The position numbers and the translations under genes were made by a program. A DNA stretch of 32,000 nt from Candidatus Paracaedimonas acanthamoebae (GTDB lineage Bacteria > Pseudomonadota > Alphaproteobacteria > Caedimonadales > Caedimonadaceae), in contig CP008937.1 in NCBI GenBank assembly GCA_000743035.1, positions 30,001-62,000 of the forward strand, in the 5' to 3' direction. Shown here one piece after another: positions 1-32,000 of this stretch. Position 1 is the stretch's first letter; every line of letters begins with the position of its first letter. The notes under the pieces are model-generated. The model had not been told where the DNA came from, made no database searches, and saw only the letters and a list, made by a program, of their open reading frames with translations.

Positions 1-603
1 ACAGCTATTAGTGCTCAACCCAAAAAAGTGATTGCGCATGAATTGGAAAAGTTCAAACAAACTCAACAACTCACCCCTCAACTGGTATTTAGGGATCCAT
101 GTATCCTTGACTTTATGGGATTGGGGACAAAATATTCAGAATTTGATTTGGAAAGCGCCATATTAGATCATATCACCGAATTCATCCAAGAACTGGGAAC
201 AGATTTTTGCTTTTTAGCTCGCCAAAAACGTATGGCTACAAAAAATAAAGACCGTTATTTAGACTTACTTTTCTTTCATAGGGGAATGCGCCGGTTGGTT
301 GCTATTGAACTCAAGATGGGAGACTTTGAGCCTGAGCATAAGGGACAGATGGAATGGTATTTACGTTGGTTGGATAAAAATGAACGTAAAGAAGGAGAAG
401 AAAAGCCCATAGGCATTATTTTATGTGCCAACAAGGACCAAGAAGATGTTGAGTATCTTGAACTAGATCAAACAGGGATCCATGTCGCTCAGTATTTGAC
501 CGAACTACCCCCTAAACAACTTTTAGAAGAGAAATTACATGCTGCTATTGCTTACGCTCGGCAGCAGCATGAATTTTTGAGCCTTGATTTAGATAAATCA
601 TGA
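1..603 (+). CDS. YhcG-like PD-(D/E)XK nuclease (DUF1016 family), C-terminal part; the 5' end lies left of the window
   Basis: The frame is open from base 1. Motifs DPCILDFMGL, GTDFCFLARQKRM, YLDLLFFHRGMRRLVAIELKMGDF (D...ELK nuclease core) and PIGIILCA are typical of YhcG/DUF1016. The stop overlaps the next start (ATGA at 600-603). Confidence 0.7.
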   Translation, partial: TAISAQPKKVIAHELEKFKQTQQLTPQLVFRDPCILDFMGLGTKYSEFDLESAILDHITEFIQELGTDFCFLARQKRMATKNKDRYLDLLFFHRGMRRLVAIELKMGDFEPEHKGQMEWYLRWLDKNERKEGEEKPIGIILCANKDQEDVEYLELDQTGIHVAQYLTELPPKQLLEEKLHAAIAYARQQHEFLSLDLDKS

Positions 604-3515
604 AATCTCGAATTCGTTGGTTGTTTCAAGAGGATCAACTTAACCTAATTAAAACAAAGAGTCGGAAAAATCAGCTCTACTTCGCTGTTCAGCTAAAATA
701 CTATGAAACGAATTTAATATTTTGTGAGGATGTTGCTTCTATTTCGACACATACTCTTTCCAAGGTTTCGAAAAAACTCGAGATATCCAGTAAGATTCAG
801 TCTTTGTCTTCCAAAACAAGCGCCACATATCGTCATGAAATTAGGACTTACTTTCAATCACATAAAATGAGTGATCGAGAAGAGACTCTTCTAGTCGATT
901 GGTTGTTGAAAGAGGTTTTTCCTAATGAATCTTTTAATATGGATCAGCTAAAAGAAAAAACCCTTCTTTTTATGAAAGCTCAAAAAATAGAAAGAATTAG
1001 TGATTCTTCTTTAGAAAGACTTCTTAAAAGTACTCGACATCAATATGAAGAGAACTTATTTAAAAACATAAGCATGAATCTTGATTTACAGACTAAAGCT
1101 TATTTAGATGGCCTTTTGTTTTTTACTCCTCAAAAGATATCTCGGCTTGCCTGGCTTCACAGATGGCCTGGTGGTGTGTCATTAGAAACCATCCAAAGAG
1201 AAGCGGAGAAATTACAATTTTTAAAACTTCTTGTTCTACCCGTTTCTCTCAATTCGATTCCTCAAAAAGATCTCCTTCGCCATTATCGTAATATATGTAC
1301 AAAATACCCTAGTGCTATCAAACAGATGCCTGAGGCCCATCGATATTTTTTCCTAGCAATATTTGCTTTTATCAAACAACGTCAAATTACAGATAATTTG
1401 TTAGAATTGCTCATTCGTTTAGTTAAAAGATGTTTAACTTCTGGGGAACGAAAACTGCGCAGAGAGTTGTCTCAAGTTATTGAAATCAAAAAAGGATGCT
1501 CAAAGAAAGTCTTGCTGAATACTTTGATTGCAACCATTCTCAATCACGAAAATGAAATTATTAAGGATGCCATTTATCCGATTATTCCCAAAGAACAACT
1601 TTTGAGCGAGCAAAATGGAGATGGAAAGAAAGTCGTATCTTATGAAGGTCTGCTCTATGATCGGGTGCGGAGATCTTATATCCATCATTATCGTCGAATG
1701 TTAGCTCCTGCCTTAGAACTTTTGGATTTTCATGCGAATAATATCAATGACCAACCAATCATTGAAGCTCTTCAATTAATAAAAAAATATTTGAAGGAGC
1801 AAAAACAATTTTATCCAGCTACAGAGAATATTCCTATTAATGGAGCCGTAAAAAGAAGTCATACAACTTTTATTATGGAAGATTCTGACGAAGAAGATCG
1901 TGTTAATCGAATTAATTATGAGATATCCGTTCTTATACATCTACGCGATAAACTCCGTGTTAAAGAGGTATGGGTTGCAAATGGATATCAATATCGCAAC
2001 CCAGAAGAAGATCTTCCTCAAGATTTTGAAGATAAACGAACCTATTACTACGGTCTTCTAAACAAACCGCAAGATGTTAAGCGCTTTCTTCGTCGCATTA
2101 AAAAAGATCTCAAAAAACAGCTTTTTTCTTTCAATAACAATTTACCAAAGAATAACACAGTCCAAATCTTAAAAAAGCCCCTTGGCCATCTTAAGGTTAC
2201 TCCTCTTAAACCACAACCTGCACCCTTTCAACTGGAATCTATTAAAAAAGAAGTTTTTAGAAGATGGCCAAATATAAGCCTGTTAGACATCCTCAAAGAA
2301 ACAGATTTATTTGTAAATTTTATAGACTCTTTTGTTCCCAGTGGACCTAAAGAAGGATTAGATAAAACGACCTTAAAAGAAAGATTGCTTCTTATTATTC
2401 TTGGATACGGAACAAATACAGGCTTAAAGAGTATGAGTTCTGGCAATGGAAATGTAACATACCAAGAGCTTCTTCACATTAAACTGCGTTACCTTGATCC
2501 TGATAATTTAAAGAATGCAATTCGAATGGTAGTTAATCAACTCTTGCAAGTACGTATGCCAGAGATATGGGAGTCCTGTACAACAGCCGTTGCCTCGGAT
2601 TCTACCCATTTTAAAGCCTCAGATCAAAATCTCATGAGTCAATGGCATCCACGCTATCATAAAACAGGCGTTATGATTTACTGGCATGTCGATACAAACT
2701 CTATTTGCATCTACTCGCAACTTAAAAGTTGTACGTCATCTGAAGTCTCTTCCATGATTGAAGGAGTTCTGCGTCATTCGACAGATATGGACGTTCAAAA
2801 AAACTATGTGGATAGCCATGGAGCAAGTGAAGTAGGTTTTGCGTTTTCTTATATTCTTGGCTTTGAGCTTCTGCCAAGATTTAAAAACATTTACAATCAG
2901 AAACTATATGTTTGTAACAAAGAGGATATAGATCAATATTCCCACATAAAGCCTATTTTACTACGAGCTATTAATTGGAGAGTCATCGAAGAACAATATG
3001 ACCAAATCATCAAATATGCAGTGGCCCTAAAATTAGGGATTGCTAGCGCTGAAGCTATTATGAAGAGATTTACACGTAATAATTTACAGCACCCTGTTTA
3101 CAAGGCTCTCAGTGAACTCGGGAAGGCTATTAAAACTATTTTTCTATGCCGTTATTTGATGTCTGAGCCTTTGCGCCGCGAGATTAATGAAGGGCTCAAT
3201 GTGGTAGAAAATTGGAATAGCATGAATGATTTCGTTTTCTATGGAAAAATAGGCGCTTTCAGAAGCAATAGACCAGAAGACTTGGAACTTTCAATGCTAT
3301 GCCTGCATTTATTGCAACTCAGTATGGTGTATATCAATACGATCATGCTTCAACAGGTCATTCAAGAGTCTAATTGGCTTTCCAAAATGAGCATAGAAGA
3401 CAAGAGAGCCGTTACACCGCTGCTGTCTGAGCACATCAATCCTTATGGCCTGTTCATTCTGAATTTGGCAGAACGTCTCCAACTGAATCATCCTCTCATT
3501 AGGAGGGCTGCTTAA
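600..3515 (+). CDS. tnpA: Tn3-family DDE transposase TnpA (971 aa)
   Basis: Size about 1000 aa. The N-terminus is DUF4158-like ([29 protein letters not shown]). Tn3-type core motifs are present: [60 protein letters not shown] and [26 protein letters not shown]. Confidence 0.9.
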
Positions 3516-3516
3516 G

Positions 3517-4221
3517 ATGAACAAAAGAACAAGCCCTCATAAAAAGGCATTACAAATTGCAAAATACTTCCGTCATGAAAACCCAGATTATAATTATTTA
3601 CGCGCTGTATTTCAAAAATTACGAGACAATTTAAACGTCAAAGTAACCACGACTCCTAAAAAACTCCCCTATGTTCCAACAGAGTCAGAACTTAAAAAGT
3701 ACTACGAAGTCATATGGCAGTCCAAAAATATGCAAGATATGATTATGATTAAAACACTCATGTATACAGGAATTCGAGTCAGTGAAATAATTCGCCTTAA
3801 AATTCAAGATGTTGACTTTGATCGATGTCAACTAAGAATTGTTGTAGGAAAAGGAAAAAAAGATCGAATAGTTCCGTTTCCGAAAAGTTTTCGGGAAACA
3901 TTGGCACTTCATGTTTCTAACACTAATAAAAACAATCAGTTATATCTGTTCGAGTCTACTTGGAAGAAACCCTATTCTGATAGGGGAGTCAGAAAAATGC
4001 TCGAGAAATATAGTAAAGCCGCTGGAATAGAGCACATAATTTCTCCGCATAAATTGCGGCATTTTTTATTTACTTGGTTAAAAAAACAGAATGTAGATGA
4101 CGCGCTTATTCAACCGTATTCTGGTCACGAAACTAGGCAATCCCTAGAGATTTACTCCAAACTTTCTCTATCAAAGGCTCAAGAAGAATATGATGATAAG
4201 ATTAAAAACTTCCCTGTTTAG
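3517..4221 (+). CDS. Tyrosine site-specific recombinase (TnpI/XerD-like), probable cointegrate resolvase of the Tn3-family element
   Basis: Catalytic-type motifs TGIRVSEI (Arg), HKLRHF (H-x-x-R) and [12 protein letters not shown] (His...Tyr). An AGGAGG RBS lies at about 3498-3503. The start is 1 nt after the tnpA stop. Confidence 0.85.
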
Positions 4222-4226
4222 CATCC

Positions 4227-4264
4227 AAAACTACACTTTTTTGCACGATCTTTAGCACTACCCC
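4227..4264 (-). repeat. Terminal inverted repeat (right end) of the Tn3-family transposon
   Basis: The reverse complement reads GGGGTAGTGCTAAAGATCGTGCAAAAAAGTGTAGTTTT. An outermost GGGG and a length of about 38 bp are the Tn3-family hallmark. The IS110-like coding remnant starts at 4265, immediately outside it. Confidence 0.55.
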
Positions 4265-4457
4265 TATTAAAGAATTTGCAGATCGACTCAAAAATCAAGG
4301 GAAGAAGCCTATGGTTATTGTAGGAGCAGCAATGCGTAAACTATTGCATATTGTTTTTGGCATTCTTAAAAAGCAGCAAGCTTTCCAAGCATAAAACTGC
4401 TCTCAAAAAGAATAGGAATTAAATAGAAAAAAGTTTGACCACTAACACAGTATCTGG
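4265..4457 (+). pseudogene. IS110-family transposase 3' remnant plus element end (copy A), truncated by the Tn3 element
   Basis: 4266-4394 translates to IKEFADRLKNQGKKPMVIVGAAMRKLLHIVFGILKKQQAFQA*, a typical IS110 C-terminus. It is followed by the end motif AACACAGTATC (about 4445-4455), which is shared with copies at 9830 and 11826. Confidence 0.6.
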
Positions 4458-4458
4458 C

Positions 4459-7122
4459 TTAATCCCTATAATAGTAGTCATTTCCTTTTAAGCTTGTATG
4501 ATTATATCGAAAATCTAATTCTCTGAGAGAATTATTACGTGCAAAGCTATCTCGAAGTGCTGCCCCCCCTGGCATTCCAATATTATTGAAGAAAAGAAGA
4601 ACTTTTGTAAGAGAACTATTGCATACAAGGCTTTCTGCAATTGCTATGGCTCCTTCTGAATCTATCTTATTAAAACGAAGATCTAACTCTGTAAGGGAAT
4701 TATTATGCTTAAGGCCTTCTGCAATTGCTATAATTCCTTGCAAATCTATACTATTATTACCAAGGTCTAACTCTGTAAGGGAGTTATTATGCTTAAGGCT
4801 TTCTGCAATTGCTATAGCTCCTTCTGAACCTATCTTATTAAAACGAAGATCTAACTCTGCAAGGGAGTTATTATGCTTAAGGCCTTCTGCAATTGCTATA
4901 GCTGCTTCTGATTCTAAGCCGCTGGAGTATAATAATATTTTAGTAAGCGCTTTATTAACTTTAAGAATCTTACCTAGGCAGGGCCCAATTTCTGATCCTA
5001 TATTGAGGGGTGGCCTCTCTAAAAAGGTTATAGAGTTATTATATGTGAAGGTATCTTCAAATAATTTTATAAACTTTTTAATATTATAAATTTTTGGAAA
5101 GCCAATATTATGGACTGAAGTATTATATTTTAAAGCTTTAAGAATTCTAAAAAATCCTTCTTCACCACCAAAGTTTTGGCGCTTCTCTAAATCTTGTCTT
5201 ATGTCTTTTAAAGAACATTTTGGATTGTGAAGTAACCTAGCAATTCCAGCTCCTCCTGGGATACCATTCACTCTCAAATAATGCGCGTATGCCTCATTTT
5301 CAGAGCATTCTACATGGTATCCAACTTCATAAAAGTATCCTAAAAGCAATTCATTAATGTAAGTAGTATTCTTGGTAGAAAATTTATTAAGGGGTAATTT
5401 TCGAAGTCTTGACCAGAACCTCATTATTTCTTTATCTTGGGCAGTGAATTCAGCATTAGGATAAAGATGGGCGAGTTTTACCTTGGCGGAATTACTTCCT
5501 CTGCTAGCTGCAGCTTCATAATAGGCCCTTGCTGCTTGTTGTAACTTTGGGCTGTCATAGCTTTGTTCACACAGGGTGCCTAATTGAAAGAAACCATCGT
5601 TGCTGCCTTGCAATGCCGCTCTTTGGCTCCAATAAAAAGCCCATTTTCTTTGCCACTCTTTCGAATGAGGCCGCCACTTAGAATTCTCCTCTTTTAGCCA
5701 TCCCTCATTCAAGTTTTCTAAATGAGGATGATAAATATGATTGGATACTTGAGTGTGATAGTATGTGAGCAACTCAAGAGTTACCCCAGGAACTTCTAAA
5801 TAATGTAAAAGGCCAAGGAAGGCTTGAGCTTTAGCATGCCCATAAAACGAAGCTTCTAGAAAATGCTCAAGAGCATTTTCAAAATCAACGCCTTTTAAAG
5901 TTCTTCCTGTAAGGTCTAGCATTCCCAGTCTGTGATGGGATTTAGCATAGATCTTTCGAGCAATATGACCCTCTTTTATATTTATGAAGATCCGGTTCCA
6001 TTTATGTAGAGTTGAAAAGCTTTCCGCTTTTTTTAATGCTTCTTCATACCAATCAAAAGCTTTATAAATATTTGCTTTTATTCCTTGATCACCTTTCTCA
6101 TAAAGCTTTCCTAAATGATATTGAGCTTTAAGATTAATAATATTAAAAGAAGCTTCTTCGTTTAAATTATTTGCGGCTTTTCTTAGTAATCCTTGTAATT
6201 GTTTAGGGTCAGAAGCTAGGTTATGTTTAAAAGCAAAATAAAGAGTATTTGGCTCATCTCTATTTTGAGCTAAGCTTTTCTTGGCGAGCATTAATTGGGT
6301 ATAGGCATCATTCTCAAAGCCTAGGAGCCTAAAAAGCTGGCTACAATAATAATGGAGGCGTAAAGCTTGATAATAAAGCTCTGAAGGGCTGATTTCTTCT
6401 TGAAAGAGAGGAAGAGGCTTTATAACTGTATTAAGAAGTAATGCTAGCTCGTCTACCTCTTCCATATCCTCGTCCAAAGATACTGTTGCTTCTCGGTCAT
6501 GAAGATGCCCAAGAATAAAGCTCTTCGCCTTACTTTCTAGGACTTTATATATTTGGTACCTTTCTTCTGTTACCTTAGAGCTTAAGCTCTCTTCTGCTCT
6601 TACTGGTGTTCTTTCAATCCTTTCTTGTCCTTTTAAATAAGTAACAATTTTTTTAAGTTCGTTAAGATTTTGAAGCTTTCTATCTGGATCAGTGTATTTA
6701 AGCTCAGTCCTTATAAGTTTGCGTTCTTCTGGGGGGAGCTTCCAATAAGTAAGCTTTAAATGAGGCTCTGTTAACCCTAATTTTTGTTCTTTATTGTTTA
6801 AATAGTCTTGGATAAGCCAAGCAAAATCTCTACTTTCCCTTCTTAAATTCTCAAGATCGTGACGATTTGTAAGATAATCTAAAATTGACCACCAAATCTC
6901 TGGGGGAAGAGTTTCAATAAACAGAGGCTCTTCTTGTTGCGTGGGATTAATACTTCTCAACTTTTTAGTAGGATCAAGGTCCATAGAGGAATTATTGAAT
7001 AAAAAGCTTCCTTTGTTGCTTTTCTCTTTTTCATCACACTGTATTGTGGCAGCAAGAGGATAAGCATTCAGTAAGCCTATGCATAAAAAATATAGGGTTG
7101 GGCGAATAAAATAGAAAAGCAT
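4459..7122 (-). CDS. F-box / Sel1-repeat / RNI-type leucine-rich-repeat protein (eukaryote-like effector candidate), 887 aa
   Basis: The N-terminus is hydrophobic. The F-box motif is LPPEIWWSILDYLTNRHDLENLRRESRDFAWLI. There are several Sel1-like units (AFDWYEEALKKA, AQAFLGLLHY, AARAYYEAAASRGSNSAKVKLAHLY). The C-terminus has 28-aa LRRs (NNSLTELDLRFNKIDSEGAIAIAESLKH). Confidence 0.85.
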   Translation of the reverse strand: MLFYFIRPTLYFLCIGLLNAYPLAATIQCDEKEKSNKGSFLFNNSSMDLDPTKKLRSINPTQQEEPLFIETLPPEIWWSILDYLTNRHDLENLRRESRDFAWLIQDYLNNKEQKLGLTEPHLKLTYWKLPPEERKLIRTELKYTDPDRKLQNLNELKKIVTYLKGQERIERTPVRAEESLSSKVTEERYQIYKVLESKAKSFILGHLHDREATVSLDEDMEEVDELALLLNTVIKPLPLFQEEISPSELYYQALRLHYYCSQLFRLLGFENDAYTQLMLAKKSLAQNRDEPNTLYFAFKHNLASDPKQLQGLLRKAANNLNEEASFNIINLKAQYHLGKLYEKGDQGIKANIYKAFDWYEEALKKAESFSTLHKWNRIFINIKEGHIARKIYAKSHHRLGMLDLTGRTLKGVDFENALEHFLEASFYGHAKAQAFLGLLHYLEVPGVTLELLTYYHTQVSNHIYHPHLENLNEGWLKEENSKWRPHSKEWQRKWAFYWSQRAALQGSNDGFFQLGTLCEQSYDSPKLQQAARAYYEAAASRGSNSAKVKLAHLYPNAEFTAQDKEIMRFWSRLRKLPLNKFSTKNTTYINELLLGYFYEVGYHVECSENEAYAHYLRVNGIPGGAGIARLLHNPKCSLKDIRQDLEKRQNFGGEEGFFRILKALKYNTSVHNIGFPKIYNIKKFIKLFEDTFTYNNSITFLERPPLNIGSEIGPCLGKILKVNKALTKILLYSSGLESEAAIAIAEGLKHNNSLAELDLRFNKIGSEGAIAIAESLKHNNSLTELDLGNNSIDLQGIIAIAEGLKHNNSLTELDLRFNKIDSEGAIAIAESLVCNSSLTKVLLFFNNIGMPGGAALRDSFARNNSLRELDFRYNHTSLKGNDYYYRD
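4590..4925. repeat. Tandem 84-bp (28-codon) repeats encoding the LRR units, with a 168-bp super-period
   Basis: TTCTGCAATTGCTAT recurs at 4633, 4717, 4801 and 4885, exactly 84 bp apart. The units are near-identical. Confidence 0.8.
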
Positions 7123-7203
7123 TTCTCTTAATTTTCGTCTTAAAACATATAACTTCTTGTTATGTGCATGAGCGTTAGAAAGTAGGTAAAATATAAAAAA
7201 TCT

Positions 7204-7971
7204 TTATGGAAGGACAGAAGCAGGGGTTGATAAAAGTTGGTGAGCAATTTGGCTGAAATACTGTTTACTTTTATCTCTTTTGAATTGCTGGAGACTGTTA
7301 AACCTGTCTTGCGCTTTTCTAAGGAGGATACTTTGTTCTTCCGAATGAGGATTTAATGTTAAAGCATAATAGTAATCTAGCTTTGCCATCTTGTAGGTTA
7401 ATTTCATGCGTCCTTGTATATCTGATGAACGTATGGCAGAAAGAAGCTGTGTATTGAATTTTTCTATTTCTTGAGAATAAGCAAGATCAATTTTTGTCCT
7501 CAACTGTTGTCGTTTTTCAGGGGGAGATTCACTAACTCTTTTTAATACGGTAGTGACTGTAGATTTCTTTGGTTGAGGGGGTATTTCTGCTTTGAAGGCT
7601 TCATAAAGAGAAGGGATGAGTGAAGGAGGGGCGGCATAGCGAGTGCTTAGCCACTCAAAAAAGAGTCGATAATCTCCTAGGGCTGGTCTTAAATCTTTTT
7701 TGAGTTGGTTCAAATCACACCTTATGCCCTCATTTTGGCAGTGCAATAAATATTGCTCGAATCCAGGATGTAATGCAGGAGGAACAGGCGTTGTGCTGTT
7801 TTCTTTATTCTCAGAATCATATGAGATATGCTGTCTTATTGATCTCTTCTCGGCTGCTTCTTCATTTTTGATAAGCTCATAGCCTCGCTTATTATAGCTG
7901 GCTTGCACAGATAAGGTTGTAAGCATAAATCCTACAAAGATCAGAGTTAAATATTGTTTTGCCATTTTCAT
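7204..7971 (-). CDS. Hypothetical protein with signal-peptide-like N-terminus (255 aa)
   Basis: AGGAGG RBS upstream. The N-terminus MKMAKQYLTLIFVGFMLTTLSVQAS is signal-like. No family recognised. Confidence 0.6.
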   Translation of the reverse strand: MKMAKQYLTLIFVGFMLTTLSVQASYNKRGYELIKNEEAAEKRSIRQHISYDSENKENSTTPVPPALHPGFEQYLLHCQNEGIRCDLNQLKKDLRPALGDYRLFFEWLSTRYAAPPSLIPSLYEAFKAEIPPQPKKSTVTTVLKRVSESPPEKRQQLRTKIDLAYSQEIEKFNTQLLSAIRSSDIQGRMKLTYKMAKLDYYYALTLNPHSEEQSILLRKAQDRFNSLQQFKRDKSKQYFSQIAHQLLSTPASVLP

Positions 7972-7984
7972 TTCCTCCTAAGGG

Positions 7985-9589
7985 TTAAAGCCTTTTTCCT
8001 TTAAGATTAAGTGCCTTTTCTTCATCCTTGTCTTTATCATCTTTAAGCTCAGAAAAGAGAGAAAAGTCATGATTAACTTTATCCTTTATATGTAACAAAA
8101 TATTATAGCGCTCGGTGTCCTGAGTATAAAATAAGAAAGAGAGATATTGATAAGGTTTTCCTGACTCATCTTGCGCCAGATAAATTTGTATTTTATTTTT
8201 TTGAGATAAAGGAAGGAAATTTTTATTCCTCTGTTCTTCATCAACGGATTGACTTGCAGGATTATTTAATTGGGCTTCTACATCGTTTTTTGGCTCAATA
8301 ACATCATTAAGGGCTCCTTCTAGTCCTTCATCTTCTTCCTGCTGTTCTTTCGTGGGTTGAAAAGGTCCTGGTGAGCTTGAAGATGAGCTGGAGGGGGCTT
8401 GCTCTTGTGCTTCTGAAAGTTCCTTTTTCTCTGAGGTGTCCTGAGAGGGTTTATCTTTTCCTTTATCCTTAAGCTGAGATTTCTCAGTTGATTGAAGAAT
8501 GTTAGAAGATCCTCCCTCGAGAGAATTTTCTTGGTCACCAAGTTCTTTAAGAAGGTCATTAAGGGTTCCTGTTGTTTCTTCGTCTCTCGCGGACTCTCCC
8601 AGGAGAAGAGATGCAGACTTCTTGCTTGTAAGCATTACTAAGTTATTAAAAATGCTCCTTAAGGATTTTTTTGAAGAAGATGGGTGCTCTAGGCTCTTTA
8701 AAAAAGAAAGTATAAAAGCTTTAACTTCTTCCTCTCTTGCTGGATTTTTAATGTCTACTAAATTGTTCATCCTTAAATAAGGATGAGGATTAGACCCTTC
8801 TTTATAATAAGGGATTCTTTCAAGCTTCTTCCCTTTGCCCTTTTGCTTTAAGGATCTATGAATCTGATAAAAATCTTTCTCACAAGTTTCCAAGGTAGGA
8901 TCATCTTGAACTCTTGGTTTATTAAAAATCTTTTCAATCCCGACCACATAGCGAGAATTCTTATAAATATAGCCCACTAGGTAATCTTGGTTTCCTAAAC
9001 AAGAGGTAAGATAATTTGTTATTGATTTTTGGGCATTTTCAAAGCTCCCATAAAGTGGAAGTTTTTCCCATCCAAAATCACTAATTTTATGGCTTTCGGT
9101 TATCCCTTCGCTTAATAACTGATCAAGATGTTTTAATTCATGTTTATAACGGTCTTTCAACCCACTGGGTAAGACCTCATCCAGAGGCATCTCAAGGCTG
9201 CTAACTTTTATGGTAAAAGGAGGAAAGGGAGATTCAGGAATTTTATCCCGCCACTTTTGTGTCTTTGCATAAATCTCTGTAGTGATAGGGCCTATTTCTG
9301 AACGGTTATAAGCCCATTTTAAAGATGGCATTAGATTAGATAAAAGAAAATTTGTAATATCTGCAACGCGGGGGCCTATGCCAAAAGTAATTACTCCCGC
9401 AGTTCCCACCGTCATGATAATTTTTGCTGTATCCCATTCATAATCAATAGTACTTGCCCTTGCGCTAAACTGAGCATGTTCACTCTCTGCGTCTTGGAAT
9501 AAATCTTGGTAGCTTGCTTGGGAAGCAGTAAAGGATAAAAGGCTTAATGTCATTAGAAGAGCATTTTTAGGAAGTTTGAGAGAGACCAT
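7985..9589 (-). CDS. Hypothetical secreted protein with acidic, Ser-rich disordered centre
   Basis: The long ORF in the track starts at a TTG (9604). The ATG at 9589 has a GGAG about 10 nt upstream and yields MVSLKLPKNALLMTLSLLSFTASQAS. It contains a poly-Ser run and E/D/K-rich low-complexity sequence. No family recognised. Confidence 0.6.
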   Translation of the reverse strand: MVSLKLPKNALLMTLSLLSFTASQASYQDLFQDAESEHAQFSARASTIDYEWDTAKIIMTVGTAGVITFGIGPRVADITNFLLSNLMPSLKWAYNRSEIGPITTEIYAKTQKWRDKIPESPFPPFTIKVSSLEMPLDEVLPSGLKDRYKHELKHLDQLLSEGITESHKISDFGWEKLPLYGSFENAQKSITNYLTSCLGNQDYLVGYIYKNSRYVVGIEKIFNKPRVQDDPTLETCEKDFYQIHRSLKQKGKGKKLERIPYYKEGSNPHPYLRMNNLVDIKNPAREEEVKAFILSFLKSLEHPSSSKKSLRSIFNNLVMLTSKKSASLLLGESARDEETTGTLNDLLKELGDQENSLEGGSSNILQSTEKSQLKDKGKDKPSQDTSEKKELSEAQEQAPSSSSSSSPGPFQPTKEQQEEDEGLEGALNDVIEPKNDVEAQLNNPASQSVDEEQRNKNFLPLSQKNKIQIYLAQDESGKPYQYLSFLFYTQDTERYNILLHIKDKVNHDFSLFSELKDDKDKDEEKALNLKGKRL

Positions 9590-9829
9590 GATGATAGACT
9601 CCAATAAAGTGTATTTTTACAGCATTGCCAATATGGCTATTTATATTTACACTAAGCCATCCTTAAAAAGCAAGAAATATTATGCCGACATTTGCTAAGA
9701 ACAACTTATTCTGCCCGTGCCGCTTAAACAAATTTTATGCTTTAATGTCATTAAAGCACCTGTAAGTATTTTTTACACTTAAAAATTGGGATTTCTATTG
9801 TAGTTTAGGGAATAGAGTAGACTAGTCGG

Positions 9830-10140
9830 TTCTGATACTGTGTTTAAGGTCAAGAGCTAATTTTAAGGATTTTCTGATTAAAAGTAGTTTTATGTTTAAG
9901 GGCCCCAAAGCATATATGAAGAAGTTTTCTCATAATATCTTTTATAATTACCATAGTATGCTTTCCTTTTTTCTCTATTTTTTTTACAAAAGGTTGAAGG
10001 AGAGAATTGTAATTTTTAGCTGCAATGGCTGGAAAATAAAGTGATTTTCTTAAAGAGGGAGAACCTCTCTTGGAAAGACAAGATCTCCCTTTAACAGAAG
10101 TCCTTGAGATCCTATGGCATGGGGTAAGCCCATACAACCG
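9830..10140 (-). pseudogene. IS110-family transposase 3' remnant (copy B)
   Basis: The ORF 9850-10137 reads GLTPCHRISRTSVKGRSCLSKRGSPSLRKSLYFPAIAAKNYN...MRKLLHICFGALK, the C-terminal half of an IS110 transposase. The end motif GGTTCTGATACTGTGTT lies at about 9830-9846. It is about 85 percent identical by eye to 11826-12150. Confidence 0.6.
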
Positions 10141-10243
10141 CCTATATTATCAATGGCTTATTAAACCGATCAGTATTAATCCTCTATTAATTTTTTGTTT
10201 GTACAATTAAAGCCGTTATAACTATTGAAAGGTTTATGTAACA

Positions 10244-10774
10244 ATGAAAATTAATCCGATATATACTTTATTACTATTTGGAGCTTCACTCTCATCAATT
10301 AGTAATACTTACGCTTCAGTCACTTCAGGGAGTGAAGAGAGTAAAACACCCTCATTTAATTTTACAAGTACTGCCGCAGCTCAGTCTGCTTTAAGCGGAA
10401 AGAAATTTTGCACAGCGATTGATAGTGAGTTAGGAGGACATTTGCCTCCAAGCGGTACCACTGCGAGCACAAAAACCTACTTTTGTAAAGTAGGCACTGT
10501 ATCAGACGTTACAACCTTAAAAGATAAGGTAGCCACTCTCACAATAAATTCATGCCAAAAAGATGCAGAACACGAGGGTTATCAAAGATGTTTAACTACT
10601 TTTAATCAAATAGACGGATGTACTGGAGATAATGCTGGTCCAGCACATAACAATAAAGCAACTGGGAATGCTACAGTTATTTATAATCCTGTTAATGACT
10701 GCATTGTAAATGCTTTTCCTCCTGCAACTGTTCATAAGACTACAGGCTGCTTGCCCAATTGTCGAGGTTCATAA
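10244..10774 (+). CDS. Small Cys-rich secreted protein (176 aa), unknown family
   Basis: Signal-like N-terminus MKINPIYTLLLFGASLSSISNTYAS. Cysteines are scattered along the mature part. A hairpin terminator follows. Confidence 0.55.
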   Translation: MKINPIYTLLLFGASLSSISNTYASVTSGSEESKTPSFNFTSTAAAQSALSGKKFCTAIDSELGGHLPPSGTTASTKTYFCKVGTVSDVTTLKDKVATLTINSCQKDAEHEGYQRCLTTFNQIDGCTGDNAGPAHNNKATGNATVIYNPVNDCIVNAFPPATVHKTTGCLPNCRGS

Positions 10775-10786
10775 TTACTCTTGATT

Positions 10787-10816
10787 TTAAGGATGCTTTT
10801 AACTAAGCATCCTTAA
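10787..10816. terminator. Bidirectional hairpin between convergent genes
   Basis: TTAAGGATGCTT-ttaact-AAGCATCCTTAA forms a 12-bp perfect stem between the 10774 (+) and 10834 (-) gene ends. Confidence 0.5.
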
Positions 10817-10833
10817 TAACCAGTTAGGCTTAC

Positions 10834-11592
10834 TTATAGGTTTTGTTCCTCTTTTTCTCGCGGTATTAACTTAAGGATTTTGCTTGCTTCCTTGTACCTT
10901 TCAGCTTTCTCTCGGTCGCGGGTTAACGGAACCCCCATTAATGATCCTTCAGATAAAGCTTCCACGTACATTTCATTACCTTCTTCAGATAGTAAGGCTA
11001 AGCGCGCTCCATAAGATTTGACAAATTCTTCTGCCCAATTATAGTTGTTAGTGTAACTATTTAGAGCATCATAAAAACTTTGTAATTGTGGTGCATGAAT
11101 ATTTTGCAAGTCATCATTATGTGAACTTTCATTTATGGCTAGATGCCATAGGGTATTTTTAACTTTAATAAAATTTTCAAAATTATTCTGTCGAACTGAG
11201 AGTTCTTCCAAACTCTTTTCTTCTATTGTGAGATCATAATCTTGGAACTTTTCAGCAATTTTATTCAATTGAGGAATAACAGAAGCCTTTTTGCTCCTTC
11301 CAAGCACGAGAAAAACCTCTTTTATGTCATCAATACTTGTATTAATGATTTTTTGTTCTAATTGCTGATCATTTAATGGAACAAAGCGATGAGAATCTTC
11401 TAATATCTTATGGATAATTTTACATGAACAAGAAAAGTTTCGAAAGTCGTCGTCATATAAATACTCGCTAATCTCTTCAGTCAATTCTTTAGGGATGCCT
11501 AGTAGAGAAAAATCTATTTCTTCGTTAGATGCTTTAAGGATCCCAAAATTCATTAAAATTAAAATGATTGAAAAATAGATTATTTTGCTCAT
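10834..11592 (-). CDS. F-box-like protein with signal-like N-terminus
   Basis: The ATG at 11592 is preceded by AAGGAG; the track start at 11598 is a GTG. The F-box-like motif is IPKELTEEISEYLYDDDFRNFSCSCKIIHKILED. Confidence 0.65.
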   Translation of the reverse strand: MSKIIYFSIILILMNFGILKASNEEIDFSLLGIPKELTEEISEYLYDDDFRNFSCSCKIIHKILEDSHRFVPLNDQQLEQKIINTSIDDIKEVFLVLGRSKKASVIPQLNKIAEKFQDYDLTIEEKSLEELSVRQNNFENFIKVKNTLWHLAINESSHNDDLQNIHAPQLQSFYDALNSYTNNYNWAEEFVKSYGARLALLSEEGNEMYVEALSEGSLMGVPLTRDREKAERYKEASKILKLIPREKEEQNL

Positions 11593-11825
11593 AAACACAC
11601 TCCTTTGACATAACTTAAATAGTATTCCATTTTAAATTTCATAATAGTCCTCATTTTATCTGTTACATATAGGATATGGTAATTAATTTTTATATTTCAA
11701 TAAATGGCCGCATATCTTCAATGGTTGTCTTTCAGCTTTGCGGTAACAGAAAAATTTATCTTAGGAAATAAGAGAACTTTTAAATTTTGGACATAGTTGG
11801 GGTGTAGATATTAAAAATATGGGGT

Positions 11826-12150
11826 TGTGATACTGTGTTAAAGATCAAGGGATATTTTTAAGGATTTGAGGGTTAAAAGCTGTTTTATATTTCAGACCCC
11901 AAAGCATATATGGAGAAGCTTTCTCATAATCGCTCCAATAATCACCATGGTATGCTTCCTTTTTTCTCTCATTTTCGTGCATACTGTTGAAGCATAGGAT
12001 TGTAATTTTTAGCTGTAATGGCTGGAAAATAAAGCGCTTTCCTTAAAGAGGGAGAACCTATTTTGGAAAGACAAGATCTTCCTTTAAGAGAAGTTCCTGA
12101 GGTCCTATGGGACGGTGTAAGCCCCGCATAAGCAGCCAATTGCCGAGCAT
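11826..12150 (-). pseudogene. IS110-family transposase 3' remnant (copy C), frame-disrupted
   Basis: It aligns by eye to copy B, sharing GATACTGTGTTAAAGATCAAGG and GGCTGGAAAATAAAG...GGAAAGACAAGATCT. There is no intact ORF. Confidence 0.55.
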
Positions 12151-12215
12151 TTTGGCCTAATGTGTACGTCCAGTCCTTTTTGGGACAAGATTATTCTTCT
12201 TTTATTATCGTAGTT

Positions 12216-12542
12216 GGGGTATCAGCCCCATCCATGTGAAAAGGTACGGTTTAGAACTTCATTAGAATAAAAGGCAAGAAAAGGATCTTATTCTTGCCTG
12301 TTCCACAAAGGAAGCTACTTTAAATGTTTTGCAACGCTTTTAAGGTAAATACCCTCAGGTAATAAATTTAAATTAATATATCGTAGCTACTCAAGAGTTA
12401 TTTGACTATGGACACAATATAAAGATAAATCATGCACATACCTTATTTTTAAATTGATGCTTGCATATGGGTGAAAAAGTACATTTTAACCTAAGGATAC
12501 TTCCAAGAAAGTACCTTTTCACATGGATGGGGCTGATACCCC
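12216..12542. mobile_element. Miniature inverted-repeat element (327 bp) with perfect 32-bp Tn3-like terminal IRs
   Basis: GGGGTATCAGCCCCATCCATGTGAAAAGGTAC at 12216-12247 has its exact reverse complement at 12511-12542. The interior is non-coding. Confidence 0.6.
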
Positions 12543-12606
12543 ATTAGGCCAATTACAATCAATTATGATTGACTATATAAAATAGCTTTATAATCAATAT
12601 TTATTC

Positions 12607-12912
12607 TTAAATTAGAGGATTCTTTCGTACGCTCATCTTAATGGCGGCTTCACTTTTTTGTTTTGCTATATAAAGATCATATTCTAACTGTAATTCAAGC
12701 CAAAAGCGCGGTGTTGTCCCAAAATATCTTGCAAGTCGAAGAGCGGTGTCTGCTGTAATCGAACGACGATTATTTAGGATATAATTAATCCTATCAGCTG
12801 TTACATCAAGGTCTCGAGCTAGTTTATTTTGGCTTAAACCATTAGGAATCATGAATTTACGCTCTAAGTAAGCACCAGGAGATTCTGGAGCAGTATTGAG
12901 ATTTGTTTCCAT
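12607..12912 (-). CDS. higA: HigA-family antitoxin / XRE-type HTH regulator (101 aa), no partner toxin visible
   Basis: PGAYLERKFMIPNGLSQNKLARDLDVTADRINYILNNRRSITADTALRLARYFGTTPRFWLELQLEYDL matches the HigA antidote family pattern. Confidence 0.8.
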   Translation of the reverse strand: METNLNTAPESPGAYLERKFMIPNGLSQNKLARDLDVTADRINYILNNRRSITADTALRLARYFGTTPRFWLELQLEYDLYIAKQKSEAAIKMSVRKNPLI

Positions 12913-12946
12913 ATCTTATGACCAGTTTGCTATTTGCTAACACCCA

Positions 12947-12975
12947 ATAGTAGATAGTTAAAGGTAAGATGTCAA
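12947..12975 (-). promoter_or_regulatory. Near-consensus sigma70-type promoter for higA
   Basis: The minus strand reads TTGACA (12975-12970), then 17 nt, then TACTAT (12952-12947), about 35 nt upstream of the higA ATG. Confidence 0.35.
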
Positions 12976-13112
12976 CAGATAGGTAATAAAAATTATACCT
13001 AAGTATATTTTACTCATAGTTATAAGCTTTCTTCCCTCTTAAAGTTTTAATTGCTGCCTAATTGATAGTTAATAAAGGGGCAACCAAACATTCATCACTA
13101 AGGAGGGTTTAA

Positions 13113-14249
13113 ATGCGTGTAAGGGAATTATTTTTAGCTTTTATATTGTTTTCTATAAGTGTGGCGCCTAGCTATGCTAGTCATCAAAGGAGCAGAGATT
13201 TTGAATGGTACGAAGAAAAGCCAGTTAAACCAACAATTCTTGTTCATCGAACTATCTATACGCCACCTGCTGTTTGCCAGGTAGAAGTCTTCAAAAAATC
13301 ATGTGGAACAAATCAACGCTGTAAAGAGCAAAAAGAAGCTTGTGGAGATAAATTTTCAGAAGAATTTACAGACTCTCTTTTAGCAGTACAAACTAGGCTC
13401 GGTCAGGTCACTATCCATGATGGTAAATATAGTGGCAACAGAGGAATTGATGATCTCAGAAGCGTACAAACAGCGGGTATATCTTATGTAATACCGACAG
13501 AGAACAAAGCAGATACTGCAAGATTAAATAGAAAAATTAATCAACATAGTGTGCAGGCGAATAGGTCAATTATTACAAAGCTTTCTAATAGTAAGAAGAT
13601 TACATCTCAACAACAGGATCAATTTAAAGAAGATATTCAAGCTGGTCGTATGATTAGAGGCTATTCTCATGTTGCTTTAAAGCCTGTTAATCATAACACA
13701 TTTATGTTTAATCAATCTTATGGAGTTGTCTTCTCTGAAACCCCTGAATTAAGAGAAAAAGAAGAGCAAAGCTATTGTAGGACTTTACATGCTCAGCTTA
13801 TGGCAGAAGCTGAAAAACCCGGAGTTAAAGCTACACTAGCTTTGATGAGCCTTAATGGAACATGCCCATATTATGCGTCTCAAATACTGCAGCAACCAGA
13901 AAATACGAATTATTCCTCTATTCAAAGAACGAATTATTTACCATTAAGCAATCATAGGCGGTCGGTTGTTAGAGTTAGACCTAGGGCTAGCTCCTATAAC
14001 GATGACGAGCAAGTATGTTATAATGTTCCATATAGACAACAGAGAGTAAGCGAGTTTACAAAGCACTTAATTAGCAGAGGACATACTAAAGCATCTATAG
14101 CAAGAAGGACTCTTGTAACAGATGCAATTATAACGAGTATAATAGACAAACCAAACTATACTCCAAGAAACTACAATTTGACTGACATTTGGGAATCGTT
14201 CCAACAAAAATATCAAGATGAATTCAACAAATGGGCTTCTAGATTATAA
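13113..14249 (+). CDS. Hypothetical secreted protein (378 aa)
   Basis: AAGGAGG RBS. Signal-like N-terminus MRVRELFLAFILFSISVAPSYAS. No family recognised. Confidence 0.55.
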   Translation: MRVRELFLAFILFSISVAPSYASHQRSRDFEWYEEKPVKPTILVHRTIYTPPAVCQVEVFKKSCGTNQRCKEQKEACGDKFSEEFTDSLLAVQTRLGQVTIHDGKYSGNRGIDDLRSVQTAGISYVIPTENKADTARLNRKINQHSVQANRSIITKLSNSKKITSQQQDQFKEDIQAGRMIRGYSHVALKPVNHNTFMFNQSYGVVFSETPELREKEEQSYCRTLHAQLMAEAEKPGVKATLALMSLNGTCPYYASQILQQPENTNYSSIQRTNYLPLSNHRRSVVRVRPRASSYNDDEQVCYNVPYRQQRVSEFTKHLISRGHTKASIARRTLVTDAIITSIIDKPNYTPRNYNLTDIWESFQQKYQDEFNKWASRL

Positions 14250-14266
14250 GAAGATTAGTTCTTAGA

Positions 14267-14291
14267 AAGGCTGCCGTTATCAGGCAGCCTT
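14267..14291 (+). terminator. Hairpin after the 378-aa ORF
   Basis: AAGGCTGCC-gttatca-GGCAGCCTT forms a 9-bp stem. There is no strong T-tract. Confidence 0.4.
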
Positions 14292-14480
14292 ATACTAAAC
14301 TTTAAAGGAAATCATTTATTTTTAATGAGATAAGCATAAAAATTTTCCATAATCTTAAAATATAACATTTGTAAGTATAACAAGCTATTATTTAAAATAA
14401 ACCATTTAACTTACCTACTCATAAAAAAAGAGTGTTCTATTAAAAACGCTCTAAAATGTCGTAGGTCGCTTATAGGCGGA

Positions 14481-14520
14481 AGCTTTTACCCCTTAATAAT
14501 CCTTGATCCTTAACACACAC
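14481..14520 (+). repeat. Solo degenerate IS110-type element end
   Basis: GCTTTTACCCCTTAATAATCCTTGATCCTTAACACACAC resembles the reverse complement of the 11826-11880 end (…CCCTTGATCTTTAACACAGTATC). Confidence 0.3.
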
Positions 14521-14623
14521 AACCTTACTTCCTTTCAGTTCTGCTGCGTATAAGCCCTTGCAGTGAAGGCAAGTAACCTTTACTCTATAAGATCTTCAAC
14601 TTTATTGGAAGGAAACAAATAAT

Positions 14624-15121
14624 ATGCGTGTTTCAATCAATGTTTTGATATCATCGGTTACTCTAATGACTGTCACTTCTACTCAGATTCAAGCAAGAAT
14701 CCTCTTAGAGAAAGATGACCAAGCAACAAGCAGACGAATCATTAATTATAAAGTTGAGTGCTTAGAACAAGGATATAGAGTTACTGAAGATTATATGACA
14801 GGAAGCAGAAGAATTGTAACGGTTGTGCCTGGCTTACTCTCTAAAGATCAAACCATCCATCGCGATCATAGCGAATCAACTTATCTCATTGGGGCCATGT
14901 ATTTACCTGTAAAGCCTCTTTCTAAAGAAGCCCGCGAACAGCAGGATGAGCATCTAAGCAAGGACTTTCACCCAAAAGGATTAAAAAAATGGTTAGGACA
15001 TGCTCGCGAATTTAAGCGCACAGGAAGAATGCCTTCTAAAAATAAAAAGATTTTACTTATTCCTTTTTATGATGGGCTCGACAGCCAAGAGAGCGATATG
15101 TCAGTTGATTGGGGTCTATAA
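14624..15121 (+). CDS. Hypothetical protein with signal-like N-terminus (165 aa)
   Basis: The N-terminus MRVSINVLISSVTLMTVTSTQIQA is signal-like. A palindrome AAGGCCAGTGGCCTT lies about 50 bp downstream. No family recognised. Confidence 0.5.
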   Translation: MRVSINVLISSVTLMTVTSTQIQARILLEKDDQATSRRIINYKVECLEQGYRVTEDYMTGSRRIVTVVPGLLSKDQTIHRDHSESTYLIGAMYLPVKPLSKEAREQQDEHLSKDFHPKGLKKWLGHAREFKRTGRMPSKNKKILLIPFYDGLDSQESDMSVDWGL

Positions 15122-15309
15122 ATGAAGCTAGGGGTGGCTCAATCAAGGCCTATTGCTTAATTGAAGCTCAAAGGCCAGTGGCCTTATATGTGGCCTAAAT
15201 CAATCTAACAATGTAAGCCAGTATTAATGGTATGGACCTGCCTTGTTGGTCTCAATAAGCTGAGGCATGCACGAGCTCATAGGCTCAAAAACAACAAAAG
15301 GAGGTCCAC

Positions 15310-16341
15310 ATGGAAATAAAAGCATTAGGAATTGATCTTGGCAAGAACTGGTTTCATCTTCACGGGATTGATAAAAGAGGAAAGCCTGTGCTTCAGAAAA
15401 AAGTCAGTAGAGAAAAATTACCGATCGTTATCGCCAATCTTCCTGGTTGCTTAATTGGAATGGAAGCTTGTGCGGGCGCTCATTTTTGGGCTAGATGCTT
15501 TCAACAGATGGGGCATGAAGTCAAGCTCATAGCGCCTCAATTTGTTAAACCTTATGTAAAGAGCAATAAGAACGATCAAGCAGATGCAGCGGCTATATCT
15601 GAAGCTGTCACCCGCTCTCATATGAGATTTGTCCCTATAAAATCTTCTGCTCAACAAGAGATATTAGCTATCCATCGCGTTCGTGAGCGTCTTGTACGGG
15701 TAAAAACAGCTTTAACCAATGAGATTCGAGGGTTACTTTTAGAACAAGGAATTACAATTCCTCAGGGAGTCAGCAAGTTTGAACAATTTTTAGCAAATCT
15801 ACTAGATCCTGAAATTGAAGAACTCAGTCCTCTTTTTAAAGGCCTTTTAGGGGAACTCGTTGAAGAATTCAAGCTTGCTAAAGGAAGAGTAAAGAGACTT
15901 GAAGAACGTCTCCAGCGACTTGGGAAGGAAGACAAAGCCGTACAGCGACTAATGACGATTCCTGGAGTTGGCCCCATAGGAGCTTCTGCTCTTGTTGGAT
16001 CAATTGGAGATATTCGACAATTTAAAAATGGTAGAGAGTTATCTGCCTGGCTTGGGCTTGTGCCAAGGCAACATTCAACAGGAGGTAAACCTCGACTTTT
16101 AGGAATTAGTAAAAGAGGAGATTTATATTTACGAACACTTCTTATTCATGGAGCTCGGGCTGTTATAAGATGGATTAGCCAACGTGAAAAACCTGTATCT
16201 TCTCTGGAGAAATGGGTCTTGGATATTATTGAACGGCGAGGAATAAACCGAGCAATAGTTGCGCTCGCCAATAAAATAGGGCGAATGATTTGGGCTCTTC
16301 TTGCAAAAGAAGAAAACTATAGAATGCATGCAACTGTATAA
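15310..16341 (+). CDS. IS110-family (DEDD) transposase, 343 aa
   Basis: AAAGGAGG RBS. The N-terminus is ALGIDLGKNWFHLHGID. The C-terminal module reads RLMTIPGVGPIGASALVGSIGDIRQFKNGRELSAWLGLVPRQHSTGGKPRLLGISKRGDLYLRTLLIHGA. Confidence 0.9.
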   Translation: MEIKALGIDLGKNWFHLHGIDKRGKPVLQKKVSREKLPIVIANLPGCLIGMEACAGAHFWARCFQQMGHEVKLIAPQFVKPYVKSNKNDQADAAAISEAVTRSHMRFVPIKSSAQQEILAIHRVRERLVRVKTALTNEIRGLLLEQGITIPQGVSKFEQFLANLLDPEIEELSPLFKGLLGELVEEFKLAKGRVKRLEERLQRLGKEDKAVQRLMTIPGVGPIGASALVGSIGDIRQFKNGRELSAWLGLVPRQHSTGGKPRLLGISKRGDLYLRTLLIHGARAVIRWISQREKPVSSLEKWVLDIIERRGINRAIVALANKIGRMIWALLAKEENYRMHATV

Positions 16342-16601
16342 TTTAGAAGAGTTTCGTATCTGAAGAAAGGCCATAGGAGAGAAAAATTGATGGTGAGTAT
16401 CGGTCAAACCACTTTGAGAAAAATCCGCATTACATTGAGGCTCTTGGAAGCCGAAGTATTGATAGGGATTTTTCAAAGGCGGATTTCCATCAGGGCTAGA
16501 GGGGAAAATACCCTATCATTAAGCCGTATACATAACTGCAGCCGATTTTCTTTCATCAATTATTTTTTTCAAAAAGCCTTGATTCAGTCGGCAGGTCCAT
16601 A
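16342..16601 (+). ncRNA. Candidate 3' guide RNA (seekRNA / bridge RNA) of the IS1111-like element
   Basis: About 260 nt of non-coding sequence lies between the transposase stop and the right subterminal IR. An 8-bp stem pairs AAATCCGC (16421-16428) with GCGGATTT (16479-16486). The position matches what is known for the IS1111 group. No guide matches were verified. Confidence 0.3.
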
Positions 16602-17029
16602 CATTATGTAATAGATTGCGGTAAAGAATAAAACAAACCCAATTTTCCATTATATTCTGCTGCTTTCAATGGCTTAGACGCTTAAGGGTCGATTAAGGTA
16701 TTTTCCAGGCTTATTCTTGCTAAAATAAATCCAAATTCTAGAGCATGTTAATATTTTCTGGCCTTTGCTCTAAGTCAATAATGATGTCTCCAAACCTTTT
16801 AATATGCCTGTTATATAAGGGCTAATTCGTGAGAGATCTTCCTTTGTAAGAATAATGCGTTCCTTTTTCAGCATTTTCATTTTAAAGAAATATTTTTACC
16901 CTCAACAAAACTGAAAACTGTCAACAGGTTATAAGTTAACTCCTTAGGGTAGTTTGGGGAAGGCACTTAGTACTTTAAAGCCTAAAATCGCCCCTCAGCT
17001 TTTTTTTATGAGTTAGTTACTTTTTGCTC

Positions 17030-18487
17030 TCAACCTATTTCATCACCTTTAGAAGCTGCACGAGGTGTAATTGTAAATTCTAAGGGGGAGCCCTCTATAC
17101 TATTTCCAGCTGTTACTAATATCCCTCTTTCTGTATGAAACCGCGCTGTTAATAATCCACTGTTAAGCGTAGAGAAAATCGCCTTATTAGTTTCTTTAGT
17201 CTTGTAGTTAGCTTTTTCTTGTTCTTTAAGCGCATAATCAACATTATGCCTTGGTGTATCTTTAATGATACGAGGAGAATTTCTAAAAGTTGTGTAAGCT
17301 TGTTTATAAGGATGTCCTTGTGAGCGCCCATTACTAATAAAAACTATTCTTGGTCTTACAATGGTGTGAATCCACTCAGGATGGTTAGACTCATGGGTTG
17401 CGGAGCCATGATGAGCTGCAAGATAAACATCAGTTTTTAAAAAATTCTTTAATGTTTTTGTATGCAAAAAACGGCGATAATTATCATAAATTCTTTTATT
17501 CGTCTGTCCTGTTGCATCTCCTGTAAGCATTATAGAGAAGCCTGTAGGAATATTAACAATTTTTAGGACTAAGCTATCAGTATTAGGATCATCAGTAATC
17601 CTAAATGTTGAAGTCTGGGAAGACTCTAAGGTTAAAGGAGCACCTGAAAAGTGGGTCGGATTAACAGATAAAAGATAGATCTTAAAAGCTTGTCTGAAGC
17701 TAAAAGCTGCTTCTAATTCTTCAAAGGAATGACCTAAATTATCTTGTGGGGATGGCGTTTGTAAATGGCTGATAGGGAAAGAATATGCTTGAGGGGCAAG
17801 CTTATTTTCTGCTTGTAATTGCTTCGATAAACTTAGGACTTCTTCCCATAAATTAAGATCAAGGGCTCCAAAGCTGAGTGCTGGAATATAAAGCTTAAAT
17901 CCTTTGCAATTAAGTTGATAGTTAAGCCATTCTTCATCAAGAGCGTATTCTTCAGGCATTCCTCCAAGAACAAGATTTTCAATGGTATATTTATGCCGCC
18001 TTACTAGATCAATAAGGCAATTTGTGTGGTCAATATCTCCATGGGTGAGTAACACAGTTTTTATTTTTTGGCTAGCAGCAGGCCCTTTGAAAAGGATTTC
18101 ACTAATATCACGAATACATTCTTCTTTAAATGTTTTAGATGGTATTTTAGTGCTTTCACTCTCTTTAAGCTTAGCCAAGAGCTCAGAAGGAGATTCAATA
18201 GAGGATTTTGGCTTACTTGGTTTTTTTTTGGGCTTCTTTGCGGCAAGAGATAATGTCGCCTCTCTTACAAGAGCTTCTCTAATTATACTCTCATTTTTGA
18301 TCGAAGTTGTTCCAAGGTCAACAATCATTACTTCATCCTGAAATTCAACAGTTACACAGTTTCCTTGACCCACAGGATGAACCCTTACAACACATTCATC
18401 CTCTAAAATACTAGAGCTAGCTTGTGTTTTTATTGAGATGCTTAAGCATAAGCAATAAGCTATAATAAAAGTCTTAAATATTTTCAT
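17030..18487 (-). CDS. Secreted metallo-beta-lactamase-fold hydrolase, ComEC C-terminal-domain type (485 aa)
   Basis: Signal-like N-terminus. VHPVGQGNCVTVEF...MIVDLGT, the metal motif LLTHGDIDHTN (H-x-D-x-DH) and YLAAHHGSATHESN are present. A Lys/Ser-rich insert (AAKKPKKKPSKPKSS) follows the first strand pair. Confidence 0.7.
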   Translation of the reverse strand: MKIFKTFIIAYCLCLSISIKTQASSSILEDECVVRVHPVGQGNCVTVEFQDEVMIVDLGTTSIKNESIIREALVREATLSLAAKKPKKKPSKPKSSIESPSELLAKLKESESTKIPSKTFKEECIRDISEILFKGPAASQKIKTVLLTHGDIDHTNCLIDLVRRHKYTIENLVLGGMPEEYALDEEWLNYQLNCKGFKLYIPALSFGALDLNLWEEVLSLSKQLQAENKLAPQAYSFPISHLQTPSPQDNLGHSFEELEAAFSFRQAFKIYLLSVNPTHFSGAPLTLESSQTSTFRITDDPNTDSLVLKIVNIPTGFSIMLTGDATGQTNKRIYDNYRRFLHTKTLKNFLKTDVYLAAHHGSATHESNHPEWIHTIVRPRIVFISNGRSQGHPYKQAYTTFRNSPRIIKDTPRHNVDYALKEQEKANYKTKETNKAIFSTLNSGLLTARFHTERGILVTAGNSIEGSPLEFTITPRAASKGDEIG

Positions 18488-18548
18488 GGAGTCCCTAATT
18501 TATGTGTATGAAAGATATATAAGAGCTATTTTATTATATTCAATAAAC

Positions 18549-19889
18549 CTAATTTATTATTTTGGAAAATCTAGCATAAAGCTTTTGATGAAGAGGCTTA
18601 GGCATAGAAGAAAATTCTTCAGGGAAAAAGGTTTCCATAAGTTCATAAGCTTTTAATGATCCAAGTTTAGAACCTTTTACGAGAGCAGAGCGTAACTTAT
18701 GACTATAAGGAATTTCTAGTGTTTGTTTAAAAAGCTCGATATATAAAACTGCTAAATAATCCCACGCCTTTGCATAATTTAAGTTTCCTGCCAACTGAAA
18801 AAGCGAAATGGCTTCTTGGATTTCTTCCTGGGAGATTTGAGTTCCTAAACTCTCTCTTGCCTGCCGGGACAGCAATATATTGCCAACTTTTAATGTGCCC
18901 AGGTTTATATACCCCTCAGCGATTCCCTTTTGACCTGCTTTTAAAAAGTAATTGGCAGCCTCTTTTAAATTTCCGTTATTGGCATATAGTAATCCTATAT
19001 CAATAAAGGCAGGCATAAAGCCTGAAGTATTAGCTTTCTCCAAGTATTCAAGCTTTTTCTCGAAACTGTCAGATAACGTGGAAAGTTTTATGTAAGCTGG
19101 AGCATATCCTTCCCTTGAAATTTCTTCATACTCCTGAAAAGTTGGGTCCTCAAATCCCTTCATTTTTTCTCGAACTGTAAGAGCCGCAAATTTATTCCTA
19201 GCATCATGGCCATTGATATGGATGTCATACCCAAGTTTAGGATTAATTTTTAAAGCTTTAGTCTTGTAAGAATCCTCTGTGTAGTTTCTCCCAAGAATAT
19301 AGCAAACGTCAGGATTATTTTTAACTTCTTGCATTTCATTTAAAGCTTTATAATAAGCTTCTTTAAGGCCTTGAGGTTTTTCTCCTTCAGGTGAGCTAAA
19401 GTAAATGATGTCAAGTGTATAAGCTAAGTAATATAGCCCTAAAGTATGATGAAAATTTGCAGACACCTCCAAGCATCGCAGCATGTCAGGCTTTAAGAGC
19501 ATAAACTCTGTGTAGGGCGAGTCAAGGAGCTCATGAACATCTCTGGGGTAAAAAAGATGCCCACCTACAGTTTCTTTAGATGCCTTTTGGAAAGGCCAAG
19601 ATTGAGCCTTAAGTAGTTTAGCCACTTGCTCCCACTCTTGAGGAGATAAAGTTAACTTCATAAAGCTTTTATAAGCATTATTAATTATTCTAGAAGATCC
19701 TTTACGATGACCTTGAGTAATTTGATCTTCAATTAATTTCAATTGTAAAGGAAGCGTAAAACTTGAGGGCGTTTCATTCTTGATTATTTTAGGGGGTGTA
19801 TAGTAATTTTCTTTATCTATTACTTCTGTTGTAAAAGCTTTTTGAAGTGAAATCACTCCAAGAATAAATATAATAATGACATTATTCAT
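18549..19889 (-). CDS. Sel1-like (TPR-type) repeat protein with signal-like N-terminus (446 aa)
   Basis: AAGGAAGG RBS. Sel1-like units include AANYFLKAGQKGIAEGYINLGTL and AISLFQLAGNLNYAKAWDYLAVLY. Confidence 0.75.
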   Translation of the reverse strand: MNNVIIIFILGVISLQKAFTTEVIDKENYYTPPKIIKNETPSSFTLPLQLKLIEDQITQGHRKGSSRIINNAYKSFMKLTLSPQEWEQVAKLLKAQSWPFQKASKETVGGHLFYPRDVHELLDSPYTEFMLLKPDMLRCLEVSANFHHTLGLYYLAYTLDIIYFSSPEGEKPQGLKEAYYKALNEMQEVKNNPDVCYILGRNYTEDSYKTKALKINPKLGYDIHINGHDARNKFAALTVREKMKGFEDPTFQEYEEISREGYAPAYIKLSTLSDSFEKKLEYLEKANTSGFMPAFIDIGLLYANNGNLKEAANYFLKAGQKGIAEGYINLGTLKVGNILLSRQARESLGTQISQEEIQEAISLFQLAGNLNYAKAWDYLAVLYIELFKQTLEIPYSHKLRSALVKGSKLGSLKAYELMETFFPEEFSSMPKPLHQKLYARFSKIIN

Positions 19890-20094
19890 TCATAACCTTC
19901 CTTAATTGTAAAATTTTTTAAAAGCATAGCATAAATTATATAAGAAAGGTGAAATCAAGATTCAATAGGCCTGGTAGTTTAAATAATTGGACTTTACTCG
20001 TTTTGAGGACACAGATTTCTAAGGAGCTGGAGTTGCCCCTTATAAATCGGACGCGGTAGATTAGCTCCTAAGTAATAGGAGAAATATTAGTACT

Positions 20095-20407
20095 ATGCCT
20101 AGTTCTAAAATTGACACAGTTCATGTGATAACCTCGGTTCAACGTCGACGGCGTTGGAGTGTTTTTGAAAACAAATCTATTGTTGAAGAGATATATGAGC
20201 CTGGTAAGAGCGTTTCTTATGTTGCTCGCAAACACGGCGTTGCAGCTTCCCAAGTCTTTATGTGGCGTCGTAAGATAGAAGAAGAAGTGCTTGTGGGCAT
20301 AAAGAGCGAAGAAACCGTTGTTCCTCAGACTGAGTATAAGCAAGCCCTTGAAGAGCGTTTGCTTGGGCAAAAAACATCCATGGTCAGATCTATTTTATTC
20401 ACCGTAT
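20095..20407 (+). pseudogene. IS66-family accessory protein TnpA (orf1), 3'-truncated by a miniature element
   Basis: RRRRWSVFENKSIVEEIYEPGKSVSYVARKHGVAASQVFMWRRK...VVPQTEYKQALEERLLGQKT fits the IS66 orf1 pattern. The match ends where the 40-bp IR begins at 20408. Confidence 0.65.
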
Positions 20408-20610
20408 ATAGGGTATCAGGAAGAATCGTCCGTAAATATCCGATAAGCGATAAATTAAAGATCTAATCCGTTGAATTTATTGAGAAGAAAAAAAGAAAAA
20501 GGACCCATTTTAACTGGCTCTCACTTTTTTATTCAATTTTCAAGCCATTGATTTTACATAATTTATTCTTCTTATCGGATATTTACGGACGATTCTTCCT
20601 GATACCCTAT
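20408..20610. mobile_element. Miniature element (203 bp) with perfect 40-bp Tn3-type terminal IRs
   Basis: ATAGGGTATCAGGAAGAATCGTCCGTAAATATCCGATAAG at 20408-20447 has its exact reverse complement at 20571-20610. The outer GGG and inner TAAG follow the Tn3-family IR signature. Confidence 0.65.
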
Positions 20611-20614
20611 TATT

Positions 20615-20728
20615 GTCCATAGCATGGATCGTCTTGCTCGTAATCTTGATGACTTAAGGAAGCTTGTGACAGACTTAACAGGGGAGGGGATTAGCCTTCA
20701 ATCTCAGCCAAGAATGATATTTCCTTGA
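20615..20728 (+). pseudogene. Serine recombinase (TnpR-type resolvase) internal fragment
   Basis: Translates to VHSMDRLARNLDDLRKLVTDLTGEGISLQSQ, matching the conserved SMDRLARNL..L..LV..L resolvase block. Only about 37 codons are present. Confidence 0.6.
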
Positions 20729-20830
20729 AAAGGACAGTAAACAAGGCATTACTGGAAGTAAATGCCCCTTGATTTTAGTAAATTCCCTTACCTGTCGGTG
20801 AAAGCCTTTAATTGCATTTGTTGTAAAAAT
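20722..20830 (-). pseudogene. IS256-family (mutator-type) transposase fragment
   Basis: The minus strand translates to IFTTNAIKGFHRQVREFTKIKGHLLPVMPCLL, resembling the conserved TTNAIES.N..LRK.TK block of IS256. Confidence 0.5.
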
Positions 20831-20855
20831 AACTTGAGTTGGTGCGGATGCTTTA

Positions 20856-21533
20856 TTAAAGGTCCTCTGATCTTATTTCTTTTACTATAACTTTTGTGTT
20901 GGAACCAAATGTCTTCTCATACTGTTTTTTATATTTTTCCTCTTGTGTGTTTGATAATTTTGCACCACCAAACTTATAATCAAAAATATGCACGGTCTGG
21001 TTAGCCGAGTCTTTCCAAATTATGTCTACCCTGGTATTTCCATCAAGTTCCTCAGCTCCTATATTTACAAGGTTAAGAAAAGGACCTTTTAAAGCCTCAA
21101 GGACATCATGGCAAAACTTGTGCTTATAATTTCCATGATTAGAATTTGCTCTAGAAGCATTCGCGTAAAAATTTTCTGCAGCTGTAGCAAGTGCTAATAG
21201 GAGAGGTCGAATTGTTTTTTCGTTAAGATTAGCGTTAGCTGCAGTTGCTGCTCTTTTAATTTCCTGTCTGTGATGAGTCGTGGGATTTCCTAGTAAGTCC
21301 TGTATATACTCTTCTGTAGTTTCTACCCTGGCGATCTTGTTGCCATTGGGCTTATCCATTGGCTGGGTTAAGATTTCTGGCTCATAATCCGAGTCGCTAT
21401 GATCGCTGTGAGAGCTGATGGAAGATGTAGATTCGTAGCTAGAAGACTTTGCAATATTACTGCTTGATAATGAGACGCTTGTAAGTAAAACAGCAAGCAA
21501 TACTCTTTTTGAAATATCTGATGTATATACCAT
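20856..21533 (-). CDS. Hypothetical secreted protein, Ser/Asp-rich linker, C-terminal PD-(D/E)xK-like motif (225 aa)
   Basis: GGGGGA RBS and a signal-like N-terminus. The C-terminus RVDIIWKDSANQTVHIFDYKFGG has D...DxK spacing reminiscent of restriction-endonuclease-fold toxin domains. This is a weak call. Confidence 0.5.
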   Translation of the reverse strand: MVYTSDISKRVLLAVLLTSVSLSSSNIAKSSSYESTSSISSHSDHSDSDYEPEILTQPMDKPNGNKIARVETTEEYIQDLLGNPTTHHRQEIKRAATAANANLNEKTIRPLLLALATAAENFYANASRANSNHGNYKHKFCHDVLEALKGPFLNLVNIGAEELDGNTRVDIIWKDSANQTVHIFDYKFGGAKLSNTQEEKYKKQYEKTFGSNTKVIVKEIRSEDL

Positions 21534-21669
21534 TTTTCCCCCTATAAAATTATTACTTAAAATAGATTAGATAATAACCATTAATATTTAGCTAATTACG
21601 GATATGTTTATTAAAAAAAGTGTCAACTTAAGTGATGGAATTTATGGATAGGTGTGAACTTCAATTATT

Positions 21670-21840
21670 TTAGGCAGCAAGGATCCCTAAAGCCGCCTTC
21701 AACCAAATGGCTTTAGCGGCAGCAAAAGCAAGTCGCTGATCGGAAGCTTTCTTCTTATATCGACCAACCTCCACTGAAAAAAGATTTTTAATCTTTCCTA
21801 TTAATGACAATAACCTTTGAGCACCGCGAGGTGGTTTAAA
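21670..21840 (-). pseudogene. IS5-family-like transposase C-terminal fragment
   Basis: GKIKNLFSVEVGRYKKKASDQRLAFAAAKAIWLK resembles the IS5/IS427-type tail ...RYDKLA.NFLAF..LA.I..WL. Confidence 0.35.
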
Positions 21841-22026
21841 TTTTATCAAGGTTTTTCTTTTCGTCGTGTTGTCCGAATGTGGCGCGCCTATAACGAGGCT
21901 GATAAGCACGCTTAAGCTTATTCTCACGGGTCATCCATATCTGATCTTCAAGCATTAATCTTCTTACTGAGCTAAGAGAGACTTCTAAATGATGAACCTC
22001 CCTTAGCTTCTCCCAGGCTAAAGTAG
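21836..22026 (-). pseudogene. ISNCY-family (IS1202-group) transposase internal fragment
   Basis: PTLAWEKLREVHHLEVSLSSVRRLMLEDQIWMTRENKLKRAYQPRYRRATFG parallels the conserved GPTLAAEKL.E.HG..VS.ETLR.WM...GLW...R...H..R.RR..FGE block. The apparent N-terminal MPHTFLCS is encoded by the neighbouring IS inverted repeat. Confidence 0.55.
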
Positions 22027-22122
22027 GAGAGCATAAAAAAGTGTGGGGCAATTAGGGTTAATCTTTCCTTTGATGAGATTTTTGCTGATACTAAAGCAAT
22101 ATTTCGTTAATTGGTTGCCAGG

Positions 22123-22668
22123 ATGAAACTCTACAGAATAAAGATTGCTTTACGAGGCATAAGCCCTATGGTGTGGCGCCGCCTTCAAATCCCTGGCAAT
22201 ACTTCTTTGGCTAACTTACATCACATCATTCAAATTGCAAATGGCTGGGAAGATGAATATTTGCATCAATTTCATATTTACGGAAAAGATTATGGAATTG
22301 CTTATGAAGGAGGCCTTATGTTTGTTGATAATGCCCATACTGTTTATATGGATGATTTTAAATTTGATATCGGTGATAAATTCACTTACGAGTATAATTT
22401 TTTCAAGCATTGGGTGGTCGACATTCGCATTGAGGGAATTGATGAAGCATCAACATCACAACCATCTGTTTATTGTATAAAAGGAAACGGGATGCCTGGT
22501 GCTAATAAATCTGATGAAATTGAATGCACATTAAACCTTCTCAAAGCTATTGCTCATGCAGATGATACAACAAAACTTAGCGACCTTCGTCTTTTTGTTG
22601 AGGCTTTAAATGCTGTTAGATTTAATCGGCGTCATATAAATAAGCGCCTACAAACAGAAATGGAATAA
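22123..22668 (+). CDS. PRiA4b ORF3-like (MM3350-like) domain protein, IS passenger
   Basis: YRIKIALRGISPMVWRRLQIPGNTSLANLHHIIQIANGWEDEYLHQFHIYGKDYG matches the family signature (...L.gi.P.IWRR..vp....L..LH..iQ.a.GW...HLH.F). The ATG at 22123 is preferred over the TTG at 22111. Confidence 0.75.
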   Translation: MKLYRIKIALRGISPMVWRRLQIPGNTSLANLHHIIQIANGWEDEYLHQFHIYGKDYGIAYEGGLMFVDNAHTVYMDDFKFDIGDKFTYEYNFFKHWVVDIRIEGIDEASTSQPSVYCIKGNGMPGANKSDEIECTLNLLKAIAHADDTTKLSDLRLFVEALNAVRFNRRHINKRLQTEME

Positions 22669-22703
22669 TATTATCTCATCAACAATAAAAATGAGGTAAG
22701 AAG

Positions 22704-24093
22704 ATGAGATTCAAAATCCAAGTTGTTATTGAGAACGAACATCAACAAGAACAGATACAAAATATTGTCTGCTTAGAGAAAGGCAGTCATCAAGGGCATT
22801 GCGCTGGGTTGTCTTTAATAGAGTCCAAATACATCCTGAAAGAGCTGCAACAAAGAATTATACTTCATCAAGCCGAAGATTATACGAATTCAAACATGGC
22901 CTGTCCCTGCTGCCAAAAGCAACGACGTATTAAGGGATATAATACGATGCAATACAAGACCTTATTTGGCACCGTTGTTATTCCTAGCCTACGTTTATAT
23001 GAATGTGCTTGTAGTGAGGAGCCAGCTAAGATTTTTAGTGTTTTAAAGTCATGGCTTCCAGAACATATCAGTCCTGAATTACAATATATTGAGACGAAGT
23101 GGGCCTCTTACATATCATACGAGCGCACAGCGGCATTGATGCAAGATGTATTGCCAGTGCATGCAACCCAAAATGCTGTTACAGTTCGAAATCATTTACA
23201 TAAAGTAGCTAAACGACAAGAAAGAGAATTAGAAGGAAAACCCTTGTGTTTATCAGGCTGTGCGAATGATTGGGCAAAGTTACCGAAGCCTGATAAGCCT
23301 CTAACAGTTGGAATTGATGGAGGATATGTCAGGAGCTGGAGAGACAAGCAGACTAACTTTGAAGTAATTGTTGGCAAATCATTTTCAAAAATAAAACCCT
23401 CTAAACGCTTTGGGTTTGTTCAAGTTCTTGATAGTAAACCCCAAAGGCGATTGTTACACCTGTTAAATGAGCAAGGCATGCAGGCCAACCAGCAAATTAC
23501 TTTTCGCTGATACTGTGCGAGATTTACAGTACTTGATGCATCCTGAGTCAGAACATGTATTAGATTGGTTTCATGTCACCATGCGATTTACTGTGTTGAA
23601 CCAATTTGCTAAAGGTTTTTCTAATTCTCATCCTGAAGATGGAAAAGAAATTCTCCAAAAATTAGAAAGTGCCAAATGGTATCTGTGGCATGGTAATGTA
23701 GGTAATGCTCTTGATTCTTTAGAGGATTGTTACTTGATCTGTGATGGAGAGGAAATCCACTATAAGAATCAAAAGAAGTTTTTGAGTTACCTAGAAGAAT
23801 TGAGTACTTATGTTGAAAACAATCGTCATTTAATCCCTAATTATGGGGAAAAGTGGCGTTATGGTGAAGCTATCTCAAGTAGTTTTGTTGAATCAACAGT
23901 GAATGAAGTTGTGACTAAGCGTATGGTTAAAAAGCAGCAAATGCAATGGACACATACAGGAGCCCATTATCTTCTGCAGACCAGAACAGCGACACTCAAT
24001 GATGATTTACCGAAGTACTTTGAACGCTGGTATCCAGGAGTGAATATTGGTGGGAAAGCTCAAACAGAATTAAAAAGAAAAAGGGTGGTGTGA
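22704..24093 (+). pseudogene. ISKra4-family transposase, split by a frameshift near 23500
   Basis: Two overlapping ORFs (22704-23510 and 23467-24093) lie in different frames. The C-terminal part has LDWFHVTMRF, AKWYLWHGNV and SSFVESTVNEVVTKRMVKKQQMQWTHTGAHYLLQTRTATLND. The junction reads QQITFR* in one frame and ADTVRDLQ in the other. Confidence 0.7.
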
Positions 24094-24124
24094 TTGATTA
24101 TGCCCCACACTTTTTTATGCTCTC

Positions 24125-24345
24125 GTATATGCTTTGCCTTCATACATCGTATTGCCATCTTCTCTCATAATACATATAAATGTCTCTTTCATTGATACGT
24201 CTAATCCGGCATAGTACTTCATGGCATGTGTCCTTTTGTTTTTTGTTGTCAATTAAACTTGGAGCTTCTTGCTCCAGGAGACATTCTTACCTAGCCGGTT
24301 AGCTCACGCAATTACAGTATGTACCCTTATCAGAACCATAATATA
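24125..24345 (-). pseudogene. IS110-family 5' end remnant (N-terminal about 33 codons plus upstream non-coding end), cut by the ISKra4 element
   Basis: The minus strand from the ATG at 24222 reads MKYYAGLDVSMKETFICIMREDGNTMYEGKAYT. Upstream lie the hairpin CTTGGAGC-ttctt-GCTCCAGG and the end-like GGTTCTGATA...TACTGT, which mirrors the 3' remnants. Confidence 0.55.
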
Positions 24346-24437
24346 TCTAATTTATATAAGAAAAACTTATCACTGTTAATAATTTCTTAAATGTTAAACG
24401 TTAGAATTTATAATATAGAATTTTAAGGAGCTAAATA

Positions 24438-24965
24438 ATGATTTATAAAAAACATCTTTTAACTGCTACATTTATTTCAAGTGTACTATTACCTTCATTT
24501 GTATGTAATGCGTCACATGCCACGATAGAAGATCTACCGCATGAATTGATGAATGAGATATTTAGAGGATTAACTCCAAATGACATAGAAAATACGCAAT
24601 TGATCTCTCAACATTTTAAAGCGGCAAGCGATAAATTTTGTTTTAATGACCATAAAGTAAATAAGTTTTGTAAGTTAAGTGTAACGGGGCTTTGGACATC
24701 CCCTAAGATTGCAATAGAGGTTGCAAGAAAAGTAATATTATTGACAGATAACGATGTGGCAACAAGGCATGGTGAAGATCTTTTAATTGCCAAGGCAAAA
24801 GCTCATGCTTTTTTAGCTTACAGGGGTATAAATAAAGATAATAACATTGGTGAATTTGATAAAATTTATGGAAATAGTATTCCTGGTAGCGCTATATCAT
24901 CCGAGTTAAAAACTTTCTCAATATTTCTTAGGAATGTCGCTGGAAAAATGATTCAAGGCAAGTGA
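24438..24965 (+). CDS. F-box-like protein with signal-like N-terminus (175 aa)
   Basis: AAGGAG RBS. The F-box-like motif is IEDLPHELMNEIFRGLTPNDIENTQLISQHFKAASDKF. Confidence 0.65.
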   Translation: MIYKKHLLTATFISSVLLPSFVCNASHATIEDLPHELMNEIFRGLTPNDIENTQLISQHFKAASDKFCFNDHKVNKFCKLSVTGLWTSPKIAIEVARKVILLTDNDVATRHGEDLLIAKAKAHAFLAYRGINKDNNIGEFDKIYGNSIPGSAISSELKTFSIFLRNVAGKMIQGK

Positions 24966-25058
24966 AAACTGTCAGCTAGTTGATTATTTTAGATTCTGTT
25001 TGAGGTAAGGAAGTAGAGGACATAAAATCTTTTAAGCTACCAACTTAAAGGAGGTTTT

Positions 25059-25229
25059 ATGGCCCCCTTAGAAGGAATATTCTGCTTTATTGATGACTTT
25101 TGCAAGCAATTTGAGGAGAAGAGTTCTATAAAACTTCTTTTTAATTCTAAACGTCAACGGCGGCGTTCTTGCAGTCTGAATCTCTCAGAGATTATGACCA
25201 TTTTAGTATTATTTCAATTAAGCCACTAT
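25059..25229 (+). pseudogene. IS982-family transposase N-terminal fragment, cut by IS3
   Basis: MAPLEGIFCFIDDFCKQFEE...KRQRRRSCSLNLSEIMTILVLFQLSHY fits the IS982 N-terminal pattern. It stops at the first base of the IS3 left IR. Confidence 0.55.
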
Positions 25230-25302
25230 TGATCTTTCCAAGAAATTGTAGACACATTTTTACCGAACGGAGATGATAAATTTCTGTTTAAAAGAGGTAA
25301 AA

Positions 25303-25562
25303 ATGAATTTAAGGAAACGATACGATCAAGAGTTCAAATTAAATACAGTACAGCTCATCATGGGAGGCACAACATCACTGGCAGCTGCGAGCCGTGATTT
25401 AGGAGTTAGTAAATCAACTCTTCATGAGTGGATGAAAGAATATAGAACTCACAAAGATAAAGCATTTATAAAGAGTGAGAGTTCATCTTCTCAAGACCAG
25501 GATATAAGACAACTCAAGCGAGAGAACGAGATTTTACGCCAGGAGCGCGACATCTTAAAAAA
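25303..25562 (+). pseudogene. IS3-family orfA (HTH / leucine-zipper protein), interrupted at its 3' end by IS110; it resumes at 27161-27194
   Basis: MNLRKRYDQEFKLNTVQLI...GVSKSTLHEWMKEY...QLKRENEILRQERDILKK. After the insert the same frame reads ALGIFSSVRK*. Confidence 0.7.
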
Positions 25563-25599
25563 CTTCCTAAAGAAAAGCTCTTTTCCCTCATAAAAGAAA

Positions 25600-25790
25600 C
25601 TTTTTCACCCTACCTGTTATAGTTGAGCTGTCAAAGAGAGCGGCCGTCTGCTTATTGGTGGGCTACCCCGTTAAAAAACATGGTCCAGGGAGTACAACGA
25701 ACCCAGTATTGGAGGTATTTAACCCCGTTTAGGAAAGTGATTTTATTCGTTACTCCCCTCTTTGATTTAACAAACGATCATAAGAGGTAG
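25600..25790 (+). ncRNA. Candidate bridge RNA in the 5' non-coding end of the IS110 element
   Basis: ACCCCGTT occurs twice (25665-25672 and 25722-25729). Each copy is followed by a string identical to an insertion junction. A 7+5 bp stem pairs 25688-25701 with 25746-25757. See findings. Confidence 0.4.
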
Positions 25791-25793
25791 ATA

Positions 25794-27158
25794 ATGACTC
25801 AATCTAATAGGCACCCCAGTATGCCAATCGTTCATCCGAATGCCGCTGGGATTGATATTGGTTCCAAGTTTCATGTGGTTGCTGTAGGAAGTGATAAAGC
25901 AACAACACCAGTTCGTACGTTTCAAAGTTTTACCACGGATTTGCATGCTATGGCAAAATGGCTTAAAAGTTGTGAAGTAACCAGCATTGCTATGGAATCT
26001 ACAAGCATATATTGGATTCCTGCTTTTGAGATCTTGGAGAGTTATGGTTTTGAAGTATTTTTAGTCAATCCCCGAGAAGCCAAAAATGTTCCAGGATGTA
26101 AAACAGACGTTAATGACGCTCAATGGATTCAACGTTTACATCAATTTGGTTTGTTACGTGCCAGCTTTAGACCAGAGAAGCAAATTACTGTGCTGAGAGC
26201 TTATATTAGGCAGCGTGAGCGTATGCTTGAATTTAAAGCCTCTCATATCCAACACATGCAAAAAGCTTTAATGCAGATGAACTTACAGCTGCATCATGTG
26301 GTATCAGATATAACAGGAGCAACTGGGATGAAGATTATTCGCGCCATCATTGATGGTGAGCGTTGCCCTACAGTATTGGCAGGATACCGAGATATACGCT
26401 GTAAGGAATCCCTTAAAACTATTGAGGAATCTTTGAAAGGGAATTACCAAGAAGAGCATTTGTTTTCTCTAACTCAAGCTGTTGAGTTGTTCGATTATTA
26501 CACACAAAAAATTAATGAGTGCGATCATCGAATAGAAGAGGTATTAAACTTACTTGGAAAAGGTAATAAGTCACCTGATCAACCTATGCCTAAAGCCAGG
26601 TATCGTACTAAACAACCTAATAGCTTAAACTTTGATGTCAGAGCTTCGCTTTACCAAGTATTAGGCATGGACTTGACACAAATACACGGCATTGGACCGT
26701 CATTAGCCTTAAAATTAATATCAGAGTGTGGTACCGACATGTCTCGCTGGCCGAGCAGCAAGCACTTCACTTCTTGGCTATGTCTTTCTCCTGGGAATAA
26801 AATATCAGGAGGGAAAGTATTATCATCACGAACACGGCGTTCTTCAAATCGTGCAACCGCAGCATTAAGATTGGCTGCTGTTACAATTGGAAAGACAAAT
26901 ACGGCTCTTGGTGCATTTTATAGGCGACTCTCGGCTCGCATTGGTAAATCAAAGGCAGTTACTGCAACAGCTAGGAAAATAGCAGTCTTATTTTTTAATG
27001 CTCTACGTTATGGAATGCAATATGTTGACCCAGGTGCCAATTATTATGAAGCACGATATCAAAAGAGGGTTCTGGATAATTTATCAAAGAGGGCTGCTGC
27101 TTTAGGTTATATATTGCAAGAGAATAAAATGCAAAATCTGGCAAGTGAAGTTTCTTAG
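25794..27158 (+). CDS. IS110-family (DEDD) transposase, 454 aa
   Basis: AAGAGG RBS. The N-terminus is AAGIDIGSKFHVVAV with AMESTSIYW. The C-terminal module reads IHGIGPSLALKLISECGTDMSRWPSSKHFTSWLCLSPGNKISGGKVLSSRTRRSSNRA. Confidence 0.9.
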   Translation: MTQSNRHPSMPIVHPNAAGIDIGSKFHVVAVGSDKATTPVRTFQSFTTDLHAMAKWLKSCEVTSIAMESTSIYWIPAFEILESYGFEVFLVNPREAKNVPGCKTDVNDAQWIQRLHQFGLLRASFRPEKQITVLRAYIRQRERMLEFKASHIQHMQKALMQMNLQLHHVVSDITGATGMKIIRAIIDGERCPTVLAGYRDIRCKESLKTIEESLKGNYQEEHLFSLTQAVELFDYYTQKINECDHRIEEVLNLLGKGNKSPDQPMPKARYRTKQPNSLNFDVRASLYQVLGMDLTQIHGIGPSLALKLISECGTDMSRWPSSKHFTSWLCLSPGNKISGGKVLSSRTRRSSNRATAALRLAAVTIGKTNTALGAFYRRLSARIGKSKAVTATARKIAVLFFNALRYGMQYVDPGANYYEARYQKRVLDNLSKRAAALGYILQENKMQNLASEVS

Positions 27159-27190
27159 GAAGCGTTGGGCATATTCTCATCAGTCCGCAA

Positions 27191-28066
27191 ATGAAGTTTG
27201 CTTTTATGAAGCACCATTCTCATCTTTTTACGATTGAGCGGATGCCCAGGGTCTTTAAAGTATCCAGAAGCGGCTATTACTCCTATACAAAAGGAAAGAT
27301 AAGCAAGAGAGCCCGTGAGAATGCTCAATTGCTTGAAGCTATTAAGACAGCCTATGAAGAGAGCCGGGGGATTTATGGCAGCCCTCGCATTCATGCGACA
27401 CTCATTTTACAAGGCATCTCTTGCAGCCGTCATCGTGTGGCAAAACTGATGCGAGCGCATAGAATTGTCGCTAAAATGCAGAAGAGATTTAAGGTTAAAA
27501 GCAAGGTTAATGCTGGAACTATATTAGCAGAGAACCGTCTTGAGAGAAACTTTAAGGTTGAGGCTCCTGATCAAGTGTGGGTATCTGACATAAGCCAGAT
27601 TAAAACCTTAGAAGGATGGCTATATCTTGCTGTTGTTCTTGATCTTTTCTCAAGAAAAGTCATTGGTATGGTTATGGCAGATCGAATGACGCAGCAGCTT
27701 GTCATTAATGCTTTTAATCAAACTGCAGGAAAAAGGGATATTAAGGGGGGTCTTGTGCATCATTCTGATCAAGGGAGCCAACATACAAGCTTAGCTTTTC
27801 AACAATGCTTAAGCCGTTATGGTGTTCTTTGTAGTATGAGTCGAAAAGGAAACTGTTATGATAATGCAGTGGTAGAGAGCTTCTTTCATACCCTCAAAAC
27901 TGAGCTTATTTATAACAACCATTATGAAACGCGCCAACAAGCAAAGGAGGAGATATTTGAATATATAGAAATATTTTATAATAATAAAAGGATGCATTCT
28001 TATCTAGGCTATATGGCGCCTAATGAGTTTGAAAAAAAATGCTGTCCGGTAAAAGAGTGTCCGTAA
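27191..28066 (+). CDS. IS3-family orfB (DDE integrase core); normally made as an OrfAB fusion by -1 frameshifting
   Basis: DQVWVSDISQIKTLEGWLYLAVVLDLFSRKVIG, HHSDQGSQHTSLAF and SMSRKGNCYDNAVVESFFHTLKTELI are present. The frame is open upstream back to 27161 and is -1 relative to orfA. Confidence 0.85.
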   Translation: MKFAFMKHHSHLFTIERMPRVFKVSRSGYYSYTKGKISKRARENAQLLEAIKTAYEESRGIYGSPRIHATLILQGISCSRHRVAKLMRAHRIVAKMQKRFKVKSKVNAGTILAENRLERNFKVEAPDQVWVSDISQIKTLEGWLYLAVVLDLFSRKVIGMVMADRMTQQLVINAFNQTAGKRDIKGGLVHHSDQGSQHTSLAFQQCLSRYGVLCSMSRKGNCYDNAVVESFFHTLKTELIYNNHYETRQQAKEEIFEYIEIFYNNKRMHSYLGYMAPNEFEKKCCPVKECP

Positions 28067-28082
28067 AATCCTGGAAAGATCA

Positions 28083-28587
28083 ATTATTACTCTCTATAAA
28101 ACCCGGCAAGATGAGGAACGGGATAACTTAGTAATTAGGAATGGAGAGAAAATGCTCTTTCTTTATAAGATGAGCGATCAACCGATAATAAAATATCGGT
28201 CACGAAAACTTTCCAATCCCTACATCAAAGACGAATGGGTAACAGGCCCTGTGAACGTTGAAACGCCATTGCCTACTTATGTTTGGCTAGGTAATGCCGA
28301 GAACAACGAAGTGTGGCGTGAAATAAAAGCTGAGGTAAAGGCAGAGCGAGGAGAGAATTGTGAAATGTGCAGGAGTAAGAAGCAACTCGAACTTCATCAC
28401 ATTAAAGCTCGACGTTACGGAGGGCAAAACATTAAAGAAAATGCACAACTACTCTGCAAGCTCTGCCATCTCAAGACATCGTCTTATGGTGATCGAAGCC
28501 GATTACAATGATGGAAAGCCGTGTGCGGTGAAAGTCGCATGCACGGTTTGGGAAGAGGGATAGGGAAACACACACAGCGTGAGCTAT
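28083..28587 (+). mobile_element. Group II intron 3' fragment (inner intron): end of the IEP with HNH domain, domains V and VI
   Basis: The ORF 28152-28511 ends with CEMCRSKKQLELHHIKARRYGGQNIKENAQLLCKLCH (HNH). The domain V hairpin is at 28516-28549. The 5' part is missing; the fragment abuts the IS3 right end. Confidence 0.65.
28516..28549 (+). ncRNA. Group II intron domain V (inner intron)
   Basis: AAGCCGTGTGCGGTGAAAGTCGCATGCACGGTTT is 34 nt, with a GAAA tetraloop and an AGC triad, close to the canonical GAGCCGUAUGCG..GAAA..CGCACGUACGGUUC. Confidence 0.65.
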
Positions 28588-29605
28588 GGAGGTGCGCCCC
28601 GTCCCTACTTCATTCTCTCCTCTTCTGGCGAATATGGCTCTTGATGGACTTGAAAACCTTCTCTCTATGTTATTTAAACGAAAGAGAGTTAAAGGAAAAT
28701 TGTTTGCTCCGGGAGTTAACTATATTCGCTATGCGGATGACTTCATTATTACTGGTAAAACGCAAGAAATACTAAAGGATGAGGTCAAACCTCTTGTTGA
28801 GGAATTTCTGAAAGAAAGAGGGCTAGAACTCTCTCAAGAAAAAACAAGAATTACGCATATTGATAAAGGCTTCGACTTTTTAGGCCAGAATCTAAGGCGG
28901 TATGAAGGTAAATTACTTATTAAGCCCTCGAAGATGAATACAAAAGCCTTTCTAGATAAGGTTAAGAAGTTGATTAAAGCTCATAAGGCATCAACACAAA
29001 AAGATCTGATAGCTATTCTCAATCCTCTCTTACGAGGATGGGCGAACTATCATCAACATGTAGTTGCTAAAAGAGCGTTCTCAAGAGCAAATTATGAGAT
29101 TTGGAAAAAGCTATGGCAGTGGGCTAAACGTCGGCATCCAAGCAAAGGACGCAACTGGGTTAAGAAAAGATATTTTGTTAACTCAGGAAGTCGCAATTGG
29201 GTATTTTCTTGCATAAGTAAGAACCGCACGGGGAATCCCACACTTGCTAAGCTAATAAATTTAGCGGACACAAGAATTACAAGGCACGTTAAAATCAAAG
29301 CTCAAGCAAACCCTTTTGATCCAGAATGGGAGTCTTATTTTGATAAGCGTCTACATCTCAAAATGGAATCTCACTTCAAAGGAAAAGAAAAACTGCTTAA
29401 GCTTTGGTCAAATCAAAAAGGGCGTTGTCCTCAATGCCAACAAAAGCTCTCCTTAGAGAGAAAATGGCATATCCATCACATTCAACCAAAATGTAAGGGA
29501 GGAAAGGATACAATGTCTAACTTAGCGATGCTTCATCCTAATTGCCATAGGCAAGTTCATAACCAGCTAGAGCCGCGTCTTTTGAAAGGTGTTCAAGAGG
29601 CTTGA
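28586..29605 (+). pseudogene. Group II intron-encoded reverse transcriptase/maturase/HNH, 5'-truncated (starts in RT domain 4)
   Basis: SPLLANMALDGLE (RT4), NYIRYADDFIITG (RT5, YADD), LNPLLRGWANYHQHVVAKRAF (X/maturase) and CPQCQQKL...HIHHIQPKCKGGKDTMSNLAMLHPNCHRQVH (HNH) are present. RT domains 0-3 are absent. Confidence 0.8.
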
Positions 29606-29637
29606 GCCGAATGCGGGGAAACTCGCCTGTTCGGTTC
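29604..29637 (+). ncRNA. Group II intron domain V (outer intron)
   Basis: GAGCCGAATGCGGGGAAACTCGCCTGTTCGGTTC is 34 nt and near-canonical. Domain VI-like sequence follows, up to about 29673. Confidence 0.7.
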
Positions 29638-29673
29638 TTAGGGGAGGGAACGGCAGTAATGCCATTCTCTTAC

Positions 29674-29867
29674 CCGACGCAATTGCAAGATCAAATGAAG
29701 CCAAAGAGCTTGGTATTAAAATGGGCGAGCCTTATTTTAAATATATTAGTGAAAATAACCTTTTTTTAATAAGTTCTAATATAGAGTGCATTACAGAGTT
29801 ATTATTAAGGGGAGATAATACTTCGATGTATTTTAGTGTCAATTTTTGTTCCATATTTCTTAATTAA
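29674..29867 (+). pseudogene. umuC: Y-family DNA polymerase (UmuC-like) fragment; 3' exon of the outer intron
   Basis: DAIARSNEAKELGIKMGEPYFKYISENNLFLISSNIE parallels UmuC residues about 36-75 (CVIARNAEAKALGVKMGDPWFK...VVCFSSNYE). It degenerates and stops at 29867. Confidence 0.6.
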
Positions 29868-29887
29868 ATTTTTAAGGCAATCTTAGA

Positions 29888-30403
29888 ATGCTCTCTCAAT
29901 TTTTGAGTTACCTTGTAGATGACCTTAAAGAAAAATTTAAAGAAGTTGATGCTTGTACCTCTTATCATGCCCTAGTGCCGGATGATGTTCTCTCAAAAAG
30001 AACAGCTTTATATGTTAACCTACCTGCCATTAAAAGAGCAGAAATATTATCTGACGGCAATAAGAAGATCACGGCACAAATAATAGTTTATATTAGAATT
30101 ATAACGACTTCCTACGAAGCTAAAAATATAAGAGGAGCAGATATTGCTGCAGATCTTCTTGGTTATATTTCTACTAAAAGATGGGCAGTGCCCTATGCTT
30201 TTTCTGCTCAGAATGTTCAAGCTGATGATTGCTATGGTTTTAACAAAGATAATATCCAAATTATCTTAGGAGACAACAGTCATTGGACTCCAAGTATTTT
30301 AGCACAGGTACAACGTCTGTATGATGTAAGTCATGGGGAAGGTGATGTATCTGTATGGATGGTAAGTTGGGAACAACCATTACAATTTAATCAAGTTGAG
30401 TAA
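29888..30403 (+). CDS. Hypothetical phage-tail-module protein (171 aa), possibly tail-completion-like
   Basis: Only position supports this call: it lies immediately upstream of gpV with an 7-nt gap to the next gene. No motif recognised with confidence. Confidence 0.35.
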   Translation: MLSQFLSYLVDDLKEKFKEVDACTSYHALVPDDVLSKRTALYVNLPAIKRAEILSDGNKKITAQIIVYIRIITTSYEAKNIRGADIAADLLGYISTKRWAVPYAFSAQNVQADDCYGFNKDNIQIILGDNSHWTPSILAQVQRLYDVSHGEGDVSVWMVSWEQPLQFNQVE

Positions 30404-30410
30404 TTAACTA

Positions 30411-31019
30411 ATGGATAACAATTTTTTACTTATTGAACATGATCGTATGCTTAGTAATATGGTGCGCATTGGATTAGTCGAAGAGGTAAATTATAAAAAA
30501 GCTCGAGCTAAGATAAAGCTAGAGGATGATTTTGCAACATATTGGTTGCCATGGTTGACACGCAAAGCCGGTGCTTCTTATGAGTATTGGGCTTTAGAAA
30601 AGGAGGAACAAGTTGTTGTTGTTTTTCCTTCAGGAGACTTAAATCAAGGAATCATCATAGGGTCTATTTGTAAAGGGGATCCTGATAATAAATTAATTCC
30701 CAATTCAACTAGCTCTAAAGAAGATCAAGCTTCAAAACTACAGACTTTGCATAAGGTAGTTTATAAAGATGAGTCATCTTTTTCTTACGACTGTAATAAA
30801 GACGCGCATAATTTTTTTCTTGAAATAAGAGATAATAGTAATAAAGCGGCCATAGAAATCAATGCAGATCCGCAAAAAGGAATTTCTATCAATATAAAGG
30901 GTAGCGGGGAACTTAATTTTATAAGTGAGGGCGAGATAAATATTAAAAGCTCTCAAGCTATAAAAATTAAAGGTAAATCCCTGGATATTGAAGTAGATGA
31001 AGTAGTTCAAGTGAGATGA
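30411..31019 (+). CDS. Phage baseplate assembly protein V (gpV, spike/hub-type), 202 aa
   Basis: MVRIGLVEEVNYKKARAKIKLEDDFATYWLPWLTRKAGASYEYWALEKEEQVVVVFPSGDLNQGIIIGSI follows the P2 gpV pattern (iG.V..vd......V..g.l.T.WLPW...RAG....W..P..GEQV.v..PsGd...g...gs). Confidence 0.8.
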   Translation: MDNNFLLIEHDRMLSNMVRIGLVEEVNYKKARAKIKLEDDFATYWLPWLTRKAGASYEYWALEKEEQVVVVFPSGDLNQGIIIGSICKGDPDNKLIPNSTSSKEDQASKLQTLHKVVYKDESSFSYDCNKDAHNFFLEIRDNSNKAAIEINADPQKGISINIKGSGELNFISEGEINIKSSQAIKIKGKSLDIEVDEVVQVR

Positions 31020-31032
31020 GGAAAATAATATA

Positions 31033-31377
31033 ATGGCAGGGATGGATGCAGAAACAGGGAAGCTTATTGAAGGACTTGATCATTTAAAGCAATCAATTTT
31101 GGATATTCTTAAAACACCTTTAGGTTCACGTGTTATGCGTCGTGATTATGGGTCTAGAATTTTCTCAATGTTAGATCAGCCAATTAATCAGGAGCTTATT
31201 TTACAATTGCAAGCATCTGTTGCAGAAGCCTTGACTACTTATGAACCACGTTTACGTCTTTCCAGGGTTAAAGTAGACAGCCGAGGACCTGGGGAAATTT
31301 TAATAAAAATAGAAGGCTATCATGCCGTTGATGGCCAGCCCATAAATTTAAGTGAACGAATTGAAATGATGAATTAA
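31033..31377 (+). CDS. GPW/gp25-family baseplate wedge protein, 114 aa
   Basis: ILKTPLGSRVMRRDYGSRIFSMLDQPIN plus the size match the gpW/gp25 lysozyme-like fold family. Confidence 0.85.
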   Translation: MAGMDAETGKLIEGLDHLKQSILDILKTPLGSRVMRRDYGSRIFSMLDQPINQELILQLQASVAEALTTYEPRLRLSRVKVDSRGPGEILIKIEGYHAVDGQPINLSERIEMMN

Positions 31378-31414
31378 TAACTGCTGTAATCGGGCGTACA
31401 AGGGGGAGGAAGTT

Positions 31415-32000
31415 TTGGGGTTTAAAACTGATTTTGAGACACTAGACTTTGAGACTATTGTCCAAGAAATGAAGCAATCATTAATTAAAAAATGGAAAAG
31501 CATCAATGTTCATGTTGATGAACTTCTCGAAAGTGATCCTGCGGTTAAAATTATTGAGATTGCAGCATATCAAGAATTGTATGCACGTCAAAGTATTAAA
31601 GAATCAATAAAAAAAGTTTTTGTGCAAAGTGCTCAAGATAAAGATTTAGAAAATCTTGCAACTCTATTTAATCTCAAACGACTTAAGAATGAAGATGACA
31701 ATAAGTTTCGAGAAAGGATTATGTCTTCGCGCTATTTAGAGCAATCTGCAGGAACTAAAGCAGCTTATGAGCAATGTGTTCTTAGTCATTCCTATGTTCA
31801 AGATGCAAAAGCACTGTGTAATGAAGATTCAAAAATAGAAATAATTGTTTTGTTGCAAGTACATGAAGAACAATTATTCTCCACACTTGAAAAGGAGATA
31901 GGAAGGCATATTGAAGAAAGGCGTGTCATTACTGATTATGTAGTTCTAAAACCTGCGTATATCCATTCTTATCAACTTTCTGCAGAATTATACCTTCGAC
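31415..32000 (+). CDS. Baseplate J-like protein (gpJ), N-terminal part; continues beyond the window
   Basis: The frame is open to the window end. A TTG start at 31415 sits about 5 nt after GGGGGAGGA. DFETLDFETIVQEMKQSL and ESDPAVKIIEIAAYQELYARQSIKES...DLENLATLFNLKRL...DDNKFRERI parallel the P2 gpJ N-terminus. Confidence 0.75.
   Translation, partial: MGFKTDFETLDFETIVQEMKQSLIKKWKSINVHVDELLESDPAVKIIEIAAYQELYARQSIKESIKKVFVQSAQDKDLENLATLFNLKRLKNEDDNKFRERIMSSRYLEQSAGTKAAYEQCVLSHSYVQDAKALCNEDSKIEIIVLLQVHEEQLFSTLEKEIGRHIEERRVITDYVVLKPAYIHSYQLSAELYLR

Follow-up and report, generated by a model that had tools for sequence, protein, structure and literature searches.

Does the non-coding left end of an IS110-family insertion sequence encode an RNA that guides the element to its target, and can that guide be read against the site in which the element now sits? 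The question is raised by one locus in the window, the whole 32,000-nt stretch of DNA analysed here. The original prediction pointed to a repeated motif between the left boundary of the element and its recombinase gene, each copy running into a string found at an insertion junction, and proposed that both belong to a bridge RNA. Comparison with relatives puts the probability at about 0.85 that positions 25631-25765 encode the bridge RNA (also called seekRNA) of the IS110-family element at 25563-27161. By analogy, this RNA would be produced, bound by the recombinase and used in strand exchange of the IS621 type.

The element is itself inserted into another mobile element. The host belongs to the IS3 family, with an HTH_Tnp_1 orfA upstream of the IS110 element and an rve orfB downstream at 27191-28066. 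The insertion point is exactly the A-run of the IS3 -1 frameshift window. The parts of the element and its target are as follows.

25563-27161, + strand: IS110-family insertion sequence; the flanks join into IS3-type orfA/orfB, and both ends are kept in relatives
25555-25562, + strand: left target half and AA core, TTAAAAAA, within the IS3 orfA codons L-K-K
27162-27170, + strand: right target half, GCGTTGGGC, continuing the IS3 frameshift window
25794-27158, + strand: ORF of the 454-aa IS110-family recombinase, identified by Pfam domains and alignment with the IS621 recombinase (PDB)
25595-25602, + strand: left subterminal inverted repeat, AGAAACTT, 33 nt inside the left end and the reverse complement of 27148-27155
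27148-27155, + strand: right subterminal inverted repeat, AAGTTTCT, 6 nt from the right end

The core is taken as AA because this is the last dinucleotide of every left flank and every right end. Since the boundary is ambiguous by these 2 nt, 25561-27159 is an equally valid span. The non-coding left end is 231 nt long, and the right end reaches just 3 nt beyond the recombinase stop codon, whose TAG falls within the right-end string TTAGGAA. A long non-coding left end with a short right end is the IS110-type layout (PMC11208160, PMC11187229).

The subterminal inverted repeat is 8 bp long in the window copy and 5-12 bp in relatives, and its variable seventh position agrees with the partner in 42 of 47 distinct relatives. 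The first ~30 nt of the left end (including 25569-25583 of the window) are wholly different between lineages. Inspected by eye, the sequence that separates the terminal AAC from the AGAAAC repeat seems in every case to permit a short hairpin.

The 454-aa protein is an IS110-family recombinase, as had been claimed. Pfam finds DEDD_Tnp_IS110 (PF01548, 9e-21) and Transposase_20 (PF02371, 1.3e-13), corresponding to an N-terminal DEDD RuvC-like domain and a C-terminal Tnp domain with the catalytic Ser in a P-x4-S-G motif. Across 27 homologs, D21, E68, D105, D108, S338 and G339 are invariant, and E68, D105, D108 and S338 align with E60, D102, D105 and S241 of IS621. An exact-protein look-up returned no identical protein on record.

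Relatives of this protein are abundant. The 8000 candidates sharing most words with it were scored in a protein search, and all pass E <= 1e-20; the clade of ~430-470-aa recombinases comprises well over 8000 database proteins. The closest among the matches listed, at 92% identity, comes from Candidatus Paracaedibacter symbiosus. Homologs carry the NCBI name "IS110 family RNA-guided transposase". For comparison of the non-coding ends, 80 genomic loci with 61-70% identity were retrieved from many phyla, together with 12 further loci encoding closer relatives (79-92% identity) and annotated copies from Citrobacter and E. coli. An alignment called A2 is made up of 55 distinct homologous left ends from other genomes. 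Both CCCGT motifs and their spacing are conserved across the clade in the aligned left ends.

Evidence for an RNA is provided by the way in which the left ends fold. The RNAalifold consensus of A2 has two tandem modules, each made of an outer stem, an internal loop and an inner hairpin. The data also support a closing stem around both modules, as originally proposed. The consensus elements are as follows.

25631-25638, + strand: 5' arm of the closing stem P1, TCAAAGAG; 8 of 8 pairs with 25758-25765 change on both sides
25758-25765, + strand: 3' arm of P1, CTCTTTGA
25642-25646, + strand: 5' arm of the target-loop outer stem, GGCCG, pairing with 25681-25685
25681-25685, + strand: 3' arm of the target-loop outer stem, UGGUC
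25656-25670, + strand: target-loop inner hairpin, UGGUGG GCUA CCCCG, with 97.8% of cells paired
25688-25701, + strand: 5' arm of the donor-loop outer stem, GGGAGUA, CA bulge, ACGAA, pairing with 25746-25757
25746-25757, + strand: 3' arm of the donor-loop outer stem, UUCGU UACUCCC
25702-25709, + strand: 5' strand of the donor loop, CCCAGUAU, in the position expected for a right donor guide
25710-25727, + strand: donor-loop inner hairpin, with 98.6% of cells paired and 4 of 8 pairs changing on both sides

Over the 34 pairs, 92.7% of cells are paired in the 55 distinct sequences, compared with 39-55% when partners are slid by 1-3 columns. Compensatory changes occur in 21 of the 34 pairs, and 0 of 500 shuffles reach any of these measures; such shuffle-based statistics are inflated by relatedness, though many of the changes fall in independent lineages. 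The target-loop outer stem is paired in 98.9% of cells, shows changes from G-C to A-U and from C-G to U-A, and holds an invariant G-U. In its inner hairpin the apical pair covaries (GC 37, AU 10, UA 2, CG 1), and 6 of 8 consensus pairs of the donor-loop outer stem have compensatory changes. The G-U pairs 25646/25681, 25656/25670 and 25710/25727 are invariant and can form on the + strand alone, which makes the structure specific to that strand.

Folding of the single sequence gives the same result. The minimum-energy fold of 25625-25772 contains all of the helices, including the predicted 7+5 bp stem with its CA bulge, in which 25688-25694 and 25697-25701 pair exactly with 25751-25757 and 25746-25750. 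The whole 231-nt left end folds modestly better than shuffled sequences (z = -2.15). A covariance model built from A2 has a single match in the window, at 25622-25772 (125 bits), and one match upstream of every homologous ORF, including the E. coli and Citrobacter copies outside the training set.

Most of what had been proposed for this region holds in the relatives. Both proposed stems carry compensatory changes, and the consensus from the 55 distinct relatives places both guide-like strings in internal loops, on the 3' strands. The pairing of TCAAAGAG with CTCTTTGA is also real; its partner lies at 25758-25765 and not at 25759-25766. The motif ACCCCGTT was found twice as described, at 25665-25672 and 25722-25729, 57 nt apart. 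It is a true repeat, but is not itself a guide: the first copy forms the 3' strand of the target-loop inner hairpin plus a GU linker, and the second does the same in the donor loop.

Three further observations concern this structure. RNAalifold also draws a hairpin within the left donor guide (columns 136-138 with 145-147), which was rejected as it has no compensatory change. An unpaired UGAU follows the extension of that guide in almost all relatives (25738-25742, A2 columns 145-149), and loosely resembles part of a C-box; a link between IS110 elements and Nop5 has been proposed (PMC11213020). The Rfam scan returned nothing at gathering score for the region and nothing relevant at E <= 10, a result of little weight as evidence.

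If the RNA is a bridge RNA, its loops should hold strings that change together with the sequences they recognise. Three such strings can be read in the window.

25671-25678, + strand: left target guide, UUAAAAAA, in the same sense as the left flank and core
25650-25653, + strand: right target guide, GCUU, on the 5' strand of the target loop, complementing the top strand AAGC(G) of core and right flank
25729-25735, + strand: left donor guide, UUAGGAA, in the same sense as the right end and core

The left target guide lies in TTAAAAAAC (25671-25679), which is identical to the left junction at 25555-25563, as predicted; these are its sole two copies in the window. The C25679 that follows the guide is invariant, and is the first base of the element. 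In relatives the guide tracks the left flank, for example as TTTGACAA in L039-45, TTCTCAAA in L063, GGCAAA in L068-77, ATATAA in L019/20, TTTAGGAA in L023, CAAGAAA in L079 and AAGAAA in L086. The guide columns match the flank over at least 5 nt in 94-96% of relatives. When any RNA column is compared with any flank position, the three top mutual-information signals are 25674/-5, 25676/-3 and 25673/-6, with identities of 0.92-0.98 between guide and flank at these positions.

The right target guide was absent from the original prediction and was found in the follow-up. U25649 could add an extra G-U pair to it. Mutual information links 25650 and 25651 to right-flank positions +2 and +1 with a bias to complementarity, and both these columns and 25673-25676, which are identical to the left flank, exceed the shuffled maximum. 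Flank-tracking matches of 5-9 nt are seen in L003, L014, L030, L054, L055, L059 and L065. Examples are CGAGUGCUU with flank AAGCACTCG (L003), AGACUU with AAGTCT (L055), ACGAUU with AATCGT (L059, L065) and AAAGUUU with AAACTTT (L054). In the close relatives L087 and L088 the guide is GCCU and the flank AGGC.

The left donor guide is identical to the right element end at 27155-27161, again as originally reported. It covaries with that end, as TCAGGAA, TTAGAAA and ATAGGAA. Identity between the two is 6.98 of 7 positions, compared with 6.59 after permutation. Permutation among lineages never reached the observed agreement for any of the three strings (0 of 5000 for left target guide and left flank, 0 of 5000 for right target guide and right flank, and 0 of 5000 for left donor guide and right end). 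The expectation that loop strings would covary with their counterparts in other copies is thus borne out.

To call each string a copy of one insertion junction was apt, as the strings duplicate the post-insertion junctions slightly past the core. After the left donor guide, AG (25736-25737) matches the first flank bases of a target with seven A's. Agreement between this extension and flank position +1 is seen in 66% of cases, where 50% would be expected; 20 of 5000 permutations reach this value. Pairs of extension and flank are GG/GG in L087 and L088, and AG/AG in L001 and L089. The 1-2 nt extensions after left guides may, on thin evidence from the sequences, be a handshake-like feature.

The strings that the element is predicted to recognise are these.

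Donor: GAAGTTTCTTAGGAACTTCCTAAAG
Target: CTTAAAAAAAGCGTTGG

Head-to-tail copies of the element also occur. Chromosomal tandems with two covariance-model matches per locus are found in L019/L021, L070, L080 and L081. The internal junction of L019/L021 reads TTAGG-AA-C, the expected circle-junction sequence, and that of L070 has three A's.

In one relative, L023, the left target guide reads TTTAGGAA, the family's own right-end string, and the element adjoins TTCTTTAGGAA. Its own right end and left donor guide are changed to TTAGAAA, with L082 cited for the right end. This element may target the ends of sibling elements.

A fourth string, the right donor guide, is expected to complement the left end of the element. 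Within the window the predicted match does exist: TTTAGGAA is the reverse complement of the left end at 25564-25571. As a family feature it fails, and the complementarity is restricted to the window lineage and a few others. K-mer scans over several lengths and ranges found no consistent complement anywhere in the left end, and the longest match over the whole left end averages 5.49 nt, compared with 5.44 nt for shuffled sequences. Nor was the guide found by analogy with the pairing of the target loop. A 5-6 nt left-end match on the donor-loop 5' strand occurs only in L014, L028 and L022, and in the window just AGU of that strand could pair, with the A-C-T of the left end. When every alignment column was compared with every other for extra pairings of the strand, the result was too noisy, with a single isolated correlation (columns 85/106). 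Of the four guides on which the IS621 model is built, the element thus lacks one.

Other explanations of the region have to be weighed against these data. It could be a mere 5' leader of the recombinase mRNA, whose structure regulates translation or stability and whose matches to the junctions are incidental. The region does immediately precede the ATG, the structure has a promoter-like site (25767-25795) and the ribosome-binding region as neighbours, and structured leaders are common in transposase genes. However, a leader offers no explanation for three unpaired strings that change with sequence outside the element or at its far end. The promoter-like site is also downstream of the structure, so its transcript would not contain it. 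A leader with no guide function is improbable.

The twin ACCCCGTT motifs and the strings next to them could instead be double-stranded DNA sites, acting as subterminal repeats to which the recombinase binds. Direct repeats close to an element end fit such sites, and a true subterminal inverted repeat at the DNA level exists in the family. Against this, compensatory changes keep distant segments paired, and on the opposite strand the conserved G-U pairs would turn into A-C mismatches. Sites for DNA binding need no copy of the target flank either. This explanation has a very small probability.

It is highly implausible that the conservation reflects a small protein gene. The ORF list does contain a TTG-initiated 55-aa frame that spans the region (55 codons, 25623-25790). 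Conservation follows the stems and guides and not the codons, and the frame is not kept, because relatives in A2 carry 1- and 2-nt indels within the region.

Chance matching in A/T-rich sequence would account for the window counts, which are ordinary (TTAAAAAAC 2 against 1.94 expected, TTTAGGAA 7 against 3.6 expected), but is rejected by the comparative data, in which one set of alignment columns follows flanks and ends that differ among dozens of relatives, and can hardly be credited. ACCCCGTT has no other copies in the 32 kb on either strand, with 0.29 expected and two copies reached in 5 of 100 shuffles. Short A/T-rich strings are weak evidence in the window alone, so the case rests on the relatives, where the strings change with their flanks.

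The bridge-RNA reading therefore draws on several features by which members of this group can be recognised. The locus has a DEDD/Ser recombinase, an insertion without target-site duplication at a short shared core, and a long non-coding end that folds with internal loops supported by covariation. Loop nucleotides covary with both target halves and with the left donor half (the element's right end). Loop nucleotides that complement the right donor half (the element's left end) were not found.

A mechanism can be proposed from these parts. The closing stem would enclose two similar modules of the bridge RNA. Bound to this RNA, the DEDD/Ser recombinase would exchange strands at the shared AA, and the element would be inserted in a single orientation without duplication. 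In the window, as in much of the clade, the element sits in the A-run -1 frameshift site of IS3-family transposase genes. The left donor end would possibly be recognised through the 8-bp subterminal inverted repeat, the terminal hairpin or a very short pairing.

The RNA of IS621 is transcribed from a promoter that is rebuilt at the circle junction. In the element of the window, a promoter scan of the integrated copy found no sigma-70-like promoter upstream of the RNA, and inspection by eye of the reconstructed end-to-end junction found no site with sigma-70 spacing. Elements of the clade are always co-oriented with the IS3 genes (25273-25562 and 27162-28066 in the window; loci L003-L094). Read-through from an IS3 promoter could therefore transcribe both the bridge RNA and the recombinase gene.

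Judged from the sites themselves, the clade prefers the -1 frameshift A-run of IS3-family orfA genes (ILKK|A). In-frame translation gives IS3-type orfA ends (...ILKKA..YFAKE...) for 18 of the 54 distinct target sites that were reconstructed, and several more fit if KKF, or one A more or less, is allowed. The Pfam neighbours of close relatives are HTH_Tnp_1 upstream and rve downstream. In E. coli, 74 genomes have a full-length relative; among the best 8 listed, 7 lie between transposase fragments, 5 of which are annotated as IS3 family. One E. coli copy is inserted at GAAATATTAAAAAA|...|GGCTACC.

No description of an IS110 preference for slippery or frameshift sites was found in the searchable literature. 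The clade end strings GTTTCTTAGGAA and TTTAGGAAAG are absent from the first 200 of the 222 supplement files of Durrant et al., and the supplements of Siddiquee et al. contain nothing relevant for related end strings or mentions of the IS3 family.

The length of the A-run in the window differs from the one that IS3 elements require. When the window flanks are joined, they give TT, six A's and GCG. Only with seven A's is the canonical IS3 arrangement restored, in which orfA closes with ...ILKKALGIFSSVRK* and orfB can be read through the site in the -1 frame. Together, the two junctions (25557-25562 and 27160-27164) are one A short of a conservative insertion into seven. Seven A's also suit the RNA, since GGAA|AGC agrees both with the register that the right target guide has in the family and with the AG extension. 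In the window copy this guide has 4 bp and one G-U, one position out of that register. No A is lost or gained in L001, L003, L038, L051 and the E. coli copy, whereas the window copy, L012 and L024 are one A short. The target is more likely TTAAAAAAAGCG, with seven A's, than TTAAAAAAGCG. The assay target suggested in the original prediction, TTAAAAAAAGCG, already has seven. Possible causes of the deficit are slippage of the homopolymer register in recombination, a later deletion or a homopolymer sequencing error.

Other mobile elements lie close to this nest. Two Rfam group II intron matches (28514-28613 and 29602-29678; 64 and 63 bits) flank an ORF at 28586-29605 for a 339-aa reverse transcriptase/maturase, just downstream of the interrupted IS3. 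The first match contains a large insertion. A maturase gene of a group II intron also lies ~1 kb downstream of the IS110-in-IS3 nest in L084, the relative from E. coli. Elsewhere in the window, ATAAAAAAGTGTGGGG occurs at 22033-22048 (+) and 24103-24118 (-), inverted and ~2 kb apart around ORFs 22111-24093. The two copies may be the inverted termini of a further mobile element.

Programmable recombinases now under development for genome engineering are built on bridge RNAs, for which most of the detailed knowledge comes from IS621 and IS622. The locus provides a natural example in a distant clade, with guides that can be read directly against a known insertion site and a recombinase ~40% longer than that of IS621. 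Its reversed guide order, enclosing stem, AA core and lack of an obvious right donor guide bear on which features of the RNA are essential. It would also be a case in which one mobile element is led by an RNA guide to inactivate another where its sequence is most constrained, in the slippery A-run of IS3. The basic picture of IS110 elements is unchanged by the locus.

The kind of system is already known, and the layout is a variant in a large clade so far undissected. Bridge RNAs have been predicted in 85.7% of the IS110 elements in ISfinder (Durrant et al., PMC11208160).

The first comparison is with the bridge RNA of IS621 (PMC11208160, Durrant et al. 2024; PMC11208158, Hiraizumi et al. 2024). 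As in IS621, the RNA lies in a long non-coding left end, upstream of a DEDD/Ser recombinase gene, and has two pseudo-symmetric internal loops, one for the target and one for the donor. To this extent the predicted IS110 architecture holds; the guide order and the right donor guide depart from it. The left guides are in the sense of the top strand and include the 2-nt core, and a short right target guide of 4 nt complements core and right flank. Both systems have a CCGU-type linker ahead of the left guides, and neither duplicates the target on insertion.

Several features differ. In IS621 the left guide (nt 50-58) comes first, followed by a stem-loop and the right guide (nt 77-80) (PMC11208158), whereas the element of the window has the right guide (25650-25653), a hairpin and then the left guide (25671-25678). 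The cyclic order of the guides is the same and the capped helix differs, so the relation looks like a circular permutation. Unlike IS621, the window element has both modules within one closing stem, an 8-bp subterminal inverted repeat and a core of AA in place of CT. A right donor guide, present in IS621, was not found in it. Handshake guides follow the right guides in IS621, whereas the 1-2 nt extensions follow the left guides here. The recombinases have 454 aa and 326 aa and are distantly similar (E = 5.5e-6).

The second comparison is with the seekRNAs of IS1111-type elements, namely ISEc11, ISPa11 and ISKpn4 (Siddiquee et al. 2024, PMC11187229). In these, as in the window, a segment complementary to the top strand lies 5' of one complementary to the bottom strand. 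Subterminal inverted repeats are also shared, and repeats of 7-17 bp are a trait of the IS1111 family. However, the non-coding region of IS1111 elements is downstream of the transposase gene and that of the window element upstream. IS1111 transposases have 330-350 aa, whereas the 454-aa window protein is of the size of IS110 proper (395-455 aa, PMC11187229).

The third comparison is with ISEc21 of the IS110 family (PMC11187229). It has an upstream non-coding region with a seekRNA, like the window element, and also targets a conserved coding stretch of IS3-family elements, so that one insertion sequence parasitises another. Its IS3 target site differs from that of the window element, and its match to the bottom strand comes first, the opposite order. 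A reversal of guide order between IS110-type (ISEc21) and IS1111-type seekRNAs has been reported (PMC11187229).

The clade thus mixes the guide order of the IS1111 type with an upstream non-coding region. A bolder suggestion, which is tentative and somewhat doubtful, is that it represents a distinct class of bridge RNA. In such a class the loops would be circularly permuted relative to IS621 and still encoded upstream, and the left guides would be extended by 1-2 nt that copy the post-insertion junctions. The left donor end would be set by the subterminal inverted repeat and hairpin and not read by RNA, and the clade would be a dedicated hyperparasite of IS3 elements that splits their -1 frameshift site.

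What the first reader, a model, noticed from the sequence alone, without database searches (positions are those of the whole stretch)
29888..32000. P2/R-tailocin-like baseplate module starting abruptly in a likely intracellular symbiont genome
The genes are tightly spaced in the order unknown(171 aa)-gpV-gpW-gpJ. The gaps are 7, 13 and about 37 nt. This is the order found in P2 and in R-type pyocin/tailocin clusters. Nothing resembling capsid, terminase, portal or lysis genes lies upstream; instead there is a umuC relic and IS debris. The ORFs are intact, unlike almost everything in the preceding 10 kb. Their composition looks like the rest of the window, suggesting long residence and maintenance by selection. 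In a genome otherwise devoted to eukaryote-directed effectors, a headless contractile-tail cluster could be a tailocin or an extracellular contractile injection system rather than a dying prophage.
Basis: partly seen in the sequence, partly recalled or inferred. Interest (0 to 1): 0.65.

Follow-up and report, generated by a model that had tools for sequence, protein, structure and literature searches.

The report
Headless phage-tail gene cluster, left end
The last 2 kb of the window hold four intact genes for the cap and baseplate of a P2-type contractile phage tail, with no head genes upstream, in what is probably a plasmid of an amoeba endosymbiont; it is most likely the start of a headless tail-like particle (tailocin-like) cluster, but the rest lies beyond the window and could not be read.

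Summary
ORF1 (171 aa), gpV, gpW and gpJ are intact, co-oriented and spaced 7, 13 and 37 nt apart. The "unknown" ORF1 is now identified as a homologue of the R2 pyocin collar PA0615, a tail-terminator-fold cap (profile E=9e-13; Foldseek top hit 6u5f_A, TM 0.61). The order collar-V-W-J therefore matches PA0615-PA0618. The same order also occurs in complete phages, where the collar gene nearly always follows head-tail joining and head genes. Those genes are absent from the 30 kb upstream here.

The window's collar falls in a clade (NJ bootstrap 153/200) whose nine members with known context all lie in clusters with no head genes in view. Five of the nine sit next to an AAA+ ATPase. V, W and J, however, resemble phage homologues at least as closely as those of the headless clusters.

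The four genes show purifying selection against a 77%-identical metagenomic relative (dN/dS 0.09-0.21). The full-length J of the source is 287 aa.

The source is probably a 148-kb replicon of Candidatus Paracaedimonas acanthamoebae. It is masked in every collection, so sheath, tube, ATPase and head genes downstream could not be checked. Verdict: probably a tailocin-like cluster (about 0.55). Prophage relic and rearranged prophage remain live alternatives. An Afp/PVC-type eCIS or T6SS-iv is not supported.

The parts
29679..29840 (+). UmuC (Y-family polymerase) N-terminal relic. This is context, not part of the module. It marks the left boundary and begins right after a group II intron 3' end (29602-29678).
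   Evidence: tblastn against plasmids: 688 records, annotated as Y-family DNA polymerase. Rfam RF00029 at 29602-29678, 62.7 bits.
29841..29887 (+). Short non-coding leader (47 nt) between the umuC relic and the collar start codon. There is no convincing promoter. Homology to relative L001 starts at 29884.
   Evidence: Sequence. The promoter scan is no better than shuffles. blastn against L001.
29888..30403 (+). ORF1, 171 aa: collar / tail-terminator-fold cap protein, homologue of R2 pyocin PA0615. It belongs to the insertion-bearing subfamily.
   Evidence: Family profile against PDB: 6u5f_A 'Collar PA0615', E=9e-13. AF2 model pLDDT 87.7. Foldseek top hit 6u5f_A, TM 0.61, followed by phage tail terminators. 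Leave-out HMM: 105 bits against the subfamily, 14 bits against phage-type collars.
30411..31019 (+). gpV, 202 aa: P2-type baseplate central spike (N-terminal OB fold plus a C-terminal repetitive region).
   Evidence: PF04717 6.4e-12. TIGR01644 phage_P2_V 1e-14. PDB 3qr8 (P2 gpV) 1.5e-10 and 4s37, deposited as 'Phage baseplate protein' (from memory this is the R-pyocin spike PA0616; not checked), 5.2e-7.
31033..31377 (+). gpW, 114 aa: gp25-like sheath initiator / baseplate wedge subunit.
   Evidence: PF04965 1.2e-18. phrog_43 4.5e-40. 628 homologues; the nearest outside its own lineage are 55-60% identical.
31415..32000 (+). gpJ N-terminal 195 codons (TTG start, strong GGGGGAGG ribosome-binding site). 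The complete protein in the source record is 287 aa.
   Evidence: PF04865. The full-length protein P0132, 287 aa, comes from the same 148,131-bp contig. It aligns over 89-93% of its length to phage J proteins.

Best explanation
This is the left end of a headless, P2-type contractile tail gene cluster. It would make an R-type tailocin-like or phage-tail-like particle. It sits on a roughly 148-kb replicon, probably a plasmid, of the amoeba endosymbiont Candidatus Paracaedimonas acanthamoebae.

Shown:
- The four genes encode the distal cap (collar, the PA0615 homologue), the central spike (gpV), the sheath initiator (gpW) and a wedge subunit (gpJ).
- They are intact, tightly spaced and have evolved under purifying selection.
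- No head or neck genes precede them.
- The collar belongs to a clade seen only in clusters without head genes in view.

Inferred:
- The cluster continues with I, fibre, sheath, tube, chaperone, tape measure, U, X and D, possibly with an AAA+ ATPase, as in the relatives L096, L034 and L099.
- Mechanism: the baseplate nucleates tube and sheath polymerisation, and the collar hexamer caps the distal end in place of a head. Receptor binding then triggers sheath contraction, which drives the gpV spike through a target envelope.
- The target is unknown. It could be co-resident bacteria in the amoeba or a host membrane.
For: - Gene identities.
- ORF1 is a collar. The profile hit to 6u5f_A 'Collar PA0615' has E=9e-13. 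The AF2 model has pLDDT 87.7, and the Foldseek top hit is the pyocin R2 collar with TM 0.61/0.62.
- No head, neck or other tail genes occur in the 30 kb upstream.
- In relatives with phage-type collars and upstream context, about 38 of 40 have Z/FII and then head genes directly upstream. Mu-head phages have a gpS-like gene there.
- The window and its relative L001 lack this. L001 has at least 76 nt of non-coding sequence upstream of the collar gene.
- Collar clade placement: every collar from a headless context scores 47-73 bits against the window and L001 collars, while every phage collar scores 40 bits or less. NJ bootstrap is 153/200. The leave-out HMM gives 105 against 14 bits.
- Contexts of that clade: L096 and L034 are complete tail clusters with 8-10 kb of non-phage genes upstream. 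L099 ends in housekeeping genes. L099, L101, L102, L103 and L105 carry a WHD+AAA ATPase next to the collar.
- dN/dS is 0.09-0.21 with dS 0.7-1.3 against L001.
- The source J is full length at 287 aa.
- GC3 is host-like.
- The published genome reports only 19 'phage genes' in total (PMC5751055). That fits a tail-only cluster better than a full prophage.
Against: - Nothing downstream of gpJ could be read. The source contig is masked or absent in all collections.
- V, W and J score as high or higher against complete-phage homologues (Mano, WO, P2, L004) than against the headless clusters. The module is therefore mosaic, and the argument rests on one short, divergent protein.
- The view of several headless contexts is short (L025, L101, L102, L105, L106).
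- The collar starts only 47 nt after a umuC relic in a heavily rearranged region. The left edge could be a recent deletion that removed upstream genes and the native promoter. No convincing promoter was found.
- In a third relative (ENA), J stops at 204 aa. This hints at decay in that lineage.
- An obligate intracellular bacterium has no obvious need for a bacteriocin.
Confidence: 0.55

Rival explanations
1. This is a prophage relic, a 'WO-like island' type. An ancestral temperate phage with a P2-type tail was cut by IS, intron or deletion events. Only a baseplate or partial tail module survives. It no longer builds a particle and is on its way to loss.
For: - The left flank is a rearrangement hotspot. 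It holds two group II intron 3' ends, truncated intron-encoded proteins, IS110 and IS3 elements and a umuC stub ending 47 nt before the collar ATG.
- V, W and J are closest to phage proteins.
- Single-module relics flanked by IS elements are well documented in intracellular bacteria (PMC9203015).
- An ENA relative has J truncated at 204 aa.
- No clear promoter was found.
Against: - All four ORFs, including the 287-aa J, are intact with homologue-like lengths.
- dN/dS is 0.09-0.21 over a dS of about 1.
- GC3 is ameliorated to host values.
- The collar-first, head-less start may be shared with the 77%-identical relative L001.
- The collar falls in the headless-cluster clade, not among phage collars.
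Confidence: 0.25
2. This is a complete but rearranged prophage. The head and packaging genes exist elsewhere on the replicon, downstream of the tail genes or in inverted modules as in some WO variants. The 'abrupt start' is then only a module boundary.
For: - Every distant relative with a phage-type collar is part of a full phage.
- Module order varies among WO-type prophages (PMC9203015).
- The contig is 148 kb, and only 32 kb of it was visible.
Against: - In about 38 of 40 phage relatives the collar gene immediately follows, and is often overlapped by, the head-tail joining gene. That gene is absent here.
- The collar clade is headless.
- Only 19 phage genes were counted in the whole genome.
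Confidence: 0.12
3. This is an Afp/PVC-type extracellular contractile injection system or a T6SS-iv, as in Amoebophilus, directed at the eukaryotic host.
For: - The host is an amoeba symbiont rich in eukaryote-like effectors. An LRR/Sel1 protein and an F-box protein are in the window.
- Relatives in the collar clade carry an Afp15-like AAA+ ATPase beside the cap gene.
- The cap fold is shared with AlgoCIS, PVC and Anabaena caps, at lower scores.
Against: - The spike is a 202-aa P2 gpV (TIGR01644), not a fused VgrG-like Afp8.
- The best structural and sequence match of the cap is the pyocin collar. The PVC terminator reaches only TM 0.38.
- The order is collar-V-W-J, not tube/sheath-first.
- No ATPase is present in the window.
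- The nearest W, V and J homologues are phage proteins.
Confidence: 0.05

Closest known systems
R-type pyocin R2 of Pseudomonas aeruginosa (PA0615-PA0628)
   Same: - The first four genes are in the same order: collar (PA0615), spike V, sheath initiator W and wedge J. The order PA0615-PA0618 is recalled from memory; only the PA0615 match (and a match to PDB 4s37, which I take to be PA0616) was tested here.
- ORF1 is a sequence-profile and fold homologue of PA0615.
- gpV matches PDB 4s37.
- There are no head genes upstream.
   Different: - The collar carries an insertion of about 41 residues and belongs to a different clade. PA0615 scores 21 bits or less pairwise.
- No PrtN/PrtR-type regulators or holin are seen upstream.
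- The rest of the cluster is unseen.
- The host is an obligate intracellular alphaproteobacterium and the locus is probably plasmid-borne.
Headless P2-like clusters found here in metagenomes (L096, L034/L025/L106, L099, L101, L103, L105, L102)
   Same: - They share the collar clade.
- L096, L034, L025 and L106 have a collar-first layout followed by V and W.
- No head genes are in view.
   Different: - Only 21-30% collar identity.
- Their J proteins are more distant from the window's J than phage J proteins are.
- Many have a duplicated J, a small post-V gene (p119) and an AAA+ ATPase. None of these is seen in the window.
Temperate phages with lambda-like or Mu-like heads and P2-type tails (Wolbachia phage WO, Achromobacter phage Mano, Vibrio VHML, Logan contig L004)
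   Same: - They have the collar-V-W-J-I order.
- W is 50-56% identical, V 21-35% and J 27-34%.
   Different: - Their collar gene follows FII/Z or gpS-like genes and head genes.
- Their collars lack the full insertion and score 40 bits or less.
- WO has a PAAR gene between V and W, which is absent here.
WO-like islands and tail-only modules of intracellular bacteria (Bordenstein & Bordenstein 2022, PMC9203015)
   Same: A single phage structural module in an obligate intracellular bacterium, flanked by mobile elements. The paper discusses such modules as possible domesticated bacteriocins.
   Different: - Different host order (Holosporales, on a plasmid-sized replicon).
- No closer to WO than to other phages.
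- The collar clade links it to non-phage clusters.

Membership tests
R-type (P2-like) tailocin | P2-type baseplate genes V, W and J, contiguous and co-oriented | tested here: met
   Pfam, PHROG and NCBIfam hits plus PDB 3qr8 and 4s37. Gaps of 7, 13 and 37 nt.
R-type (P2-like) tailocin | Collar or cap protein (PA0615-like) in place of a head-tail connector | tested here: met
   Profile E=9e-13 to 6u5f_A. Foldseek top hit is the pyocin R2 collar, TM 0.61.
R-type (P2-like) tailocin | No capsid, portal, terminase or head-tail joining genes in the cluster | tested here: inconclusive
   None in the 30 kb upstream. The downstream side lies outside the window and could not be retrieved.
R-type (P2-like) tailocin | Complete set of sheath, tube, tape measure, U, X, D and fibre genes | not testable with these tools
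   The window ends inside gpJ. The source contig is masked. Only the full-length J (287 aa) could be recovered.
R-type (P2-like) tailocin | Lysis cassette or dedicated regulators for release | tested here: inconclusive
   No holin, endolysin or regulator was found upstream. These genes could lie downstream.
Afp/PVC-type eCIS (core set of Chen et al. 2019, PMC6899500) | VgrG-like fused spike (Afp8) | tested here: not met
   The spike is 202 aa and matches only PF04717 and TIGR01644 phage_P2_V.
Afp/PVC-type eCIS (core set of Chen et al. 2019, PMC6899500) | Afp16-type terminator cap | tested here: not met
   There is no Pfam hit. The fold is in the terminator superfamily, but the PVC terminator 6j0f reaches only TM 0.38 against 0.61 for the pyocin collar.
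Afp/PVC-type eCIS (core set of Chen et al. 2019, PMC6899500) | Afp15-type AAA+ ATPase in the cluster | tested here: inconclusive
   There is none in the window. It is present next to the collar in 5 of 9 clade relatives. Downstream is unseen.
Temperate phage with lambda- or Mu-like head and P2-type tail (WO/Mano/VHML type) | Head-tail joining gene (Z/FII or gpS-like) directly upstream of the collar gene, with head genes beyond | tested here: not met
   tblastn and Pfam find none in the window. It is present in about 38 of 40 phage relatives and in Mu-head phages.
Temperate phage with lambda- or Mu-like head and P2-type tail (WO/Mano/VHML type) | Phage-type collar (without the 41-column insertion) | tested here: not met
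   Leave-out HMM gives 14 bits against the phage-type model and 105 bits against the insertion type. NJ clade bootstrap 153/200.
Insertion-type collar clade of headless P2-like clusters (defined here) | Collar clusters with the clade, and the collar gene is not preceded by head or neck genes | tested here: met
   for clade placement. for the window context.

The most novel reading that the evidence does not exclude
The cluster is a P2-derived contractile injection system intermediate between R-tailocins and eCIS. It would have separate gpV and gpD, a pyocin-like but insertion-bearing collar and an Afp15-like AAA+ ATPase. It would be carried on a plasmid of an obligate intracellular amoeba symbiont in the Caedimonadaceae, the family of the Paramecium 'killer' symbionts. 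It would act inside or from the host cell against co-resident bacteria or host membranes, rather than as a classical bacteriocin.
Probability: 0.2. Interest if true: 0.75.

Novelty: new member of a known kind. Interest (0 to 1): 0.5.

Why it matters
Phage-tail-derived machines in obligate intracellular bacteria are rare. Where they have been studied, as with the T6SS-iv of Amoebophilus, they mediate host interaction. A maintained, plasmid-borne tail-only cluster in a Holosporales amoeba symbiont would add a second, independently derived example from a P2-type lineage. It would also give a concrete candidate for competition or host manipulation inside the amoeba 'melting pot'.

The collar analysis also exposes a group of headless P2-like clusters, several with AAA+ ATPases. 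I did not find this group described in the literature I could search, and it blurs the R-tailocin/eCIS divide. If the downstream genes are broken or heads are present, the finding is an ordinary prophage remnant.

Tried and rejected
Attempts to extend the contig all failed:
- Exact look-ups of ORF1, V, W and the full-length J found nothing on record.
- Two genome-contig scans found nothing: the J N-terminus and the J C-terminal 92 aa recovered from P0132.
- A metagenome scan with the J alignment found nothing.
- A viral scan with W found nothing.
- Megablast of window 1-25000 against plasmids gave no match.
- The source appears to be masked everywhere.

Other dead ends:
- The supplements of the genome paper are not held.
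- tblastn of ORF1 against phages gave no match.
- phmmer of ORF1 against PDB gave only chance hits.
- Pfam on five collar homologues found nothing.
- Single-sequence AF2 of ORF1 was useless (pLDDT 38). It succeeded only with the 15-sequence alignment A7.
- The promoter and terminator scan was no better than shuffles.

Ideas rejected:
- That the 41-residue collar insertion is by itself diagnostic of headless clusters. Mu-head phage collars partly fill it (31-35 of 41 columns in L108 and L115). The clade, not the insertion, is the marker.
- That the short C-terminus of the window's collar is special. P0141 and P0151 are equally short.
- That the module is particularly close to phage WO. It is no closer to WO than to Mano, P2 or phiRSP.
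Full report
**1. What is there**

The last 2.1 kb of the window carry four co-oriented ORFs on the + strand:
- ORF1, 29888-30403, 171 aa.
- gpV, 30411-31019, 202 aa.
- gpW, 31033-31377, 114 aa.
- gpJ, starting at TTG 31415 behind a GGGGGAGG ribosome-binding site and running off the window.

Pfam gives Phage_base_V (6.4e-12), GPW_gp25 (1.2e-18) and Baseplate_J (2.2e-7). PHROGs give baseplate families at 2e-21, 4.5e-40 and 2e-23. ORF1 matches only phrog_1072, which has no known function. NCBIfam places V in TIGR01644 phage_P2_V. In the PDB, V matches P2 gpV (3qr8) and 4s37, deposited as 'Phage baseplate protein' (from memory the R-pyocin spike PA0616; not checked).

**2. Source**

All window proteins are masked in the protein and contig collections. 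The look-ups still show that they sit on a 148,131-bp contig. The IS110 transposase at 15310-16338 occurs on four contigs, the longest 1,722,347 bp. It shares a 90% cluster with IM40_11170, a plasmid gene of Candidatus Paracaedimonas acanthamoebae on a 169,123-bp plasmid.

This fits the published genome of 'Ca. Caedibacter acanthamoebae': 2.18 Mb, five replicons, four plasmids, GC 37.9% and 19 'phage genes' (PMC5751055). I infer that the window lies on one of the plasmids of this Holosporales amoeba endosymbiont. This is an inference, not a direct match.

**3. Surroundings**

The window is rich in mobile elements:
- A Tn3 transposase with an integrase (600-4221).
- IS110 copies, an IS3 orfB and HTH transposase fragments.

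It also encodes eukaryote-like proteins, namely an LRR/Sel1 protein and an F-box protein.

Immediately left of the module lie two group II intron 3' ends (28514-28613 and 29602-29678) with truncated intron-encoded proteins. A UmuC N-terminal relic (29679-29840) ends 47 nt before the ORF1 start codon.

Two tests looked for other phage genes. tblastn used head, neck and tail proteins from a complete related phage (L004), from phage WO, from Mano and from headless clusters. Pfam was run on 27 of the upstream ORFs. Neither found any head, neck, lysis, sheath, tube or ATPase gene upstream.

The module's GC (0.33-0.38) and GC3 (0.21-0.25) match resident genes, not the IS or intron genes.

**4. ORF1 is the collar**

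An exhaustive phmmer search found only 20 homologues at E<=1e-3 among 1.84 billion representatives. A profile built from these plus synteny-derived homologues hits exactly one PDB sequence, 6u5f_A 'Collar PA0615' of pyocin R2, at E=9e-13.

An AlphaFold model built with a 15-sequence alignment has pLDDT 87.7. Its best Foldseek match is the same pyocin collar (TM 0.61/0.62). Next come phage tail terminators (lambda gpU, Mu, siphophage R4C). The diffocin collar, monocin cap and eCIS caps score lower.

The order collar-V-W-J therefore matches PA0615-PA0618 of the R2 pyocin locus; that locus order is from memory, and only the match to PA0615 itself was tested here.

**5. The same order is also normal for phages**

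The nearest W homologues outside the window's own lineage are 45-60% identical. They lie in complete phages with this layout: terS-terL-portal-capsid-FII-Z-collar-V-W-J-I-fibre-sheath-tube-chaperone-tape measure-U-X-D (L004; WO; Mano).

Among 87 loci fetched with a W alignment, about 38 of the 40 with a recognisable collar and upstream context have Z/FII and head genes directly upstream. One of the two exceptions, L026, has an upstream module that by ORF sizes looks Mu-like but was not scanned. The other, L067, has only 2.2 kb upstream in view. Viral contigs with Mu-like heads have a gpS-like gene directly before the collar. The window lacks any such gene.

**6. Close relatives**

Only two close relatives exist in the collections.

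L001 is a 1,986-bp JGI contig with the same four genes at 77% nucleotide identity. Homology starts 4 nt before the collar ATG. The 109 nt upstream are unrelated to the window. They carry stop codons in all frames, leaving at least 76 nt non-coding.

Between the window and L001, dN/dS is 0.21 for the collar, 0.12 for V, 0.09 for W and 0.15 for J, at dS 0.7-1.3. This shows long-term purifying selection.

The second relative is an ENA contig with W at 81% and J at 63% identity. Its J gene stops at 204 aa inside the contig. This may be decay or an assembly error.

The source's own J is 287 aa and aligns over about 90% of its length to phage J proteins. At least four genes are therefore intact.

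**7. The collar clade**

The window's collar belongs to a subfamily with about 41 extra aligned columns between the RW and VW.V.W.Q motifs. An HMM built without the window and L001 scores the window's collar at 105 bits. An HMM of phage-type collars scores it at 14 bits.

In pairwise comparisons, every collar from a headless context scores 47-73 bits against the window or L001. Every Mu-head or lambda-head phage collar, and PA0615, scores 40 bits or less. An NJ tree puts the window and L001 inside a clade with these collars and excludes all phage and pyocin collars. Bootstrap support is 153/200.

Nine clade members have known context:
- L096: 10 kb of BioY, cysS and Fic genes upstream, then collar-V-W-J'-J-I-fibre-sheath-tube-chaperone-tape measure (308 aa)-U-X-D.
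- L034, L025 and L106: collar-V-p119-W-sheath-tube and onward. L034 lies in a 3.5-Mb contig with 8 kb of non-phage genes upstream.
- L099: V-W-J...U-X-D-AAA-collar-p119, followed by CN hydrolase and AddAB genes.
- L101 and L105: D-AAA-collar.
- L102: a collar::Kelch fusion, then V, then AAA.
- L103: U-X-D...collar...AAA.

None shows head genes. Five show a WHD+AAA ATPase of the classical Cdc48/FtsH-like clade, which is the eCIS hallmark.

Three caveats apply:
- Several of these views are short.
- Mu-head phage collars partly share the insertion.
- The window's V, W and J score as well or better against phage proteins than against these clusters.

**8. Interpretation**

The best reading (about 0.55) is the left end of a headless P2-type tail cluster, tailocin-like and possibly carrying an ATPase.

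A relic module of the 'WO-like island' type is the main rival (about 0.25). The rearranged left flank, the lack of a promoter signal and the truncated J in one relative support it. The concept is described in PMC9203015.

A rearranged complete prophage is less likely (about 0.12).

An Afp/PVC-type eCIS or T6SS-iv fails the tests on spike type, cap family and gene order, using the core set from PMC6899500. I put it at about 0.05.

**9. Novelty**

The genes are in a public genome and are annotated generically. I found no paper that discusses them. Tail-only modules in intracellular bacteria have been noted before.

I rate this a new member of a known kind, with moderate interest. The decisive check is simple: read the downstream 15-20 kb of the same replicon. 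The more novel possibility is a P2-derived, ATPase-bearing injection system on a symbiont plasmid. The evidence does not exclude it.

Noticed in passing
window 28152-29678: There are two group II intron 3' ends (RF00029 at 28514-28613 and 29602-29678), each preceded by a truncated intron-encoded protein. The first has only the HNH domain (119 aa). The second has an RT C-terminus, maturase and HNH (339 aa). The second intron abuts a UmuC relic, as if the intron had homed into umuC.
   Followed up: partly
window 29679-29840: A UmuC/Y-family polymerase N-terminal fragment of about 54 codons. Short stretches are 90-95% identical to plasmid umuC genes in 18 records. It is too short for Pfam to detect.
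   Followed up: yes
window 28-4221: A YhcG-like PDDEXK nuclease, a Tn3-family transposase (971 aa) and a tyrosine recombinase (234 aa) lie in tandem. This looks like an intact Tn3-type element.
   Followed up: no
window 4459-7122 and 24438-24965: Eukaryote-like proteins: an 887-aa LRR plus Sel1-repeat protein and a 175-aa F-box protein. These are typical effector candidates of amoeba symbionts.
   Followed up: no
window 17030-19889: Two adjacent minus-strand genes, a 485-aa metallo-beta-lactamase-fold protein and a 446-aa protein with no Pfam hit, have relatives at 90% identity or more on a 3.3-kb Logan contig. A close relative of this organism is therefore present in a public sequencing run.
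   Followed up: no
P0139, P0149, P0156; L102 1027-2901: In some relatives the collar domain is fused to a C-terminal Kelch beta-propeller, giving proteins of about 600 aa. In L102 this fusion sits next to a V gene and an AAA+ ATPase. It suggests a decorated cap.
   Followed up: partly
L099 8066-10966; L101 437-3156; L105 about 2070-4648; L103 3109-10357: Metagenomic P2-like tail clusters have separate V and D genes, short tape measures (308-381 aa) and a WHD+AAA ATPase next to the collar gene. They show no head genes in view. I did not find this group described in the literature searched.
   Followed up: partly
ENA sample ERZ22666135, 1098-bp contig (P0004, P0133): In the third member of the window's lineage, gpJ ends at 204 aa against 287 aa in the source, with 88 nt of contig left. 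This could be pseudogenisation or an assembly error. No DNA was available.
   Followed up: partly
L096 6200-9629: Directly upstream of a headless cluster lie two Fic-domain genes and a 338-aa protein of unknown function. A 372-nt AT-rich spacer then precedes the collar gene. These are possible cargo or effector genes.
   Followed up: no
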